Assembly (NCBI GenBank): GCA_002839445.1 | Contig: PGYB01000006.1 | Location: 1 to 64,000 of the forward strand | Length of the DNA stretch: 64,000 bases | Source: Candidatus Riflebacteria bacterium HGW-Riflebacteria-1 | GTDB taxonomy: Bacteria > Muiribacteriota > Ozemobacteria > Ozemobacterales > Ozemobacteraceae | Direction: 5' to 3' | Part shown: in pieces, positions 1 through 64,000 of the stretch | How positions within the stretch are numbered: the stretch's first letter is position 1 | Layout: the number at the start of each line of letters is the position of its first letter | Position numbers and translations under genes: made by a program | Notes under the pieces: generated by a model | Databases searched by the model: none | What the model was told of the DNA's origin: nothing | What the model saw: only the letters and a program-made list of their open reading frames with translations

Positions 1-20
1 TGCCCGCCTACGCCCTTGTA
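1..20. repeat. Short dispersed motif TGCCCGCCTACGCCCTTGT, copy 1 of 3. Related copies lie at 251-270 and 24253-24272.
   Basis: The near-identical 19-20 nt string occurs three times, always in intergenic DNA. Flanks share further blocks: GGCTCTCGG and CGCTTCAACT. Confidence 0.45.
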
Positions 21-250
21 ACGTTTTCTATCAATGACAACTTTTAGACACAGTTCTTAAGGAGTTAGCTATACAATTCAAATGTGCCAGAGGACTAGTG
101 CTTTGTCAATAAGGATTCGGCCTTGGCATACTGCATACTCGGGCTCTCGGCAGGATACCAACGCTTCAACTCTCACCAGGCGTTAGTTTCTGCTAATAGG
201 AGTGGCCTGGTGTCAACATTGCCTGGCTCGAAGTTTACGCTTATGGTATG

Positions 251-270
251 CCTGCCTACGCCCTTAGTGT
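251..270. repeat. Short dispersed motif TGCCTGCCTACGCCCTTAGT, copy 2 of 3.
   Basis: Matches 1-20 and 24253-24272 with 2-3 mismatches. The upstream flank cttatggtatgcc parallels cttaaaatgcc at 24243. Confidence 0.45.
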
Positions 271-373
271 CGTTTTTAACAGCGCCTGTTTATCTTCAAT
301 TTATCTACAAGTTCAACTTTGACAGACCACTAATCATTTCGCTTTTCTCAATAACACTTTTGGTGTTGCATAA

Positions 374-2302
374 TCAGCTGATGACAGGGCTGCGATCGTT
401 GCGCTCAATCGTTATTAGATTAAACTGAGTTTCCTGATTGAAGTAGCGAAATGACTCTGTGGCGTCATTCTCAGCCAGCTTTGCTAAAGGCAGTTTCGGA
501 CCTATGATATGAAGACGTTGATGATCTGGTTCGACGCTGCACTCATTTTTGACGCCTTCGATCTCGATTTCCCATCTGGAGCTGGCGAGCTCATCTATGT
601 TAAAGGGCGCTAGAGAAGAAGTCAGTATCGTCAGCCGCGGCTGAAAAAAGCCATTTTCATCGATGAGATTCGAAGTAAAGCCGTTCAAAAAGAGTCTCAG
701 ATCAGCCTGACAGCGGCCCTGATGATCTGGTCGCGGAATTCTGTCGCAGGCTTCGATAATCAGCTCTATCAACTGAGAAAACTCAGCAATACTGACTTTT
801 TCTGCCGTGAGATGCTGCGTAAGGGCAACGAGAAAATCGTTTCCCGGGAGACAGTTCATATAGGTGCGTTCTTCATTCACAATGAACGCGCGCTGTACCA
901 GTTTGCACCAGTCCTGCGGGTGAGCCTGTTTCCAGGAAGTCAGCAGGCGATCATACTCTGAGATGAACTTCAGCGCCTCGTTATCAAGAGCCTGTAAATG
1001 CTGGTCTGACGCGACAACATAGTGCTTTTTCAGCGCGCGCTCGATACTTTCCGGCATGCCGCTGGCCGAGCTTTCGATCATTTGCCCATGTGGATTGCGC
1101 AGCAGGTTAAGCGCGAGTTGCAACTCTACTTCGCCAGAACTCCGTAGAATCGGAAACAGGCGCATGAATCTCGAAAAATCATACAGGCTGATACTTGAGT
1201 TCTCCGCTTCCCATGGCGCAGTTGCTTTAAAGTTGGGATACATCATCATTGATAGACGTTCAAAGTCAGTCACAATTTCATGGTAAGAATCTACTGGTAA
1301 AGCTTGCCTGTCTGCCTCTGCGCCGGCACTAATTCCGGTCAAATCGAGAAACCTCTGTTCAAGCTGCTTTCTGCGTGCTTCATCGAACTGATGGCACGCC
1401 TCGCGGTAAGACAGGCAGTCAGTATTGATAGTGTGATTTACCAATGCTTTCAGCAGTTTTTTCTGGCCAGAGCCTTCGAGACCGAAAAAATTGCTGAGCC
1501 AGTTTGGCCGGTAAGACCATTGTGGGGCGCGCCCGCGCAAGGCAAACACTGTGTCATAGTCAATCAGATGACCGTCAATTGAGACGTTGCCGGCAGACCA
1601 GCAGCCGTGCAGAATACGCTCAATGAACTTCTCGGCATCCTGCCGGCCAAGGCTGCGCGCAATTTGTCGCAATCGATCGGCCTCGACCGGTTCATTCTTT
1701 TGAAAAAGGTGGGTCGGGCGATCGAGTTCGCCACCTTTATCGATTCTCACAATAATACCGCCAGGGTATCTGCCTTCGCGCCACGGAACTTCGACATCAT
1801 TGACCGGATTGATAACTGCAAGAACAGGCGAAGTGCCGGTGCGCAGGTTAGTGTGTAATACGTTAGAGCAGATTGCCTCCCAGAGAGCGCTTACCAGGTC
1901 GAGGTTGCCATTGGAGTGATTGCGGTCTTTCGATATGGCGAGAACGGTTTTGCCAAGCCCCTTGAGATTAAAACATTCCCCATAGTATGCGGCGCGCCCT
2001 GAACCAAGATTATCGTTTAAAGACATGTTCATCGGGTCGGCCTGCCGGTCGACATAGACCATTAAAGGTTTTGCACCGGGAATGCCGAGGCTCTGATCGA
2101 AAGTCAGCAGGAGATGCTTTTCGACAAACTCCTTTGCCTCGTCAGCCGTCATCGCTTTGCCGTAAGCATTTTCAAGCAGTCCCGATCTGGCAAACACGAC
2201 GTGGCATTGACCTGGATCGACCGGAAAGGCTGCCATGGCAACGAAAGTCGCTTCCCCAAGCCTTTTGCAGGCTGCTGGCAATACTCCGGCCGGTTCTTTC
2301 AT
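374..2302 (-). CDS. SelO/YdiU-like (UPF0061) protein adenylyltransferase/kinase-fold protein, 642 aa. Tentative.
   Basis: ATG start. The segment NLGSGRAAYYGE...LKGLGKT...NGNLDLVSALWEAICSNVLHTNLRTGTSPVLAV resembles the SelO LGDGRA/LKGAG/DGRAVLRS...EAMH block. About 150 aa longer than E. coli SelO. Confidence 0.4.
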   Translation of the reverse strand: MKEPAGVLPAACKRLGEATFVAMAAFPVDPGQCHVVFARSGLLENAYGKAMTADEAKEFVEKHLLLTFDQSLGIPGAKPLMVYVDRQADPMNMSLNDNLGSGRAAYYGECFNLKGLGKTVLAISKDRNHSNGNLDLVSALWEAICSNVLHTNLRTGTSPVLAVINPVNDVEVPWREGRYPGGIIVRIDKGGELDRPTHLFQKNEPVEADRLRQIARSLGRQDAEKFIERILHGCWSAGNVSIDGHLIDYDTVFALRGRAPQWSYRPNWLSNFFGLEGSGQKKLLKALVNHTINTDCLSYREACHQFDEARRKQLEQRFLDLTGISAGAEADRQALPVDSYHEIVTDFERLSMMMYPNFKATAPWEAENSSISLYDFSRFMRLFPILRSSGEVELQLALNLLRNPHGQMIESSASGMPESIERALKKHYVVASDQHLQALDNEALKFISEYDRLLTSWKQAHPQDWCKLVQRAFIVNEERTYMNCLPGNDFLVALTQHLTAEKVSIAEFSQLIELIIEACDRIPRPDHQGRCQADLRLFLNGFTSNLIDENGFFQPRLTILTSSLAPFNIDELASSRWEIEIEGVKNECSVEPDHQRLHIIGPKLPLAKLAENDATESFRYFNQETQFNLITIERNDRSPVIS

Positions 2303-2456
2303 ATTATTCTGTTATTCCATCATTCAGATTAACTAAAGATACCCGGAATATTCGATCCTGTAAATTCTTGACTTCATTCTGTACAGATAAGTAGAATGGC
2401 GGCGTGTTGGGTTGCTTGAATAATCAGAGTTTTAACTTATAAGGAGTAGAGAGAAA

Positions 2457-3206
2457 ATGAAGCGATTTTTTGGATTGTTGTTATCTGTAGCTCTTCTGAT
2501 AGCGGTTTCTGCGGTTGCCGGTCCTTCCGGAACTGAAATTGGCAAATGGACCGATTGGGTGCGGGCGGACAAGCTCGACCTCGAATACCGCGTACGCTGT
2601 AACGGTCTTGGAACAACTCCCAACGCGTATATGTGGGACGTTGAAGTTATAAACAAAGGGGCCGATATCGCGAAGTTTGGCGTTAACCTGACTCCAACCG
2701 ACATGGCCACAGAACCGACAAAGGGTTGGATGACCTGGCCGATCGGTGGAAACAGATGGCACAAATTCGTAGGCTTTCGCAGCGAAGCCGCCCCTGGTCA
2801 GAGGGTGAAGGTCTGGCTCAAGAATCTGTCTTCAGAAAAGCAGAATGTCGCAACCGGTCATCTCGCCGCCGGCAAGCTTGATTCGGTAGACGGAACAGTT
2901 TTCAATGCCTGCAACATGGCCTGGAAGGTTGGCAAAGCCGATCTCGACTGGAACCAGACCCAGGAATGGATAAAGAGTCTCGGCCTCGGCTGGCGCTCAC
3001 CGACAAAGAACGAGCTGGTCATGCTGTTCAAAGAAGTCGGTCAGAAAAGCCCGATTGGCCAGGATTATGTCTGGGCGGAACCTAAAGATGAACATTCTGC
3101 CTGGCATTTCAGTTTCTATTATCGCGAAGTGCGCTGGTCATACTTTGACGACCATAGTCGCTATGGCCGTGGCGTTGCGGTTCGTCCAATTACTGATCGT
3201 TATTAA
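2457..3206 (+). CDS. Secreted DUF1566 (Lcl C-terminal domain) protein, 249 aa.
   Basis: N-terminal signal peptide MKRFFGLLLSVALLIAVSAVAG. C-terminal WRSPTKNELVMLF...YVWAEP...AWHFSFYYREV...GVAVRPI matches the DUF1566 WRLPT..EL pattern. RBS GGAGTAGAGAG lies upstream. Confidence 0.55.
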   Translation: MKRFFGLLLSVALLIAVSAVAGPSGTEIGKWTDWVRADKLDLEYRVRCNGLGTTPNAYMWDVEVINKGADIAKFGVNLTPTDMATEPTKGWMTWPIGGNRWHKFVGFRSEAAPGQRVKVWLKNLSSEKQNVATGHLAAGKLDSVDGTVFNACNMAWKVGKADLDWNQTQEWIKSLGLGWRSPTKNELVMLFKEVGQKSPIGQDYVWAEPKDEHSAWHFSFYYREVRWSYFDDHSRYGRGVAVRPITDRY

Positions 3207-3227
3207 AACTAAGCAGGGTATGATTTG

Positions 3228-4646
3228 ATGGCAAGGTTGCTGATTGTTTCGCCGCCGCTGCATTTTGAGCAGCACCTGCGACGCAGTTTCCAGCCGCCAT
3301 TAAATCTGCTTTACCTCTACGCCTATATCAGTTCTCGCGGGCATGAGGTTGAGTTGCTTGAATGTGCCTCGGTTGACGAGACAGTCGCGGCGATTATCGA
3401 CAGATCACCCGACTTTGTCGGTATTCCTCTCTATTATGCCTCGCTTGAAAACACCTTCGCGATCGTAACCAGAACCCGCCAGCGCTCACCTGATATAAGG
3501 ATGATCGCTGGCGGGCCCTGTCTAACCATGGAACCCGAGCGAATGATACGCGAAGGCGGTTTTGATTTTGGAGTGTTGGGTGAAGGGGAAGAGACGCTGC
3601 ATGATCTGCTGTCGTCGGCGCCAAACGAAGAGGCCTGGTCATCCATCAAAGGCCTGGTTTTTATGCGTGATGGTAAGGCGATTGTTAATCCGCTTCGGCC
3701 ACCAATTGCCAGTCTTGACGCGTTACCATTTCTCGATTTTTCTGTGGTCGACAATGATTATTACTTTTCTTTTCAACAAAAGATGGGGATTCCCCCGACC
3801 GTTTTTCTGAATTCTTCGCGCGGCTGCTCATTTCGCTGCAGTTATTGCTGCACGCCAGTGCTCTGGCCTGGCCCGGTGCGACGATATTCGCCGCAACGCA
3901 TGATCGATGAAATCCGCTTTCAGCTCGAACGCTTTCCCGGTGCAGAAATCGGGTTCTGCGATGATTCATTCTTTTCTGACCGCAACTGGCTGAAAGAGTT
4001 TCTGAGACTGGTTAAGCCACTTTCGATCAAATTTCAATGCATTGGTCGCGCCGATCATCTTAATCCGGCGGTAATCGGCGAACTTGTCGATTCCGGTTTA
4101 ACCTACATCGCCTTCGGGGTCGAGACCGGAAACTCCTCACGCCAGACGCGCCTGCATAAAAATCTCGATCTGGCGAAGCTTGTCGCTACTATGAAAGAAT
4201 TGTCCAGATACCAGGTCAAGACCAAATGTTTTTTCATGCTGGGCTTTCCTGATGAAACCATCGAGGAAATAGCCGAAACCATTAACCTGGCGGTTACGTT
4301 AAAACGGCTCGGCATGAACTTATTCAGTATTTTTCCGGTTACTTTATACCCTGGCACCGAGCTTGCCAGACAGTTTCCAACCAGTCACTTTCAATGTGGG
4401 CTGGATGCGCATCTCCCAGAGATTATTCGCGACCATCTCGAAATCAGCCAGGCTGACCAGGAAAGGCTTGACAGTCGCTTCAATGCGCTGCTTACCCAGA
4501 GACAGATGGTCGAGGTCGTCAGCTTCGCCTGGGAGATGATAGAAAAAGCCGAAACAGTTTCCGTCGACGAACTGCAGCATCTAATAAACAGAACTGAGCC
4601 ACAGAGCAGTGCCCCGGTTGTCACCGGCCCGCACCAGGAGAAATAA
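3228..4646 (+). CDS. B12-binding domain radical SAM protein (class B rSAM), 472 aa.
   Basis: N-terminal Rossmann-like B12-binding region (LLIVSPP...NLLYLYAYISSRGHEV). The radical SAM motif CSFRCSYCC lies about 200 aa in. Paralogous to 5882-7342. The ATG at 3228 follows a TTG. Confidence 0.8.
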   Translation: MARLLIVSPPLHFEQHLRRSFQPPLNLLYLYAYISSRGHEVELLECASVDETVAAIIDRSPDFVGIPLYYASLENTFAIVTRTRQRSPDIRMIAGGPCLTMEPERMIREGGFDFGVLGEGEETLHDLLSSAPNEEAWSSIKGLVFMRDGKAIVNPLRPPIASLDALPFLDFSVVDNDYYFSFQQKMGIPPTVFLNSSRGCSFRCSYCCTPVLWPGPVRRYSPQRMIDEIRFQLERFPGAEIGFCDDSFFSDRNWLKEFLRLVKPLSIKFQCIGRADHLNPAVIGELVDSGLTYIAFGVETGNSSRQTRLHKNLDLAKLVATMKELSRYQVKTKCFFMLGFPDETIEEIAETINLAVTLKRLGMNLFSIFPVTLYPGTELARQFPTSHFQCGLDAHLPEIIRDHLEISQADQERLDSRFNALLTQRQMVEVVSFAWEMIEKAETVSVDELQHLINRTEPQSSAPVVTGPHQEK

Positions 4647-4647
4647 T

Positions 4648-5895
4648 ATGGTTACAACCGCCAATGTGCGAAACATTCGCTTTGACAACGCCGATCCTCG
4701 TGAACCAAGAAGCGTCAACCTTTACTTTGACCACTACCGTGGTGAACCTATTTACCGGGCCGTAGCCTATCTGGCGAATTCTGGCTGCGAGTGGTCACTA
4801 AAGACCGGCGGCTGCACAATGTGCGGAACAAAGAATTCTGCCCTGCGCCGGCCGATTTCCGACGACGAGTTCTTCGCGCAGTTTGCCATAATCCGAAAGT
4901 GTGTCGAGGAATTCAACGCTGCGCTCGACACACCGGTAAAGTCGCTGCACATCTACAACGACGGGTTTTTCTTTAATGACAACGAGATCTCGCCGCGTGC
5001 CCGAGAAGCGGTTTTTGAAATGGCGTGCGAACTCAACATGTGCAAACTGGTTATTGAAACCAACGGCCTCGATATCGTTCGCGACAACCGATCGACCGAT
5101 TACCTTGGCAAGGCCGTCAAAAGCCTCGGAAAAACCGAATTCGAGATAACACTCGGCATCGAGTCGGCAAACCCGCTTGTGCGAGCTCTCTACAACAAGC
5201 CGGATTCTATCGATGACGTCAAAAACAGCCTCGATATTATTCGCAGCAAAGGCGCGATTGCCAAAGGCTATGTTCTGGTCAAAGGCCCGATGATGACTGA
5301 AGCTGAGGCTTATGAGGACTGTGTAAACACTATTCGCACTTTGAAGCAGTGGAGCAATGGTGGACGTTTCAGGGTTGAATTCCAGCCAGTATGCCTGTTA
5401 CCCAACACTCTGCACGAATACCTGATTTCGCTGAATCGGAACGATCCATATTTCTGGGAACCGCCGCTTTTAAGCACGCTTTTTCGCATACTCGCCAACT
5501 TCCCCGATATGAGCGAAGATCTTTACACTGCCCTGTTTGCCAGAATTGATGAAGATTCGCCATGGGAGTTCTGGCAGAACCGGCCACACGATGATCCAGA
5601 AACGACCTACAGGCTCTATTTAAAGCTCGTCGAATACTACCTGCATCGCAGACATGATTCGATAACTTCTGCCCTGCAGCTGGCCAACGAGTCTTTGTGG
5701 CAACAGAGAATTGCCCGCAAGATTCCACAACCTCTTGAAGAGCGGGTCAGGCTGGTCAAAAAGCTGCTTGCGCAAAGCCGAAAGAGTAATATGCAACTGA
5801 GTGATTATCTGAAGACTCATCTTGAGCCAGGAAGCGATTTTTTTTCGAGCTGCGAAAAACACCTGAGCAGCGTTAATCCTGATGACTCAGCCTGA
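4648..5895 (+). CDS. Radical-SAM-like protein with non-canonical CX8CX2C motif, 415 aa.
   Basis: Strong RBS (CAGGAGAAATAATATG). The cysteine motif is GCEWSLKTGGCTMCG. Downstream lie a Gly-rich HIYNDGFFFND segment (GGE-like) and LVIETNG (the TNG ribose motif of radical SAM barrels). Overlaps both neighbours, which suggests translational coupling. Confidence 0.4.
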   Translation: MVTTANVRNIRFDNADPREPRSVNLYFDHYRGEPIYRAVAYLANSGCEWSLKTGGCTMCGTKNSALRRPISDDEFFAQFAIIRKCVEEFNAALDTPVKSLHIYNDGFFFNDNEISPRAREAVFEMACELNMCKLVIETNGLDIVRDNRSTDYLGKAVKSLGKTEFEITLGIESANPLVRALYNKPDSIDDVKNSLDIIRSKGAIAKGYVLVKGPMMTEAEAYEDCVNTIRTLKQWSNGGRFRVEFQPVCLLPNTLHEYLISLNRNDPYFWEPPLLSTLFRILANFPDMSEDLYTALFARIDEDSPWEFWQNRPHDDPETTYRLYLKLVEYYLHRRHDSITSALQLANESLWQQRIARKIPQPLEERVRLVKKLLAQSRKSNMQLSDYLKTHLEPGSDFFSSCEKHLSSVNPDDSA

Positions 5896-7342
5896 CATAT
5901 TGTTAATCGCGCCGCCACTGCTTTGGGAAGGCGAATCGCGGCCAGAAATGAAACAGCCGCTGAATCTACTGTATCTTGCCAGCTGGCTCAACCGGCAAGG
6001 TTTGCAGGCACAGGTTCTTGACGCGGCTTTGGCGAGCCTTTCGCTTGGCGAGGCTCTGCAGGCTGTTGAAGCGTTCAGGCCGCGTTTTATTGGCGTGCCA
6101 TTTTATCAGGCAACTAGAGAAACCGTTTTGCAGCTTTGCCGCGCGATACGCGCGCGCTTTCCTGAGATCTGGCTGGTAGCAGGCGGACCTTTGGTGACAA
6201 CATCTCCCGAAAGTCTTCTGGGGTTTACCGATGTTGACATCTGCGTGATCGGCGAAGGTGAAGTAACGCTTGAAGAAATTTTGCGCAGCAATCTGCCGAG
6301 CCCGAGAACTGACGACTCAGACTGCTCCTGTCTTTCCACCATACCCGGGCTTGGCTTTGTCGATGGCAAAAGCTCGGTTATCACGCCGTTACGGCCACCA
6401 ATCGATGATCTTGACAGCATTCCGTTCGTAGATTTTGAATTGATAGATATTCAGCGCTACTTTGCCTATCACGCTTCAATTGAGATGTCGAACTGGCTGT
6501 TTCTGACGACTTCGCGAGGCTGCCATGCACGTTGCACCTTCTGCGCCACACCGGTTCTCTGGCCAGATGGCATGCGCCGGCAATCGGTGCCACGACTGCT
6601 CGCCGAAATTACTTACCAGCGCAAGCTCTATCCGTCATCACAATTCGGGTTTATGGATGATTCCTTTTTTTCCGACAAAGCATGGTTGCGTGAGTTTTTT
6701 GAAGGTATCAGTTCGATGAAGGTGAAATACTGCTGCATTGGCCGGGCCGACCATCTTTGCGAAGAAGATGTGATTGGACTGGCTCACAGTGGCTGCATTT
6801 ATGTTGCGCTGGGTATCGAAACCGGCAACCAGGCCAGACAGCGGACAATTGGCAAGCATCTCGATCTTAACCGGGTCAGAGCGTCGATTCGATTACTCGC
6901 TGAATATGACATTTTCAGCAAGGGTTTCTTCATGCTGGGTTTTCCTGACGAAACTCCAGAAGAAATGCTGGAAACAATCAATTTTGCAGTAGAGCTGAAG
7001 AACCTCGGAATGGGTGAGTTTAATTTCTTTCCGGTGTCGATTTACCCTGGAACCGAACTTGCGGCACGCTGTGCAAAGACAGCCTGTGTGTCGACCGTCT
7101 ATCAGCAATCCGCCAAACCCGGTTCGCAAGATGGCAAAGTTGATCAGAGCGCCTCCGATATCGCAGAAACCAAGCTGATGCGCTATGCAAATATTCCTGA
7201 TGCCGATATAAATGACTATTTCAGCGCAACCCAGATTCTGAATATCGTAAAATTTGCCTACCGCCAGGCAGAATCGGGCCAGCCCGTCACTCTTGAAGCA
7301 CTGACAACGGCGGCGCAGATTTCCCCGCAACAGGCCTTGTGA
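5882..7342 (+). CDS. B12-binding domain radical SAM protein, 486 aa.
   Basis: Same architecture as 3228-4646 (LLIAPP...NLLYLASWLNRQG, then CHARCTFCATP as the CxxxCxxC motif). Overlaps the upstream gene by 14 bp. Confidence 0.8.
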   Translation: MTQPDILLIAPPLLWEGESRPEMKQPLNLLYLASWLNRQGLQAQVLDAALASLSLGEALQAVEAFRPRFIGVPFYQATRETVLQLCRAIRARFPEIWLVAGGPLVTTSPESLLGFTDVDICVIGEGEVTLEEILRSNLPSPRTDDSDCSCLSTIPGLGFVDGKSSVITPLRPPIDDLDSIPFVDFELIDIQRYFAYHASIEMSNWLFLTTSRGCHARCTFCATPVLWPDGMRRQSVPRLLAEITYQRKLYPSSQFGFMDDSFFSDKAWLREFFEGISSMKVKYCCIGRADHLCEEDVIGLAHSGCIYVALGIETGNQARQRTIGKHLDLNRVRASIRLLAEYDIFSKGFFMLGFPDETPEEMLETINFAVELKNLGMGEFNFFPVSIYPGTELAARCAKTACVSTVYQQSAKPGSQDGKVDQSASDIAETKLMRYANIPDADINDYFSATQILNIVKFAYRQAESGQPVTLEALTTAAQISPQQAL

Positions 7343-7453
7343 GAGCGTTAATCAATTCCTGCGATATCGCTGCTTTTTTGAGTCGGTGGGGGGTACAGAA
7401 TCGGGTTGCTTAGAGGTATAATTTGAAAATACTGTCGCTTTGAGGAGTTATAA

Positions 7454-8914
7454 ATGACTAAGAGCAATAACTTTTTTTATAAATCGGTTCGGGTGGCTGC
7501 GGCCTGTGCTATTGCGATTTCAACGCTGTTTTCGCCGGTTGAAGCCAGGGTCAGAAACTTTGCCTCGGCAAAGGATGTGCAAAGTCTGAAGTTCTTAAGC
7601 GCCAACCACATGCCGGTCAAGGTGCTGGTTGTTTACTCTCCAAACCAGAAAAACCAGAATTTTGTTATCACACTGATGAATATTGTGGCTGATATGCATG
7701 ATAAGGGCCTGGTAAAGCAGGAAGACGCCTTCAAGGTGCATGTTATTCCCGGTTGGGAAATGCAGGAAGCCGATTACGCATTTATTCGCGAAAAAGTAGG
7801 CGCTGAGCGGGTTAAGAAGTATGTTGAATTTAACAACGTCTATACCACAACCGATATGTGGATGCAGGACTGGGGCGAAGTTGGCGTGGTTAAGCTGAAA
7901 AGTGAAAAGAAGCCGCAGACCGTGGTTTTTGACTCAAATCGTGGTCGTGACAATGCTGAATTACCGGGAATTCTCGCGAGTTTCTGGAATAGTTACCTGC
8001 TGAAAAACCCCTCGACACATTTTTCCGGTGGCGATTACGGCGGAAATATCGAGGTTACCCCCGACAACATTTTATTGATCGGCAACACTTCTACTCCTGA
8101 ATTGCGTGGCTTTCTGGAGAAAAATGGTTATAAGAATCGCATGGCGGTTCTCGAAACCGACTGGTTGCATGTTGGCCATGTTGATGAATACATTTCGGTT
8201 TGTCCAAATGCCAAGGCTGCTCGTGGCTATACGCTGATTAAAGCTAACCCGAGACTTGCTCTCAGGTTGATTAAAGATTCTTCCCTTGCAGATTTGCGGG
8301 CAATTCCGCTTAAAGATTACCGCGATGCGATGATCGAGGTGCGCAAATACCTTCTTAAAGCCGAAGTTAATCGAGCCGCCCAAAAAAAACGCAAGAATAA
8401 TGAAGCTTTGCCTGAAGATCAGAAATTTGGAGTTGCCGTGTTGAATTACCTCGAATTATCGGAAACTACCAGTGAATCAGGTATGGAACTGGCAACCGGC
8501 CACATGGTAAGAGGTTCTGAAGTTGAAGAATTTATCAAACTTAACCTTACTCTTGCCAATCTGATTGATGCCAACCTCAAAAAGGCCTGCGAAAAGATTT
8601 CTGAAGTGCGCAAGGAAAAGGAAGGCAAGCTTCATTCGATTATCTCGTTTCCGGCGCTGTTTCGCGCCATGTATGGCGGCAAACATATTGCATACATTCC
8701 TGGCAGCGTTAATCAGCTGATCTTGAACAACCAGCTTATCGTTCCGGATCCTAAAATAGAAATCATGCGGAAGTATATTGCCCGCACACTCGGCAAGATG
8801 GGGCTCCAGGCTAATTTTGTCGACTCGCTGCCTTATCATAATCTCCAGGGCCAGATTCATTGCGGCACCAACGTTTTCAGACACCCCAACAAGTATTTTG
8901 TAAAGCCTCGGTAA
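7454..8914 (+). CDS. Secreted guanidino-group modifying enzyme, porphyromonas-type peptidylarginine deiminase / agmatine deiminase-like, 486 aa.
   Basis: Signal peptide (VRVAAACAIAISTLFSPVEA). WMQDWGEV matches the WxRDxGP block. FSGGDYGGNIEVTPDNILLIGNTS matches EGGSI..DG.GTLL. The C-terminal GQIHCGTNV matches the catalytic Cys motif GGIHCITQQ of the PAD_porph/AguA family. RBS GAGGAG. Confidence 0.55.
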   Translation: MTKSNNFFYKSVRVAAACAIAISTLFSPVEARVRNFASAKDVQSLKFLSANHMPVKVLVVYSPNQKNQNFVITLMNIVADMHDKGLVKQEDAFKVHVIPGWEMQEADYAFIREKVGAERVKKYVEFNNVYTTTDMWMQDWGEVGVVKLKSEKKPQTVVFDSNRGRDNAELPGILASFWNSYLLKNPSTHFSGGDYGGNIEVTPDNILLIGNTSTPELRGFLEKNGYKNRMAVLETDWLHVGHVDEYISVCPNAKAARGYTLIKANPRLALRLIKDSSLADLRAIPLKDYRDAMIEVRKYLLKAEVNRAAQKKRKNNEALPEDQKFGVAVLNYLELSETTSESGMELATGHMVRGSEVEEFIKLNLTLANLIDANLKKACEKISEVRKEKEGKLHSIISFPALFRAMYGGKHIAYIPGSVNQLILNNQLIVPDPKIEIMRKYIARTLGKMGLQANFVDSLPYHNLQGQIHCGTNVFRHPNKYFVKPR

Positions 8915-8945
8915 CTGCATATATCAACAGGGTGACGCAATAGAA

Positions 8946-8990
8946 ACCCGCAGCTCACTGGCTTATAGCCGAAGAGTTGCGGGTTTTGTT
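8946..8990 (+). terminator. Rho-independent terminator after the PAD-like gene.
   Basis: 11-bp stem ACCCGCAGCTC/GAGTTGCGGGT with an inner mini-hairpin, followed by TTTTG. Confidence 0.5.
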
Positions 8991-9180
8991 AATTGCTGGT
9001 CCTTTGTCAACATTGAATAGATGAATTCACGGTCGTTGCGGGGAGGACTTTTGTCGCTACGCTCCTCGCGAAGACCATGGATGGTCAAGTGCCGGTGAGC
9101 ATCAGGATTGAAGCGAACCGACCAATGACGGTTTGCAAACCTGCTGTTCAAGTGTGACAGTCGACTAGTCGGGCGAAGAA
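8975..9180 (-). repeat. Conserved noncoding element of about 200 nt, copy A. Inverted relative to copy B at 29700-29900.
   Basis: The 55-nt core GTCATTGGTCGGTTCGCTTCAATCCTGATGCTCACCGGCACTTGACCATCC (revcomp of 9071-9125) is identical to 29756-29810 except one base. Flanks are 60-75% similar, with an indel. Short ORFs over the two copies (8963-9151 and 29744-29977) share only the core peptide and then diverge, so the conservation is at DNA/RNA level. Confidence 0.6.
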
Positions 9181-18551: not shown

Positions 18552-18833
18552 TTATTCCTCCAACAGATACAAGATTAAACAAGTATACGCATATAGACTT
18601 CAGTCTGCAATAGTCAGACGATAGCCGATCTGGCAAACGTTCAGCCGTGCTCAAAGCTGGTTTCATGGTGAATTTATCAGTGTTATTGAGTAATCGCATG
18701 CAATCTCATCGCGCGGTAATTGGCCGTTTCGTTTGCGGGAAAGGGATTTCGAATTTGCCTGCCAGTCGCATGTTTGCGAGCTGCATGTATTTACAGTCCA
18801 CAGAATGTTGACGTCTTGGCTGTAACTTCGTTC

Positions 18834-18919
18834 GTTGAAACTTTGCCAGTAACTTACTGCAGGTTTACATAACTCGATAAGTTGAAACTTTGCCAGCAAC
18901 TTACTGCAGGTTTACATAA
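18834..18919. repeat. Tandem direct repeat of 2 x 39 bp with a 47-bp period, ending in the ...CAGGTTTACATAA motif. The same motif also starts the dif-like site downstream.
   Basis: GTTGAAACTTTGCCAG[T/C]AACTTACTGCAGGTTTACATAA occurs at 18834-18872 and again at 18881-18919. A third GGTTTACATAA occurs at 18953. Confidence 0.7.
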
Positions 18920-18949
18920 TTCCAGGCCTCCAGCCTGCTCGTTTATTTC

Positions 18950-18982
18950 TTTGGTTTACATAATATTTATTATCAGACGTTT
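18950..18982. other. dif-like (XerC/D-type) recombination site. Candidate attL of the downstream element.
   Basis: GGTTTACATAA-TATTTA-TTATCAGACGT versus E. coli dif GGTGCGCATAA-TGTATA-TTATGTTAAAT. The left arm and the CATAA-N6-TTAT core are conserved, while the right arm diverges. Confidence 0.4.
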
Positions 18983-19388
18983 ATTTACCATACCCTTACA
19001 ATAAGGATTAAGACAAGGAATGTCAAGTATTACTTTGTATGTCATTTATACCCCCCGTGAGACCGCTCGGGGGGATTCCAAAAAGTATGCAACTAAAAAT
19101 TAAGTAAAAACCATTGCCAAACAAAAGAAAGAAAAGCAAAAAATACCAATATAATGATAAAAAATCCAACTATGTAAACAGTAAATTTTGTGTCTGCAAT
19201 TTTAAAAGCAAGATAATCATACAAATTGAAATCTTTCATAAAAAAAACTCCTGCATAATTTGAAGCCAGACAACGACTAACAAAATAAGTGCTATAGCTT
19301 CTCGCTCTCTCGAAGCGCGATTAAAGCTATTGTTGTCTGGAATAGCTTTGTAATATTCTAACCTTTTTTTGGCTTTATGTGGAAAGAA

Positions 19389-19421
19389 AAAAGGGAACCT
19401 TTTCAGGTTCCCTCAATACGG
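19389..19421 (-). terminator. Rho-independent terminator at the end of the element operon.
   Basis: Read on the minus strand: GGGAACC-TGAAAA-GGTTCCC followed by TTTTTTCTTTCC. Confidence 0.5.
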
Positions 19422-19495
19422 CCGGCAACTTCTAGACCGCCGGCCGGCCGCTGACGGGTGCAAGATTTATTCCCCAGCCCATCAGCGGCCTAAGT

Positions 19496-20125
19496 TCAGG
19501 CAGCTTGGCCAAGCACTGGGTCAGAAGCATCAACACCAGCACCAGCATCATTAGATACCAGGCTGAAATTAGAAAGTTTCTCGTATTCTTTGATCATGGC
19601 ACCGACTGCTTCACTTGTGTAATAAGCACCAAGCTCGGTTTTGTTGTCATCAACCCAACCGATTTTGCCAAGTCCTGCAACACCGAGACCATCAGAAATC
19701 TGTGTAACAAGACCCTTGAGAGATGTTCTGGTGACATCATCAGTCGGCCACGGCACGAAAACCTTCTGCGACATGATCTTAGGTGCATCAGGGTCACAGC
19801 CGTTACTTGCAATAACTGAACCAGCAAGACGAAGGTTTGAAGGAATTACTTCAGGCATCTCGTCATTACGGTAGTGACCAAGAATCTTTACAAGCTTGGC
19901 AATAACGCCCATGGACATTTTACCGATCTGCTCCGCAATGTAAATTGCAAAAGCTTCAACGGCTGCCTCAGTTGTGCCTACTACTTCAAACTTGGTAGTA
20001 GCCCACTTTTTACGACCGCAAGCTTTATCAAGAGCACACATTGTAAGTTCATAGCGCCCTGCTTTAAGCTTACCATTAGCTGAACCATCAAGTTCGGCTG
20101 CGAAAGGGTAAAAACGAATGGTCAT
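19496..20125 (-). CDS. Hypothetical protein of 209 aa, last gene of the element operon and a possible structural protein.
   Basis: Strong RBS AAAGGAGG 6 nt before the ATG at 20125. No recognisable motif and no P-loop. Confidence 0.5.
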   Translation of the reverse strand: MTIRFYPFAAELDGSANGKLKAGRYELTMCALDKACGRKKWATTKFEVVGTTEAAVEAFAIYIAEQIGKMSMGVIAKLVKILGHYRNDEMPEVIPSNLRLAGSVIASNGCDPDAPKIMSQKVFVPWPTDDVTRTSLKGLVTQISDGLGVAGLGKIGWVDDNKTELGAYYTSEAVGAMIKEYEKLSNFSLVSNDAGAGVDASDPVLGQAA

Positions 20126-20135
20126 AAGACCTCCT

Positions 20136-21824
20136 TTATATTTTACGTGACGTAATGCGATCTTCGTCACTGTTTACGACAACTTCATTTTCAAGAACTT
20201 CTACTAATACCGGCTCGTAGTCTTGATGAAATACTTCAACAAGCCCCTTGGAAGGTTCTTGATTATCACCAACACAGCAACCTTCAAGTATTAACCCTTT
20301 ATCTACAATTTCAACAAGACCAAGCTCAGGATTGCATTCAGTTTCAGGCTTAATAACGCCCTTCTCAACGATACAAGCAATACCACGATCGCCACAAACG
20401 AGACTATCAGCAATAAGCTGTAATTTTGCCTCAATAGACATGTATTCTAACTCCTGAATTAAACAATCTTGGCCATTAAGACCGTCAACACCGTCTTGAC
20501 CATCAATACCAGGCAAACCGGTATCACCTTTATCGCCTTTAACACCTTGTAAACCTTGAACACCCTGTATACCTTGTATTCCTTGTGAGCCAGTATCACC
20601 TTTTTCGCCCTGAATACCCTGTATACCTTGTGGACCTTGAGCACCTTCTTGACCTTCCCACCCTACGCCTGGCTCGCCCTGTATACCTTGTATTCCTTGT
20701 GCGCCTTGTGAACCAGTTGCACCAGTATCACCCTTTACACCTTGGATACCCTGAACTCCCTGATCGCCAGTATCACCTTTATCACCCTTATCACCTTTAT
20801 CACCCTTATCACCTTTCTCACCCTTTACACCCTCAGTTGCACCAGAACGTATATTGAGAATCAAAGAATAAAGATTCTGTATCTGAACGCGCAAAGCATC
20901 ACAATCACAATCATTATCATTAGGTGGTGGTGGCTGAACACCTCCATCACGAGGAGTATCATCAGCATCAGCATCACAACAAACATCACCAGTATCTGAA
21001 AAGCCTGTAACCGACATATAGAGCGTTGTAAAGCGCTCAATATAGACATTTGTAAGACTTATACCAATACAAGATATCTCAGCAAAATCTTTACACTCAG
21101 AACAACTGGCAGTTGCAAAATTAACATCCTCAGAAAAACCATTACCAGCACCGATTATCAAACCGCCCATACCACCTGCAGGAATGGTATATTTACGTGC
21201 ACCTATCTGAACAACACCGTTTTTACTACTGCCTGATAAAGCTCTAAAAGAAACTCTATCGATAGTTTTCCATGCAGACAAAATACCATTAAGAGCATTT
21301 TGATCTGATAACCAATAATCACCAGCAGAAGGAATAACTATATCCTGAAAAAAAGTAACTTGTTTATTAAGAATATCAGTGCCAGTGATAGCTATACGGT
21401 AATTATCGGTATAAAACCGACTATCAGCACAAGTATTGAAAGCTGAAAACGCAAGAGTAATACTCGGATTAGATTTGTTCGGCTGACCAAAATCTACCCA
21501 ATTGACATCATCAAGAACCTTTGCAGATGTTATAGGATTAGAAAAATTGCTTGTAACATAATAAGCATATAAATCAGGCACACAAGAAGAAAATAAAGCC
21601 CAGTTTGTTACAGATGCAGAGTTAAGCTTAAGCTCAAACTTAGTAACACTCTTTAGGCGACTCATTGAAGCACTACCTTGTGCTGATTGAATAGCGCAAT
21701 ATCCTATTGAATTATCGTAATAAACACGCAATAGCAGCCATGAAGGATATGCAGTAACAACAGGAGGATTTGCAGCTTCTGTTATACGCACATCAAATTT
21801 AAGTTCTTTGAAAGAAATGGCCAT
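20136..21824 (-). CDS. Collagen-like triple-helix repeat protein of 562 aa: N-terminal globular domain, about 110 aa of GXY repeats, and a C-terminal domain.
   Basis: There are uninterrupted Gly-X-Y triplets (GEKGDKGDKGDKGDKGDTGDQGVQGIQGVKGDTGATGSQGAQGIQGIQGEPG...GLPGIDGQDGVDGLNGQ). The layout resembles phage tail-fibre or BclA-like collagenous proteins. TAATG overlap with the upstream peptidase gene. Confidence 0.8.
   Translation of the reverse strand: MAISFKELKFDVRITEAANPPVVTAYPSWLLLRVYYDNSIGYCAIQSAQGSASMSRLKSVTKFELKLNSASVTNWALFSSCVPDLYAYYVTSNFSNPITSAKVLDDVNWVDFGQPNKSNPSITLAFSAFNTCADSRFYTDNYRIAITGTDILNKQVTFFQDIVIPSAGDYWLSDQNALNGILSAWKTIDRVSFRALSGSSKNGVVQIGARKYTIPAGGMGGLIIGAGNGFSEDVNFATASCSECKDFAEISCIGISLTNVYIERFTTLYMSVTGFSDTGDVCCDADADDTPRDGGVQPPPPNDNDCDCDALRVQIQNLYSLILNIRSGATEGVKGEKGDKGDKGDKGDKGDTGDQGVQGIQGVKGDTGATGSQGAQGIQGIQGEPGVGWEGQEGAQGPQGIQGIQGEKGDTGSQGIQGIQGVQGLQGVKGDKGDTGLPGIDGQDGVDGLNGQDCLIQELEYMSIEAKLQLIADSLVCGDRGIACIVEKGVIKPETECNPELGLVEIVDKGLILEGCCVGDNQEPSKGLVEVFHQDYEPVLVEVLENEVVVNSDEDRITSRKI
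20771..20822. repeat. Tandem 18-bp (9+9) repeat inside the collagen-like gene.
   Basis: TCACCCTTATCACCTTTA is repeated about 3 times, encoding (GDK)n. Confidence 0.7.
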
Positions 21825-22213
21825 TAAATAATAACCTCAACATGCCAGCATTTTTGAACACTTACAGCATGCTTACCATTCGGACTAGTAACTAGTGCTG
21901 GACTGCGTAAGACACGGAACCGCTCAACATCAACGACAGGAGGGTTACTATAAACAGAAAATCCAGCAATAGGCACAAAATCGCGCGACATGCCCAAACG
22001 ATGAAGGGATTCCAACGCTCCATTATATTTTCTGTTAACAGACTCGGCTCTAAAGCCACTGGTAGCACGGAATTTACCCGGATTTTTTTCTTGAATCTCT
22101 GCCTCAATTCGCGATTGTATCGTGCGTATGAAATGTTGACAACACGGCGGCAACCGTTTAAACGCTTGAATGTTCGCACTTTCGAGGCAATCATAAGGCA
22201 TGTGACTCTTCAT
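21824..22213 (-). CDS. Peptidase M15 family protein (zinc D-Ala-D-Ala carboxypeptidase/endolysin-like, Peptidase_M15_3), 129 aa.
   Basis: ATSGFRAESVNRKYNGALESLHRLGMSRDF matches the SGYR..N...GG...S.H..G.A.D core of M15A/DUF882 cell-wall hydrolases. Confidence 0.55.
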   Translation of the reverse strand: MKSHMPYDCLESANIQAFKRLPPCCQHFIRTIQSRIEAEIQEKNPGKFRATSGFRAESVNRKYNGALESLHRLGMSRDFVPIAGFSVYSNPPVVDVERFRVLRSPALVTSPNGKHAVSVQKCWHVEVII

Positions 22214-22215
22214 AA

Positions 22216-22542
22216 TTAAGCCCAGTGATCATCATCAGACATATTCGCCATATCAGCACGAGATTCATCATCTGAGGAAATGATTTTTTCAACATAAAAA
22301 GAAATTTCTGGCGCATTGTATTTGCCGATTTTGAGAGTTGGTGAAAGCTGAATCTCCCGGCCTTCAAGAGCATCAGGAATCAATTTTTCAGGAATGTTTA
22401 CATCGAAATTGATGAAAAGTCCTGGGATGCCGATTGTTGCTTTTACATATTCTTTATCTTCATGTTTACGAGTTGTTACACGCAGTATCTGACCCTGAAG
22501 AACACCTTTAACGCCTCTTGCCAATGCTTCGAAAAAATTCAT
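22216..22542 (-). CDS. Hypothetical protein, 108 aa (element).
   Basis: ATG preceded by RBS AGGAGC. Acidic C-terminus. Confidence 0.45.
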   Translation of the reverse strand: MNFFEALARGVKGVLQGQILRVTTRKHEDKEYVKATIGIPGLFINFDVNIPEKLIPDALEGREIQLSPTLKIGKYNAPEISFYVEKIISSDDESRADMANMSDDDHWA

Positions 22543-22644
22543 TTTTTTTGCTCCTGAAAAGATTTTATTAGATACTCAAACGCCTGTGAATGAAGCTTGT
22601 TAACCTCATCAACAGATAATACACATGGTTTTATGTTTAAATTA

Positions 22645-22920
22645 CTATCCACGCAAATTAAAAACTCTATTGATAATGACATGACGAGAATAACCTGAAA
22701 ATGGTCTACCTTGATTTGAACGAAATACAGCCCTTGAATCAGCTTCTGCATTACGAATAGAAGGTATTAAATGAAAAGTTCCAGAAATAGAACTAGAATA
22801 AGAATAAGGTGAATGAGGATTGCGAGAACCCCAATTATTCCATGTTGCAGGAATCCATCTTCTACCATTTTCTCGTGAAGCATTTACAGAATAATTTTTA
22901 AAGCCTGATGATTTAATCAT
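22645..22920 (-). CDS. Hypothetical protein, 91 aa (element). Uncertain.
   Basis: An ATG at 22920 is used (the ORF-track start is a TTG). It overlaps an alternative 70-aa ORF at 22539-22751 in another frame, and only one of the two is likely real. Confidence 0.3.
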   Translation of the reverse strand: MIKSSGFKNYSVNASRENGRRWIPATWNNWGSRNPHSPYSYSSSISGTFHLIPSIRNAEADSRAVFRSNQGRPFSGYSRHVIINRVFNLRG

Positions 22921-22921
22921 T

Positions 22922-23179
22922 TTATTCAACCTTTACATTAATAAAATTTTCTTCGTCAGGCCTGCAAATATGCTCGTTTAAAGCAATATCTAACATAGTT
23001 TCCATTTCTGTATCTGTCCCAAAATAACCATCTCTTATTCTTTCTTCACAAAGTAAAAAATCTTCTTCTTTAACAAATTCAGCTGTCAATTTTTTTACTG
23101 ACATAGAATCACCGACAACAACGACACAAACAATGTAAGCAACGTTTTTTTGTTTTGGTAAAGTTATAGGTAATTTCAT
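22922..23179 (-). CDS. Hypothetical protein, 85 aa (element).
   Basis: ATG start, abutting the Rep-like gene (stop/start adjacent). Confidence 0.4.
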   Translation of the reverse strand: MKLPITLPKQKNVAYIVCVVVVGDSMSVKKLTAEFVKEEDFLLCEERIRDGYFGTDTEMETMLDIALNEHICRPDEENFINVKVE

Positions 23180-23881
23180 CTAAAACTCCTTTTCCTCATG
23201 TTCTGCCATGAGATCAAAAACACTCATGGAATCAGTATCTAATACAGGACGTTTACAAAAAATACGCTTCTCAAGCTGAATTGCGCGATTATAATTTGAG
23301 CGCATTTTGTTGATAGCGTCATTGTAACGACGAATATCATCGTTATCTTTTCGAATATATGAAGTATTCTGACTCTTAGGATATTCAAAACCCTGAAAAG
23401 AATAACGACGAAAGCATTGACCTAGAATCTCTCTATATAAAGAATCATAGCTTGACCATGATTCTGGACTGTTAATATAAACAGCGCGCCCTGTATCACC
23501 TTTAAACTCAAATTCTAAACGCCAAATAGCGGTAAAACCCTCATATTCAGGGTGTCTTAACAAAAAATGCGGGTCTTTTTCATCGGTAAGCTTGTCATAA
23601 ACACGAAGCAAAGAATCACCTGAATATGGGTTTGTGCGAATGATAGTTAAAATTTTGTCATCTACACGACCATAGAAAAGACTTTTTTGTCTGCTACCTG
23701 GCTGAGGTAAAACAGTTGGCACAGGTATATACCGCTCACCCATTGAAACGAAATCAACAGCGGCATCTACTCGCACTGGACAAATCTGTATCTCAAGACT
23801 TGACAAAAAACCTAAAAGTTGATTTACAAAATCAAATGAGAAGCCATAGCGGAAAAAAGTTCCGGCAAGTTTTATTGTCAT
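23180..23881 (-). CDS. Candidate rolling-circle replication initiation protein (Rep_trans/RstA-like), 233 aa. Tentative.
   Basis: CPVRVDAAVDF resembles the R-x-D-x-A-x-D block recalled for Rep_trans-family initiators. Tyr-rich stretches follow (YGRVDDK...RVYDK). It is the first gene of the operon next to the repeat boundary. ATG at 23881 chosen over the upstream TTG. Confidence 0.35.
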   Translation of the reverse strand: MTIKLAGTFFRYGFSFDFVNQLLGFLSSLEIQICPVRVDAAVDFVSMGERYIPVPTVLPQPGSRQKSLFYGRVDDKILTIIRTNPYSGDSLLRVYDKLTDEKDPHFLLRHPEYEGFTAIWRLEFEFKGDTGRAVYINSPESWSSYDSLYREILGQCFRRYSFQGFEYPKSQNTSYIRKDNDDIRRYNDAINKMRSNYNRAIQLEKRIFCKRPVLDTDSMSVFDLMAEHEEKEF

Positions 23882-24112
23882 TGCTGGATTGCGTAACCTT
23901 GGCCTGAGATCATGAAAAATAGTTATACCGTAGTCATCTGATCTCAAAGACTGGTAATAATGCTGGTTTCCGTATGATTCTCGGAACTCAATAGAAGATA
24001 AACATTTCTTTATCTCTTTGAGTATGTATTCAACTGCAACAAAGTCACACCAAATGCCGGTTTCAAACCAATCAAGATGATAGTTTGTTATGACACTCTC
24101 GTCACCTGACCC

Positions 24113-24132
24113 AATATTTATTATCAGACGTT
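24113..24132. repeat. Right-hand copy of the 20-bp direct repeat. Candidate attR or pseudo-dif half-site.
   Basis: Identical to 18962-18981. Only the central and right-arm part of the dif-like site is duplicated, and the left arm differs. Confidence 0.45.
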
Positions 24133-24252
24133 GTGCTTTTTGGGTAGGGGGTGGTGGGTATTGCCAATGTCGGGTTATACCGTTTATTTGGGCTCTCGGT
24201 ATGATCGCAGTTCTTCTAGCCTGAGCCGCCCGGCAGCCTCGTGCTTAAAATG

Positions 24253-24272
24253 CCCGCCTGCGCCCTTAGTCG
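24253..24272. repeat. Short dispersed motif TGCCCGCCTGCGCCCTTAGT, copy 3 of 3.
   Basis: See copies at 1-20 and 251-270. The surrounding 24180-24290 shares the blocks GGGCTCTCGG and CGCTTCAACT with 138-175. Confidence 0.45.
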
Positions 24273-24761
24273 CTTCAACTAACCGGATATTTGAGTCTGA
24301 CTTATTTATGCAGTTCCCAATAATACCCTGAAATATGAATTCTACTTATTTAGTTCGTTTTTTACTGTTTGTTTTCGTTCTCGTAATCGCAATCGAATCT
24401 CTTCGTAATCGATCTTCGTCTTCAGCTCTTCAATTCAGCCCCCAGTCGATTACGATTACCGCTTCGCTGAGCACGAGCACGGTTTGTAACGTGCAAGCCT
24501 GAATTGATGTTAACCAAGGCTTGGTAATATCTCGCCTGAACAAACGATGACTGCTGGGCTTCTTTTGTAATGCACTTGTATAAGCCAGTTCTGAGGATCT
24601 GCATATTCCAGTTCATCTGCGGCAGAAAAATAATCTCGATAAATCTTACAAATATACTGGATGCTGGCTGCGATACTTGATAACATTTTACAGGACGACT
24701 GAAAAAGTTTTTCTCTGGAGTCTTACGATACCCCGGAGATTATTGATCTTACGGAGCAACC

Positions 24762-26309
24762 ATGGATCTGACCCGCAAACTTGCCGACGTATCCAGGACT
24801 GAAAAAAGCCTGTTCCTGAAAAAAAAGCTGCGCGAACTGCGGCTGGTTTATCAGGTCGACCACATTACCGATCGCTACAAGAATCTTGTTTCGCTGTCTT
24901 CGGCCACGCTTAAACTTGCCCGAAAATTCTTCAAGTGCGAAGTCTCTGCCATTCTGGTTACTGACCGCGTGGCGCGCCATCGTCAATTTTATCTTGCTCT
25001 GGGCCTTGATGAATCTGACAAAGACACCAGCTTTCGTTTGAAAGAACTGATGCATAAATCGGTAACTTTCGAGGCTGGCGAAGAGATCGTTAACCGCTTG
25101 CAGCCGGTTACGGCAAAACCAACAGACTATATTCTGGTTGCTTTTCCGGTGTCTGAGCAGCTCTGTGGTTGCCTGCTCGTTGGCAACCGCGAAAAAACAT
25201 GGGATGAAGAAGATCTGCACTACTTGCGCGCAATCGTCTCGCAAATCGACAACGGCCTCGAACACGCCTTCCTCAAGCAGAAATATCAGCGCTCGCGCAC
25301 GCGAGCTGACCGTGAAACTCGCAAGTTGAGCTTTGTTTACGAAATAAGCCTCTCTCTCGGAAAAGACGAAGACTTCAGCTCTCTTTGCCGACGCATCCTC
25401 GAGAGTGCCATGCAGCTCGTCGATGTTAATCGCTGTTCGTTTATGAGCTATAACCGCGAAAAAGACGAGCTCAAGACCGAATTTGCCATTGGCATTCCCT
25501 TTACCAGATCACAGATAACTTTTAAGCTGGGCGAAGGCCTTGCCGGAACCGCTTTAAAGGAAGGGCGCCCTATTCTCGCCTCGCGTGGCGGCAAAGATGT
25601 CAGGTTTATCCCATACGATAACAACATTGAGAACATACCCTCAGTAGTTAACATGGCCTGCCTCCCCCTCATAGTAGAAGGAAGTCCTCTGGGTGTGCTC
25701 AACTTCAGTTCAACCGAACCTGATTATGCCGTAACTAATGACGAACTGGCCGCTCTCGAAGTGGTCACTCAACTCATCGGCCTGGCCTGGCAAAAGCAGC
25801 GACTCTACCAGATTTCTATCAAAGACGAACTTACCGGCATGTATTCGTTCAGATTCTTCAAGACGCGACTTCAGGAAGAAATGCATCGCGCCAGCCGCTA
25901 TGAAAGTGCCTTGAGCATTGTCATGTTTGATATCGATTTCTTCAAGAAGTTTAACGATAAATATGGTCATATGGCGGGAAACCTTGTTTTGCGAGAATTT
26001 GCTACAATACTTAATGACTCGGTCAGGTTCGGCGTTGATATCGCAGCCCGCTTTGGCGGCGAAGAATTCGCTCTGATATTACCAGGAACTTCTGGTGAAG
26101 GCGCGTTCGTTGTTGCCGAAAGAATTCGTCAGGCCGTCGAAAAGACAACTCTCAGCTTTGAGGCGCACAGTCTGCATGTCACAGTAAGTGGCGGAGTCAG
26201 ACAGTTCGCAGCAGGCATGACCCTTGAAGAGTTTATCAAATCTGCCGATGCGGCGCTTTATGAGGCAAAAGAAAGTGGTCGCAATCGCACAAAAGTTGCA
26301 TCAGCGTAG
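24762..26309 (+). CDS. GAF-domain diguanylate cyclase (GGDEF), 515 aa.
   Basis: The C-terminal GGDEF domain has RFGGEEFALIL and an upstream YSFRFFK...RY motif. The N-terminal half has two GAF-like regions. Confidence 0.8.
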   Translation: MDLTRKLADVSRTEKSLFLKKKLRELRLVYQVDHITDRYKNLVSLSSATLKLARKFFKCEVSAILVTDRVARHRQFYLALGLDESDKDTSFRLKELMHKSVTFEAGEEIVNRLQPVTAKPTDYILVAFPVSEQLCGCLLVGNREKTWDEEDLHYLRAIVSQIDNGLEHAFLKQKYQRSRTRADRETRKLSFVYEISLSLGKDEDFSSLCRRILESAMQLVDVNRCSFMSYNREKDELKTEFAIGIPFTRSQITFKLGEGLAGTALKEGRPILASRGGKDVRFIPYDNNIENIPSVVNMACLPLIVEGSPLGVLNFSSTEPDYAVTNDELAALEVVTQLIGLAWQKQRLYQISIKDELTGMYSFRFFKTRLQEEMHRASRYESALSIVMFDIDFFKKFNDKYGHMAGNLVLREFATILNDSVRFGVDIAARFGGEEFALILPGTSGEGAFVVAERIRQAVEKTTLSFEAHSLHVTVSGGVRQFAAGMTLEEFIKSADAALYEAKESGRNRTKVASA

Positions 26310-26384
26310 AATGTTCGAACTTGTAACAGTTTTTGCTGCGTTGAATATATTGACTCAGTGAACGCAAAACTTTATCATACCTGC

Positions 26385-27218
26385 ATGAATTTAACCGATT
26401 TAACCGCATCAGAAATTTCTGCACTCGACCGCGACGCCACGGTAGTTGTTGTACCGCTTGGTTCTATTGAGCAGCATGGCCCGCATCTGCCAGTCGCGAC
26501 CAAGTGCTTCCTCAGCGAAGCCATCGCTTTTGCCGCAGCTGCACGACTTCGCAGTGAGCAGCTCGAATGTCTGATCACGCCAACCTTTCCATTTATGCCC
26601 TGTCAGAGCAGCAGCGGCTTTGCATCCAATTTTGCCATGGCCGCGCGAACCTACTCTGACGCGCTTTATGAGATTGGCAGCTCTTTCTGTCGTGATGGTT
26701 TCAAATTTCTCTATTTTGTAAACCTCTCGGTATCGCCTGACGCAATCAAGGCAGTCAGCGTTGCAGTCGAGGATCTGAACACCCTCAAGGGTTTTCGCGC
26801 CTTTGACCCGATTCCGCTCTGGAACTTTTCGCCTAATGAAGAGCTTGAGTCGTTTATGCGGCAGCGTGGCGTTGACCCGGCCAATGAAATTCACGCCGAC
26901 ATCAAAGAAACCAGCGCTGCCATGCATCTTGATCCTGAGCTTGTGCGCGGCGACCTGCTGGCCGGTCTCAAGCCATGCCGCATCAACACTGCCTGGGAAG
27001 TCCTCAAAGGTAACTTTTCATTTCAGGAAATGGGCAGCACAGCCGGCTATCTTGGCTCACCTGCGCTGGCTGACCCTGAGCTCGGGCGTCTTTACATCGC
27101 CGAGGCCGCGTTTGCCCTTGCCGAATCAGTAAATTACACTCTTTCGGGAAACGACCTTCCTGAGTTGCCGCTGCAGATTCGCATGCTGCTGAAAATGGTC
27201 GATCTCGACGAAATGTAA
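26385..27218 (+). CDS. Creatininase family amidohydrolase, 277 aa.
   Basis: VVPLGSIEQHGPHLPV is the hallmark creatininase-family metal-binding motif. The ATG at 26385 is preferred over the GTG at 26358. Confidence 0.7.
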   Translation: MNLTDLTASEISALDRDATVVVVPLGSIEQHGPHLPVATKCFLSEAIAFAAAARLRSEQLECLITPTFPFMPCQSSSGFASNFAMAARTYSDALYEIGSSFCRDGFKFLYFVNLSVSPDAIKAVSVAVEDLNTLKGFRAFDPIPLWNFSPNEELESFMRQRGVDPANEIHADIKETSAAMHLDPELVRGDLLAGLKPCRINTAWEVLKGNFSFQEMGSTAGYLGSPALADPELGRLYIAEAAFALAESVNYTLSGNDLPELPLQIRMLLKMVDLDEM

Positions 27219-27430
27219 CGATAAATTTTTCCCCACATCCTGGATGTTATGTAAACCAATCTATATAATATCTGGCGAAAAGAAAACAAAAAGAAAAAAA
27301 AACTATTTGACAGTGGAAATATTTAATCGTTCGTGTTAGAATAGATTTTCCCATGATACTTAGCCCTTACCTGTTACGCGGTTTAACCTCGAAAACCTTG
27401 ATTACACTCAAAAGTTGGGAGTAAAGAAAA

Positions 27431-27742
27431 ATGTACGCCATTATCGAAATCGGTGGAAGACAGTATAACGTCGAGAAAGGCAGCCGTCTGCGCTGTGAAA
27501 AACTCGACCAGGAAGCCAATGAAATCATGTCAATCGACAAGGTTCTCATGGTTAAAGACGGCGAGAAGCTGCAGATCGGTCATCCTTATGTTAAGGGTGC
27601 CGAAGTAAAAGCCAGAATCGTCGGCCATGCACGTGGCAAGAAGATAATTGTGCTCAAATACAAGAGCAAGAGCAATTATCGCCGCAAAATCGGTCATCGC
27701 CAGCACTTCACCTCGGTTCTCATCGAGGAAATCAAGTGCTGA
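27431..27742 (+). CDS. rplU: 50S ribosomal protein L21.
   Basis: MYAIIEIGGRQYNVEKG... matches L21 along its full length. RBS GGGAG. Confidence 0.9.
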   Translation: MYAIIEIGGRQYNVEKGSRLRCEKLDQEANEIMSIDKVLMVKDGEKLQIGHPYVKGAEVKARIVGHARGKKIIVLKYKSKSNYRRKIGHRQHFTSVLIEEIKC

Positions 27743-28051
27743 ATGATACAGGTCGACTTCACTGACGACGGTAACGCCGTCTGTCTGAAGGTCACCGGTC
27801 ATGCGGGCCTTGCCGACAAAGGAAGCGACATTGTTTGTTCAGCGGTCTCGGCTCTGATACAGACATTCGCCGGTGGAGTCGAAAGCGAACTGCAGGCATC
27901 ACTCAGCGGTCATCTTGATTCAGGCAACTGCAACATCAGGATACAGGTTGATGAAAGCCACAAACAGGCGCTAAGGGCAGTTTATAAAGTATTTAAGTTC
28001 GGGTTCCGTAAGATCGCAAGTTCTTACCCGGAACAAGTTAAATTGAATTAA
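27743..28051 (+). CDS. prp: Ribosomal-processing cysteine protease Prp (DUF464).
   Basis: Lies between rplU and rpmA. KVTGHAG...DIVCSAVS carries the His/Cys catalytic dyad motif. Confidence 0.75.
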   Translation: MIQVDFTDDGNAVCLKVTGHAGLADKGSDIVCSAVSALIQTFAGGVESELQASLSGHLDSGNCNIRIQVDESHKQALRAVYKVFKFGFRKIASSYPEQVKLN

Positions 28052-28072
28052 TCACCTAAGGGGGATTTTGAC

Positions 28073-28342
28073 ATGGCTCATAAGAAGGGACAGGGCTCAA
28101 CCACCAACGGTCGAGACAGTAATGCGCAACGCCTGGGCGTTAAAAAGTATGATGGCGAACTCGTAAGAGCCGGCAACATAATAATTCGTCAGCGCGGAAC
28201 ACCGATCCATCCCGGCACCAATGTCGGCAAGGGCAAAGATGACACTCTTTTTGCTCTCACTGATGGTTCAGTAAAATTTGGCTGGCGCAAAGGCAAGCAC
28301 TGCGTGCATGTTCTGGAAATCGCCGCCGAAGCAGTAAACTGA
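28073..28342 (+). CDS. rpmA: 50S ribosomal protein L27.
   Basis: [29 protein letters not shown]... is very close to E. coli L27. No N-terminal extension is possible, because an in-frame stop lies 8 codons upstream. Confidence 0.9.
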
Positions 28343-28360
28343 CAAAGTTTATCAGCATAA

Positions 28361-28391
28361 AAAAGCCGCCCACGAGGCGGTTTTTTTATGC
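28361..28391 (+). terminator. Rho-independent terminator after rpmA.
   Basis: AAAAAAGCCGCCCACGAGGCGGTTTTTTT. Confidence 0.6.
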
Positions 28392-28469
28392 CCGTTAAGT
28401 TGGTGCCTGGCAGATAACGTTGAGAAAAAGCACAAGCGCCATGGTAAGTGGGTTTATGCGTAAAATGGC

Positions 28470-29639
28470 TTAGCGGAGGTCGTGAAATTGCTTTTCTCTG
28501 CTGATTGAGTTTAAGTCGATACTGGCAATGATTTCGGCGATTTTTCGAGCTGAATCTTTGCCTTCATAAGGATTGGCAAAAAGGGCGCACTTCTCGCGAA
28601 ACCCGTCTGCCAGCAACCGGCCAAGGGCCTGCAGAATCGCGGCTTCGTCAAAATCGGCAGTGATAACTGTCTGGCTGTGCGGTCTTCCTTGCTGCCGCCG
28701 CCCGATGTTGAGCACCGGCACACCAAGAGATGGCACTTCGATAATGCCGCTTGATGAATTGCCGATGACACAGCGGGCCAGCCGCGCGGCCGACAGGTAA
28801 TTCAAACGTCCCAGACTGCTGAAAAAGCAGATGCTTTCAGGTTCAATATCGGCCTGCGCCTTAATATAAGCGTTGATTTCTTCGCCTTCCGGGTCAGCGT
28901 TGGCGCCGGTAATGAGCAGGCGTGTTCCCGGGTATGTCTTTATAAGCAGTGGCAGCAGTTGTTTGATGCCATTGAGAGCAGCTCCGGGGCTACAGGTCTG
29001 GGGGTGAAGTGTAATCAGAAAGAAGTCGTCAAGAGCACATTTCGTGAGGTCTTCGAGCTGAGATCGCTGCAAAAAGGGCAGATCGGCAAGATCGGCCAGG
29101 CCGAGGTCGCCGGTATTGAAAACCAGTTCGGGGATTTCTCCGAGCTGAATAACGCGCCGACGATAGTCTTCGGTAGCGGTAAAATGCAGGTCGCTGAGTT
29201 TGCTGATGCAGTGGCGCAGAACATCATCGAAGGCGCCAGCAGTAAGCTCGCCACCAGAAATGTGCGCGCTTCTGATGCCGAGCAGGCGGCATGCGGTTGC
29301 AACCGCGTAGATTTCATAGCGGTCGCCCAGATAAACGACGAGATCGGGTCTGAACATGTCAAACAATTTCGGAAATCTGGTAAGAGCGCCTGCCATGGCT
29401 GCAAACATAAGTGACTGATTATCCTGCGCACCGTTTTCTGGTGTTATGTAAACTTGATGATAATCCTCTCCGATATCCTTGCTGATTTCTTCGGCAGAAT
29501 AATCGCTTTGATAGTGCAAATGACTGCCGGTTACTACCACGCTGACCCGCGAAACCCTTTTCTGCAGCTCATCATGGAGAGGGCGCAAAATCCCCCACTC
29601 TGCCCGCGACCCAGTTATAATACAAATATGTTTGCTCAT
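28470..29639 (-). CDS. UDP-N-acetylglucosamine 2-epimerase (hydrolysing, NeuC-like; Epimerase_2 family), 389 aa.
   Basis: KHICIITGSRAEWGILRPL...VVVTGSHL resembles the NeuC/SiaA N-terminus. An ATG at 29639 is used (the ORF-track start is a TTG). Confidence 0.6.
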   Translation of the reverse strand: MSKHICIITGSRAEWGILRPLHDELQKRVSRVSVVVTGSHLHYQSDYSAEEISKDIGEDYHQVYITPENGAQDNQSLMFAAMAGALTRFPKLFDMFRPDLVVYLGDRYEIYAVATACRLLGIRSAHISGGELTAGAFDDVLRHCISKLSDLHFTATEDYRRRVIQLGEIPELVFNTGDLGLADLADLPFLQRSQLEDLTKCALDDFFLITLHPQTCSPGAALNGIKQLLPLLIKTYPGTRLLITGANADPEGEEINAYIKAQADIEPESICFFSSLGRLNYLSAARLARCVIGNSSSGIIEVPSLGVPVLNIGRRQQGRPHSQTVITADFDEAAILQALGRLLADGFREKCALFANPYEGKDSARKIAEIIASIDLNSISREKQFHDLR

Positions 29640-29699
29640 AGTGCTGATTTTAATGGTGCAACCCGGCTTAATCAAGCAAAAACTGATCTTATAGCAAAT

Positions 29700-29900
29700 C
29701 TACTTATTTCGTTCGCAACTACTCCTTTGTCACATTTGAATACATGCTTAAAAATAGTCATTGGTCGGTTCGCTTCAATCCTGATGCTCACCGGCACTTG
29801 ACCATCCGTGGTCAAAAAGCCAGCTCTGAGCTAATCCCTTTGCCAATGAGATTGCTTCGTCGGACTGAAGTCCTCCTCGCAATGACCGCGAATCCGACTA
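29700..29900 (+). repeat. Conserved noncoding element of about 200 nt, copy B (see copy A at 8975-9180).
   Basis: The 55-nt core at 29756-29810 is near-identical to the reverse complement of 9071-9125. It lies about 140 nt upstream of the small Cys-protein gene at 30043. Confidence 0.6.
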
Positions 29901-30042
29901 CTCGATGTTTTGGCAGAGGACTAGCGCATCCTGCACGTCGTAACCGTTGTTGCTGGCTATTAGTGTTTTTGCTCTAAACTTTTTGCGGGTAGATGCCGAT
30001 ATATGTTTAGAGAATTTAAATTTCAAGCAGGAGGTGCTTCAT

Positions 30043-30192
30043 ATGTGTGCTCAGGAACTCGTGGCTCTGTTTCGTTTCTCTGGTAATTCGTGCCCGGCAT
30101 GCCAGCGTATTGTCAGCAGGTATGAACGCACCCTTAATCTGACCGACGACGACATGGAGCACCTTGAACAGTGCATTCTCAGCAAGCCATGA
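30043..30192 (+). CDS. Small Cys-containing protein of 49 aa (CxxC plus 2 more Cys).
   Basis: Canonical RBS AGGAGG 9 nt before the ATG. MCAQELVALFRFSGNSCPACQRIVSRYERTLNLTDDDMEHLEQCILSKP. A strong terminator lies immediately downstream. Confidence 0.4.
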   Translation: MCAQELVALFRFSGNSCPACQRIVSRYERTLNLTDDDMEHLEQCILSKP

Positions 30193-30205
30193 TGTGATGT
30201 AAAGA

Positions 30206-30240
30206 GGGCTGTTGGCTTTAAGCCGGCAGCCCTTTTTTTA
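30206..30240 (+). terminator. Rho-independent terminator after the small Cys-protein gene. It overlaps the 3' end of the convergent hydantoinase gene.
   Basis: GGGCTGTTGGCTTTAAGCCGGCAGCCC followed by TTTTTTTA. Confidence 0.55.
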
Positions 30241-31618
30241 TGAAAAATTCGGCATCAGTTGCGTGCCGCTCCACAAAGCGTCCCCCACCCTTTTCTCCCT
30301 GCCAGCCATTCTGCCGACTGTAGACCACCTTGCCCCGCAGTATGGTCATTTCGTTACAGCCCCGGCACTGCAAACCTTCATACGGAGAATAGTCAGTGCG
30401 CATATGCAGTGCTGCTACCGAAATTTCATGGTTGCAATCAGGATTGTAGACCATAATATCTGCGTCAGTACCTGGCATGAGGCTGCCTTTTTGCGGGTAT
30501 AGACCGAAAATGCGCGCAGGATTTTCTGAAATAGCCTTAACTGCCTGTTGCAAAGAAATCTTCTCGGAGTGAACCCCATTCAAAACCAGCAGTGGCAAAG
30601 TCTCGATGCCAGGCAGGCCCATCGGCAGGCTGGTGATCTTGTTCTGCCAGGAATTCTTGTCAGAAGTCGTAAATGGGCAATGGTCAGTAGCCACAACTGC
30701 GAGATCGTTCGCAGCCAGTCTCTGCCAGAGAAGCTTTTGCTGGTTCTTTGAGCGTATAGGCGGGCAACAGCCATAAAAGTGCCCTGTCGGCCCTGAAAGA
30801 CTTTTTTCATCGAGATAAAGGTATTGCGGGCAGGTTTCTCCGGCAATATGCGCGCCGCGTTGGCGTTCGCAACCCAGTATCTGCGCACCTTCCCCACTCG
30901 AAACATGAACAACGTATACCTTGCACCCGGTATATCTTGAAAAATCGGCAATTCTGCGTATCGCTTCGGTTTCAGAAAAAACCGGTCTGGTAAGCGGCAG
31001 GCTTTCAATGCCAAGATTGTTGGCCTCTGCTGCCTGATCGGTCAGAAGGTCAATAAGGCAGCCATTTTCGGCATGAACCGTTACCAGAATGCCATGTTGT
31101 CTGCAGGCTGTCATAATATTTAACAGCCCTTTGTCATTCTGCATCAGGCCTGATTTGCCATAGGCCATGAAGATTTTCAGGCTGGTCACACCATGGCTTG
31201 CCAGAAGTGGCAGTTGCTCGGCAACCTTTGCAGAATAATTGCCAATACATGCATGTAGTGAGTAATCGACAGCAACCAGCGGGTCTGCTTGTTCGCGCCT
31301 TCGCTTCAGGCTGTCGAGGACGCCCTCATCACCAGCCTGAGCGGTAAAGTCGATAAAAGTGGTAACACCGCCACAGGCCGCTGCTACGCTGCCAGAATAA
31401 AAATCGTCGGCAGAAATCGCGCCGGCGAATGGCAGTGAGAAATGCGTATGGACATCGACCGCGCCGGGAAGTATCCAGCGGCCAGTGGCATCTAACTCGC
31501 TTTTGCCTTTGAGATTGCTTCCTACCGCCGCGATCTTGCTGCCCTCAATCGCGAGATCAGCCTGAATGAGAGTATCTCCCCAGAATACCTGGCCACCTTT
31601 CAATACCTGTTCAAACAT
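30218..31618 (-). CDS. Dihydropyrimidinase / D-hydantoinase family cyclic amidohydrolase, 466 aa.
   Basis: ILPGAVDVHTHFSLPFAGAISADDFYSGSVAAACGGVTTFIDF closely parallels the hydantoinase N-terminal metal-binding region. Length and the downstream HxH/D motifs fit. Confidence 0.7.
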   Translation of the reverse strand: MFEQVLKGGQVFWGDTLIQADLAIEGSKIAAVGSNLKGKSELDATGRWILPGAVDVHTHFSLPFAGAISADDFYSGSVAAACGGVTTFIDFTAQAGDEGVLDSLKRRREQADPLVAVDYSLHACIGNYSAKVAEQLPLLASHGVTSLKIFMAYGKSGLMQNDKGLLNIMTACRQHGILVTVHAENGCLIDLLTDQAAEANNLGIESLPLTRPVFSETEAIRRIADFSRYTGCKVYVVHVSSGEGAQILGCERQRGAHIAGETCPQYLYLDEKSLSGPTGHFYGCCPPIRSKNQQKLLWQRLAANDLAVVATDHCPFTTSDKNSWQNKITSLPMGLPGIETLPLLVLNGVHSEKISLQQAVKAISENPARIFGLYPQKGSLMPGTDADIMVYNPDCNHEISVAALHMRTDYSPYEGLQCRGCNEMTILRGKVVYSRQNGWQGEKGGGRFVERHATDAEFFIKKGLPA

Positions 31619-31978
31619 AATATTTCCTGCTTAAATTTTCAGTTGGTTCAATTATTTTAGAGTTCTGCCGAAGAAGATACCGCAAAACATTGAATTGGGG
31701 GTAGAAATTTTGAACTTGAATTCTTTAGTGGCGGGTTTTCTTGGAGGATTGGTTTGCAGTACTATTTTATTTGTATGCAGTAGAACTTATCTGTTGCACA
31801 AGTTGATTGATCGCGAGAAGTTGCGTGATCTCTCGTATTTCGGGCGTAGCGCGCCTGAAAAGAAGCGTCTTTAAGAGTTTGCCAGTGTAAATATCAAGTG
31901 TTTTGCAATTCCGGCTTAGCCGGATTTTTTTTTGCCTGTTTAACCTGCACGGGGTTTATGTTATTTTACTGACTGACT

Positions 31979-33418
31979 ATGGATGCCAACGAAAAGAAGA
32001 TTCTAGAGTTCAAACGTCGGATAATATCGCTCATGCGCAGCCGTGAGCACGCTTCTGCGCTAAAACTTTATCATAAATCCTTCACTGCGCAAACGCCTGC
32101 CGACCCTGATTTTCTTGAAAGTTTTTATATTGAGCTCAATCGCGTCAACATGCACGAGGTTGCCTATGAGGTTCTTAAAGAGGGAGCGACCTGGCACCCC
32201 GACAACGAAAAGGCCGAAGAACTCTTAAAGAACGCTCAGGGTGTCTATCTCGACAGCCTGGTTCTGCACGGCAACAACCTTCTTTACGAGCGAGATGACA
32301 AAGAAGCGAAGTTTACCGAGAGCATAAAAAAGGCCGACTCGCTGGCGCGCGAAAAAATGCGCGAAGAAAACGACAAGATTCTTTCGGCAATAGTTCAAAA
32401 GGCGCTTGTAACCTACGGTAAGGCGCTTGAGCTGAAAGATGACAGTATACCAGCGCTATCAGGCCTTATGCGTTGCCACCAGATTCTTGGTGAGAACGAG
32501 CTGGCCGAAGAGTTTAACTCGCGCATCGAAGAACTTTCGCCGACAATAAAATCTCGCGAAAAGACTCGCCAGGAGCTTGCCAGAGAGGCAGAGATCGCCG
32601 AAGAGGAAAAGAAAAGGGAAGCTGCCCGTGAGCTTGAACTTGAAGAGTCGGCAATAGACGAGATTAAAAGGCTGTTTGACGATAAACAGTATCATGAACT
32701 TATCCGGCGAATAGATGATCTGCACCTGTCGTATCGAACTACTGTTCCGCTGCTGTTACTCAAAGCCAGGGCATTTGGCGAGTTGCGCCGTTTCAAGTCG
32801 GCAGATCAGGTTATCAATGAGGCAGAGCACCATAATCGCAACATCAATGAAGTTCTCGAAATTAAGAACAGTCTCAACGAAACCAAATACCGAATTCTCT
32901 GCAAGGCATCTGATATTTATCTTCATAAAGCGCTTGAAATCGGCTTGAGCCTCGGCGAGTCACATTTCCGCCGTGCCCAGAAAAGCATTCTGCGCGCACT
33001 TGAATTTGTTCCTGAGAACCTTGATCTTCTTGACAAGCTTTATACAACGCAGAAATACCTTGGACAGACTGAAGATTCTTACAAGACCAAGGCAATGATT
33101 TATGTGCTTAACAAAAAGTATGTTACCGCGTTCGACCGCGAGTCATCAGCATCTCTATGTTTTATCGCCAGTTTTGCTTATTGTGGGGAGCCGCAGATAA
33201 TAAACCAGTTCAGGTGGTTCAGGCGGGAATTTCTGTTGACATCGCGGGCAGGCATGGTCATTAACACAACTTACGTCAGAATCAGCCCGCGCATTACCAG
33301 GGCGGCATTAAACATAGCGGCCGCACGAACTGTTTTTCGACTCGTTCTTTACCCGATTCGTCTGATGATCGACTTGTTGCAATATTTTATTGCTAAAACA
33401 GGCAGGGAACTTTTATAA
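31979..33418 (+). CDS. Hypothetical protein (helical/TPR-like N-terminal half, charged coiled-coil middle), 479 aa.
   Basis: No catalytic motif recognised. Long EEKKREAARELELEE stretch. Confidence 0.45.
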   Translation: MDANEKKILEFKRRIISLMRSREHASALKLYHKSFTAQTPADPDFLESFYIELNRVNMHEVAYEVLKEGATWHPDNEKAEELLKNAQGVYLDSLVLHGNNLLYERDDKEAKFTESIKKADSLAREKMREENDKILSAIVQKALVTYGKALELKDDSIPALSGLMRCHQILGENELAEEFNSRIEELSPTIKSREKTRQELAREAEIAEEEKKREAARELELEESAIDEIKRLFDDKQYHELIRRIDDLHLSYRTTVPLLLLKARAFGELRRFKSADQVINEAEHHNRNINEVLEIKNSLNETKYRILCKASDIYLHKALEIGLSLGESHFRRAQKSILRALEFVPENLDLLDKLYTTQKYLGQTEDSYKTKAMIYVLNKKYVTAFDRESSASLCFIASFAYCGEPQIINQFRWFRREFLLTSRAGMVINTTYVRISPRITRAALNIAAARTVFRLVLYPIRLMIDLLQYFIAKTGRELL

Positions 33419-33425
33419 TTCAGGA

Positions 33426-34631
33426 ATGCCAATGAAAAAACTTTTTGCAAAGTGTATTTTTTTATTCATGCTGCTGTTTGCCGGCAGTCTTTACGCGCAG
33501 ACAATCGACACGCAGAGCATAAAAGTAGGCATCTTCCCTGAAGATGATTTTACTACGATCCGCATACAGTGCTTCAGCGGCAACTGGCGGGTAGAGTTCG
33601 GCACTGCGTCTGCTACGCGCGAATATCTTGCCGAGGGCGAAGACTGCACGATTATGCTGGTTCCAAAGGGCCTGGTCGCCAGGTTTTCTGATGGAAAAGA
33701 TTTTAACGTCGGGTATGACAAGATCACCCTCAAAGGTGGCGACCTGCTGAACCTTGAAATCCCAGACCATCAACCGATGTTATTACAGGGCAGCCTGACA
33801 GTCGGGCACGCAGATGCCTTTATCAATCTGGTTAATACTGTCACTGTTCATCAGCACATTGTGTCGAGCATATCGAAAATTGGTATTACCAACGAACCTG
33901 AGGCACTCAGGGCAATTTGCACCATGGCGAGAACACGACTTGCGTGGTTAATGGCTAATCCGCAACATAAAGAAAGCCCTTACGATATCTGTGATGCAAG
34001 CCATTGCATGCCGTTTCTCGGTTGCGGCTATAACCGCGAACTTGTCGATCTTCTTACCAGTATGACAGACGGCCAGATTATCAGACACGCTGGCAAACCC
34101 ATAATGCCCCGTTACCATAACACCTGCGGCGGCAAAATTTCTTCTGCCCGAGATGTCTATGGCGCGGATGAGCCTTATCATCAGGCCAAAGCAGACCTGC
34201 TCGACGGCAAGGGTTCTGAGAACTGCTTTCACAGCCCTAATTTTCATTGGTCAATCGAGCTGCAGAAGGTTGATGTGCTAGATTTCCTGTCGATGGCTTT
34301 TGCGGGTGGTGCAGATCGAATGTACAACAACTGGGAACCTAAAAAGGTTGATGCTGGTGGCAGAATTCTGGAAGTAACCCTGCGCGGCAAGATGCCAAAA
34401 AGTGTTTCTGGAACTGAGTTTCACAAAGAACTTGCCGAGTTTTTTGGTCCGAATGGCATAAAAAGCATGAAGTTCACGATGGAATTTCTGCGCCGAACCA
34501 TTATTTTCAGAGGAATGGGCTACGGCGATGGTACAGGGTTGTGCCTTTATGGTGCCGATGGCCTCGCCAAAAAATCCCAGAAGTATCTGGACATCGTGAA
34601 GTTTTACTACCCCGGAACCGAAGTAAAGTAA
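33426..34631 (+). CDS. SpoIID/LytB domain protein (secreted), 402 aa.
   Basis: Signal peptide MPMKKLFAKCIFLFMLLFAGSLYAQ. EALRAICTMARTRLAWL...YDICDASHCMPFLGCG parallels SpoIID EALKAQAVAARTYA...CDTTHCQVY. Confidence 0.6.
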   Translation: MPMKKLFAKCIFLFMLLFAGSLYAQTIDTQSIKVGIFPEDDFTTIRIQCFSGNWRVEFGTASATREYLAEGEDCTIMLVPKGLVARFSDGKDFNVGYDKITLKGGDLLNLEIPDHQPMLLQGSLTVGHADAFINLVNTVTVHQHIVSSISKIGITNEPEALRAICTMARTRLAWLMANPQHKESPYDICDASHCMPFLGCGYNRELVDLLTSMTDGQIIRHAGKPIMPRYHNTCGGKISSARDVYGADEPYHQAKADLLDGKGSENCFHSPNFHWSIELQKVDVLDFLSMAFAGGADRMYNNWEPKKVDAGGRILEVTLRGKMPKSVSGTEFHKELAEFFGPNGIKSMKFTMEFLRRTIIFRGMGYGDGTGLCLYGADGLAKKSQKYLDIVKFYYPGTEVK

Positions 34632-34666
34632 TCACCCTGGCAATCAGAAAACCTGAAAACCGCAGA

Positions 34667-34701
34667 AAATAAAAAAGGCGCAGTTTCAGCTGCGCCTTTT
34701 T
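34667..34701 (+). terminator. Rho-independent terminator after the SpoIID-like gene.
   Basis: AAAAAAGGCGCAGTTTCAGCTGCGCCTTTTTC. Confidence 0.55.
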
Positions 34702-34922
34702 CTGTGGTAGTCTTGTGTCAGAGATCGACGCCGATTTCAAGCGACAGTACAATCGTCAGAACAGTAGCCAGAAATATACTTGCCATTTTTTTCTCCATAC
34801 TCATAATACCGCATACTCTATTTATCGGCAACCGTACACACAAAGTTAATGACATGCCGTGAATATTATCTGCCGCGTTGCATTTTGCCGGCAGGCTGAG
34901 TAAACTGTTGCAGGAGGTTCGC

Positions 34923-35240
34923 ATGACAGACTACAGAATTTGTCTGGTTACCTTGCCAGATCGCGAGACTGCCCGCAAAATCGCTGACAACATAGTCAGA
35001 GCAAAGCTTTGCGCCTGCGCAAACCTGATTCCTGGTGTTGAGTCGATTTACACATGGCAGGGCAAGGTCGAAACCAGCAATGAAATTGTTATGGTGATCA
35101 AGACGCAGCAGAGTTGTGTTGCCGAATTAGACGCCAGAATACGCGAACTACACCCCTACTCTGTTTATGAATTTGTCGTGTTGCCAATTTTGTCTGGCAA
35201 CGCCGACTACCTTAAATGGATCAAAGAAACGACCTCCTGA
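34923..35240 (+). CDS. cutA: Divalent-cation tolerance protein CutA, 105 aa.
   Basis: RBS CAGGAGG. VTLPDRETARKIADNIVRAKLCACANLIPGVESIYTWQGKVE...EFVVLPI is a typical CutA1 sequence. Confidence 0.8.
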   Translation: MTDYRICLVTLPDRETARKIADNIVRAKLCACANLIPGVESIYTWQGKVETSNEIVMVIKTQQSCVAELDARIRELHPYSVYEFVVLPILSGNADYLKWIKETTS

Positions 35241-37217
35241 ATGGCGCGAACTTTTAAACTCACTAACGATCAGCCCCCTGCCAGTGAATTCAAGATAGAC
35301 TACCAGTCACTGCTTAACGAACAACAGTTTCAGGCGGCCACCCAGTTTCACGGCCCGGTTCTTTGCATTGCCGGCGCGGGTTCAGGGAAAACGCGAACGC
35401 TTATTTACCGGGTCGCGCGCATGCTTGAGAGCGGCATAGCGCCCGACAGCATTTTGCTGCTGACCTTTACGCGCAAGGCTGCTGCCAATATGCTTGAACG
35501 TGTGGCGGCGCTGGTCGGAGCACAGGGCAAAGCGGTTGCGGGTGGAACATACCATAGTTTCTCTGCCATTACATTGCGCAAATATGGTCACTATATCGGC
35601 TTGAGCCCAGCCTTTTCAATTATTGACGAAGCAGACGCGGGTGATATTCTGAATTTTTTGCGCAGCGAACTCGGTTTTAACCGTAAGGAATCAAGGTTTC
35701 CGCAAAAAAAGACGATTTCCCAGATGTTTTCAAAAGCAAATAATCTCGAAAAATCTCTGACAGAAATAATCAGCGATTACTATCCGCAATTTGCCGAGCA
35801 CTCCGAAGATCTCGGTCGCCTGCACGATGAATTCGCCAGTTACAAGCTCAAAAACCTGCTTCTCGATTACGACGACCTGTTGATTTTTCTGCACCGGCTA
35901 CTCAGCACAAGTGCAGAGGCGCGAAGCGCTATAACTTTGCGTTATCGCTATGTAATGGCCGACGAATACCAGGATACCAACGGTTTGCAGGCAAGAATCA
36001 CTTTTCTTCTTGCCGGCGAAGGTCGTAATGTCATGGTTGTAGGCGATGATGCTCAGAGCATTTATTCGTTTCGCGGCGCGAGAGTCGCCAATATTCTTGA
36101 GTTTCCCAAGGTTTACCCGGATTGCCGCATCATCAGGCTCGAAAAGAATTATCGCAGCACCAGACAAATTCTCGATGCCGCCAACAGTCTCATGGAAAGC
36201 GCCGAAGAGGGCTTTAAAAAGAATTTGACGACCGACAAAACCTTGGGTGAGCTGCCGGCGCGCGTGCGTTGCGAAGATGAACAGGAACAGGCAATGTTTG
36301 TTGCGGCGCGAATTCTTGAACTGCGCGAACAGGGTGTCAGACTCGACAACATGGCTGTGTTGTTCCGTTCAAGTTTTCATGCTTATCAGCTTGAGCTAGA
36401 ACTCAAACGCCGCAATATACCTTATGTGAAATGGGGTGGCTTCAAGTTTCTTGAAGCTGGCCATCTCAAAGACATTATTGCGCACCTGCGTGTTATTCAG
36501 AATCCTTATGATCAGGTCTCATGGCTGCGGGTTCTCCTGCTGATCGAAGGCATCGGAACGCACAGCGCAACCGACATATTCGGCCATATCCGTCAGGCCG
36601 TGAATCCTTATGATCTGTCGGCAGTCAAAGCCAGGGCAAAGGCGTTAAAAGGTTTGCAGACATTGAGCAGGATGCTGATATCTGCCTCCGGCCAGGTAAG
36701 CGCTCCGCCAGCGCGTCTGCTGGAGATGGTTGCTGACTATTATTTTCCGATCTTGAAAGAGCGCTTCGATGATTACCCGCGACGCTTTAAAGATATTGAT
36801 CAGCTGGCTATCATCGCCGGGCGTTTTGCCTCTCTCAGTGATTTTCTTACCGATCTTGCGCTTGAACCGCCAAAAAACTCGGTTGATGAGGCTTTGGCGG
36901 CTGAACAGAGTGAAGATGAGTCGCTTGTTTTGTCGACCATACACTCTGCCAAGGGCCTTGAATGGCATTCGGTATTTGTTATTCACGCTCTCGAAGGCAG
37001 GTTTCCCTCATTCAATTCGCTGAAATCTGAAGCTGATCTCGAAGAAGAGCGGCGTCTGATGTATGTGGCAGTTACCCGTGCGGCTGAAAATCTGACAATT
37101 TCATATCCTTCCCAGATATGGGATCCGGCAACCGGTTCTCTACTGGCGCGACCGTCACGCTTTATCGAAGAAATCAGGCAAGAGCTTCTTGAGACATGGC
37201 AGATCAGCCGACAATAA
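35241..37217 (+). CDS. UvrD/PcrA/Rep-family ATP-dependent DNA helicase, 658 aa.
   Basis: Walker A AGAGSGKTRTLIYRV, a DEYQDTN motif, and a C-terminal VTRAAENL helicase motif VI-like sequence. Confidence 0.85.
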   Translation: MARTFKLTNDQPPASEFKIDYQSLLNEQQFQAATQFHGPVLCIAGAGSGKTRTLIYRVARMLESGIAPDSILLLTFTRKAAANMLERVAALVGAQGKAVAGGTYHSFSAITLRKYGHYIGLSPAFSIIDEADAGDILNFLRSELGFNRKESRFPQKKTISQMFSKANNLEKSLTEIISDYYPQFAEHSEDLGRLHDEFASYKLKNLLLDYDDLLIFLHRLLSTSAEARSAITLRYRYVMADEYQDTNGLQARITFLLAGEGRNVMVVGDDAQSIYSFRGARVANILEFPKVYPDCRIIRLEKNYRSTRQILDAANSLMESAEEGFKKNLTTDKTLGELPARVRCEDEQEQAMFVAARILELREQGVRLDNMAVLFRSSFHAYQLELELKRRNIPYVKWGGFKFLEAGHLKDIIAHLRVIQNPYDQVSWLRVLLLIEGIGTHSATDIFGHIRQAVNPYDLSAVKARAKALKGLQTLSRMLISASGQVSAPPARLLEMVADYYFPILKERFDDYPRRFKDIDQLAIIAGRFASLSDFLTDLALEPPKNSVDEALAAEQSEDESLVLSTIHSAKGLEWHSVFVIHALEGRFPSFNSLKSEADLEEERRLMYVAVTRAAENLTISYPSQIWDPATGSLLARPSRFIEEIRQELLETWQISRQ

Positions 37218-37359
37218 GACTGGCTCCTTGTCATTTTTGTCATTGCGAGCGAAGCGAACCGACCAGTGACGGATTTTGCAAAGCTGCTGAGTGCTTGACA
37301 GGCGGTTGTTTTCTCTGTTAAGGTCATTACTCACATATGTTTGAAGCGGAGTTTTTCAA

Positions 37360-39441
37360 GTGGTAAAAAATCTCAGCATCGTAGCACTGATTTTAATGTG
37401 CACGCTGGCCGGGCTGCTGATAAAAGATTACATGAGCATGCCCAGTCGTAATCTCGTGATATTTTACACGTCTAATCTGCGTGGACAAATCAAGCCTTTT
37501 TCTGGAGCCATTCAAGATCAGCAATATCAGCAGATTGGTGGGCTTGCTTTTATCAAAGGCTTTATTAGTGAGACTTCGAAGGCTTTTAATTTCAAGCCAG
37601 ACGAGGTTCTTCTGCTCGACACCGGAGATGCGTTGTTCGGAACCGCTGAAGCATCGCTTACCATGGGCGAAGTTCCTTTACGACTGATGGGTAAAGCTGG
37701 ATATCACGCCATGACCATTGGCAATCTTGAATTCGAATATGGATTTGACCGGCTCAAGAGCTTTATCAGCACAGGCCAGGTGCCCATGCTGTCTTGCAAT
37801 TACCGCGATGTTACTTCGCCGGTTGGCGACACATTCAAACCGGGCATGATCATCGAAAAGGGTGGCGTTAAGGTTGGTATTATTGGCCTGGGGCATGGCG
37901 AACTGGCTCGCAACACGCGTCAGGACAATATTGTCAATCTCGAAATCATCGATTTCAAGTCTTCTGTTCAGAAAACAGCTGCGCAGCTCAAAGCTGAAGG
38001 AGCAGAGATAATCGTTCTGCTTTCCCACCACCCGGCTGTCGGCAATCTTGATAATCCTGGCGAAGTTTTTCCTGATATCGACATTATCATCGGTGACCTG
38101 ATCGGTCCCGGAGCGGTTATCAGCGGGCGACCCCTGATTTGTCAGACAGCACCCGCCCGAGGCGGCGGTGTTGGCATGGCCAAAATCTCATACTCTGGCG
38201 GAAAATGGGATATCGCGCGTGGATTTCAGCGCATTTTCACCGTTGATGCTGAAAAGATAACTCCTGATGCAGAACTGTCTGCAGAAATCAGTCGGGTAGA
38301 AGCAAAAATAGACACTTTGCTCGACGAGATTGTTACGAGCAGCGCTGGTAGTTTTACCAATTCATACGCCGAAGAATCGACTACCGGCAAGCTTATCGCA
38401 GATTGCATGAGGGCGACCGCCCAGACCCAGATTGCTTTTACCAATTCTGGCGGTATTAAAGCAGCGCTTGGCCAGGGTCCGGTTACTCTTCGCCATCTCT
38501 ACGACATGCTGCCTTTTGAAAACACCCTGATAGCAATAGAACTCACCGGCTGGCAGATCGAGAACCTTGTTGAAGAGGGGCTATCCGGTAAAACCGGTTT
38601 TTTGCAGCCATCTGGCATAAGCTGCACCTATTCAAGCTCAAACCCGGCTGGCTTCAGACTTGTGCAAATCTACGTCGGCGACGAACCGCTTGAATTTACC
38701 AAGACCTATAGCGTTGCCGTGAACGATTTCATGTATACAAACCAGCATGACTGGCCAGAACTGAATCTGGGCAAAAACCCGCAGGTGCGTGGTCTGGTGC
38801 GAGAGGGTCTCGAAACCTATCTGCGCAAGTCACCAGTCATAACACCGGCGGCCGAAGCCAGATTCGGCGATTCTCTCAACCTCGACGAAACTTTGCGCAT
38901 ACAGGCCCTTTCTTACGAACTGGCGAGTCTGACTCCAGCAGTCAACCATGACGGCACCAGCAATTCAGAATATTCGAGACTTCTGGCTGAGGTTATCCGC
39001 CTCGAAACCGGCACTGATTTTTCGTTTATTCCATCGGCGCTGGTCAACAAGACGCGTGAACCCTTGATATCGGTAACGCCAGCGCGTATTGCTTCAGACT
39101 TTTCCACTGCAGAAGGTGTAAAAACTGCAGAAATTAGCGGTGCCGTGCTTGAAAAGCTGGTAGCGGCAGCTGTTGCTTCTGAAAGCGCTTTAACGTTTTC
39201 AGGGCTTTCTGTTGAGATACTTGAAGGTGGCAAGCTTAAAATATTGCCATGGAGAGGCAATTTTGCCGCGAACAACATATACAAAATTGCAGTTAACGAA
39301 AATTTCAAGGAAAAGGTCGCCGACCGTTATGATCTGACCGGTCTTGAAACAACAAAGGTTTTCAACGATATTCGCCGGGTCTTTATCAACGGTCTGCGAG
39401 CAAGAAACGGGCAGGTAGAGATAAAACGTGCACTTTATTGA
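37360..39441 (+). CDS. Bifunctional metallophosphatase / 5'-nucleotidase (UshA-like), secreted or membrane-anchored, 693 aa.
   Basis: N-terminal hydrophobic anchor. Calcineurin-like motifs (LLDTGDALFG, GNLEFEYG). 5'-nucleotidase C-terminal domain features (FTNSGGIKAAL). Confidence 0.7.
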   Translation: MVKNLSIVALILMCTLAGLLIKDYMSMPSRNLVIFYTSNLRGQIKPFSGAIQDQQYQQIGGLAFIKGFISETSKAFNFKPDEVLLLDTGDALFGTAEASLTMGEVPLRLMGKAGYHAMTIGNLEFEYGFDRLKSFISTGQVPMLSCNYRDVTSPVGDTFKPGMIIEKGGVKVGIIGLGHGELARNTRQDNIVNLEIIDFKSSVQKTAAQLKAEGAEIIVLLSHHPAVGNLDNPGEVFPDIDIIIGDLIGPGAVISGRPLICQTAPARGGGVGMAKISYSGGKWDIARGFQRIFTVDAEKITPDAELSAEISRVEAKIDTLLDEIVTSSAGSFTNSYAEESTTGKLIADCMRATAQTQIAFTNSGGIKAALGQGPVTLRHLYDMLPFENTLIAIELTGWQIENLVEEGLSGKTGFLQPSGISCTYSSSNPAGFRLVQIYVGDEPLEFTKTYSVAVNDFMYTNQHDWPELNLGKNPQVRGLVREGLETYLRKSPVITPAAEARFGDSLNLDETLRIQALSYELASLTPAVNHDGTSNSEYSRLLAEVIRLETGTDFSFIPSALVNKTREPLISVTPARIASDFSTAEGVKTAEISGAVLEKLVAAAVASESALTFSGLSVEILEGGKLKILPWRGNFAANNIYKIAVNENFKEKVADRYDLTGLETTKVFNDIRRVFINGLRARNGQVEIKRALY

Positions 39442-41494
39442 TTTCATACGAGGCCGCAAGCTGAAGTTTAAAATCCTTCTTCTGTTTGTTCTCATTCTTG
39501 TTTTACCTCTAGCCGTTTTGATGGGCATTACGCTTGACCGCATTTCGAGAAAGGCCGCCGAAGATTTTAAGAGTAAACTGGGCTATGCAGCCAGCCTTTT
39601 CAGAGAGAGCCTAGAAGACCAGCTCGACTCTCTCAAGATTCGCGCCAAGACAGTCGCTGATTTTGATTTCTACACTCTTGCCGGTGTCGGCTTTAATGCC
39701 GAAACTACCGTGCCGCTTATGCAATATGAGCTGGTTCGTTCCGGGCTTGATTATATTGCCATCATCAAAAACCGTGCCGAGGTAGTTGTCGAACAGGGGA
39801 CCCCGCCAACAGAATCACTCTTGAAAATAATTCCGGCAATGTGCCACTCGCCATTGAACGTTAACCTGTACGTTATTGGCGACGAGCCCTGGATATTTGC
39901 CGCGGCAATGATCACCAAATTCAAGAGCGAGCAGCCCCAGCACGTAATTTTTGCGCAAAGGCTGCCACGCGATTTTGCCGACAAGCTTAAAAGTTTAACC
40001 GGCGCCGAGTTTTCACTTAATTATGCAGGCAATCGCATTCTGACCAGCCAGATGGACATTTATAGCAAGCGAAACATCGGTCGCATACTCGATAATCCTG
40101 ACTTGAAAAGTGGCCAGATGCAGATTACAAGCCGCTCGCATTCGTTCGTGCGAGAAGAAGCTCTCAAAGGGCAGATTTCTGAAACAATCAGACTTGAAAT
40201 CGCTCTGCCAGACTCAGAATACAACACTCTCGGGCAGACCATTCAGCGTGACTTTATCGTTTTAGGTCTGTTTGGCCTGGCCCTGGCTTTGGCAACCGGC
40301 ACAGTTCTGTCATGGCATATCGCGGGCCCGATTAATAGTCTTGCCGAAAGCACCTCGCTGGTTACCCGCGGTGCTATGAGTGTATTGCCTATAACCGTCC
40401 GCAAGGATGAAATAGGTGATCTGTCGAACAATTTTCGTGAAATGGTTATCAGTATCAGCAATGAAAAAGAGATGAAAGAACAGCGTGTACGTGAACTCAA
40501 TACTCTGTTCGAGATAAGCAATGCGGTTAATCTTTTCACCGACTCAGAAGAACTGCTGAAGTTCGTGCTGACCCAGGGCATAGATGCGCTTGAAGCTGAG
40601 CGCGGTTCAATCATGCTGCTCGATGACAGCACCGACGAGCTTATCGTCAAGGTGGCCAGCGGTGGGCGTTATCGTGTGTTTGCCGGTAACCCGGTAAAGC
40701 TGGGTAATGGCATATGTGGTCAGGTAGCAAAAAGCGGCAGCGGTATAATCTGCAACGATGGCTTCAAAGACCCGCGATTCAGGAATTTCGGTAGTCTGAT
40801 GCCGGTAGAAGACATTCAAAGTCTTATCTGTTCACCACTTAAATTTAAAGATGGCATTATCGGTGTAATCAACATTGTAAACAAGCGCAATGGCAGCGAG
40901 TTTAAAGACAGCGACCTGTCGTTGTTAAATCTGATTGCTTCTCAGGCCGCAGTGACTATCGAAAACAACAAGCTCTACGAGCTTTCTATCACTGATGGCA
41001 TGACCAGGCTTTTTGTTCACCGTTACTTTCAGGCCAGATTAGCCGAAGAAGTTCTGAGAGCTCGGCGCTACGGGCTGACAATGAGCCTGATAATGATGGA
41101 TATTGATAATTTCAAGAAGTTTAATGACACCTACGGTCATCAGGTTGGCGACCAGGTTATTCAAAAGGTTGCACAGAGCATCAGAGAAACGGTGCGTACA
41201 GGAATCGATGTTCCATGCCGTTATGGTGGCGAAGAGATGGCGGTGATTTTTCCAGAGACGCGTGCAGAAGAAGCTTTTCAGACTGCCGAACGTCTTCGCG
41301 AGAGGATTGCAGCGATTACCGTTCAGCACAGCAGTGGCGACCTCCGCATTACTGTCAGTATTGGTGTGTCTTCCTACCCGGTTCATGCGCATGACCGCGA
41401 GAGCCTGATCAAGGTTGCCGACAAAGCTCTATATGCAAGCAAAGGCGCCGGCAAAAACCGATCAACCCTTGCTCCGGAGCCCGGGCAGGTATGA
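39428..41494 (+). CDS. Membrane sensor diguanylate cyclase (TM-HAMP-GAF-GGDEF) with variant active-site motif GGEEM, 688 aa.
   Basis: N-terminal TM helix, HAMP-like region after the second TM, a GAF region, and a C-terminal GGDEF domain with RYGGEEMAVIF. The start taken is a GTG overlapping the upstream gene. An alternative ATG at 39521 would remove the TM helix. Confidence 0.7.
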   Translation: MHFIDFIRGRKLKFKILLLFVLILVLPLAVLMGITLDRISRKAAEDFKSKLGYAASLFRESLEDQLDSLKIRAKTVADFDFYTLAGVGFNAETTVPLMQYELVRSGLDYIAIIKNRAEVVVEQGTPPTESLLKIIPAMCHSPLNVNLYVIGDEPWIFAAAMITKFKSEQPQHVIFAQRLPRDFADKLKSLTGAEFSLNYAGNRILTSQMDIYSKRNIGRILDNPDLKSGQMQITSRSHSFVREEALKGQISETIRLEIALPDSEYNTLGQTIQRDFIVLGLFGLALALATGTVLSWHIAGPINSLAESTSLVTRGAMSVLPITVRKDEIGDLSNNFREMVISISNEKEMKEQRVRELNTLFEISNAVNLFTDSEELLKFVLTQGIDALEAERGSIMLLDDSTDELIVKVASGGRYRVFAGNPVKLGNGICGQVAKSGSGIICNDGFKDPRFRNFGSLMPVEDIQSLICSPLKFKDGIIGVINIVNKRNGSEFKDSDLSLLNLIASQAAVTIENNKLYELSITDGMTRLFVHRYFQARLAEEVLRARRYGLTMSLIMMDIDNFKKFNDTYGHQVGDQVIQKVAQSIRETVRTGIDVPCRYGGEEMAVIFPETRAEEAFQTAERLRERIAAITVQHSSGDLRITVSIGVSSYPVHAHDRESLIKVADKALYASKGAGKNRSTLAPEPGQV

Positions 41495-42390
41495 GCAACT
41501 CGCTTGCCTGCATTCTTGTGGCCTTGTGTGGCATATTGCGCAGTACCGACCTGTATTTTCGTACGCCGGTCATCGCCAGTCTGCCGGTAATAGTGCTTAT
41601 TTCATGGGAACATCTGATCAACCTGGTGGTGGTAAGCCCAATTTTCTGGCTGAAGCGCCGTCAGTTCTCTCTTTTGTGCACGCGGGACATGCTGTACTTT
41701 TTGATGGTTGGCTTTGGTGCGTCGGCACTGGGGATTTTGTGTTTTACCGAGGCCTTTCGCTACATAAACCCTGCCCTTGCGGTGTTGATGCAAAAATTGC
41801 AACCGGTAATAACAATTACACTTGGCATTGTTCTACTGGGTGAAAAAGTAAGCCGGCGTTTTATTGGATGGTCAGCCGTGGCAATAATCTGTTCATATTT
41901 TGTTTCCTTTGGCTTGACTGATCCGTTTACCGGCGAGTGGAAGAAGGCCGCCACCGGTGCTGCTTTTGCCGTCGGCGCGGCTTTTTTCTGGGGTAGCGGC
42001 ACAGTGTGGGGTAAAATACTGTTGAAGAAGTATGATCAGAGCTTTGTTCTGGCCAGCCGCTTTCTGTTTGGCAGCATTTTCACCGTGTCACTCGCGTTTG
42101 TTTTTCATGGCGGGTTAAAATCAGATCTGGTAATCGGCGAGAGTCTGTATAAAAGCATTTTTTACATGGCGATAATATCTGGCGTTCTGGCTACCAGTTT
42201 TTTTTATGCCGGACTGAAATGGGTAAAGGCATCACTTGCTTCGGTATTGGAGCTCTTTTTTCCGGTATCGTCAGTATTGATAATGTGGTTGAGTTTTAAC
42301 CGGCCAATAAGCTTGCTGCAGATATATGCAGCGGTTGTGATGTTTTACGCGGTGTTTCAGATTAATAAACTGGCCGAGCCCGCGCAGTGA
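41491..42390 (+). CDS. EamA/DMT-superfamily transporter, 299 aa.
   Basis: About 10 predicted TM helices in two halves. ATGA overlap with the upstream gene. Confidence 0.6.
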   Translation: MSNSLACILVALCGILRSTDLYFRTPVIASLPVIVLISWEHLINLVVVSPIFWLKRRQFSLLCTRDMLYFLMVGFGASALGILCFTEAFRYINPALAVLMQKLQPVITITLGIVLLGEKVSRRFIGWSAVAIICSYFVSFGLTDPFTGEWKKAATGAAFAVGAAFFWGSGTVWGKILLKKYDQSFVLASRFLFGSIFTVSLAFVFHGGLKSDLVIGESLYKSIFYMAIISGVLATSFFYAGLKWVKASLASVLELFFPVSSVLIMWLSFNRPISLLQIYAAVVMFYAVFQINKLAEPAQ

Positions 42391-42410
42391 CCTGACAGAA
42401 TCTGTTCAGT

Positions 42411-42773
42411 TCACTGCCCTTTATCGCCGTCTGCTTTTACGAGCATCTGGTATATCTGGTATTTTTTCTGGTAGAGGGCCAGGGCCTGCAGGGTGTCTAT
42501 TGTCTGGGGACCGCTTTCGCGAAGCAGTCTGACATACTCGTTGTAAGCTTCGAGATATTCTTTTTGCGCGTATTCAAGCGGAGAAATTTTTATTGCCCGG
42601 GTTGTTGTCGGGTTAGAGGTCTCAACAGTAGTCATCTGAACCGGGTCAGAAGAAAGCAGCCTTGAGTCACTGCCGGTTTGCGGGCGCGACAGGTCAGGAT
42701 TCTGGCTGCAGCCAGTGATTGCAACTGCTGCCAGCGCGAAAAACACAACTATATTTCTTGTTTGATGACTCAT
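42411..42773 (-). CDS. Putative lipoprotein, 120 aa.
   Basis: MSHQTRNIVVFFALAAVAITGCSQ carries a lipobox (ITGC). An alternative ATG lies 10 codons upstream. Confidence 0.45.
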   Translation of the reverse strand: MSHQTRNIVVFFALAAVAITGCSQNPDLSRPQTGSDSRLLSSDPVQMTTVETSNPTTTRAIKISPLEYAQKEYLEAYNEYVRLLRESGPQTIDTLQALALYQKKYQIYQMLVKADGDKGQ

Positions 42774-43020
42774 GACTTTTTGATTATAGGTATAAACCGG
42801 CATCCTGTCAAGAGTTGATCAGTCAGAGTTTTTTGCCGTTTCAGATCGGTGCGCAGGCGCTTTGTGCCTCACACAAAAAAATACTTGAATGTACTGTGCG
42901 AAGATAGTATAATACCTCGATTTAAGAGGAGTCGGAGAGCCTGAAACATCTTTTGAAAGATGTATTACACAACATGGCACCGCGAAATAGCAAAACTGTC
43001 ACCCAGGAAAGGGGAGCTTC

Positions 43021-44199
43021 ATGAAAACTATTCTCGAAAAAGGCATCATTTTTTACCAGGGGAAATTTCAGGAGTTGGATAAACTGGTTATCGAAAAGGG
43101 AAAGATAACAGAAATCACTCTTACGTCGGCCAAGGCCAAAAAAGGCAAAGCCGTACCTGCGCCAAAAAAGAAAACAGAAGCCAGTGCCACTGTAATTGAC
43201 TGCAGTGATGAGTACATACTTCCAGGTTTTATAGATGCTCATACCCACATCAGCCTCGAAGAAGAAGGTGTTGGCTGGTATGATGCAGATTTCAACGAAT
43301 CATTCGGCCTTGCTACACCACATGTAAGAGCTTTTGACGCTCTAAAAATGCGCGATCGCGCTTTTAAAGACGCTTTGCACGGTGGCGTTACCACCGCCAT
43401 GATTACTCCGGGCTCAGCTAACCCGATTGGCGGCCAGTGCTGCATCGTAAAAATGGTCGGCAACACAGCTGAAGCAGCTGTAATCAAAGAGAGTTCCGGA
43501 ATGAAATTCGCTTTTGGCGAAAATCCCAAACGCGTATATGGTGAACAGAAAAAATTCCCGAGCACCCGCATGGGCACCGCTGCAGTAATTCGCGAATGGC
43601 TTATGAAAGCCCAGGATTACCTCAAGCGCAAAAAAACCAAAGAATTCAAAGAGCGCGAAATCAAACTTGAAGCTCTGCTGCCATTGATCGAAGGCAAAAT
43701 TCAGGCTCGTGCACACGCGCATCAGGCTGATGATATCATTACCGCCTATCGCATTGCCCAGGAATTCAACCTTGAAATGGTTTTTGACCACTGCACCGAA
43801 GGGCATCTCATCGCCAAAGAACTCGGCAAGTGGAAAGCTCGCGCCGTTGTTGGCCCGACTTTTTCAAGTCGCTGCAAACCAGAACTGCGCAACAAAACAT
43901 TTGAAACCGTTGAGATTCTCATGGATGAAGGTTGCGTCGTTGCACTGACTACTGACCACCCGGTAATTCCTATCGAAGGCCTCAGCGTAGCAGCAGCAAT
44001 GTGTGTTCGGCATGGCCTCGACGAAGAACGCGCCATCAAAGCTATCACCGAGAACCCGGCAATCATACTTGGTCTTGATAAACGCCTGGGCAAACTTGAA
44101 GTTGGCTATGACGCAGACGTCGTTGTCTGGGATGGCCACCCTCTCGATACCCGCTCAAAAACCAAAGCGGTATTCGTTGACGGCAACAAGGTAATCTGA
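43021..44199 (+). CDS. Metal-dependent amidohydrolase family protein, 392 aa.
   Basis: FIDAHTHISLEEEG (HxH), internal His/Asp ligand positions, and a C-terminal DADVVVWDGHPLD. Paralogous to the next gene. Confidence 0.6.
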   Translation: MKTILEKGIIFYQGKFQELDKLVIEKGKITEITLTSAKAKKGKAVPAPKKKTEASATVIDCSDEYILPGFIDAHTHISLEEEGVGWYDADFNESFGLATPHVRAFDALKMRDRAFKDALHGGVTTAMITPGSANPIGGQCCIVKMVGNTAEAAVIKESSGMKFAFGENPKRVYGEQKKFPSTRMGTAAVIREWLMKAQDYLKRKKTKEFKEREIKLEALLPLIEGKIQARAHAHQADDIITAYRIAQEFNLEMVFDHCTEGHLIAKELGKWKARAVVGPTFSSRCKPELRNKTFETVEILMDEGCVVALTTDHPVIPIEGLSVAAAMCVRHGLDEERAIKAITENPAIILGLDKRLGKLEVGYDADVVVWDGHPLDTRSKTKAVFVDGNKVI

Positions 44200-44244
44200 T
44201 AACCGAGCCTTCTTGCTCTTTTAAACTGTAAAAGAGGCTGTTAC

Positions 44245-45408
44245 ATGTCAATTATATTCAATAACGTTCGCATACCGATGAGCGGCACGTTTTTTCCCGG
44301 CCAGAAAGTGCTGGTAGAAAAAGGCAAGATCGCTTCTGTAGGTTCAATGATTCGCAAGAACGTTGAAAAGGTTATCGAGTGCGAGCAGAAATATCTGATT
44401 CCAGGTCTGATCGATGCCCACAGCCATCTCGGACTCTTCGAAAGCTCTACTTCAGTTGATGATATCAACGAGCCTTTTGCCGACATAACCCCGCATCTGC
44501 GACCACTTGACGGCGTAAAGATGCGTGATCGCGCCATGGAAGACGCCAGAAGAGCCGGAATTTCTACCTGCATGGTTTGCCCAGGCTCAGAACGGCCAAT
44601 CTCTGGCATTTGCTCTATTCTCAAAACCAACGGCAACTCCGCAGATGTCGGCTTGATCGTTGAACAGGCCGGGGTTCTGATGTCTTTTGGCGAACAGGTC
44701 AAGATCGCTGCAAGAAACGGCGAAAAGTCCTATGTCACCAGAATGGGTATTTCAGCGCTGATCAGAGAGACCTTGATGAAAGCCCAGGATTACTACGCCC
44801 TCAAACAGAGCAAAAAGATGGTTAAAGACCGCGAAATCGACATGGAAGCTTTGATCCCGTTGATCAGAGGCGAAGTTCCCATGCGAGCCTGCGCGCATCG
44901 TGCCGAAGACATTATGGCTGCCATCAGAATAGCCGAAGAATTCAAGCTTAAGCTGGTTATCGAGTATGGCACCGAAGCACATATGCTCGCCACTGTTCTT
45001 GCCGACAAAAAGATTCCGGTAGTGCTCGGTCCGACGCTGATTCCGCGTTTCAGGTATGAGCTCAACGAGAAAACCTTCGAAAGCGCGAAGATTCTCATGG
45101 ATGCCGGCGTAGAAGTAGCATTCACCTGCGATTACCCCGGTCTTCCCATAGAAACCCTGCGTGTTGCCGCTGCCATGGCGATTCAGTACGGTCTCGATGA
45201 AAAGCGCGCTCTTGCAGCTATTACCGATGTTCCAGCCAGCATACTTGGCGTTGAAGAGCGGTTGGGCAAAATCAAAAAAGGTCTCGACGGCGACCTGGCC
45301 CTGTTCTCTGGACACCCGCTTGATATCAGGTCTCGCCTTGAAGCTCTGGTAGTCGATGGTGACCTTTTTGTATTTTCTGATGAACTCAAAGTAGAATCCG
45401 GAACTTAA
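44245..45408 (+). CDS. Metal-dependent amidohydrolase family protein (tandem paralog), 387 aa.
   Basis: LIDAHSHLGLFESS and the same layout as 43021-44199. Confidence 0.6.
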   Translation: MSIIFNNVRIPMSGTFFPGQKVLVEKGKIASVGSMIRKNVEKVIECEQKYLIPGLIDAHSHLGLFESSTSVDDINEPFADITPHLRPLDGVKMRDRAMEDARRAGISTCMVCPGSERPISGICSILKTNGNSADVGLIVEQAGVLMSFGEQVKIAARNGEKSYVTRMGISALIRETLMKAQDYYALKQSKKMVKDREIDMEALIPLIRGEVPMRACAHRAEDIMAAIRIAEEFKLKLVIEYGTEAHMLATVLADKKIPVVLGPTLIPRFRYELNEKTFESAKILMDAGVEVAFTCDYPGLPIETLRVAAAMAIQYGLDEKRALAAITDVPASILGVEERLGKIKKGLDGDLALFSGHPLDIRSRLEALVVDGDLFVFSDELKVESGT

Positions 45409-45515
45409 ACAACCGACCACGAACTAAAAATAGACCGCCTCGCCGATCCAATGGGATCAATGCGAGGCGGTTTTTTTATCTGTGGCGACCAGCAGCTTTG
45501 CCGACTAAGTTTTTT

Positions 45516-45752
45516 TTAAACTTTTGATTCGCCTTTTGCCAGTACGAATTTGATGCGGACCGGCAGTATTTTGCCCTGTTCGCGAATCGTTGCTCCGCTG
45601 GCAAAAATTATGCGGCGAGTACGCGTGGCCTTGCGCAGATCAAGGGACCAGCGTTTGTTTGTACTGCAAATTCTGGCATTGCCCGGCCGATTGCGCGAAA
45701 ATATCTTGCTGAGACTCTTGGTGTCGAGAATGTTAAACTTTACTTTCTTCAT
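45516..45752 (-). CDS. Small basic hypothetical protein, 78 aa.
   Basis: pI clearly basic (K/R-rich). No secure family match. Confidence 0.3.
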   Translation of the reverse strand: MKKVKFNILDTKSLSKIFSRNRPGNARICSTNKRWSLDLRKATRTRRIIFASGATIREQGKILPVRIKFVLAKGESKV

Positions 45753-45852
45753 ACTGAAAATCTAACACAATCAGAGTAACAATTCAACAGATTTGCCGAC
45801 TGAACGCTGATATGTTATGATTGCGCGACAAAAAACTAAAGGTGATAAAAAA

Positions 45853-47259
45853 ATGACTGAAAAATCAGTGTCAAGTGACTGCAAAATCTTTGTTAATCGC
45901 ACTCTCAATATGAATTCGATCAAGATGATCGGCTTCGATATGGACTACACGCTGGTTACGTACAATGTTCCAGCTTTTGAGGCCAAAGCTTATGAGATAC
46001 TCAAAGAAAAGCTTATCCGTGAGTATAAATACCCCTCCGTTATCAGGGATTTTGTATTTCAAAACGACTTCATCATACGCGGCCTGGTTATTGATACGGA
46101 AACCGGCGATTTTCTGAAAGTCAACCGCTATGGTTTTGTTCGCGTCGCTTCGCATGGTACCCGCTTTTACGGGTTCGAAGAACAAAAAGAAAAATACGGC
46201 CCGAACGGCATCGACATGAGCGATTCGCGCTATTACATCGTGCATACTCTTTTTTCGCAGGCAGAGGGTTGCATGTATGCGCAACTCGTTGACTATTATG
46301 ACGCGATCAGTCAGAAGGTCAATTATCGACAGCTGTTTCTCGAAGTAAGAAAGTGTCTCAATGACGCTCATCAGGAAGAAGAGCTCAAGGGCGACGTGGC
46401 GAAACATCCCGAAAAATACCTGATAAAGGACCAGCGAATTGTTGACGCACTGATCAAGTTCAAGAAGTTTGGCAAAAAGCTTGCGTTGATTACCAATTCA
46501 GATTACGAATACAGTCGCAAAGCGATGGAATACTGCTTTAATCCCTATCTCAAAATGCCGTGGCAGAAACTGTTTGATCTGGTCATTGTCGCGGCGAACA
46601 AGCCAGAATATTTTACCGCGCGCAACCGTTACCAGAAGGTTGATCCCGAAACCGGCCTGCTGTCAAATTTCTATGGCCAGATTGAGTGGGGCGGCCTCTA
46701 TCAGGGTGGCAATGCCGCGATTCTCGAAAAACATCTTGATTTGAAGCCATCTGAAATACTGTATCTGGGCGACCACATTCTTGGTGATGTTGTTACCTTG
46801 AAAGAAACCATCGGCTGGCGTACCGGGCTGGTAGTGCAGGAACTGGCTGAAGAAGTTCCTATTCTCGAAAAAACGCAGCTTCTTCATCAGAAAATCGCTG
46901 ACTTAATGTTCGAAAAAGAGCGTCTCGAAGACCAGTCTCTGGAATTGCGCGAAAAGATGTGGCTCAAAACTGGAGACCAGGATTCCGCGCGCAAAAAGTG
47001 GGAAGAAATCAAAGCGAAACTGATCAAAGTCGACGACGAAGTTCGTGATCTCATTTTCGCCACCCAGGAAGGGTTTAACAAGCATTGGGGCGAAGTAATG
47101 CGCGCCGGCAACGAGATTTCGCGCTTCGCAACTCTTGTTGAGAGATACGCCTGCATCTACATGTCAGGGATCGCCAACCTGTATTACTATTCACCATTCA
47201 AATATTACCGTTCAAAGCGGCGCCTGTTAGCGCACGACCCCGATCTCGATCTCGAATGA
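45853..47259 (+). CDS. HAD-superfamily cytosolic 5'-nucleotidase (cN-II type, 5_nucleotid family), 468 aa.
   Basis: IGFDMDYTLVTY carries the HAD motif I (DxDxT) in the characteristic cN-II context. RBS AAGGTGA before the ATG at 45853. Confidence 0.65.
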   Translation: MTEKSVSSDCKIFVNRTLNMNSIKMIGFDMDYTLVTYNVPAFEAKAYEILKEKLIREYKYPSVIRDFVFQNDFIIRGLVIDTETGDFLKVNRYGFVRVASHGTRFYGFEEQKEKYGPNGIDMSDSRYYIVHTLFSQAEGCMYAQLVDYYDAISQKVNYRQLFLEVRKCLNDAHQEEELKGDVAKHPEKYLIKDQRIVDALIKFKKFGKKLALITNSDYEYSRKAMEYCFNPYLKMPWQKLFDLVIVAANKPEYFTARNRYQKVDPETGLLSNFYGQIEWGGLYQGGNAAILEKHLDLKPSEILYLGDHILGDVVTLKETIGWRTGLVVQELAEEVPILEKTQLLHQKIADLMFEKERLEDQSLELREKMWLKTGDQDSARKKWEEIKAKLIKVDDEVRDLIFATQEGFNKHWGEVMRAGNEISRFATLVERYACIYMSGIANLYYYSPFKYYRSKRRLLAHDPDLDLE

Positions 47260-47506
47260 GTGTGCTGAGTAATATCTGATCCGATTGAGGATCATGTGCA
47301 GTATGCGACTTTATTGAGATCAGCTCAGAGCTGGCTTTTTGGCCAAGGATGGCCTTATACATTTGCGCAACGGGAATGGTGCGCAAATGTGCCGTCTTCG
47401 GCATACTGCTTCGTCACTTTATTCCTCGCAATGACGGACTTAGAGCCGTTTTGTCGTTGTGAGCAAGCAATGTCAAATACAGGAATATTGTGTGTCGTTC
47501 TAATGC

Positions 47507-48157
47507 TCAGGCTTTCTTTGTTGTGTATGGATCGTCTCTATCAGCCGATTTAGACTCGTCTTCATTGAAAAACTGGTCGGCCCATTCTGTTTCTTCAGTC
47601 TCGCCGTCTTCGGGCTCGCTCTCATCAAAAAGCTCTTTTTCGTCGCGCTGCGCATCTTTTTTAGACAGATAGCCGGCTTCGAGATTTTTGCGTCTGACCT
47701 CTGCGGCCATGCCGATTAGTGGAAACACGGACGCCAGGATGGTGCCGATCATGCCCCAGAACGCGCCAAAGCCTGTCTGCAGAGCATCTTGATAAACCAT
47801 GATAACCGATCTGAACCAGCCATCGGGCATGAGTTCCTGACCAAGCTCAATGGCCTTGTTGTCGTAGATTATTATAACTTCGTGCGTCAGAAAAAATGCA
47901 GCAAAAATGCCGATGAAGAAAGCCGTAAAATAGTTTTTGCGCAAGGCAAATATGAAGCCAGCCATGCAGCTGAGCATTACCGGCAGACCAACGCCGCCGG
48001 CGCGCCAGCTTTGCGCGACGACTGGTGTAAAATCAAGAAAGGTAGAGAATATAACCAGGGCAAAACCAGATGCCGTAAGCACGCTGATCGGGTCTATAGA
48101 AAAACCAGGATCAAATACTCCGGAATTGCCTTTTGAAAACTGAGTGTTGTCGTACAC
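47507..48157 (-). CDS. Hypothetical integral membrane protein with acidic C-terminal tail, 216 aa.
   Basis: About 5 hydrophobic helices followed by an E/D-rich tail. Confidence 0.4.
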   Translation of the reverse strand: MYDNTQFSKGNSGVFDPGFSIDPISVLTASGFALVIFSTFLDFTPVVAQSWRAGGVGLPVMLSCMAGFIFALRKNYFTAFFIGIFAAFFLTHEVIIIYDNKAIELGQELMPDGWFRSVIMVYQDALQTGFGAFWGMIGTILASVFPLIGMAAEVRRKNLEAGYLSKKDAQRDEKELFDESEPEDGETEETEWADQFFNEDESKSADRDDPYTTKKA

Positions 48158-48202
48158 TTTAATCTCCTGCGCTGTTATTCAATGCTGAGATAGAATCGTT
48201 AA

Positions 48203-48817
48203 CTAATCACCGGGTTCAAGATACCGGCGCATGCAGCTGTTATCGAGGGCTTTACTCGGAGCACCCTTGACGCCGCCATGTTCGTAGCTTATATCAAGAA
48301 TGAGCCTGGGCGTCTTGATCGGTGTAATAATTGAAACATATTCTACAGACTTGATCTGGTGAAGCTTGACAAGTTTGTGTTTGTGCAATTGCTCAAGCAT
48401 GGCAGCTACTGTTTGCTCATCGTAGCCGGTGCGCTCGGCCAGTTCGGCCGTGTTCAGCGGCAACATGCGGTCTTGTGGCCTGCCAATCTCGAAATCAAGT
48501 TCAATAAGCTTTTTAAAAACCGGCCAGGCATGTGGGCCGAATTTATCGTGCAGCTGTTTGGGCAGGCCAGAAAATTCAAGCCACTTGGGAAATCTGAAGC
48601 ACATCTTTTTCGGGTTTTCGCCGCCAGTTGTTGCTTTTTCGCCGCCGCCAGCCGGGTTGAAAAACGGTTCGAGATCTGCAGAATTAACGCGCCAGTCGCT
48701 GCCGACCTTGACTCCGGGTAGCTTTCCGCTGCGCAGCCAGCGCCTGAGCACTTCAGTGTTCATGTTAAGCAGCGCCGCGACTTCTTTGAGATTCAGCAGT
48801 TTTCGGGAAGTTGGCAT
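48203..48817 (-). CDS. Helix-turn-helix (excisionase/MerR-type) DNA-binding protein, 205 aa.
   Basis: LLNLKEVAALLNMNTEVLRRWLRSGKLPGVKVGSDWRV is a typical excisionase-family HTH. Start taken at the ATG with RBS AAGGA. Confidence 0.5.
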   Translation of the reverse strand: MPTSRKLLNLKEVAALLNMNTEVLRRWLRSGKLPGVKVGSDWRVNSADLEPFFNPAGGGEKATTGGENPKKMCFRFPKWLEFSGLPKQLHDKFGPHAWPVFKKLIELDFEIGRPQDRMLPLNTAELAERTGYDEQTVAAMLEQLHKHKLVKLHQIKSVEYVSIITPIKTPRLILDISYEHGGVKGAPSKALDNSCMRRYLEPGD

Positions 48818-49155
48818 GTTTCTATTTATCCTTTGATTGTGGCGATAAGAATACCATGCACGCAAAGTAGTAGCAAGCAAATTCAAAATGGCCAGCAATT
48901 ATCGGTGAGAAGCTTCCATTCATTTTTCCACAGTTGCCCACAGGCTGTACCCCGTGGCGATCTGTGGATAAATCTTCAAAAGAGCCTGTATAGTTTTGTG
49001 ATTAGTTTGACCGACAAATAGTCCAAACGAAATTTGTCGTAAAGTCCGCTTAATATAGGCAAATGTAGAATTACCGAAATTCGGCAGAGATGCTGGCATG
49101 ACCGGCAAATTTGGGTTATTGTAACGGTATACAATTAGAAAAAGAGGATTATGTC

Positions 49156-49779
49156 ATGACTCCAGACTGGAAAAATGAAGATGCGCAACACTTTGAGATG
49201 CATGCCAGCGAAGCGCTGCAGCCTCTCTATCAATGGTTTTTAAAAGATATTGAAGATGCCACCGGAAGAAACATTACGGGACTCGATGTATTAGACATCG
49301 GGTGTGGACCAGGCTTTATGCTGAAAACTTTTATTGAATCCGGTGCGACCAGGGTTGCCGGTGTTGACCTTTCCTATTCTATGCTTGAGTCTGCAGCCCG
49401 GTCGGGACGCGGCAAAGGAGCGACTCTGCTGCAGGCCGACGTAACAAGTCTGCCGGTCAGGCCACAGAGTTTCGATATCGTTTTCAGTCGTGGCTCAATT
49501 TTTTTCTGGCCCGAGCTTGAGATGGCACTTTCTGCTATTGCACACGCGATCAAACCTGGAGGAGTGGCTATTCTCGGCGGCGGTTACGGCCTCTCTACGC
49601 CACAGAATCTGGTCGATGCCGCCAGGCAGCAGCGCGGCAGCGATCACGGTCGCAATATTCCAAAAATCGACCACGATCATCTGCTTAAGATTGCGCAAAA
49701 AATCGGTGGCCGAGCCGAGATAAAGGCTGCATCGGGTCGCGGTTTCTGGTTAGTCTGGCGTCCCTCCCCGACTGTCTGA
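49156..49779 (+). CDS. Class I SAM-dependent methyltransferase, 207 aa.
   Basis: VLDIGCGPGFML (motif I), DIVFS motif II region. RBS AAGAGGA. Confidence 0.7.
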   Translation: MTPDWKNEDAQHFEMHASEALQPLYQWFLKDIEDATGRNITGLDVLDIGCGPGFMLKTFIESGATRVAGVDLSYSMLESAARSGRGKGATLLQADVTSLPVRPQSFDIVFSRGSIFFWPELEMALSAIAHAIKPGGVAILGGGYGLSTPQNLVDAARQQRGSDHGRNIPKIDHDHLLKIAQKIGGRAEIKAASGRGFWLVWRPSPTV

Positions 49780-49858
49780 ATATCTGCAAGATCTTGTTTC
49801 TGTTTCGTGCATTTCCGTGCTAGAATCGCAAAAATTTGATACTGCAGCAGGTTAACGC

Positions 49859-51793
49859 ATGAAATACAAGATCCTCCTTCTTGATCCTGATGTAAAAAAG
49901 AATGAAATAGAATCTCGCGAGCTAAGTTCGCGTGGAATCAGTGTTGTGGTCGCACGAAACGTTGCAGATGCCTGCCGGTTACTGCGCGAAGACGGGCTGA
50001 TTCACGTGATACTGACCGAATGGGATATTCCTGCCGACGAAGGCAGTTCGCAAAGCATCAAAGGGGCAGAGCTGTTCGAAGCGTTCAAAACGCTGCGCTT
50101 CGAGGTCACGGTTTTTCTCTACACAGATCAGGCTGACCTGCCCTATTGCAAGACCGGCGGCAGTCTCAGCGGCTATTTTTACAAGGGCGAACACGATTAT
50201 GACGATATCGTCAGAAAAATTCGCGCAGAAGTAATAAACAGCAAGAGTCGCGCGCCATTTTTTGAAAAGCTGCTCGAATATTCGCGCAAAGCCAAGGACT
50301 CCTGGCACACGCCCGGCCATGCCTCGGGCTATTCGGTTAAGAACTCGATCTGGGTACGTGACTTTTATGAATTTTTTGGCGCTAATCTTTTCAGGTCTGA
50401 TATTTCAGTGTCGGTGCCGATGCTAGACTCGCTGCTGCACCCGACCGGCGTCATCAAGGAAGCTCAGGAACTCGCCGCCAGGGCCTTCAGCGCCCGGCAT
50501 ACGTTTTTCTCTACCAATGGCACGAGCACGGCAAACAAGATTCTTTTGCAGACCCTGTTAGCGCCTGGCGACGCGATTCTGCTCGATCGCAACTGCCATA
50601 AATCGGTGCATTACGGAACCATTCTGGCGGGCGCCGAACCGCTCTATCTCACACCATCTATCAATAACCGCTACGGCATCTTTGGCCCGGTTCCCAAGCA
50701 TAGAATTATAACCGCCATGGATCACGCTCTGGCGGCCGGAAAGAAGCTCAAGGTTCTGATTCTTACTAACTGCACGTATGACGGCCTGATCTATGACATC
50801 GCCGACATCGTTAAAGAAGCGCACAAACGCAAGATCAAGGTGATTGTTGATGAGGCCTGGTATGGTTACGCAAGGTTTCATCCCTTTTTCTATCCGTGTG
50901 CCATGCAGGCTGGCGCTGACTACGCGACACAGTCAACGCACAAGACCATGAGCGCATTCAGCCAGGCTTCGATGATTCATGTCAATGATCCTGACTTTGA
51001 AAGCTTTGAAGATCGCTTTATGGAAATATTTAACATGCACACCAGTACTTCTCCGCAATACACAATGATTGCGTCGCTGGATGTCGCCCGCAAGCAGATG
51101 ATGATGGAAGGCTATGGCCTGCTTTCGCGCTGTATCGAACTTTCTGAGACCCTCAAGAAGAGTATTAACAGTCTCAGCAAATTCAGGGTTCTTGAGCTAG
51201 AAGACTTGATTTCAGACGAGGTGAAGCACGACGGTATCAAGCTCGACCCGACCAAGTTGACCATCGACGTTTCGAAGACCGGCTTTTCCAGCCGGGAGGT
51301 AGAGCATCTGTTGCTCGAAAAGCACAATATTCAAATCGAAAAGACCACGTTCAACACTGTGACTGTGCTGATAACAATTGGTGCAACGCACAGCAAGCTT
51401 AACCGCCTGTTTCTCGCGCTCGAAAACATCGAGCAGATGAGTGGCAACCGCAGTCCGTCAAAATCAAGTGGCATCGATGATTCATTTCTCAAGCTGTCAC
51501 CGATTAAATTCGTGCCGCGCTTTGCCTTTTATTCAGAGGGCGAAATCATACCACTGCGCGAGGCGACTGACCGCGTTTCTGTGCACATGGTCACTCCCTA
51601 TCCCCCTGGCATACCATTGCTGGTTCCCGGCCAGATTATCAGCAAGGAAATGATCGAGGCGCTGAATCATTATCGCGACTTTCAGGTTGAAATTCACGGC
51701 CTGACCGAGGGCAAACTCAAGGTGCTCACCGCCGCTGACGAAGCCCGTCTCGAAGCTGATGGCTACCGAATTCTTGATGTCATCGAAGACTAG
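49859..51793 (+). CDS. Orn/Lys/Arg decarboxylase family PLP enzyme with N-terminal CheY-like wing domain, 644 aa.
   Basis: STHKTMSAFSQASMIH carries the PLP-lysine motif SxHK. Overall length and layout fit the LdcI/AdiA/SpeF family. Confidence 0.75.
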   Translation: MKYKILLLDPDVKKNEIESRELSSRGISVVVARNVADACRLLREDGLIHVILTEWDIPADEGSSQSIKGAELFEAFKTLRFEVTVFLYTDQADLPYCKTGGSLSGYFYKGEHDYDDIVRKIRAEVINSKSRAPFFEKLLEYSRKAKDSWHTPGHASGYSVKNSIWVRDFYEFFGANLFRSDISVSVPMLDSLLHPTGVIKEAQELAARAFSARHTFFSTNGTSTANKILLQTLLAPGDAILLDRNCHKSVHYGTILAGAEPLYLTPSINNRYGIFGPVPKHRIITAMDHALAAGKKLKVLILTNCTYDGLIYDIADIVKEAHKRKIKVIVDEAWYGYARFHPFFYPCAMQAGADYATQSTHKTMSAFSQASMIHVNDPDFESFEDRFMEIFNMHTSTSPQYTMIASLDVARKQMMMEGYGLLSRCIELSETLKKSINSLSKFRVLELEDLISDEVKHDGIKLDPTKLTIDVSKTGFSSREVEHLLLEKHNIQIEKTTFNTVTVLITIGATHSKLNRLFLALENIEQMSGNRSPSKSSGIDDSFLKLSPIKFVPRFAFYSEGEIIPLREATDRVSVHMVTPYPPGIPLLVPGQIISKEMIEALNHYRDFQVEIHGLTEGKLKVLTAADEARLEADGYRILDVIED

Positions 51794-51859
51794 TCCGTTG
51801 CCACCAGGCAGCGCGAGCTGCCTGGTGTTGAATATTGCAAGAGATACGACCGGCGTCTC

Positions 51860-52834
51860 TTAAGGCTTTTTAACCTGGTTGCGGATAAATTTTCGTGACA
51901 CATCTGGAAAGTCTGAAAAGATGCCGTCGACGCCGATCTTGTTGAACAGAGTGTCAAGCAACAATTCAGTACAAACGCCTTCTGGCAGAGCATCAGCTCT
52001 AAAAGTGTATGGATGCACCATTAGCTTGTGCTGGTGTGCGCGCGCGACCAGATCAGAGATAACCGGCGTGCCCTCTTTGTCAAGACCGGTGATGATCTGT
52101 TTGATCCAGGGGCCAATTCCGACCGCGTAGCTGGCTACTTCTGCAACATCACAGTCTTCTTCAATCAGCTGAATCAGCTTTAGCTCGCATTTAAGTTCAT
52201 TCTTGATGCGCTTTAATTCGGCAAAGTCAAAGCATTGCAGGTAGATATTGTCTTGAGCTGTTTTGTAACCGTATTCTTCGAGAATCTGCAGCACGATTTT
52301 GCTGATGTCCCTGCCCTGCTCAAGATGCCAGGCCGGGTCTTTGATTTCCGGGTAAATCCCGATGTTCTTGCCGGTAGACTTGTTAAGTCCCTGAATCAGT
52401 TCAATTTCTTCCTGCAGTGTGTGCAGCCGAAAGTCTGATTTCCAGACGGGAAAACGCCCGGCGAAAACTGCGGTGCCAGAAGCTGGTTCAAAGCGCTCGC
52501 AGGCTTTGAGAGTCTTGATTTCGGCAAGGGTAAAATCGAGTGCGTAATAGCGGCCATCGTCACGGGCGCGGCCAGGAAAACGGTTTGCAACATCAGTAAC
52601 TGTGTCAAGATGAATGTCATGAATTACCAGGGCGTGGTTGTCTTTGGTCAGAACGACATCCTGTTCGATGAAATCTGCTTCCATTCCGTAAGCGAGGGCC
52701 TTGGCCGGCAGCGTGTGCTCGGGCAGATACGCGCAGGCGCCGCGATGCGCGATGTTAATGGGTAGATTCTGTGAATAGATTGACATGCAGCCTCCAAGTA
52801 TCATACAGATTACTGTTGCTACCAGCTTTTTCAT
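51860..52834 (-). CDS. Glycerophosphodiester phosphodiesterase (GlpQ/UgpQ-like), secreted, 324 aa.
   Basis: Signal peptide. IAHRGACAYLPEHTLPA...EADFIEQDVVLTKDNHALVIHD are GDPD catalytic motifs. Confidence 0.8.
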   Translation of the reverse strand: MKKLVATVICMILGGCMSIYSQNLPINIAHRGACAYLPEHTLPAKALAYGMEADFIEQDVVLTKDNHALVIHDIHLDTVTDVANRFPGRARDDGRYYALDFTLAEIKTLKACERFEPASGTAVFAGRFPVWKSDFRLHTLQEEIELIQGLNKSTGKNIGIYPEIKDPAWHLEQGRDISKIVLQILEEYGYKTAQDNIYLQCFDFAELKRIKNELKCELKLIQLIEEDCDVAEVASYAVGIGPWIKQIITGLDKEGTPVISDLVARAHQHKLMVHPYTFRADALPEGVCTELLLDTLFNKIGVDGIFSDFPDVSRKFIRNQVKKP

Positions 52835-52971
52835 TGGATACCTCGTTGAAAATATTTATAAAATTGTAGCATAAATTGCCGGCACTGGTTTAATTTAGGT
52901 TTGCTTTGCGCAGCCGCAAGCGGTAATATGTTTGTGCAATACTATGATTCATATTCTTTTACGGAGACAAT

Positions 52972-53604
52972 ATGGCTTTAAAAAAGTTTAACAAGTTCAC
53001 AAAAGTCAGGCTTGGCGAAGAAGAAGAAGAAGAAATAAAAGACGAAAAAGAAGACAAAGCGGGTGTTAACGAAGTTGTCGAACAAAAGCTTCTCGAAAGC
53101 AGGCAGATCTTTTTGTGGGGCCCGGTCGAAGATGAGACCGCCAAGGATATTGTTTCTAAGATGCTCTATCTCGAAGCGATCAAGACCGGTGAGCCGATTA
53201 CCTTTTTCATAAACAGCCCGGGCGGCGTAATTTCCTCGGGAATGGCGATTATAGATACCATGCATCTTATCAAGTCTCCAGTCAGCACAGTTTGCATGGG
53301 ACTGGCGGCATCGATGGGATCACTGATACTATCGGCCGGCAAAAAGGGACGCCGCTTCGTTTTTCCGAACGGCAAGATCATGATTCACCAGCCCAGCGTC
53401 GACTTTCTGTATGGTCAGGCCAGCGATCTTGAGATTCAGGCCAGGCAGCTTTTGCGCACACGTGAAGCCGTGGCGGGTATGCTGGCGAAGAACTGTGGCA
53501 AATCCAGGGAGCGCATCCACAAAGACATGGATCGCGACTACTGGATGGATAGCGAAGAATCGATCAAATACGGCATAGTCGACGACATTTTCAAGTTCAG
53601 TTAA
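52972..53604 (+). CDS. clpP: ATP-dependent Clp protease proteolytic subunit with acidic N-terminal extension, 210 aa.
   Basis: RQIFLWGPVEDETAKDIVSKMLYLE...INSPGGVISSGMAIIDTM...GLAASMGSLIL...IMIHQP covers the Ser-His-Asp region. The N-terminal 35 aa include a GAAGAAGAA-encoded poly-Glu stretch. Confidence 0.85.
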   Translation: MALKKFNKFTKVRLGEEEEEEIKDEKEDKAGVNEVVEQKLLESRQIFLWGPVEDETAKDIVSKMLYLEAIKTGEPITFFINSPGGVISSGMAIIDTMHLIKSPVSTVCMGLAASMGSLILSAGKKGRRFVFPNGKIMIHQPSVDFLYGQASDLEIQARQLLRTREAVAGMLAKNCGKSRERIHKDMDRDYWMDSEESIKYGIVDDIFKFS

Positions 53605-53644
53605 GGCTCTACCCGGAAGAGTTTTAGATACACAGGCAGGAATT

Positions 53645-54916
53645 ATGGAAAGTTTTGACTTTGTATTTCCGGTGCTGACCGGCATTTGTTTGTCTGCGAT
53701 CACGGGTTTTCGCGCATTTTTGCCACCGCTGATTCTCGGCATGCTGTTGCGATTTTTCCCTGAAGCAGTAATTCTCAAACCCAGTTTCGCATTTTTGAGC
53801 CAGGATCCGGTTCTGATAGCTCTTGGCGTGGCAGCCCTGGCAGAATTTCTTGGCGACAAAATTCCCGTTGTCGACAACATTCTCGACTGGTTTGAACTGC
53901 CGGCTAAGCTGGCATTCTCGGCCATTCTGACCTTCGCGCTGGTGCCCGGTGCAGCGCACTGGTTCTACCTGCTGGTTGCAATTGTATTCGCTGAATCGGC
54001 GACTTTTACCGTGCACACCGGCAAGGCCGGGTTGCGAGCCTTGTCGACCACGACCACCGGAGGTATCGCCAACCCGGTGATGAGTCTTATTGAAGATGCC
54101 ATCAGCTTCATTGGCACGATTGTCGCCATTCTCGCACCGGTTCTGGCTACCATTGGCATTATCTACCTGCTGTATCGAAGCATCAAATATCTTGGTGGGG
54201 CAAAAGGTGGCAACGAAGGCAAAATTGCCAACGCCACCCCTTCTTTTATCTGGTTTAACGTTTCGCAATGCCTGAGTCGCTGGTTTTTTCGCATCTATAA
54301 CGGCATGAAGATTTATAACTATGAACGCGTGCCCAAGAACATGCAGTTTGTAACCGTAGCTAATCACGCTTCGATCTGGGATGGCTTCATCATGGGCGGT
54401 GCTGTGCGCTTGCCTCTGTTTATAATGGTTAAAAAAGAAGCCTTCGACAATCCGATCAAGGGCTGGTATCTGCGCAAAGTTCTTTGTTTTCCGGTCGATC
54501 GCTCAAAAGTTGATGCCACGGCAATTAAACATGCATTGAAACTGCTTGGTGACGGCTATAACATTGGCCTGTTCCCCGAAGGAACCCGCAATCGCGATGG
54601 TAAAATCAGTCCCTTTAAATCTGGTGCCATAAAGTTTGCTCTTAGGAAAAAGTTGCCGATTCTGCCTGCATACATAGCGAACTCTCACCTGCTAACGCCG
54701 CCGGGCACCGATCTTCCTCACCCTGCTCGCATGTCGGTGCATTTTCTCGATGTGATCGACACCAAAGCTGAGCTTGAAGCCGGCAAGAACGAAGATCAGG
54801 TATTGCAGATGCTTTATGACCGTATTTGCGATAAGGGCAGCGAAGTTATGGGTTATGATGTTCGAGACACCTCGGTAGAGGGCAGTGAAGAAGAAACCGA
54901 AGCCGTTTCAGCGTGA
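53645..54916 (+). CDS. Fusion protein: N-terminal DUF4126-like membrane domain plus a 1-acyl-sn-glycerol-3-phosphate acyltransferase (PlsC) domain, 423 aa.
   Basis: N-terminal half with 4-5 TM helices (GFRAFLPPLILG). C-terminal VANHASIWDGF (Hx4D) and FPEGTRN acyltransferase motifs. Confidence 0.6.
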   Translation: MESFDFVFPVLTGICLSAITGFRAFLPPLILGMLLRFFPEAVILKPSFAFLSQDPVLIALGVAALAEFLGDKIPVVDNILDWFELPAKLAFSAILTFALVPGAAHWFYLLVAIVFAESATFTVHTGKAGLRALSTTTTGGIANPVMSLIEDAISFIGTIVAILAPVLATIGIIYLLYRSIKYLGGAKGGNEGKIANATPSFIWFNVSQCLSRWFFRIYNGMKIYNYERVPKNMQFVTVANHASIWDGFIMGGAVRLPLFIMVKKEAFDNPIKGWYLRKVLCFPVDRSKVDATAIKHALKLLGDGYNIGLFPEGTRNRDGKISPFKSGAIKFALRKKLPILPAYIANSHLLTPPGTDLPHPARMSVHFLDVIDTKAELEAGKNEDQVLQMLYDRICDKGSEVMGYDVRDTSVEGSEEETEAVSA

Positions 54917-54917
54917 A

Positions 54918-55928
54918 ATGCTAGATTCCATACTCAGCCCTGACCGCAACAGCAGTTTCTGGATAAAGGTGGACCACGACAGCCTGCTGAGCAACGTTGT
55001 GCAGGCAGCACAGCGTGCAGAGATCATTGATCTGAGTCTGCCCCTTTTCAGGCAGTTGTGGCCATATATTGAAGAAGATGTGGTGCGGGCCGGAATCAAG
55101 GGGGTAACTGGCTCATCAATACCGGTTCTGCTCTCTGCCAGCAATGAGCTTGAGAGAATTCTCAAACCCGCTTCGCGACAGAGCGACAAGGGATACGCGC
55201 GGGCCGGAATTGTTCCGGTATTGTCATCGGTCTCAGAATGTCTTGCCTTGTCAAATCTGGCCCAGGGCCTTGACCAGCGCATGCCATTTCTGATACATGT
55301 GCGCAGCACTGACAGCGATGCGCCAAGTGGTGACTGGAGCCTTGAAAGCATCTGCGAAAAAGTTCCCACCCTGCCAATGATAGATCTCTCCGGCTTTTAT
55401 TTAAGGTTTTCACCGGCGGCCCGTCTGATCGGCTATTTTAAAAGACTGCTGCACACAGCCGAAGCGGTAAACCAGAGAATAATATGCCCCGCTTCAGCAA
55501 GCGGCGAAATGCTGGCTGGAGTTTCCTACTGCTCAATGTGGGAAAATCTGGCAATTGATAGCGGCAAGTCAGCATGTTTTCCGTTAGAAATAGGCTGCTG
55601 GGCTTACCCGGTGCGCACCGGAGCTGACTATCAGGTGTTTCAGGCAGATATCGGGCGGCTGCACGGACTCCCAGAGGATTTTCCGGCAATTATCGAAGGT
55701 GAGCCGGCAAAGCTGCAAAAAATCGCTACTGATTATTGCGAGTTTGTCACGCAAAGGCCGCTTGAAGGGCCATTTCCGGCCCGGGTATTGCTTACCGGCG
55801 GTTCGGCTTATCAGTCGATAGAGCTTCGTGAGTGGCGGGTTGAAGATCTCAAGAATCTGCTCGGCCACCTCGAAAACTGCCCGATTTATCTGCAGAAAAA
55901 AGAGCGTTTGATCGAAATTATACCGTGA
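54918..55928 (+). CDS. Hypothetical protein, about 336 aa.
   Basis: ORF with no recognised motif. An ATG 2 nt after the upstream stop is taken as the start. Confidence 0.35.
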   Translation: MLDSILSPDRNSSFWIKVDHDSLLSNVVQAAQRAEIIDLSLPLFRQLWPYIEEDVVRAGIKGVTGSSIPVLLSASNELERILKPASRQSDKGYARAGIVPVLSSVSECLALSNLAQGLDQRMPFLIHVRSTDSDAPSGDWSLESICEKVPTLPMIDLSGFYLRFSPAARLIGYFKRLLHTAEAVNQRIICPASASGEMLAGVSYCSMWENLAIDSGKSACFPLEIGCWAYPVRTGADYQVFQADIGRLHGLPEDFPAIIEGEPAKLQKIATDYCEFVTQRPLEGPFPARVLLTGGSAYQSIELREWRVEDLKNLLGHLENCPIYLQKKERLIEIIP

Positions 55929-55930
55929 AT

Positions 55931-56689
55931 TCACAGCTTCGCGGCGTCACCTGTCGCGTCGTTAAACAGGCGGTTTTTAAACAGGTGCTCTTCATCGGCA
56001 AAATAGACGCGGTCTACCACTGGAGTCAGCAGCGGCTTGCCATCAAATGAGTTCAACAGCCACTGTTCAAGAAAATCTTTGATGCTGATACGCGCGGTAT
56101 CGCGTATTGAGTTGATATTTTTCTGGCCGACTTCTTCAAGCAATGCGGGGATCTGGTTCTGCAGGGCAAGTTTGACTTCTTCGCTGTTGCGTATGATGCT
56201 GTCTTTGACAACCCGAAGTTCATAATTGGAAAGATCCACGGCAGGCTTGTTAAACTCGATGAGCGGTGCCACCACAATCAACCGGCGCCCCTGGTCTCTG
56301 ATGTAAAAGGCCCATTCGCTGTCTTTGAGGCGAACGTAATAGGTGAAGTCGCATGAAACACGCGCGGCAACTTCAACGACACCGCCCGGCACGTAGCTGA
56401 ACAGCTTTTTTTCTGAAATAAAAGCAAATTCTTCTTTGCTGCGCAGAGAGGCAACCTGCAGATTGTTCTGGGTCTGCATGCTGCTGATGTAGGAAGTGAA
56501 CTGGCCGCGTGTTGCTTCTTCGCTGAGAGTTGGCATCAAGACGATTGCCGGTGCCAGTTTGAAAAAGAAATACCAGGCAAGACTGCCGCCAATAATCATT
56601 GCGCCGACCGCAACAATGGTAAAAGCCTTTGCCCAGTTAAATGGTAATCTCTGGGCGCTTTGTTCCCGGGCCTGAATGCTGTCATTCAT
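55931..56689 (-). CDS. Hypothetical membrane-anchored protein, 252 aa.
   Basis: Single N-terminal TM helix (FTIVAVGAMIIGGSLAWYFFF). Forms an operon with CheW. Confidence 0.4.
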   Translation of the reverse strand: MNDSIQAREQSAQRLPFNWAKAFTIVAVGAMIIGGSLAWYFFFKLAPAIVLMPTLSEEATRGQFTSYISSMQTQNNLQVASLRSKEEFAFISEKKLFSYVPGGVVEVAARVSCDFTYYVRLKDSEWAFYIRDQGRRLIVVAPLIEFNKPAVDLSNYELRVVKDSIIRNSEEVKLALQNQIPALLEEVGQKNINSIRDTARISIKDFLEQWLLNSFDGKPLLTPVVDRVYFADEEHLFKNRLFNDATGDAAKL

Positions 56690-56707
56690 GGTGGTTACAG
56701 CTCCTTA

Positions 56708-57418
56708 TCAATTGCCGGTCAGGCCTGTAGCAGCTTCTGGCGACTCATTTTCTACAGTTGGCATCTCTTCTGCTTCAGGTTTGGGGCGAACTGCCATAAA
56801 TTCACCCTTCAGCACTACCAGGTCGGCGCCAAATTCTATTCGGCACTTCCCTTCGATGATTCGAGCGACAAAACCTTCGGCATTTTTCATGGCAAGATCT
56901 TTAAGATATTGCAGTATATGCTTTGCGACCATTGTATCGGCGTCAAGCACCAGACTGTTAATCTGCAGCCGGTTTACGCGTATCTGCGACGCAGCAGCAC
57001 TTATTCCCAGCTGAAAAATCAGACTGCGCATAAAAAAGCCAGAGCCAGTTACATATAGCGTTGCGCCATCTTTATCTGCGCTGAAGCGCAGGCGTTGCAG
57101 GCAGAAACCTTTCTCAGGCGGCAGCTGATAGCCCGATAAAAAGGCGTTAAACTCAGAATGTGTCAGGGTGACTGCCGTTGTCTCAGAGATTTCGAGGTCG
57201 ACCAGTTTTTTTTGAAGTGTCCAGAACGCTTCCTGTTCTGGGCCGGTAAACTCTGGCAGGGCTGCCGGGGTTATGAGCAGCCGGAAGGGAGCCGCGAAAA
57301 CCACGGCTGCAACCGCCGCTGCAATAATGACCAGCATAACCGGGTGCAGACAGAAAAAGACGATTCTTGCCACGAGTGATCGCTGTGGCTTGACTTTTTT
57401 AGCTGCGGGCTGACTCAT
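56708..57418 (-). CDS. Hypothetical membrane-anchored protein, 236 aa.
   Basis: N-terminal TM (IVFFCLHPVMLVIIAAAVAAVVFAA). 1-nt overlap with the upstream CheW gene. Confidence 0.4.
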   Translation of the reverse strand: MSQPAAKKVKPQRSLVARIVFFCLHPVMLVIIAAAVAAVVFAAPFRLLITPAALPEFTGPEQEAFWTLQKKLVDLEISETTAVTLTHSEFNAFLSGYQLPPEKGFCLQRLRFSADKDGATLYVTGSGFFMRSLIFQLGISAAASQIRVNRLQINSLVLDADTMVAKHILQYLKDLAMKNAEGFVARIIEGKCRIEFGADLVVLKGEFMAVRPKPEAEEMPTVENESPEAATGLTGN

Positions 57419-57900
57419 CAGGACTTGAAGCTCTTAAGAACGCTCTGTTCTTCGTATGACAGGAGTTTTTCGATGTCGAGCAGAATGATCAGCTTGTCGT
57501 TGAGCTTGGCAACGCCCTGAACGTATTGAGAACCGATGTTTGACGCAAACATTGGCGGCGCCTTTTCGATTTCGTCGGCGAAAAAACGCATAACTTCTGA
57601 AACGTTGTCGACGATCATGCCGACAAAATTTTTGCCGAGTTCGACAATCAGAATTTTTGCACTATGTTTGCTCTCATTCGCATTGAGCTCAAAACGTTTA
57701 CGCAGGTCGATAATCGGAACAATTGTTCCACGCAGGTTGATAACCCCTTCAACGAACTGCGGCGCCTTGGGAACCTTGCGGATCTCAGTCATCGCGTATA
57801 TCTCGCGGACCTTATGAATAAAAACCGCGTATTCGTCTTCGCCCAGATAAAAACCTACTACCTGAATTTCCTGTCTGATACCAGGTTTTTTTACTGCCAT
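57418..57900 (-). CDS. cheW: Chemotaxis coupling protein CheW, 160 aa.
   Basis: YLGEDEYAVFIHKVREI...VINLRGTIVPIIDLR is the CheW-like domain signature. Confidence 0.75.
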   Translation of the reverse strand: MAVKKPGIRQEIQVVGFYLGEDEYAVFIHKVREIYAMTEIRKVPKAPQFVEGVINLRGTIVPIIDLRKRFELNANESKHSAKILIVELGKNFVGMIVDNVSEVMRFFADEIEKAPPMFASNIGSQYVQGVAKLNDKLIILLDIEKLLSYEEQSVLKSFKS

Positions 57901-57901
57901 G

Positions 57902-58150
57902 CTATTTTCCTTCGTTCTGTTGTGTGGTCTTTTCGGTTTGGCGCCGGCGTGTCTCTTTCAAATAAATGATAAAGCTCGCTATCTGAGCCATAAAAACTGC
58001 GGCATCATCGAGCCAGCCAATGATCGGCACTACATCAGGAATTATGTCGATCGGGCTGATTACATACACGAGCGTACAAATAAAGAGAAATATCTGCATA
58101 CCAGGCTTTGCCAGCAATTGTCTTGGAATTGACGGGCCCTTTTCGGTCAT
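57902..58150 (-). CDS. DUF1232 (YkvA-like) small membrane protein, 82 aa.
   Basis: ISPIDIIPDVVPIIGWLDDAAV is the DUF1232 hallmark. Confidence 0.6.
   Translation of the reverse strand: MTEKGPSIPRQLLAKPGMQIFLFICTLVYVISPIDIIPDVVPIIGWLDDAAVFMAQIASFIIYLKETRRRQTEKTTQQNEGK

Positions 58151-64000: not shown

Follow-up and report, generated by a model that had tools for sequence, protein, structure and literature searches.

What might three radical-SAM enzymes, encoded side by side in an uncultured bacterium, act on together? The question arises from the window analysed here, a 64,000-nucleotide stretch of a Candidatus Riflebacteria contig in which a preliminary description had placed four forward-strand reading frames; checked at those coordinates, all four are confirmed. 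They encode a class-B radical-SAM enzyme (A, 472 aa, 3228..4646), a middle protein (mid, 415 aa, 4648..5895), a second class-B radical-SAM enzyme (B, 486 aa, 5882..7342) and a secreted deiminase homolog (7454..8914). The core of the earlier reading stands, namely that one operon encodes two class-B radical-SAM paralogs and, between them, a radical-SAM protein of TIGR01210/Elp3-like descent with a non-canonical CX8CX2C motif. Its wording of three overlapping genes holds for mid and B, which share 14 nt, but not for A and mid, which lie 1 nt apart with the ATG start that the gene calls of the source contig share. A-mid-B is a fixed, tightly spaced unit in Riflebacteria and is probably translationally coupled.

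A and B are paralogous radical-SAM enzymes with a cobalamin-binding domain. They match Pfam B12-binding at 70.3 and 57.2 bits, respectively (cutoff 32.1), and Radical_SAM at 73 and 59.1 bits, and both carry the canonical CX3CX2C motif (CSFRCSYC, nt 3825-3848, in A; CHARCTFC, nt 6521-6544, in B). At 38-40% identity to one another, they fall into separate orthologous clades, each present in every Riflebacteria locus (57-93% identity for A, 52-90% for B). The closest known systems are class-B cobalamin-dependent enzymes (MgmA, TokK, CysS and Fom3/GenK-type methylases; AprD4, HpnJ, BchE), which share with A and B the N-terminal B12-binding domain, the radical-SAM core and the cluster motif. AprD4, MgmA, TokK and CysS are the closest PDB sequence matches of A, and the similarity of A and B to these four ranges from 1e-16 to 1e-6. 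Unlike the enzymes named, A and B are consistently paired, as paralogs on either side of a RaSEA-like enzyme, and have no curated equivalog: the best NCBIfam score of A is at most 113 bits against equivalog cutoffs of 251-750, and none of the cutoffs searched is reached by B. Their family, at least 789 proteins, is uncharacterised, and its solitary members occur in inconsistent gene contexts.

The middle protein belongs to the lineage of radical-SAM enzymes that includes RaSEA, queuine lyase and Elp3. Its radical-SAM fold, on which the preliminary description had made its reading depend, receives strong support from HMM and structure comparison: the structural neighbours of the predicted model (pLDDT 91) are radical-SAM enzymes without exception, and TIGR01210 is the sole NCBIfam family matched (1.5e-28). 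The TIGR01210 classification suggested earlier is right as to the best match, but the score of 99.9 bits lies under the curated cutoff of 212, compared to ∼335 bits for true RaSEA proteins. The three cysteines of the cluster motif, CEWSLKTGGCTMC (CX8CX2C, nt 4786-4824), are invariant in the aligned family, as are G106 of "YNDG" and E137 of "ETNG". RaSEA, the archaeosine-forming radical-SAM enzyme of archaea that acts in complex with ArcS, has the same core fold, the CX8CX2C motif and the SAM-binding positions G106, E137, E166, G170, E172 and K184 in common with mid. In contrast to RaSEA, mid is bacterial, has no ArcS encoded at its locus, and possesses a C-terminal domain with DPYxWEPP and RPHDD motifs in place of the CxxC...CxC cysteines. 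Queuine lyase (PDB 6p78), which serves queuine salvage as a radical-SAM C-N lyase, aligns by sequence over just ∼100 residues; mid is ∼185 residues longer, its C-terminal domain is helical and queuosine genes are not conserved at the triad locus. Mid is understood as a narrow, divergent branch within the RaSEA family.

Synteny elsewhere, the other point on which the earlier reading was made to depend, is extensive. All 12 Riflebacteria genome loci contain the triad, and so do the 9 close metagenome contigs to the extent that they are long enough to show it. In 11 of the genome loci no gap or overlap exceeds ∼50 nt, the exception being the rearranged locus L016; genes outside the unit vary in nearly every locus. 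Among 71 loci with distant (25-35% identity) relatives of mid, none has A/B-like genes. The most divergent non-archaeal relative of mid (P0027, 47% identity) is preceded by a B12-rSAM gene and one for an 879-aa HEAT-containing protein. The triad appears restricted to the uncultured phylum Riflebacteria and probably vertically inherited; identities of mid within the phylum range from 61-97%, and it is conserved above its neighbours.

Two further components extend this unit, both missed by the preliminary description. The first is the slot just upstream of A, where some loci encode a secreted DUF1566-like protein and others an MFS transporter. In the window, it holds a 249-aa protein (2457..3206, forward strand), encoded 21 nt before A and preceded by an AAGGAG ribosome-binding site 11 nt ahead of its ATG. 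That a secreted DUF1566 protein precedes the triad had been noted; secretion is borne out, with Sec-type signal peptides in all orthologs, whereas the DUF1566 assignment is weak, Pfam Lcl_C reaching 20 bits (E=9e-4; cutoff 34.9), and pertains to the conserved C-terminal ∼100 aa. Both the window and 10 of the 12 genome loci have a gene for this domain immediately ahead of A, and this gene opens the operon in most loci. The triad occurs without it in L010, L014 and L016; an MFS gene fills the slot in L010 and L014, and in L016 it lies between mid and A, i.e., inside the operon. A sigma-70-like promoter candidate (TTGACT-18-TAGAAT, 2368..2397, forward strand; 10/12 consensus matches) sits between the two divergent transcription units, ahead of the operon.

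The second component is the divergently transcribed gene for a 642-aa cytoplasmic protein (374..2302, reverse strand), a genuine conserved partner of the operon, found beside the triad at 10 of 12 genome loci and belonging to a family almost confined to Riflebacteria. Its AF2 model (pLDDT 88.3, pTM 0.91) has a SelO/YdiU pseudokinase-like fold: in the Foldseek search of the PDB the best nine matches are SelO/YdiU without exception (E 1.5e-10 to 3e-9, prob 1.0; TMt ∼0.6 at ∼15% identity), and ordinary kinases rank after them (E>4e-3). These AMPylating and UMPylating pseudokinases are the only high-confidence structural match (E∼1e-10). By sequence, the partner differs: it has no Pfam, NCBIfam or PDB match, UPF0061/SelO and PDB SelO among them, also when the family profile is used, and it is ∼160 residues longer than SelO, an extra C-terminal beta domain (residues ∼531-622) included. 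The invariant motif HGxWSxGNxS(x6)D (H232, G233, N239, D248) resembles what we take to be the SelO active-site motif, the Asp before the metal-binding Asn presumably being replaced by Gly.

The deiminase, on the other hand, is an unrelated neighbour outside the conserved unit, because it adjoins the triad only in the window contig and one 96% identical relative (L005), where a ZIP transporter gene intervenes between B and the deiminase gene; none was found within 10 kb in the other 10 genome loci. The 111-nt spacer after B bears a TATAAT box, and the GC content of the gene is 46-48%, compared to 50-52% in the triad. The signal peptide and the C-terminal HCGTN motif (nt 8858-8872) ascribed to this last gene are both present, the N-terminus being Sec-like. 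Its assignment as PPAD/agmatine-deiminase-like is rejected in favour of the vertebrate-type PAD family PF03068 (3e-26, 92.8 bits; 1.4e-21 to PAD4), the WMQD, GHVDE and HCGTN motifs aligning with QWMQD, GHVDEF and VHCGTNV of PAD4. Unlike vertebrate/cyanobacterial-type PAD, it consists of the catalytic domain alone, with a Sec signal peptide. Arginine deimination, which the preliminary description had added to the activities of the cassette, does not fit, given adjacency confined to two loci and a secreted PAD beside radical-SAM enzymes that are cytoplasmic.

As regards the substrate, left open earlier and rightly so, a peptide is disfavoured because no conserved ORF of 20-110 aa was detected within 3.5 kb of 14 triads, in accordance with the earlier remark that no precursor-peptide ORF is evident. 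That the substrate is a small molecule of any kind has, in our judgement, about an even chance; that it is specifically nucleobase- or nucleoside-like is a doubtful proposition. Four observations hint weakly at the latter: TIGR01210 as the only NCBIfam family of mid, the match of the MFS protein to the TIGR00769 NTP/NDP exchanger (1.3e-6), the fold that the partner protein shares with the nucleotidyl-transferase SelO, and the presence next door in the window contig of tgt, to which an MnmC-type methyltransferase domain is fused, and of a Vut_1/YhhQ transporter gene. Gene neighbourhood also favours the small-molecule view: MFS genes accompany the triad as described above, and P0314, an outgroup gene of the A/B family, lies with genes for an MFS+HEAT protein, an HAE3/MMPL exporter, a SPASM radical-SAM enzyme and a G1PDH-like protein. 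Against this view, the MFS gene occurs in just 3 of 12 loci and scores 27.6 bits where nucleotide transporters require 387, its profile comparison to the MFS+HEAT protein is not significant, the secreted lectin-like first gene of most loci is unexplained by a cytoplasmic pathway, and phylum-wide vertical conservation equally suits a housekeeping modification of RNA, protein or lipid.

The RNA alternative is a Riflebacteria-specific tRNA/rRNA hypermodification, in which mid would act on an RNA nucleobase like RaSEA, Elp3 and MnmL, for example on 7-deazaguanine inserted by Tgt, and A and B would add methyl groups. We consider it unlikely. To our knowledge, no class-B radical-SAM enzyme acts on RNA; mid lacks both a RaSEA-level score and the C-terminal cysteines, an ArcS-like partner is absent from every locus, and neither the MFS inside the operon nor the secreted first gene is explained. 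The vertical, phylum-wide conservation under strong purifying selection would suit such a role, as would TcdA and RtcR upstream in L010 and ProRS beside A in L016. The tgt-MnmC fusion and yhhQ at the window locus point the same way, but this adjacency is not conserved, being seen only in the window contig and its 96% relative. Characterised members of the TIGR01210, TIGR01212, Elp3 and queuine-lyase lineage all act on modified nucleobases (PMC11298593).

Post-translational modification of a protein or peptide, the idea of the preliminary description, is improbable. The substrate would here be the co-transcribed DUF1566-like protein, modified before Sec export as sulfatases are by anaerobic sulfatase-maturating enzymes and optionally citrullinated by PAD in the window genome. 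Its gene position directly upstream of A is suggestive, as is a domain identity of 67-90% in Ozemobacteraceae-like loci, comparable with the enzymes; furthermore, MgmA, a protein glutamine C-methylase, ranks second among the PDB sequence matches of A and B, and proteins are what SelO enzymes modify. However, three loci keep the triad while lacking the DUF1566-like gene, therefore this protein cannot be the sole substrate. Conserved short ORFs, a RiPP recognition element, a protease or a leader-type peptide were not seen, and PAD is itself secreted and adjacent in two near-identical loci only.

Methylation, cyclisation or cross-linking of membrane-lipid tails, in the manner of archaeal Grs, Gmm, Gms and Tes or hopanoid HpnP/R/J, likewise has little probability, since the partner radical-SAM enzyme in Riflebacteria is RaSEA-like rather than SPASM, the triad has no conserved lipid-biosynthesis neighbour and lipid-family HMM scores are all far under cutoff; what speaks for it is a core envelope trait fitting vertical conservation and a conserved module in two unrelated lineages (partners 33-35% identical), where outgroup A/B members accompany a SPASM radical-SAM and a glycerol-1-phosphate-dehydrogenase-like protein. 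In one of the two modules, that of P0314, an HAE3/MMPL lipid-type exporter is also encoded, and the top NCBIfam match of the outgroup enzyme is TIGR04072, "lipid biosynthesis B12-binding/radical SAM". Pairing of a B12-rSAM with a second radical-SAM enzyme is common in lipid radical-SAM clusters (PMC11214058).

Lastly, the reading we tentatively prefer, while giving it low confidence, well short of an even bet, is that the three radical-SAM enzymes of this phylum-restricted operon have a single non-ribosomal substrate in common, a small molecule crossing the membrane being the likeliest candidate, with the hints above leaning weakly toward a nucleobase- or nucleoside-like metabolite. As no cluster enzyme is close to a characterised one, the individual chemical steps are suggested by family membership. 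Using the 5'-deoxyadenosyl radical together with methylcobalamin, A and B would methylate two different unactivated carbons or form other C-C bonds. The 5'-deoxyadenosyl radical generated by mid could drive C-N or C-C scission or a rearrangement, as in RaSEA and queuine lyase. The SelO-like protein may nucleotidylate the substrate or regulate the enzymes, and the MFS transporter, weakly NTP/NDP-exchanger-like, might bring in the substrate or export the product.

The three radical-SAM genes form a tightly packed array on a 204-kb metagenome contig, identified by exact-protein look-up. In the ORF listing, enzyme A (3228-4646, + strand), the CX8CX2C radical-SAM protein between the paralogs, here termed mid (4648-5895, +), and enzyme B (5882-7342, +) are joined by a 1-nt gap (A to mid) and a 14-nt overlap (mid to B), given the ATG starts used also in the source annotation. 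The gene for the secreted 249-aa DUF1566-like protein (2457-3206, +) ends 21 nt ahead of A and itself follows an AAGGAG ribosome-binding site and a promoter-like TTGACT-18-TAGAAT. Together with the deiminase gene PAD (7454-8914, +), these make five co-directional genes, divergent to the gene of a 642-aa protein (374-2302, −). Named homologs of the window proteins come overwhelmingly from Candidatus Riflebacteria and Ozemobacteraceae MAGs. Scanning one genome per GTDB species for the gene pattern yielded 13 loci, 12 from Riflebacteria and one archaeal. All 12 Riflebacteria loci contain A, mid and B, and 11 of them retain the order A-mid-B, no spacer or overlap being longer than ~50 nt; the exception is locus L016, with B inverted and an MFS gene placed between mid and A. 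Nine further close metagenome contigs show the same order as far as their length allows, so that the grouping remarked on in the preliminary description recurs well beyond the window. Retention of the unit is not mere residual colinearity, because the genes outside it differ in almost every locus. A triad outside Riflebacteria can be dismissed: the 13th locus, a Nanoarchaeia MAG contig, has a 51% mid homolog alone; an A/B-like gene was found near none of the 25-35% mid relatives in the metagenome scan (0/71 loci); and P0073, another mid relative (181 bits), resides in an unrelated gene context. Firmly established is a tightly coupled unit of three radical-SAM genes, restricted to the phylum and vertically inherited, with links to a predicted SelO-fold protein and, in alternation, to the secreted, lectin-like DUF1566-type protein or an MFS transporter.

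Enzymes A and B have the domain make-up of class-B radical-SAM enzymes, with cobalamin binding and methyl transfer as putative functions. Both score well above the Pfam cutoffs for B12-binding (PF02310; 70.3 bits for A and 57.2 bits for B, cutoff 32.1) and Radical_SAM (73 and 59.1 bits, cutoff 29.5), and a CX3CX2C motif was located in each. No characterised NCBIfam equivalog was reached among those considered, which include HpnJ, BchE, PhpK, ApyD, BzaD, MgmA and HpnR (best 113-114 bits against cutoffs of 251-750). By sequence, AprD4, MgmA, TokK and CysS come nearest among solved structures (1e-16 to 1e-4), the best match, AprD4, being a member of the B12-domain family that does not use cobalamin. 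A and B are 38-40% identical to each other and fall into separate orthologous clades in every locus, within a family of at least 789 members (E<1e-20). Two further B12-binding radical-SAM paralogs, C and D, stand in tandem 5 kb downstream of the PAD gene (13845-15191, −, and 15191-16555, −) and share only ~20-25% identity with A/B; in locus L022, which is unrelated, a D-like gene (35% identity) is found ~8 kb away from a member of the A/B family.

The divergent 642-aa gene adjoins the triad in 10 of the 12 loci, and the remaining two genomes have homologs on other contigs. The protein had no sequence match in Pfam, NCBIfam, phmmer or a profile search of the PDB, and nine family members together with the profile left the SelO/YdiU model (Pfam UPF0061) unmatched in Pfam and PDB searches. 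Only a structural model, built from a 28-sequence alignment (pLDDT 88, pTM 0.91), allowed a family to be recognised: its nine top-ranking Foldseek matches are SelO/YdiU throughout (E 1.5e-10 to 3e-9, prob 1.0), followed by ordinary kinases at E>4e-3. The model points to a highly divergent SelO-fold protein with an extra C-terminal beta domain. Asn239 (N239) and Asp248 (D248), invariant in the family, are candidate counterparts of the catalytic and metal-binding residues in the SelO motif. SelO enzymes attach AMP or UMP to proteins, and NAD+ hydrolysis by SelO was recently reported. The gene is tandemly duplicated in some Riflebacteria (L013 941-5383, −; also HQM08_19040/19045), and some copies (P0054, P0058) carry N-terminal extensions of 150-340 residues.

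Regarding the substrate of the triad, a small molecule is the reading we favour, at about even chances, because the unit repeatedly has transporters within or next to it and lacks a peptide gene. In L010 and L014 a ~425-aa MFS transporter takes the place of the DUF1566-like gene just ahead of A, and in L016 it occupies the gap between mid and A. It weakly resembles NTP/NDP exchangers (1.3e-6, far under the cutoff); homology to an MFS+HEAT protein found in outgroup loci was considered and dropped (hhalign probability 4%, not significant). A SulP/STAS anion transporter directly adjoins B in three loci (L009 12654-14369, L011 12645-14330, L012 9323-11068). The same transporter type, 36% identical, is the sole exception to a lack of common neighbours among solitary A/B-family paralogs, placed beside a B-like one (51% to B) on a 5.2-Mb contig (L021 8174-9868). 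Concerning peptides of the precursor kind expected in a RiPP gene cluster, no family of intergenic 20-110 aa ORFs is common to any two of 14 triad loci (E<=1e-3), in keeping with the preliminary description, to which no precursor peptide had been evident.

The identity of a small molecule might be sought in the ancestry of mid. Its CX8CX2C motif is present as first described and is common to the whole aligned family, archaeal RaSEA included, and mid has both this [4Fe-4S] motif and the radical-SAM core fold by which RaSEA is recognised. TIGR01210/RaSEA, the classification proposed for checking at the outset, turned out to be the only NCBIfam match, but at 99.9 bits it remains under the curated cutoff of 212.15; a clade relative (P0026) scores 110.9, intermediates 170-240, and genuine RaSEA proteins (P0034, P0078) 335-337 bits. 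RaSEA-type proteins (P0032-P0034) carry C-terminal CxxC...CxC cysteines, whereas the Riflebacteria clade is cysteine-free at those alignment columns, and the C-terminal ~150 residues of mid are specific to its clade. RaSEA activity requires complex formation with ArcS (PMC11298593). Within 10 kb of the triad, a TGT/ArcS-like gene is absent in 10 of the 12 Riflebacteria loci, the sole nearby TGT being a bacterial-type Tgt fusion on the window contig and in L005, its 96% relative. Mid is a divergent offshoot of the RaSEA family and, by score, stays outside the equivalog. Its clade has very few members: when 1.84 billion cluster representatives were searched exhaustively with HMMER, 990 relatives emerged, just two of them above ~120 bits, namely the clade's own representative (702 bits) and P0073 (181 bits). 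The most divergent non-archaeal relative (47% identity) shows the order B12-rSAM, 879-aa HEAT protein, mid. Elsewhere, a distant TIGR01210-like radical-SAM gene (P0033; L019 1885-3847) overlaps an upstream ATP-grasp (TupA-like) gene and is followed by genes for glutamyl-tRNA reductase, GSA aminotransferase, ALAD, UbiD/UbiX and a B12-rSAM; this cluster may represent another uncharacterised use of the RaSEA lineage.

That the small molecule is a nucleobase- or nucleoside-like compound is a tentative proposal, drawn from weak hints: the RaSEA/queuine-lyase ancestry, the nucleotide-transporter-like MFS, the predicted nucleotidyl-transferase fold of the partner, and tgt/yhhQ neighbours in the window genome. 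The latter are a bacterial Tgt (Pfam TGT, 480 bits) in an unusual 676-aa fusion to an MnmC-type Methyltransf_30 domain (12498-14528, −, in the flanking locus L002) and, divergently adjoining it, a Vut_1/YhhQ-type transporter (L002 14792-15502, +), both within ~0.2-3 kb upstream of where the window starts. A conserved link to such a 7-deazaguanine cluster was discarded, the adjacency being confined to the window contig and L005. Three alternatives stay live at lower probability. The first, modification of RNA, would follow the RaSEA precedent more literally and is rather doubtful; charge and pI are uninformative as a test of RNA binding by mid, because genuine RaSEA proteins are acidic too.

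In the window and in 10 of the 12 Riflebacteria genome loci, the gene immediately before A encodes the DUF1566-like protein, a position from which this secreted product might be taken as the target; modification of this or another protein is unlikely. The domain assignment is itself weak (DUF1566/Lcl_C, PF07603, E=9e-4, 20 bits where the cutoff is 34.9, over profile positions 14-114 of 117). In Legionella Lcl, this Lcl_C/DUF1566 domain is joined to collagen repeats; in the window, a separate 562-aa protein (20136-21824, −) has collagen triple-helix repeats (Pfam Collagen 1.9e-19). Modification of a lipid tail is similarly improbable. For it one would look to outgroup A/B members: in two different lineages their module also includes a glycerol-1-phosphate-dehydrogenase-like protein and a SPASM radical-SAM protein (partners 33-35% identical), in one case together with the MFS+HEAT protein and an HAE3/MMPL exporter. 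Another outgroup member has a dCache/HAMP protein and a further B12-rSAM for neighbours, and others are solitary.

The deiminase, which the preliminary description counted into the cassette as a PPAD/agmatine-deiminase-like activity, is understood differently here. It is a genuine PAD-type enzyme: PF03068 is its only Pfam match at E<=0.01 (3e-26, 92.8 bits against a cutoff of 25), with the PPAD/agmatine deiminase model PF04371 (PAD_porph) unmatched; its PDB matches are all vertebrate PAD1-4 (human PAD4 1.4e-21); and its motifs WMQD, GHVDE and HCGTN, the last containing the catalytic Cys, align with QWMQD, GHVDEF and VHCGTNV of PAD4. The protein has a Sec-type N-terminus, and the GC content of its gene is lower than that of the operon. 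Synteny rules PAD out as a cassette member and makes it an independent neighbour: only the window and L005 have it beside the triad, L005 with a ZIP transporter gene between B and PAD, and the other loci lack it. The 111-nt spacer upstream of PAD bears a TATAAT box. No convincing intrinsic terminator was found between B and PAD, the fold there being no more stable than shuffles (z=+1.4), which lends no support to separate transcription of PAD. A gingipain-like Peptidase_C25 with propeptide is encoded ~5 kb upstream of the window start (L002 17100-18872, +), ~12 kb from PAD, and L006 has a C25 gene near the triad and no PAD. Porphyromonas pairs gingipains with its PPAD, a family unrelated to the PAD here. 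Downstream of PAD, an 834-aa protein (11273-13777, +; also in L005) is the bacterial counterpart, by homology, of the major vault protein of eukaryotes (Pfam MVP_shoulder 7e-30 plus a Vault_3 repeat). A 479-aa protein with no family match (9165-10604, −) is paired, in L005 also and only there, with a DUF1858/hybrid-cluster-protein-associated redox disulfide domain protein (10609-10809, −).

Taken with the deiminase outside and the true partners added, the triad is an orphan radical-SAM operon with an unusual enzyme combination; what had been observed at first was largely correct, and the idea of a tailoring-type cassette stands in part. To our knowledge, a bacterial offshoot of RaSEA, the archaeosine enzyme of archaea, a fixed pair of B12-rSAM paralogs and a divergent SelO-like protein have not been combined before. 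In the literature, no paper was found that links Riflebacteria with radical-SAM or B12-binding enzymes or mentions TIGR01210. A far-reaching and improbable extension of the nucleobase-like reading would make the operon a new route in bacteria for the synthesis or salvage of a modified heterocycle of purine type (7-deazapurine-, pterin- or nucleoside-like), free or in tRNA, in which two cobalamin-dependent C-methylases join a radical C-N lyase of the RaSEA/queuine-lyase kind and a SelO-fold nucleotidyl transferase. If true, it would represent the first bacterial role of the RaSEA lineage and, for a SelO-like enzyme, the first in biosynthesis.

Pending a substrate, the finding is of limited value, as orphan radical-SAM clusters are numerous. 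Lastly, Riflebacteria reportedly top all phyla in unknown, lineage-defining gene families (PMC10849945), and the triad locus offers a concrete example of these, its enzymes being conserved as a set for which nothing comparable has been characterised. Identification of the substrate would give a function to a B12-rSAM family of at least 789 proteins and would push RaSEA/queuine-lyase chemistry past tRNA and queuine, and a phylum-specific metabolite or modification might emerge.

Follow-up and report, generated by a model that had tools for sequence, protein, structure and literature searches.

The window analyzed here is a stretch of 64,000 nt of Riflebacteria DNA in which a short non-coding element is present in two copies, A and B, in opposite orientations. 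Copy A lies in a convergent gap between a gene for a PAD-type protein-arginine deiminase (7454-8914, plus strand) and a gene for a 479-aa protein (9165-10604, minus strand), as the earlier note on this DNA had described. Copy B was correctly placed as well: it is upstream of a gene for a 49-aa CxxC protein that starts at 30043 on the plus strand and is preceded by AGGAGG. The gap around copy B is divergent, and the neighbor on the other side is a NeuC-like epimerase gene (28470-29642/29675, minus strand).

Some other features of the window are recorded here for their own sake. A major-vault-protein-like gene (MVP_shoulder, Vault_3) at 11273-13777 on the plus strand is close to the PAD-type gene, and this arrangement is kept in several Riflebacteria contigs. 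The major-vault-protein and PAD families are mainly eukaryotic. Positions 20517-20846, inside an ORF at 20136-21824 on the minus strand, have a strong 9-nt periodicity with 14 overlapping copies of a 54-nt repeat, which fits a collagen-like Gly-X-Y region on that strand. The intergenic stretch 18823-18916 consists of two tandem 47-nt units that are 87% identical (TAACT..GTTGAAACTTTGCCAG.AACTTACTGCAGGTTTACA). The 479-aa protein is identical (100%) to one from Candidatus Riflebacteria bacterium HGW-Riflebacteria-1, and the window contig recurs in several metagenomes.

Copies A and B were recovered by a repeat search of the window as inverted-repeat arms at 9073-9143 and 29743-29813 (71 nt, 90% complementary). 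In a pairwise alignment, 9073-9129 and the reverse complement of 29757-29813 are identical at 56 of 57 positions. The segment 9079-9109 recurs exactly on the minus strand at 29777-29807, and 9110-9129 does so at 29757-29776, with 0 matches in 100 shuffles. The inverted match claimed earlier is therefore real, but the pairing of 9071-9125 with 29756-29810 is 5 nt off in copy B: it gives 40 mismatches as written and 3 when shifted by +5. The flanks are similar with an indel, as had been proposed; the indel measures 33 nt, and the terminal repeats of A and B agree at 26 of 36 positions on the left and 23 of 36 on the right. The limits first given for the element, 8975-9180, had to be corrected to 8999-9165. 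The element had also been thought to occur just twice, and partial relatives are present at 37220-37305 and 47318-47440. The features are as follows.

1..330, plus strand: tandem pair belonging to a second MITE family, at 1-95 (truncated by the start of the window) and 98-330, with IS630-type ends.
8999..9165, plus strand: putative MITE copy A, 167 nt, complete, its limits set by the terminal repeats and by end-to-end alignment with B.
8999..9034, plus strand: left terminal inverted repeat of A (GTCCTTTGTCAACATTGAAT...), its first 20 nt equal to the right end of an insertion sequence (IS).
9035..9069, plus strand: degenerate inner palindromic arm of A (..GTTGCGGGGAGG...CTCCTCGC), a hairpin in the predicted fold.
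9070..9123, plus strand: 54-nt core insert (GAAGACCATGGATGGTCAAGTGCCGGTGAGCATCAGGATTGAAGCGAACCGACC), between CTCCTCGC and AATGAC.
9130..9165, plus strand: right terminal inverted repeat of A (..TTTGCAAACCTGCTGTTCAAGTGTGACAGTCGAC), which in reverse complement aligns with the remaining termini and the ends of the IS.
9166..9167, no strand: TA target duplication of A, forming with base 9165 the TAG stop of the gene at 9165-10604 (minus strand).
29722..29921, minus strand: putative MITE copy B, 200 nt, complete, with the near-identical core block at 29757-29813.
37220..37305, plus strand: copy C, an internally deleted relative; left boundary approximate, right terminal repeat kept.
47318..47440, plus strand: fragment D, a mosaic built of inner modules, with no terminal repeats.

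The terminal inverted repeats of A and B are imperfect and about 36 nt long. Read inward, the termini of A, B, C and two related loci, L019 and L009, align over ~35 nt, and those of A, B, L019 and L009 give the consensus (G/C)TCCTTTGTCA(A/C)ATTTGAAT.... When the two 20-nt end sequences of the IS were searched against the window with up to 5 mismatches, they matched at 8 places (9 pattern matches), whereas shuffled sequences gave 0-3. Both full copies are small, and their ORFs have no homolog or Pfam domain. In copy C, positions 37239-37277 carry GTCATTGCGAG fused directly to the final 20 nt of the core region, and an A-like tail comes next; the core-region remnant, GAAGCGAACCGACCAGTGAC, is at 37251-37270 with 1 mismatch. 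Fragment D has AGCTCAGAGCTGGCTTTTTGGCCAAGGATGGCC in common with copy B and ends in CCTCGCAATGACGG. These two relatives indicate that the repeat is assembled from interchangeable short palindromic modules.

The second MITE family at the start of the window is unrelated to the A/B family but has the same ends. A TA lies between its two copies (96-97) and another after them (331-332), so that one TA is common to both copies and the copy at 98-330 is flanked TA/TA. Its interior, CGGGCTCTCGGC...CAACTCTCACCAG...TTGCCTGGCTCGAAGTTT, is kept, and a homolog adjoins the IS in locus L139. The window thus holds at least four relatives beyond A and B, for a total of six related elements in 64 kb.

Target-site duplications had been suggested as a check for a MITE, and they are found as TA/TA around copy B and TG/TA around copy A. 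Copy B is bordered by an intact TA at 29720-29721 and at 29922-29923, and removal of the element together with one TA leaves gcgc-TA-gttg, that is, a CTAG target. Copy A has its TA at 9166-9167, and the other flank, 8997-8998, is now TG. For copy A an orthologous locus is available. A related Riflebacteria genome (L132/L133) has the same convergent pair of genes, with a homolog of the 479-aa protein that is 76% identical and the same terminator hairpin, and the ~167-nt element is absent from it. The empty site reads ...GAT TAG CAATTAAC... and the window reads ...GAC TA[G TCGAC ... AAAGGAC]CA GCAATTAAC.... The empty target is a CTAG that includes the stop codon of the 479-aa gene, and the comparison therefore places element A in the TA of that stop codon. 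The TAG stop was rebuilt because the first base of the element is G. The terminator-like hairpin at 8944-8986 is a separate structure that is kept in the orthologous locus without the element, and it lies outside the element.

Orthologs of the 479-aa gene end in ...GTCAACGCCGACAAAGGAC TAG (L211, 11454-11476) and ...ACCAAAGAT TAG (L132, 5441-5452). The L211 gene end is identical to the terminal repeat at 16 of 20 positions. Because these gene termini resemble the end of the element, the insertion boundary of A is ambiguous by 9-12 nt; the presence/absence result is untouched by this ambiguity. The resemblance could be due to chance, to a preferred target beside end-like sequence, or to an older repeat end that has become part of the coding region.

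The left end of copy A is identical at 20 of 20 positions to the right end of a 1,260-bp IS (blastn E 1.6e-7). In L019, ends of the A/B type bracket two ORFs that together make up one IS630-family transposase, with the Pfam domains HTH_32/HTH_23 and DDE_3 and matches to the NCBIfam IS630-family transposase model NF033545 at profile positions 1-107 and 128-299. A core-bearing MITE adjoins the IS in the same locus across a single shared TA. With the transposase as a handle, ten further copies of the IS were recovered. The 11 copies are in varied contexts, and each of the 11 is bordered by TA at both ends, in most cases as part of a CTAG. The matching IS was found in contigs of digester metagenomes, and such contigs also carry both MITE families. 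The 64-kb window itself contains no transposase gene. An origin of the MITE interior from the IS interior was considered and rejected, since in blastn comparisons the ends alone match. A tblastn match of the transposase to copy B (E 0.28) was dismissed as chance; a stop codon lies inside it.

The IS transposase is split in every copy examined (L019, 926-2150, minus strand; L138-L147) into an HTH ORF of 159-201 aa and a DDE_3 ORF of 211 aa, 16 nt apart. Most of the best 120 transposase homologs listed have a similar DDE-only length, ~205-230 aa. The pattern points to a two-part arrangement or to programmed frameshifting, not to decay.

Members of the IS630 family target TA, which is duplicated on insertion, and TA-specific cut-and-paste transposition has been demonstrated for ISY100 (PMC2170065). 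Copies A and B very probably belong to a family of non-autonomous MITEs with IS630/Tc1-mariner-type ends. This reading draws on what is observed directly, namely the anatomy, the TA flanks, the empty site, the identity of an end with that of an IS630-family IS, and the non-coding nature of the element. We infer that the A/B family was mobilized in trans. A transposase with an N-terminal helix-turn-helix and a DDE_3 catalytic domain would bind the ~36-nt terminal inverted repeats, excise the element and paste it into a TA, here within CTAG, with duplication of the TA. Copy A would have entered the TA of the TAG stop of the 479-aa gene, with the stop restored, and would now stand between that stop and the shared terminator hairpin; if transcription reaches the hairpin, the copy would be part of the 3' untranslated region of the gene. 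Copy B would have entered the promoter region from which the NeuC-like gene and the gene for the small CxxC protein diverge. The interior is not derived from the IS and is instead a mosaic of small palindromic modules. Decay of the terminal repeats and the mutated TA beside copy A make both copies look like old and probably immobile relics.

The earlier note had also allowed for a neutral segmental duplication; the rival considered here is such a duplication with two copies and no mobility. Just two full core copies are indeed present in the window. The terminal repeats and the ends held in common with an IS speak against such an event, as do copies at unrelated loci of other genomes and a divergence that is strongly uneven along the element. 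The empty site, the TA flanks (also those of the IS copies) and the IS end identity already refute it, and we give it virtually no chance.

One aspect of the MITE family is atypical. In MITEs the ends are usually the best conserved part, but the terminal repeats of A and B are 64-72% alike and the core is 98% alike. Core-bearing copies in other Riflebacteria assemblies are in different gene contexts and are sparse, with 1-2 exact matches per GTDB Riflebacteria genome. A search of the 10 kb flanking the window on each side, and of 43 kb from two other Riflebacteria, found no further core copies. Some core copies (L005/L006, L008/L010) lack one terminal repeat or both, and the core therefore also travels, or survives, independently of the MITE ends.

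The interior has a modular structure. Full-length copies (B, L019 and a further locus, L083) contain an internal inverted doublet that reads GTCATTGCGAGGAG...GACGAAGCAATCTC, spacer, GAGATTGCTTCGTCG...CTCCTCGC|AATGAC. The core is a 54-nt insert at the bar of CTCCTCGC|AATGAC in the right arm. A coreless arm in L136 is nearly identical to the core-bearing arm of L083 but is uninterrupted. The inner arm of A at 9035-9069 is equivalent to the GTCATTGCGAGGAG / CTCCTCGC arms of B, L019 and L083. Copies A and B differ at the left core edge, exactly at a small GACC..GGTC hairpin, and fragment D matches the left context of B as far as this hairpin and then diverges; these breakpoints indicate that modules have been exchanged there.

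In the inner scaffold a widespread 31-34-nt unit, GTCATTGCGAGGAGCG.AGCGACGAAGCAATC, forms an inverted doublet in which extra modules are nested. In the window the unit is present at 29853-29886 (minus strand), 37238-37249 (plus strand) and 47411-47436 (minus strand). Exact copies of the 31-mer TCATTGCGAGGAGCGNAGCGACGAAGCAATC are found in 62 IMG/VR contig stretches (L148-L209), which represent 60 distinct contexts. The host contigs have 37-70% GC, and G always precedes the 31-mer. In 25 of the 60 contexts an inverted partner follows 15-30 nt downstream, and some of these partners have other modules nested in them. No Rfam family corresponds to the unit, and no paper quoting it was found in the searchable literature, where searches with the repeat sequences returned unrelated primers only.

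Doublets of this kind, which copies B, L019 and L083 also possess, raise the question of whether the inner units and the core could instead be of the REP/REPIN kind, mobilized in single-stranded hairpin form by a tyrosine HUH transposase (RAYT/IS200-like), with the IS630-type ends as an incidental shell. The 15-30-nt spacers, the modules that are nested and recombine at a GGCC..GGCC hairpin, and the existence of core copies without IS630-type ends would fit. REPs are as a rule confined to one species, in which they number tens to hundreds. The 31-nt unit, however, is identical across contigs of 37-70% GC, is not lineage-specific, and is sparse in the window. The boundaries of A and B are clean, TA-flanked and of the IS630 type, and the empty site agrees with them. 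We regard a REP/REPIN-like origin as quite unlikely.

The distribution of the core was surveyed in genomes, metagenomes and viral contigs. In a scan of GTDB species genomes with the last 20 nt of the core region as the query, matches were restricted to Riflebacteria assemblies (HGW-Riflebacteria-2, Rifleibacterium amylolyticum and an uncultured MAG), apart from one chance match. When metagenomes were scanned with a pattern of 19 positions, 18 of them specified, 120 matches came back, of which 4 are real copies and the rest mostly chance. Three candidates, L115, L107 and L027, were rejected as look-alikes within coding sequences. A separate scan of viral contigs found no match to the core. Ten distinct core sequences were assembled, and 45 of the 57 columns of the core region are invariant across these 10 copies.

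One pair of these copies allows the rate of change to be compared with that of the surroundings. In HGW-Riflebacteria-2 (L008) and R. amylolyticum (L010) the element occupies orthologous positions ahead of a HAMP-cyclase gene. The flanking protein is 73% identical, as are the gene nucleotides (73%), and third codon positions are 53% identical; the surrounding intergenic DNA is 85% identical and the core is identical at 70 of 71 positions. At 85% identity, at least 70 matches in 71 have a probability of ~1e-4 by our own calculation. Judged from these comparisons, the core is more conserved than the neutral decay of a transposon relic would predict. Its near-constancy between genera is not simply youth. 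This excess identity, together with the small number of copies per genome, indicates that the core is kept by selection on the sequence or by conversion between copies. We infer that its constancy is due to something other than transposition, most likely sequence-level constraint or gene conversion among copies.

A core that is constant for its coding content would be one explanation: it would be a remnant or live piece of a protein-coding gene. As the earlier note had reported, the ORFs over copies A and B (62 aa, 8963-9151, minus strand; 77 aa, 29744-29977, plus strand) have the peptide HWSVRFNPDAHRHLTI in common and diverge beyond it; the other strand of the core would encode DGQVPVSIRIEANRPMT. 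Both reading frames are open in all 10 copies, and in L005/L006 the HWSVRF.. frame is read within a DNA methyltransferase ORF. The 62-aa ORF, however, has no homolog among 5.8 billion proteins, neither ORF has a Pfam match, and no start codon or ribosome-binding site is conserved. The ORFs diverge right outside the core. The variable core positions are not codon-like and alter amino acids (N/Y/P/F; P/S), and the earlier suggestion that selection works at the nucleotide level, not on a peptide, is supported. A protein-coding origin of the core is accordingly most improbable.

The methyltransferase case is of some interest in itself. In L005 (2249-4090, plus strand) and L006 (1-1427, minus strand) the core, two 31-nt units and CATCTGCGG-type repeats are in frame in an N6-DNA-methyltransferase/TaqI_C gene. 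The insert lies between motif I (DPACGDGSFL) and GFDIDL and adds ~60 residues, read as …GHWSVRFRPDAHRHSPIHGLREE…. The frame is kept in two genomes; L006 carries a further insert, and given its Ns and later stop codons this copy may be a pseudogene. The insertion is a tolerated in-frame repeat and does not speak for a conserved protein.

The genes downstream of the core bring a different possibility into view. In L008 (137-207), L010 (1276-1347) and L019 (2277-2348) the core is upstream of genes that encode HAMP and adenylate/guanylate-cyclase domains. The proteins are ~1000 aa or longer; those of L008 and L010 are orthologs, and that of L019 is 33% identical in the catalytic part. The core has the same orientation as the next gene in 7 of 9 loci and is 30-350 nt upstream of it, but when independent loci are counted the figure is 6 of 8, which is not significant. 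The core, with or without the arms, might then be a functional RNA, either a small RNA or a cis-acting leader, inside transposon-like repeats. The position before the HAMP-cyclase genes in all three loci is in keeping with this, as is the near-identity of the core in L008 and L010 despite gene and intergenic sequences that have diverged much further. The predicted folds are more stable than those of shuffled sequences (z -2.6 to -4.8). Stable folds are expected of any palindromic DNA.

Other evidence argues against an RNA. Neither the window as a whole nor any of 13 related loci matched Rfam 15 at the gathering score, and a search of both copies at E<=10 gave only chance-level matches far below threshold (RAGATH-31, permuted-tmRNA). 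Two hairpins can be drawn in the core, with too little variation for a firm reading: 11 of the 15 pairs never vary, and the remainder include one compensated pair, present in a single genome (A and B only), against ten cells in which the pair is broken. A scan of copy A for sigma-70 promoters and intrinsic terminators found none, the same scans of copy B gave two weak promoter-like matches at about shuffle level, and neither a promoter nor a terminator is conserved. Copy A is antisense to the sole gene able to read through it, and one core copy is in frame inside the methyltransferase gene. The earlier note had offered an sRNA, a cis-regulatory RNA and a MITE as readings of the repeat. The terminal repeats, TA flanks, empty site, additional copies and IS ends bear out the MITE, while the searches for an Rfam match, covariation, and a conserved promoter or terminator have so far given the RNA readings no backing. 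We consider an RNA function for the core rather doubtful, although conservation beyond that of a neutrally decaying relic leaves it some probability. Two specific motifs were also compared with the core by eye and set aside, a hammerhead (CUGAUGA...GAAA) and an IHF site (WATCAANNNNTTR); key positions misfit in both.

Within the MITE family with IS630-type ends, the conservation of the core may still reflect a host function. We put forward as a tentative possibility that the 54-nt core plus AATGAC is an exapted functional module, maintained by purifying selection in different Riflebacteria genera, with MITEs carrying or seeding it, and that the 31-nt unit may be an uncatalogued palindromic element with its own function or mobility. 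A protein-binding DNA site or a short RNA element could be the exapted entity. An interior that is better conserved than the ends, across genera with near-saturated synonymous sites, is the signature expected of host co-option. Either this pattern or the 31-nt unit, with its exact copies in contigs of 37-70% GC, could point the way to a genuine function.

The MITE family itself is new, and the kind of element is known and ordinary. For the candidate phylum Riflebacteria, where no description of mobile DNA was found, one MITE family with an IS630-type partner is added. The family explains spurious small ORFs and contig breaks in Riflebacteria assemblies, and copy A illustrates clearly how an element can insert into a CTAG stop codon and restore the stop.

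One close likeness is to RUP, the repeat unit of pneumococcus, which is also small and non-coding, has IS630-family terminal repeats, inserts at TA, is mobilized in trans, and tends to land beside or inside other mobile elements (PMC2229807). RUP was attributed to IS630-Spn1 on the same kind of evidence (PMC2229807). The two differ in that RUP is 107 bp long, is present in ~108 similar copies in one genome and has no known internal motif, whereas the Riflebacteria element is 167-200 nt long, of low copy number, with decayed ends, a mosaic interior and a core better conserved than the ends. The Correia or NEMIS elements of Neisseria are likewise TA-flanked MITEs with long terminal repeats that are adjacent to genes and form long hairpins when transcribed. 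They occur in long and short forms, of 155 bp and 107 bp, that differ by a 50-bp internal segment (PMC2229807), much as the Riflebacteria family occurs with and without the 54-nt core. The sequences are unrelated, and Correia elements have documented promoter boxes and an IHF site for which no equivalent was found here. To our knowledge no parent IS is known for Correia, whereas a parent-type IS has been identified for the Riflebacteria MITE. The inverted doublet of a short palindromic unit, the nested modules and their varying combinations recall REP, REPIN and BIME sequences, but REPs have neither terminal repeats nor target duplication and are lineage-specific, and the unit described here is present in very different genomes. 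The relative in L005/L006, in frame in a gene and read as an extra peptide, resembles the Rickettsia palindromic elements (RPE), from which the family differs in that copies A and B are intergenic and there is no sequence relationship.

Follow-up and report, generated by a model that had tools for sequence, protein, structure and literature searches.

A probable chromosomal dif site in Candidatus Riflebacteria with an integrated circular element and neighbouring lone XerD arms

The dif site is the 28-bp sequence that XerC and XerD use to resolve chromosome dimers, and we know of no described dif for the candidate phylum Riflebacteria. The DNA analysed here, referred to as the window, comprises the first 64,000 nucleotides of contig PGYB01000006.1 from Candidatus Riflebacteria bacterium HGW-Riflebacteria-1. 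Within the window, a host gene for a 598-aa protein lies to the left, and creatininase, rplU, prp and rpmA genes lie to the right, of a region that holds one full dif site, an integrated element of about 5 kb and several separate copies of a single dif arm. The genes to the right of dif in the window are mostly on the plus strand. The site and its sub-parts are the following:

18953..18980, minus strand: host chromosomal dif, minus-strand reading ACGTCTGATAA-TAAATA-TTATGTAAACC
18953-18963, minus strand: XerD arm of dif
18964-18969, minus strand: central region of dif
18970-18980, minus strand: XerC arm of dif

On the plus strand, positions 18953-18980 read GGTTTACATAA-TATTTA-TTATCAGACGT, a 28-bp sequence of 11-6-11 architecture, and this is the only full dif site in the 64-kb window. 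A previous sequence-only reading of this DNA had proposed a dif-type site at this place, and the proposal is upheld by a 28-bp site that is single-copy and conserved in relatives. The same reading had named GGTTTACATAA as the XerC arm, and this assignment has to be reversed, as its reverse complement TTATGTAAACC matches published XerD arms, namely that of B. subtilis at 10 of 11 positions and that of Syntrophus aciditrophicus at 11 of 11 (PMC3025954, PMC2731167). The opposite arm, ACGTCTGATAA, matches the XerC arms of Myxococcales dif sites, with the inner part GATAA in common. For comparison, the published sites are ACTTCCTAGAA-TATATA-TTATGTAAACT in B. subtilis and GGTGCGCATAA-TGTATA-TTATGTTAAAT in E. 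coli (PMC3025954), and, among delta-proteobacterial dif sites, TTGTCCTATAAGATATATTATGTAAACC in Syntrophus aciditrophicus and ACGTCCGATAATATGGATTATGGTAACT in Anaeromyxobacter (PMC2731167). Because the arms are partly palindromic, both orientations score nearly equally when E. coli dif alone is used as the reference, and this near-tie explains the earlier assignment. The variable part of the site across loci is the outer four bases of the XerC arm, in agreement with the published rule that the XerD arm is better conserved than the XerC arm (PMC2731167, PMC3025954).

The pattern CTGATAATNNNTATTATGTAAACC was scanned against one genome per species (185,579 species, 596 billion bases) and was found in 73 species, once per genome, where by our estimate fewer than one chance match is expected for 21 specified bases in 596 billion. 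Many of these 73 matches are Riflebacteria (Ozemobacter, Rifleibacterium, Ozemobacteraceae). On the closed Riflebacteria chromosome OZ223236.1, of 5.21 Mb, a dif match is located near 3.39 Mb. All 28 bases are as in the window at 13 loci, eight of which carry a Riflebacteria-type title, and in at least 14 relatives dif adjoins the creatininase-rplU-prp-rpmA genes as it does in the window. A comparison with relatives had been suggested along with the original dif proposal, and such conservation and synteny speak for it. The suggested location of the terminus by GC skew has a favourable outcome in relatives only. Pooled over the 42 loci with at least 1.5 kb on either side of the site, the XerC side has a skew of +0.039 and the XerD side one of -0.033, the sign changing at the site, and 32 of the 42 loci show the direction expected of a terminus (Wilcoxon p=2e-6). 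The window's own skew is +0.015 to the left and +0.010 to the right (plus strand); since it has no switch at the site, the location of the terminus rests on the pooled relatives. Neither xerC nor xerD was found within the 64-kb window, and a regular expression for the tyrosine-recombinase motif had no match in the window or in any Riflebacteria locus; XerC and XerD are assumed to be encoded in this host genome. The sequence at 18953-18980 is well supported as the chromosomal dif of Candidatus Riflebacteria bacterium HGW-Riflebacteria-1 or the same species, a host assignment backed by a 100% identical protein that is named from this bacterium.

Immediately to the right of dif lies an island that shares part of the site at both of its ends:

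18982..24132, minus strand: integrated circular element (IMEX), 5,151 bp, all genes on the minus strand
18962..18981: direct repeat, left copy (central region and XerC arm, with 2 nt of the XerD arm on one side and 1 further nt on the other)
24113..24132: direct repeat, right copy, 20 bp
24104..24131, minus strand: hybrid junction site (XerC arm 24121-24131, central region 24115-24120, degenerate XerD arm 24104-24114)

The two copies of the 20-bp direct repeat AATATTTATTATCAGACGTT are 5,151 nt apart, and the element has a GC content of 36-43% compared with approximately 49% in its flanks. That the right junction retains the central region and one arm had been noticed before and holds true at 24113-24132. 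The degenerate XerD arm contributed by the element reads TTGGGTCAGGT on the minus strand and matches the dif arm at 5 of 11 positions. Independent metagenome assemblies of the same organism (L001-L005) have the same sequence, including both of the 47-bp units described below. In two relatives, HGW-Riflebacteria-2 (L043) and Rifleibacterium amylolyticum (L035), an uninterrupted dif is located between homologues of the 598-aa gene and of a GGDEF gene, and in both of them, as well as in a third relative (L020), dif is immediately followed by GTTGTG..., the right flank of the window; all three are devoid of the element. Because relatives have an uninterrupted dif between the same flanking genes, the 5.15 kb can be defined as an insertion exactly at dif. 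The predicted junctions are ...TTTGGTTTACATAATATTTATTATCAGACGTTGTGCTTTTTGGG for the empty site and ...CACCTGACCCAATATTTATTATCAGACGTTTATTTACCATACC for the circle. A metagenome scan with a 19-mer, which returned more dif loci, found no empty site or circular form of the exact element. An attachment site of the tRNA type is excluded, as there are no tRNA genes in the window, and Rfam gave no match in 16000-28000. A GC-rich hairpin at 19051-19074 scores only weakly better than shuffled sequences (z=-1.8).

The element carries about nine genes on one strand, comprising rep, several small ORFs, an M15 peptidase gene, the genes for the 562-aa and 209-aa proteins, and ORFs of 39 and 48 aa:

18989..19026, minus strand: displaced rep promoter-like site and start (TTGACA-17-TATTGT at 19026-18998, ATG at 18991-18989)
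19496..20125, minus strand: gene for a 209-aa conserved protein of no assigned fold, hallmark of a small circular genome family
20136..21824, minus strand: gene for a 562-aa protein with collagen-like G-X-Y repeats
21824..22213, minus strand: gene for a 129-aa protein that matches Peptidase_M15_3 weakly, its homologues on related contigs doing so more strongly
23180..24130, minus strand: rep body, Rep_trans-fold rolling-circle initiator, its frame running through the hybrid site (RLIINI), start codon lost

No integrase, transposase or recombinase was detected in the element when all ORFs were compared with Pfam and the main ORFs with PHROGs, or when the tyrosine-recombinase regular expression was applied. 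The island is well supported as an IMEX, which would use host recombinases. Homologues of its largest conserved proteins are found on small contigs only; these relatives are all contigs of 4.3-4.9 kb, and two of them are demonstrably circular. Inoviridae and Microviridae are the known small ssDNA phages using dif, and their hallmarks (Zot/pI assembly ATPase, F-type capsid protein) had no Pfam or PHROG match in the element, where no capsid or morphogenesis homologue was found either. Compared as a whole with phage records by blastn, the element matches at the collagen repeats only (in tail-fibre genes), and apart from these repeats it had no match in INPHARED or IMG/VR; the 209-aa protein had none in IMG/VR or among PDB sequences. 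The 562-aa protein is probably a fibre or spike. A small virus is a plausible identity for the element, with a plasmid-like replicon as the alternative, and we assign it to a new, database-orphan IMEX family.

Integration at this position has divided the rep gene. In the integrated form, the rep body reaches a stop codon upstream before any start codon, and the promoter-like site (10 of 12 matches) and its ATG lie at the opposite end of the element, from where they point across dif, in the direction of the lone arms and of the 598-aa gene of the host. The reconstructed circular junction restores an intact ORF of approximately 320 aa (start MVNKRLIINIGSG... / MVNKRLIINIGSGDES...), in which the XerC arm and central region encode RLIINI; circular relatives are arranged likewise. 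The position of attP corresponds to codons 4-13 of rep, and because attP is located inside the first rep codons, an integrated rep is cut off from both its promoter and its start codon. Rep would then be made from the excised circle only, and integration would silence rep. The N-terminal peptide xLIINIxS or xPIINIxS is kept in eight homologues, more distant homologues beginning after it, and the PIINI version would correspond to the XerC arm ACGTCCGATAA of Myxococcales dif sites. Two relatives of approximately 4.7 kb, one of them circular (L083, the other being L084), encode the 209-aa protein, an M15 peptidase and a large protein together with other Rep types, and have no dif-like site, from which we conclude that the attachment site travels with this particular rep gene. 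The Rep family itself is very small, with 41 clusters among 1.84 billion representatives. While the protein has the Rep_trans fold, none of seven Rep members matched the Pfam Rep_trans or Phage_CRI models, and Rep had no match in IMG/VR, INPHARED (tblastn), PDB sequences (protein or profile) or Pfam; the exact protein with the long start annotated is not on record.

The structure of the attachment site can be read from a free relative of the element. This sequence (L079) is 4,858 nt in length and is circular, as indicated by a 28-nt terminal overlap; it is colinear with the window's element and has a single dif-like site, ACGTCTGATAA-TAAATA-TTGAGTCGACA, the flanks of which are homologous to both ends of the integrated element. 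Its Rep is 67% identical to the window's, and the circular form of the window's own element is a reconstruction. A further related element (L082) is found inserted at the same place in another Riflebacterium, and its junctions have the same structure. The XerC arm is the one usually kept in the attP or junction of such elements. In the present case, attP agrees with dif at 17 of 17 positions over the XerC arm and central region and at 5 of 11 in the XerD arm, and it consists of a perfect XerC arm, a host-identical central region and a degenerate XerD arm to which XerD would bind poorly. The most likely course of events is that a 5,151-bp circle without its own recombinase integrates into dif by Xer recombination, with a crossover within the shared 17-20 bp (left copy 18962-18981) that would yield a complete dif and a hybrid site. 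The complete dif would keep the host XerD arm (18953-18980), and the hybrid site would carry the poor XerD arm of the element (24104-24131). We infer Xer dependence of the integration from the arrangement of these sites.

Outside the XerD arm of dif, and again at a distance on the XerC side, the XerD arm recurs by itself:

18823..18916: 47-bp tandem duplication (units 18823-18869 and 18870-18916, 87% identical), one lone XerD arm in each
18862..18872, minus strand: lone XerD arm (TTATGTAAACC), 91 nt outside the dif XerD arm, same orientation
18909..18919, minus strand: lone XerD arm, 44 nt outside the dif XerD arm, same orientation, counterpart of the arm in L035 and L043
27247..27257, plus strand: distal lone XerD arm (TTATGTAAACC) on the XerC side, in the creatininase-rplU interval, inverted with its TTAT end facing dif
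29444..29454, plus strand: distal XerD-arm-like copy (TTATGTAAACT, one mismatch) inside ORF 28470-29675

The duplicated 47-bp unit upstream of dif, which ends in GGTTTACATAA, and the threefold occurrence of the arm motif had both been recognised in the sequence-only reading, and both are borne out, with exact GGTTTACATAA on the plus strand at 18862, 18909 and 18953; a fourth exact copy is present on the opposite strand at 27247-27257. With one mismatch allowed, GGTTTACATAA has seven matches in the window compared with 0.65 expected, a number reached in none of 100 shuffles. A 39-nt core of the repeat unit occurs in exactly two copies (18834-18872 and 18881-18919), and the two-copy 47-bp array was not reported by TRF. 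At a distance of 6 nt from each lone arm, no XerC-like arm was found (3-4 of 11 matches in direct reading). The copy at 27247 is kept at the same position in L035, L043, L020 and L076, and the copy at 29444 has exact counterparts at the equivalent offset in L035, L020 and L076. In the empty-site relatives L043 and L035, a single exact GGTTTACATAA is found beyond the XerD arm of dif, at a distance of 59 and 58 nt respectively, in the same orientation and separated from dif by a spacer unrelated to that of the window. As relatives with an empty site carry a lone arm at this position, the arm is older than the insertion, and the one arm has become two in this species through the 47-bp tandem duplication.

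Such arms are not peculiar to this genome. The 73 loci contain 49 extra exact copies of the arm where 0.25 are expected, and in 24 Riflebacteria loci (229 kb) 47 exact XerD arms stand alone, while no XerC arm does so. Within 150 nt of dif there are 1.6 of them per kb, and farther out, as far as 8 kb, 0.1-0.4 per kb, with 0.1 per kb at 4-8 kb; beyond 8 kb, the remaining 43 kb of the window contain none. Lone arms within 150 nt are absent in about half of the Riflebacteria loci, and nine Riflebacteria loci besides the window have a copy in direct orientation 58-104 nt beyond the XerD arm, beside unrelated genes. Copies on the XerC side are mostly inverted, often within the creatininase-rplU interval, and some arrays of lone arms have a period of 41-47 bp (L036, L060, L018, L054). 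With one mismatch allowed, the TTAT end points toward dif in 54 arms and away from it in 16, counts that include related loci and tandem copies and are not independent; on the XerD side, 9 of 26 arms point away from dif, and the orientation rule is therefore a tendency only. The extended consensus of the lone arms is RGWG-TTATGTAAACC, in which RGWG differs from the central region of dif. Karaboja et al. 2021 reportedly described XDS, XerD-specific sites that unload SMC in the B. subtilis terminus. The lone arms form a dif-proximal set of XerD-only half-sites and resemble XDS the most, and by this analogy their most likely role would be to bind XerD without recombination; both XerD binding and function are predicted from the likeness.

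Three other readings of the locus were weighed against this explanation. The neighbourhood of dif had previously been described as the footprint of Xer-dependent elements, and this description stands for the element, with its complete site, its hybrid site and its lack of an integrase, but not for the arm copies. Were the three GGTTTACATAA copies the scars of successive Xer-dependent elements that have decayed at dif, it would fit that such elements do accumulate there (PMC6744903) and that the copies are in tandem and adjoin a dif that now holds one, yet relatives with an empty dif already have a lone arm at the same position. Moreover, because the element has a good XerC arm and a degenerate XerD arm, what it leaves behind should be a central region joined to an XerC arm, on the opposite side of dif, as seen at 24104-24131, whereas the copies are XerD arms on the XerD side. 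They have neither a central region nor an XerC arm beside them, have an RGWG flank consensus of their own, and outnumber lone XerC arms by 47 to 0 in 229 kb. The scar reading is largely refuted by the empty-site relatives and the XerD-only arm counts, and we consider it highly improbable. It is also unlikely, if less so, that the lone 11-mers are sites for another protein or promoter elements with a coincidental match to the XerD arm. The motif does contain the -35-like TTTACA, its RGWG flank is unlike the dif central region, and in L043 and L035 it is situated approximately 20 nt upstream of a plausible -35 of the 598-aa gene homologue, with the arm approximately 75 nt upstream of the start of the neighbouring gene, so that a promoter-linked role is conceivable in these two. 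On the other hand, 47 exact dif-arm 11-mers occur within a few kb of dif and none in the remaining 43 kb; they are found beside unrelated genes with unrelated spacers (L009, L050, L059, L062), in the creatininase-rplU interval and within an ORF, and their orientation is biased relative to dif, not to genes.

The remaining reading concerns the island and its target, in that the site could be a pseudo-dif into which the island was inserted by a transposase or a lost integrase, with the 20 bp as a target duplication. Direct repeats around islands are produced by other mechanisms as well, and the window is without a GC-skew switch. However, the repeat falls exactly on the XerC arm and central region, and L079, the free circular relative, has this same 17-mer as its sole dif-like sequence. 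Transposition would not be expected to produce a target duplication of 20 bp that is identical to a conserved recombination site. No transposase or integrase is present, and the site is single-copy, kept in 73 species and accompanied by a skew switch in the pooled loci, which makes this reading extremely improbable. Our overall explanation, a chromosomal dif with a Xer-integrated circular element and older lone XerD arms beside it, is quite likely to be correct.

Some of what we describe is already known in kind, namely a dif with an integrated element and XerD-only sites. New are the phylum, an orphan element family in which rep contains the attachment site, and tight, mostly dif-facing clusters of lone XerD arms. 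The locus thereby provides a well-supported dif for a candidate phylum known from metagenomes only and, as far as we can tell, the first Xer-dependent integrative element in Riflebacteria. The RGWG-TTATGTAAACC set may serve to mark the terminus, with XerD acting there in a non-recombining role (unloading of SMC, or staging of FtsK and XerD), which, if true, would extend the XDS principle of B. subtilis to a distant candidate phylum with a much tighter and polar layout. If XerD binds the lone arms, XerD-only terminus sites would be older and wider than the single Bacillus case, and sites of this kind could be found from sequence alone in uncultured bacteria. The element may belong to an undescribed family of circular, virus-like genomes of approximately 4.3-5.2 kb, and in members with a Rep_trans-type rep, Xer recombination may switch replication on by excision and off by integration; an attachment site inside the replication gene would couple replication to excision. 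These proposals, of a dedicated XerD-only half-site set at the Riflebacteria dif and of a new circular family with a Xer-switched rep, are tentative, and we give them somewhat less than an even chance.

Compared with known chromosomal dif sites (Carnoy & Roten 2009, Kono et al. 2011), the site has the same 11-6-11 architecture, occurrence in one copy per genome and variable outer XerC arm; a GC-skew switch at the site is seen in pooled relatives and not in the window. It differs in its host from a candidate phylum, its central region TAAATA and the accompanying lone XerD arms. For XDS, PMC11840125 and PMC10945525 describe dif-like XerD-only sites in the B. subtilis terminus at which XerD unloads SMC, arrays being effective. 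XDS share with the lone arms a dif-like sequence without a functional XerC half, a location in the terminus region beside dif and the presence of several copies (PMC11840125, PMC10945525), and near dif in Riflebacteria we count 47 XerD halves without an XerC half against 0 of the converse. The lone arms, identified by sequence, are positioned within a few kb of dif, often at 40-110 nt, and mostly face it, an apparent difference from XDS as these are described in secondary citations.

With regard to the element, Rep differs from initiators of the Rep_trans type (pT181 RepC/RepD-type) in lacking a Pfam match and in having an N-terminal extension encoded by the attachment site. The closest likeness in mode of life is to TLC-phi of Vibrio cholerae and TLC-like IMEXs, which likewise have no integrase, integrate at dif, replicate by rolling circle and are approximately 5 kb in size, and which have a double-stranded attP with a good XerC arm and central region and an XerD arm far from that of dif (PMC6744903, PMC9226527). 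In such IMEXs, the poor XerD arm is held to guard against FtsK-driven excision of the element, with a functional dif retained, and elements of this kind pile up in arrays at dif (PMC6744903). The Riflebacteria element is distinguished from TLC-phi by its host phylum, its gene content, an attP inside the rep coding sequence and the absence of an XafT homologue, as no ORF matched XafT (DUF3653), the small ORFs even at E up to 1. CTX-phi is also a rolling-circle element that hijacks XerCD at dif, but it relies on single-stranded DNA in which two inverted dif-like sites fold into a hairpin, whereas L079 and the reconstructed element have one site per genome with a fully matching central region. 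Since XafT is absent and there is one site per genome, the element falls into neither the TLC family nor the CTX type. It differs as well from the gonococcal genetic island of Neisseria, a large island with type IV secretion genes, in being a 5-kb replicon with free-circle relatives.

Comparison with related small genomes allowed us to consider how the replication gene and the attachment site travel together. Two genomes of about 4.7 kb, L083 (circular, with a 121-nt terminal overlap) and L084, encode counterparts of the element's large protein, M15 peptidase and 209-aa protein, while carrying replication genes that are unrelated to its rep (PF23343 REP_ORF2-G2P; PF01719 Rep_OBD). No dif-like site is present in either genome. 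Taken together, the shared genes, the unrelated rep genes and the missing dif-like site point to rep being exchanged as a module between genomes and to an attachment site that goes with the Rep_trans-type rep. Three Rep homologues (P0007, P0025 and P0037) have the N-terminal peptide PIINI in place of LIINI, and in frame PIINI corresponds to the XerC arm ACGTCCGATAA. This is the XerC arm in published Myxococcales dif sites (PMC2731167), which suggests that sister elements target other hosts.

In the integrated state, the rep promoter and ATG of the element (18989-19026) face a host gene of 598 aa across dif and the lone arms. This host gene starts at 18551 and lies on the same strand as the displaced promoter, and read-through into it may occur. 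The displaced ATG opens an 11-codon ORF that ends inside the XerD arm. For another assembly of the same organism, L005 (Logan SRR3546455 contig, 3,162 nt), the contig end at position 1 is the penultimate base of the dif XerC arm. The assembly break falls just ahead of the point where occupied and empty dif sequences would part, as would be expected if the SRR3546455 sample held a mix of both.

Features in and around the element, in window positions, are as follows.

7454-8914 and 13845-16555: neighbours of the 834-aa vault-like ORF
11273-13777 (+): 834-aa vault-like ORF
19051-19074: GC-rich hairpin with a 7-bp C/G stem, in the gap that separates the rep promoter from the element's last small gene
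27431-28051 and downstream: rplU and rpmA, with the gene for the ribosomal-processing cysteine protease (prp), at some 3 kb from dif

The hairpin stands out in an otherwise AT-rich element and may be a terminator or a replication origin, but it folds only slightly more stably than shuffled sequences (z=-1.8). Among host genes, the dif-creatininase-rplU neighbourhood is kept in many Riflebacteria. Vault-protein homologues are unusual among bacteria. In the identical contig L001, the product of the gene corresponding to the 834-aa ORF matches the shoulder domain of the major vault protein (PF11978) and, faintly, Vault_3. The neighbours of this ORF encode a peptidylarginine deiminase (PF03068) as well as several B12-binding radical SAM proteins.

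At Syntrophobacteraceae-like delta-proteobacterial dif loci (L014, L019, L037, L038, L039, L049, L058 and L072), a conserved, inverted XerD-arm-like motif, ccAGGnnTACATAA, lies 26-29 nt past the dif XerD arm, the two forming a head-to-head pair of XerD-type arms. The layouts differ, with the second arm being inverted at these loci, whereas the lone arm of Riflebacteria is in direct orientation.

Follow-up and report, generated by a model that had tools for sequence, protein, structure and literature searches.

The genome of Candidatus Riflebacteria bacterium HGW-Riflebacteria-1 very probably carries an intact, integrated form of a circular phage-like replicon of about 5.15 kb, an IMEX that apparently entered the chromosomal dif site by way of the host Xer recombinases. 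Its attachment site (attP) lies inside the coding sequence of its own replication gene, rep, and integration therefore splits this gene, leaving promoter and ATG at one end of the element and the gene body at the other. The initial annotation had described a phage-like module with a noncoding arm between two direct repeats; the location of attP in rep, and an arm that holds the rep promoter and start codon, are points beyond that first reading. The features of the locus are given below, numbered along the window, i.e. the whole 64,000-nt stretch of DNA that was analysed.

18862..18920, plus strand: two extra XerD half-sites on the host side of dif, within a tandem duplication of 47 bp
18953..18980: chromosomal dif after integration (attL), GGTTTACATAA-TATTTA-TTATCAGACGT
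18962..18981, plus strand: left 20-bp repeat (last 2 nt of the XerD arm, centre, XerC arm and 1 further nt)
18982..24132, minus strand: integrated element, 5151 bp counting one repeat copy
18982..18991, minus strand: 5′ end of rep (ATG GTA AAT A…), cut off from the gene body by integration
18998..19026, minus strand: promoter-like TTGACA-17-TATTGT, scoring 10/12 and ending 6 nt before the rep ATG
19051..19074, minus strand: GC hairpin just upstream of the rep promoter
19093..19239, minus strand: 48-aa ORF with one hydrophobic helix, also called in L065
19392..19490, minus strand: three hairpins after the last gene, the last of them (19392-19413) an intrinsic terminator
19414..19391, minus strand: terminator after the 209-aa gene
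19496..20125, minus strand: 209-aa protein, the family's most conserved gene
20136..21824, minus strand: 562-aa fibre-like protein (Pfam Collagen)
21824..22213, minus strand: M15 peptidase of 129 aa, LAS-type zinc enzyme (Peptidase_M15_3-like)
22216..22542, minus strand: 108-aa protein, present in all relatives examined (75-117 aa)
22645..22929, minus strand: small basic protein (91/94 aa); the ATG at 22920 is the likely start, giving MIKSSGF…, 91 aa
22922..23179, minus strand: 85-aa ORF directly after rep, not conserved in relatives
23180..24132, minus strand: rep body, open up to and through attR; first prophage start TTG at 23947
24104..24131: hybrid att site (attR), the element's pseudo-XerD arm ACCTGACCCAA followed by the shared centre and the XerC arm
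24113..24132, plus strand: right 20-bp repeat, the minus strand of which codes for part of Rep (…KRLIINI…)

Boundaries of the element and the dif site

The direct repeat AATATTTATTATCAGACGTT is present in exactly two copies (18962-18981 and 24113-24132), as initially annotated, with no third copy at up to three mismatches, and it arose in none of 100 shuffles. The DNA that it delimits has a GC content of 39.1%, compared with 49.9% and 49.1% in the flanks, and its conserved ORFs all lie, closely packed, on the minus strand, with an intrinsic terminator after the last gene, so that the AT-richness, the one-stranded gene block and the terminator claimed earlier are all confirmed. The same applies to the claimed lack of an integrase and of a Zot-type ATPase: according to Pfam and PHROGs, no element ORF matches Phage_integrase, a resolvase, a transposase or a Zot-type ATPase, and conjugation genes, including a coupling protein, are likewise missing from the element. 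An attachment site in a tRNA or another RNA gene was rejected, since the window contains neither a tRNA nor any Rfam match.

The left repeat overlaps a canonical dif, composed of the XerD arm GGTTTACATAA (18953-18963), the centre TATTTA (18964-18969) and the XerC arm TTATCAGACGT (18970-18980). In comparison with reference dif sequences (PMC3025954), it is identical to the B. subtilis site at 22 of 28 positions, and at 10 of 11 within the XerD arm. A scan of 185,579 species genomes with the inner 21 nt matched 49 of them, with a single match in each; 13 of the 49 contain the exact 28-mer, loci titled Riflebacteria among them, and the positions flanking the core, which lay outside the search pattern, are strongly biased across the matches. 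GC skew was dropped as evidence for the terminus, as it shows no switch within the 64 kb (+0.014 to the left and +0.010 to the right of dif). The two extra XerD half-sites, at 18862-18872 and 18909-18919, repeat the sequence of the XerD arm; seven other Riflebacteria loci possess a single extra half-site of this kind, located 58-104 bp from dif.

The att site at the other end is a hybrid, the XerD-side arm of which matches those of B. subtilis and E. coli at only 6 of 11 positions and has, by hand count, 5 of 11 positions in common with the host XerD arm. The reconstructed attP reads ACGTCTGATAA-TAAATA-TTGGGTCAGGT, and its XerC arm and 6-bp centre are identical to those of dif. An attR-type layout is also found in the relatives L001, L003, L004, L056 and L060, and the free forms among them (L001, L004 and L056) have the same attP layout. 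Judged from the sequences, this is the arrangement of TLCphi and the gonococcal genetic island (GGI), whose attP retains the XerC arm and centre of dif next to a divergent XerD arm (PMC5357621). Related genomes had been named as the place to look for an empty site, and there it was found: in HGW-Riflebacteria-2 (L032) and Rifleibacterium amylolyticum (L030), the flanking genes for a 598-aa and a GGDEF protein, with 70-74% amino acid identity to those of the window, are adjacent and joined at one dif with no insert. The element is, by these features, an IMEX, i.e. a recombinase-less element located at the host dif and possessing a dif-like attP, with a putative dependence on Xer. That reading, already put forward at the outset, is supported by the canonical dif, the empty sites in sister genomes and the free-form contigs of relatives. 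The 64-kb window contains no xerC or xerD of the host, whose Xer recombinases were apparently used for the insertion.

The rep gene and its division by attP

A rep start at 23947 has to be corrected, as the rep frame stays open through the right repeat. Joining the element into a circle yields MVNKRLIINIGSGDES… and a Rep of 320 aa, with 338 aa from an upstream ATG also open; its N-terminus aligns with MNNRRLIINI… of the free relatives, and the reconstructed 320/338-aa protein aligns with the free-form Reps from end to end. Within this gene, attP occupies about codons 4-13, and it falls in the first rep codons in every free form with an RLIINI-type Rep. In the integrated state, the rep promoter and ATG (18989-19026) are separated by 5.1 kb from the remaining rep (24132-23180), the frame of which offers a start (ATG, GTG or TTG) no earlier than codon 66 of the 320-aa Rep. 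The prophage Rep would therefore lose a metal-binding Asp, and rolling-circle replication should be switched off for as long as the element is integrated. This decapitation is not universal among integrated copies, since in L003 and L060 the host flank provides the integrated rep with an in-frame ATG.

The arm described as 400 bp of noncoding DNA (18982-19495) proved not to be empty, as it holds the rep promoter, the first rep codons, hairpins and the 48-aa ORF. Because the promoter-like site, identified by a tool scan of the window only, ends just 6 nt before the ATG, it suggests a leaderless or near-leaderless rep mRNA; read by eye, the equivalent spot in L001 (TTGACA-17-TATAAG) and L004 also has promoter-like sequences. 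The hairpin immediately upstream, CCCCCCG-AGCGGTCTCA-CGGGGGG, is a candidate origin element, with a similar hairpin containing CGGTCTCAC at the equivalent place in L001, and further hairpins there in L004 and L056. The 48-aa ORF, which has only its first codons in common with L001 and is not conserved in relatives, might possibly specify a holin or a membrane protein. The three hairpins that follow the last gene, when folded as DNA, reach −34.1 kcal/mol (z = −6.28), and the two GC-rich ones constitute a candidate single-strand origin; GC-rich inverted repeats, read by eye from the sequence, occupy the equivalent spot in L001, L004, L056 and L061.

Neither the truncated nor the reconstructed window Rep has a match in Pfam, PHROGs or the PDB sequences, and it stays below the curated Pfam threshold for Rep_trans. 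A five-sequence profile gave nothing useful against the PDB, where only that of the 37-sequence Rep family found a match, with RepSTK1 (4CIJ) at the top (E = 0.0018) and an alignment covering the LDW, R.D.A.D and R.Y.K motifs. Seven of the 37 members match PF02486 (Rep_trans), albeit weakly (best 2.6e-5). In a comparison directed at the crescent-shaped beta-sheet catalytic fold, chains of 4CIJ are also the top three Foldseek matches (probability 0.97-0.99, E about 1e-3) of the window Rep, at TM-scores of only 0.35-0.42 and with a poor AF2 model (pLDDT 52). RepDE and RepSTK1 use three acidic metal ligands and a catalytic R-x-Y-x-K-x-x-E/Q motif (PMC4797284), to which D42, D144 and E228, and R198-x-Y200-x-K202-x-x-D/E205 correspond in the window Rep (Y200 being Y182 of the 320-aa protein); E228, which lies outside the RepSTK1 profile alignment, was assigned by motif order. 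These residues are highly conserved across the 37 members: D42 in 35/35 (those with a residue at this position), D144 in 37/37, E228, Y200 and K202 in 36/37 each, R/K198 in 33/37 and D/E205 in 35/37. The candidate Rep of the initial annotation is, on the combined evidence of the PF02486 members, the profile and fold matches to 4CIJ and the catalytic residues kept, a very divergent member of Rep_trans (pT181/CTXphi-type) and a predicted rolling-circle initiator, from which it follows that the free form should replicate by rolling circle through ssDNA. Its family comprises only 36 clusters among 1.84 billion representatives.

Accompanying genes and relatives

The M15 peptidase noted earlier is confirmed: although its Pfam M15_3 score (22.4 bits) is just below the cutoff of 23.2, the zinc ligands H71, D78 and H124 (H-x6-D … H) are invariant in nine members, eight of the nine match the PHROG 894 endolysin, and the family profile matches the D-Ala-D-Ala carboxypeptidase 1LBU in the PDB. 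It is likely a cell-wall hydrolase serving lysis or entry. The 562-aa protein, correctly called collagen-like (Pfam Collagen, 1.9e-19), is a trimeric fibre-like protein consisting of a variable N-terminal domain, a collagen stalk of Gly-X-Y repeats (about aa 330-450, roughly 20475-20837) and, at the C-terminus, a conserved tail, the …VNSDxDxITSRKI part of which is common to the window, L001 and L061; PHROG tail-fibre families were matched via the collagen part only. At that position, a Gly-X-Y stalk is missing from the fibres of L056, L061 and L063, and we read a putative coiled coil there. The 209-aa protein is the candidate major structural protein. Its structure model contains no jelly roll, and hhalign relates its family to the 188-191-aa proteins of L004, L056 and L060 with a probability of only 13%. 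No protein of the element displays a recognizable capsid fold or a Pfam or PHROG capsid match.

Of the three or four tiny ORFs originally listed, those of 85, 91/94 and 108 aa are present, while the 70-aa ORF (22751..22539) is probably spurious, as it overlaps a frame conserved in relatives. The small basic protein, a candidate for DNA condensation, belongs to a family that starts with MI(K/R)(S/T)(S/T)GF, has a high content of R, S, G and aromatic residues and is kept in L001, L004, L056 and L061; L063 has three paralogues. The 108-aa family has no PDB, Pfam or PHROG match, and we can only guess that it may be ssDNA-binding or scaffolding; an OB-fold SSB, sought in the PDB, found no match there and stays a guess. 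Every conserved ORF is full length relative to the free relatives. The initial statement that these genes match neither an inovirus nor a microvirus is supported by the searches of Pfam, PHROGs and GenBank phages.

Related elements abut host genes at the rep-proximal att site in L003, L060 and L068. L003 (ACD_39C) adjoins the same GGDEF gene as the window, and its interpretation as a free circle was rejected when tblastn revealed this host GGDEF sequence, making it an integrated copy. L060 shows the distal dif as well, beside the creatininase gene that is the neighbour of dif in Riflebacteria, and the difference of 1 nt between its two XerC arms fits an exchange in or beside the central region. 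The left junction of the window recurs at 100% identity in L065, an independent JGI contig. Free forms are represented by contigs of 4.3-5.1 kb (L001/L002, L004, L056, L061 and L071), in which the last gene leads, across the non-coding arm, into a full-length rep. As its terminal overlap of 30 bp is non-repetitive, L056 is, to judge by its assembled sequence, a closed circle of 4707 bp, while the 28-bp overlap of L001, which falls in the 9-bp-periodic collagen repeat, was not accepted as proof of circularity. L063 combines the same module with an unrelated HUH-type Rep, and in seven of seven genomes the coding strand is T-rich and C-poor. As to excision junctions, free-form contigs of relatives span the junction, but a degenerate flank pattern retrieved no same-strain attB or attP junction contig from the JGI metagenomes, matching only dif sites of two other species. 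Neither Rep nor the 209-aa protein has a counterpart in GenBank phages, and IMG/VR contains none for Rep and a single odd 8.3-kb contig for the 209-aa protein; the family is nevertheless spread over dozens of metagenome assemblies (43 protein clusters). A literature search found no published phage of Riflebacteria.

Proposed life cycle, alternatives and known systems

We propose that the host Xer recombinases would recombine the chromosomal dif with its mimic on the element, leaving the true dif at 18953-18980 and the hybrid site at 24104-24131. Devoid of promoter and ATG, rep would then be silent and replication off, until Xer-mediated excision rejoins the gene and restores replication. In the free form, nicking by the Rep_trans initiator would start rolling-circle replication through ssDNA, and the rest of the operon (basic, 108-aa, M15, fibre and 209-aa proteins) would, most likely, make and release a small virion. 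The elements probably constitute a new family of small temperate phages, likely with ssDNA genomes, whose virion we infer. Tentatively, and with less than even confidence, we extend this to a so far undescribed family of temperate Riflebacteria viruses with small ssDNA genomes. Their virion would consist of proteins lacking any known capsid fold, with a shell of the 209-aa protein and fibres on collagen or coiled-coil stalks, and their lysogeny switch would be hard-wired by the position of attP in rep, integration decapitating the gene and excision rebuilding it.

The same IMEX could instead be non-viral, namely a small rolling-circle plasmid, an integrative mobilizable element or a satellite borrowing the capsid of a helper, with the Rep_trans protein serving as replicase or relaxase, as in Tn916 and ICEBs1, and the other genes encoding surface or cargo functions. 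We regard this as rather unlikely, though worth serious consideration, given a compact and fixed one-stranded gene set across genomes of ~4.7-5.7 kb, an M15 peptidase of endolysin type, a trimeric fibre whose end domain is hypervariable, an arginine-rich small protein and a strand composition like that of ssDNA phages. Moreover, the module persists where Rep has been replaced by one of the HUH type, a pattern usual for structural modules of viruses, and neither a coupling protein nor any other conjugation gene is present.

An immobile remnant of a decayed or domesticated prophage, an option raised initially, would account for the integrated rep having no start codon and for the same-strain excision product not being found in the JGI metagenomes; it is nonetheless very improbable, because the conserved ORFs are full length compared with the free relatives, the repeats are perfect, and the start and promoter of rep are intact at the other end, precisely where the circular form needs them. 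That the source is a metagenome-assembled genome could raise the suspicion of an assembly chimera, or of a chance repeat in ordinary chromosomal DNA, but we give this practically no credence in view of the 0/100 shuffles, the identical left junction in the independent JGI contig and three other contigs in which related elements abut host genes at the rep-proximal att site.

As an integrated phage-like replicon at dif, the element resembles the satellite phage TLCphi of Vibrio cholerae and the gonococcal genetic island, which also code for no integrase and are likewise flanked by a true dif on one side and a hybrid site on the other. They are unrelated to it in host phylum, in genes and in the subfamily of the replication protein, and it is the element whose attP lies inside the rep coding sequence. 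TLCphi has the Xer activator XafT/DUF3653; nothing similar was detected in the element, whose small ORFs have no Pfam match, though a non-homologous activator may be present. Filamentous IMEX phages (Inoviridae) such as CTXphi, with its Rep_trans-family initiator (PMC4797284), and VGJphi likewise integrate at dif via Xer, and share one-strand operons and rolling-circle replication (the latter predicted for the element). Unlike Inoviridae and Plectroviridae, the element lacks a Zot/pI ATPase and a conserved small coat protein (helical in those phages), its only small membrane-type ORF (19093-19239) not being conserved in relatives. In contrast to the filamentous phages, it has a peptidase acting on cell walls and a large fibre, and attP mimics dif as plain double-stranded DNA rather than as a folded ssDNA hairpin. 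The pT181-family initiators RepC, RepD and RepSTK1 (PF02486), which include the best profile and fold match (4CIJ), have the catalytic constellation in common with the element Rep (three acidic metal ligands on separate strands plus R-x-Y-x-K-x-x-E/Q), although the window Rep falls below the Pfam model.

In small genome size, lack of an integrase and Xer/dif integration, the element as proposed is similar to temperate Microviridae, i.e. the enterogokushoviruses of E. coli (Kirchberger & Ochman 2020, PMC7062461) and the Bacteroidetes microvirus proviruses (PMC3091885), ssDNA genomes of ~4.3-4.7 kb that use no integrase and integrate at dif via XerC/XerD (PMC7062461, PMC3091885). It differs from them in having no capsid F/VP1, pilot or scaffold protein, and a Rep that is Rep_trans-like, not HUH. 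In gokushoviruses, the bacterial motif is conserved while the phage motif varies in spacer and XerD arm, and the latter occasionally lies in the N-terminus of the replication protein VP4 (PMC7062461), an arrangement convergent with the one described here. Among the relatives of our element, attP is in rep for every RLIINI-type or similar Rep, rather than occasionally, and in the window element, unlike the gokushovirus comparison, integration leaves no alternative start codon.

Within what was searched, this is the first lead to a mobile element or phage for the uncultured phylum Riflebacteria. With no member among GenBank phages and hardly any in IMG/VR, the family points to a part of the small-DNA-virus world that current pipelines miss, and should the 209-aa protein turn out to form the capsid, it would represent a new capsid type. 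The analysis also supplies a directly usable dif sequence for Riflebacteria, along with a conserved extra XerD half-site nearby, and the location of attP in rep offers a natural test of whether a replicon can silence itself by insertion at dif.

The dif site and its empty counterpart

The initial annotation had described a compact, AT-rich module with its genes on one strand, bounded by a perfect 20-bp direct repeat, and each part of this description holds. The 20-mer AATATTTATTATCAGACGTT occurs in two exact copies (18962-18981 and 24113-24132), with no third copy in the window at up to three mismatches, and none of 100 shuffles produced it. The element (18982-24132, 5151 bp) has a GC content of 39.1% versus 49.9% and 49.1% in its flanks, and its conserved ORFs are tightly packed and all on the minus strand. 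Neither tRNAs nor Rfam families were found in the 64-kb window. Together with its left neighbours, the left repeat makes up a 28-bp site:

18953-18980, forward strand, site as read: GGTTTACATAA-TATTTA-TTATCAGACGT
18953-18980, opposite strand: ACGTCTGATAA-TAAATA-TTATGTAAACC

It is identical at 22 of 28 positions to the experimentally confirmed dif (dimer-resolution site) of B. subtilis, ACTTCCTAGAATATATATTATGTAAACT (Kono et al. 2011, PMC3025954), with 10/11 matches in the XerD arm and 5/6 in the centre, and at 17 of 28 to that of E. coli (8/11 in the XerD arm). When the inner 21 nt of the site (TTTACATAATATTTATTATCA) served as query against 185,579 species-representative genomes, 49 loci matched, once each, comprising those titled Riflebacteria, Rifleibacterium or Ozemobacteraceae as well as Desulfobacterota, WOR-3 and others. 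The flanking positions left unspecified are strongly biased, the outer five of the XerC arm being G in 32, A in 35, C in 31, G in 24 and T in 36 of the 49 loci, and 13 of the 49 carry the exact 28-mer. With one copy in each genome, conservation across phyla and a dif-like build, this site is the chromosomal dif. A sign change in GC skew, a property expected at dif, was not seen within the window. One extra XerD-arm half-site, (A/G)GGTTTACATAA, lies 58-104 bp off dif on its XerD-arm side in each of seven other Riflebacteria loci (L032, L030, L011, L049, L034, L039 and L026), and the window has two (18862-18872 and 18909-18919) within a 47-bp tandem duplication (18823-18916); they may be accessory XerD-binding sites or scars from past traffic of IMEXs (integrative mobile elements exploiting Xer).

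A search for the empty site, as the initial annotation had proposed, found a single, insert-free dif in two sister genomes. In HGW-Riflebacteria-2 (L032), the homologue of the 598-aa left-flank gene (74% aa identity) adjoins that of the right-flank GAF-GGDEF gene (70%), with one dif and no other content in the spacer, and Rifleibacterium amylolyticum (L030) is arranged likewise. The creatininase-family gene that comes after the GGDEF gene in the window adjoins dif in 14 Riflebacteria-type loci. The left junction of the window recurs in an independent JGI contig (L065), identical along 1918 bp (100%), and this speaks against a MAG chimera. Same-strain junctions would read …GGTATGGTAAATAAACGTCTGATAATAAATATTGGGTCAGGTGAC… for attP, the site on the free element, and …GGTTTACATAATATTTATTATCAGACGTTGTGCTTTTTGG… for attB; when JGI metagenome contigs were scanned for them, only dif sites of two other species came up.

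Integrated relatives were also found. In L003, the ACD_39C contig from the Rifle aquifer, 1.4 kb of the window's GGDEF gene (88% aa identity) adjoins attR and rep, the replication gene. L060 has the order creatininase gene, hybrid site within rep, 5.7 kb of element, true dif (AGGTCTGATAA-TAAATA-TTATGTAAACC) and host genes; a single base distinguishes its two XerC arms, which fits an exchange in or beside the centre. L068 is integrated beside other host genes, again with the att site at the start of rep. The window's spacer between attR and the GGDEF gene (24133-24761, ~630 bp, versus 186-225 bp between dif and GGDEF in L030 and L032) has ~400 bp extra and almost no similarity to the equivalent spacer of L003.

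An attachment site inside a split rep gene

The rep frame (body 23180-24132, minus strand) is open past the listed TTG start (23947) and through the right repeat. When the element is closed as a circle, this frame runs on into the distal part of the arm annotated as noncoding, reaching ATG GTA AAT AAA CGT CTG ATA ATA AAT ATT… (ATG at 18991-18989), and gives a 320-aa product with the N-terminus MVNKRLIINIGSGDES…; with an ATG further upstream as the start, a reading of 338 aa is open too. A sigma-70-like TTGACA-17-TATTGT ends 6 nt 5′ of the ATG. The arm called noncoding in the initial annotation thus contains, far from the rep body, the promoter and 5′ end of circularised rep. By our reading, the -10 hexamer lies only 5-6 nt upstream of the ATG both in the window (18998-19026, 18989-18991) and in the free-form relative L001 (1715-1757), which points to a leaderless mRNA for rep in this family.

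A first Rep search found only four other similar clusters among 5.8 billion proteins; their genes encode 317-351 aa and start alike, with MNNRRLIINI… or MKKTEGLIINI…. In L001/L002, L004 and L005/6, a TTGACA promoter, an ATG and a dif-like core precede an unbroken rep.

Attachment sites, written XerC arm - centre - pseudo-XerD arm
Window, integrated, rep-proximal: ACGTCTGATAA-TAAATA-TTGGGTCAGGT
L001, free form: ACGTCTGATAA-TAAATA-TTGAGTCGACA
L004, free form: AGGTTTGATAA-TAAATA-TTGAGTCTAGC
L056, free form: ATGTCCGATAA-TAAATA-TTGAGTCTAGT

These four sites identify attP as a dif mimic written into rep codons 4-13, and the LIINI that is invariant in the protein alignment of the closest relatives probably reflects constraint on the att-site DNA. 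L061 (JGI 3300006033 contig Ga0075012_10032388; 209-aa protein 80% identical) has another attP style (1121-1170): in its site at rep codons 5-14, TCGACTGATAA-TGCTGTA-TTATGTAAACC, the XerD arm is perfect and the centre, of 7 bp, is divergent, so that two IMEX attachment styles exist within one element family. The attP-bearing N-terminus is missing from Reps that are more distant, for instance the one in L071.

Free forms are represented by contigs of 4858 bp (L001), 4868 bp (L004), 4737 bp (L056), 4343 bp (L061) and 5087 bp (L071), all with both ends within the big structural gene. Their order (C-terminus of the big protein, last gene or genes, non-coding arm, rep, small ORFs, M15 peptidase gene, N-terminus of the big protein; in L071 the M15 gene is also 5′ of rep) is the prophage order, circularly permuted; only a circle or a tandem array can give rise to it. 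L056, whose two ends share a unique overlap of 30 bp, is a closed circle of 4707 bp. The 28-bp terminal overlap of L001 was rejected as proof of circularity, lying within the collagen repeat.

In the integrated copy of the window, rep is split. Downstream of the preceding stop, its frame contains no ATG, GTG or TTG until 23947, where a TTG forms codon 66 of the 320-aa Rep, and the NCBI annotation starts later still (233 aa); a product from either start has no conserved HLDW aspartate. The promoter and start codon (18989-19026) lie 5.1 kb off, directed outward into dif. Integration would plausibly silence rep, turning rolling-circle initiation off, and excision would turn it on again. In L003 (1662-1738) and L060 (10001-10056), the host flank supplies an in-frame ATG, resulting in chimeric full-length Rep ORFs of 341 and 351 aa, respectively, whose first ~19-24 residues are host-encoded.

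Rep and the remaining genes

When 1.84 billion representatives were searched exhaustively with a Rep profile, no more than 36 clusters reached E ≤ 0.001. Pfam Rep_trans is matched by 7 of 37 aligned members (best 2.6e-5), and the window's Rep does not reach the curated threshold of that family. Against the PDB, the best match of the family profile is 4CIJ (RepSTK1; E = 0.0018), with LDW, R-x-D-x-A-x-D and R-V-Y-D-K paired with VDWL, TRLDVAVD and RFYEK. The AF2 model is poor (pLDDT 52), yet chains of 4CIJ take the first three places among its Foldseek hits (probability 0.97-0.99, TM 0.35-0.42). The catalytic residues of the Rep_trans active site are Tyr191(179), R189(177), K193(181) and E196(Q184), and its metal ligands D46(9), D142(116) and E214(196) (Carr et al. 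2016, PMC4797284).

Conservation of the equivalent residues in the 37-member Rep alignment (338-aa numbering)
D42: 35/35 with a residue
D144: 37/37
R/K198: 33/37
Y200: 36/37
K202: 36/37
D/E205: 35/37
E228: 36/37

The RxDxAxD block, from which the initial annotation had proposed a candidate Rep, is the strand bearing the second metal ligand of this Rep_trans-type active site, and by its active-site pattern Rep belongs to the Rep_trans superfamily.

The M15 peptidase and the 562-aa collagen-like protein named in the same annotation were likewise recovered. In the 129-aa peptidase, the LAS zinc ligands H71, D78 and H124 are invariant in 9/9 aligned family members, 8/9 match the PHROG 894 endolysin family, and the family profile matches 1LBU, a Streptomyces D-Ala-D-Ala carboxypeptidase; the score is slightly below the Pfam M15_3 cutoff. 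The window's copy has, just before the last zinc ligand, a 15-residue insertion, ALVTSPNGKHAVSVQ (22084-22128, aa 96-110), and this insertion is missing in 8/8 aligned relatives. In the 562-aa protein, the N-terminal domain is variable (30% identity to L001) and is accompanied by a Cys-rich motif; next come a Gly-X-Y collagen stalk (Pfam 1.9e-19) and a C-terminal tail, …VNSDxDxITSRKI, common to the window, L001 and L061. Trimeric fibres have this layout. At the stalk position, L056, L061 and L063 have no Gly-X-Y repeat and, by our reading, a coiled coil; PHROG tail-fibre matches stem only from the collagen part. A small basic protein starting MI(K/R)(S/T)(S/T)GF is conserved, and a 108-aa protein, present in all relatives examined, had no match in any search made.

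In L063 (JGI 3300020029 contig Ga0206643_101664), an unrelated Rep (PF23343, REP_ORF2-G2P; rep 2650-3504) accompanies the same non-Rep module, made up of a 213-aa protein, M15, a 75-aa protein, the big protein and three paralogous small basic proteins of MIKTTGF type; this is a swap of the replication module. Small DNA viruses typically show such retention of one module through an exchange of Rep. The patterns tried gave no dif-like site of the window type in L063. In 7/7 genomes the coding strand is rich in T and poor in C, as in known ssDNA phages. The non-coding arm opens with three hairpins (z = -6.3 folded as ssDNA), and a GC hairpin (19051-19074) directly 5′ of the rep promoter recurs in L001; the arm hairpins and the motif CTTTCCACA(T/A)AAAG, common to the arms of the window, L001, L004 and L056, are candidate origins.

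Relation to known dif-integrated phages

The att layout of the window is that of TLCphi and the gonococcal island, in which the XerC arm and centre equal dif and the XerD arm diverges (PMC5357621). The element has no detectable XafT-like gene. A precedent for attP in rep comes from temperate gokushoviruses, whose replication protein, VP4, "occasionally" has the phage dif motif within its N-terminus (Kirchberger & Ochman 2020, PMC7062461). In lifestyle, the element resembles CTXphi/VGJphi and the enterogokushoviruses, being a small, integrase-free rolling-circle phage at dif, whereas its gene content differs from the former (no Zot ATPase, no conserved coat protein) and from the latter (no microvirus capsid, no HUH Rep), in agreement with the earlier view that the gene set fits neither an inovirus nor a microvirus.

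The 50,697 GenBank phage records contain no relative of Rep or of the 209-aa protein, IMG/VR contains none of Rep, and a literature search found no paper on a Riflebacteria phage. In IMG/VR, a homologue of the 209-aa protein (135-824) is present on a single contig, L064 (IMGVR_UViG_3300020047_005622, 8307 bp), where it is joined to unrelated genes that are dsDNA-phage-like by ORF translations alone; this contig is probably a remnant or a chimera of the assembly.

We infer that the element depends on Xer, packages ssDNA and forms a virion. With its integration at dif, an empty site in sister species, an attP in rep and free circular relatives, the IMEX-like element of the initial annotation is an IMEX prophage, whose element family is new and uncatalogued and whose host phylum is uncultured.
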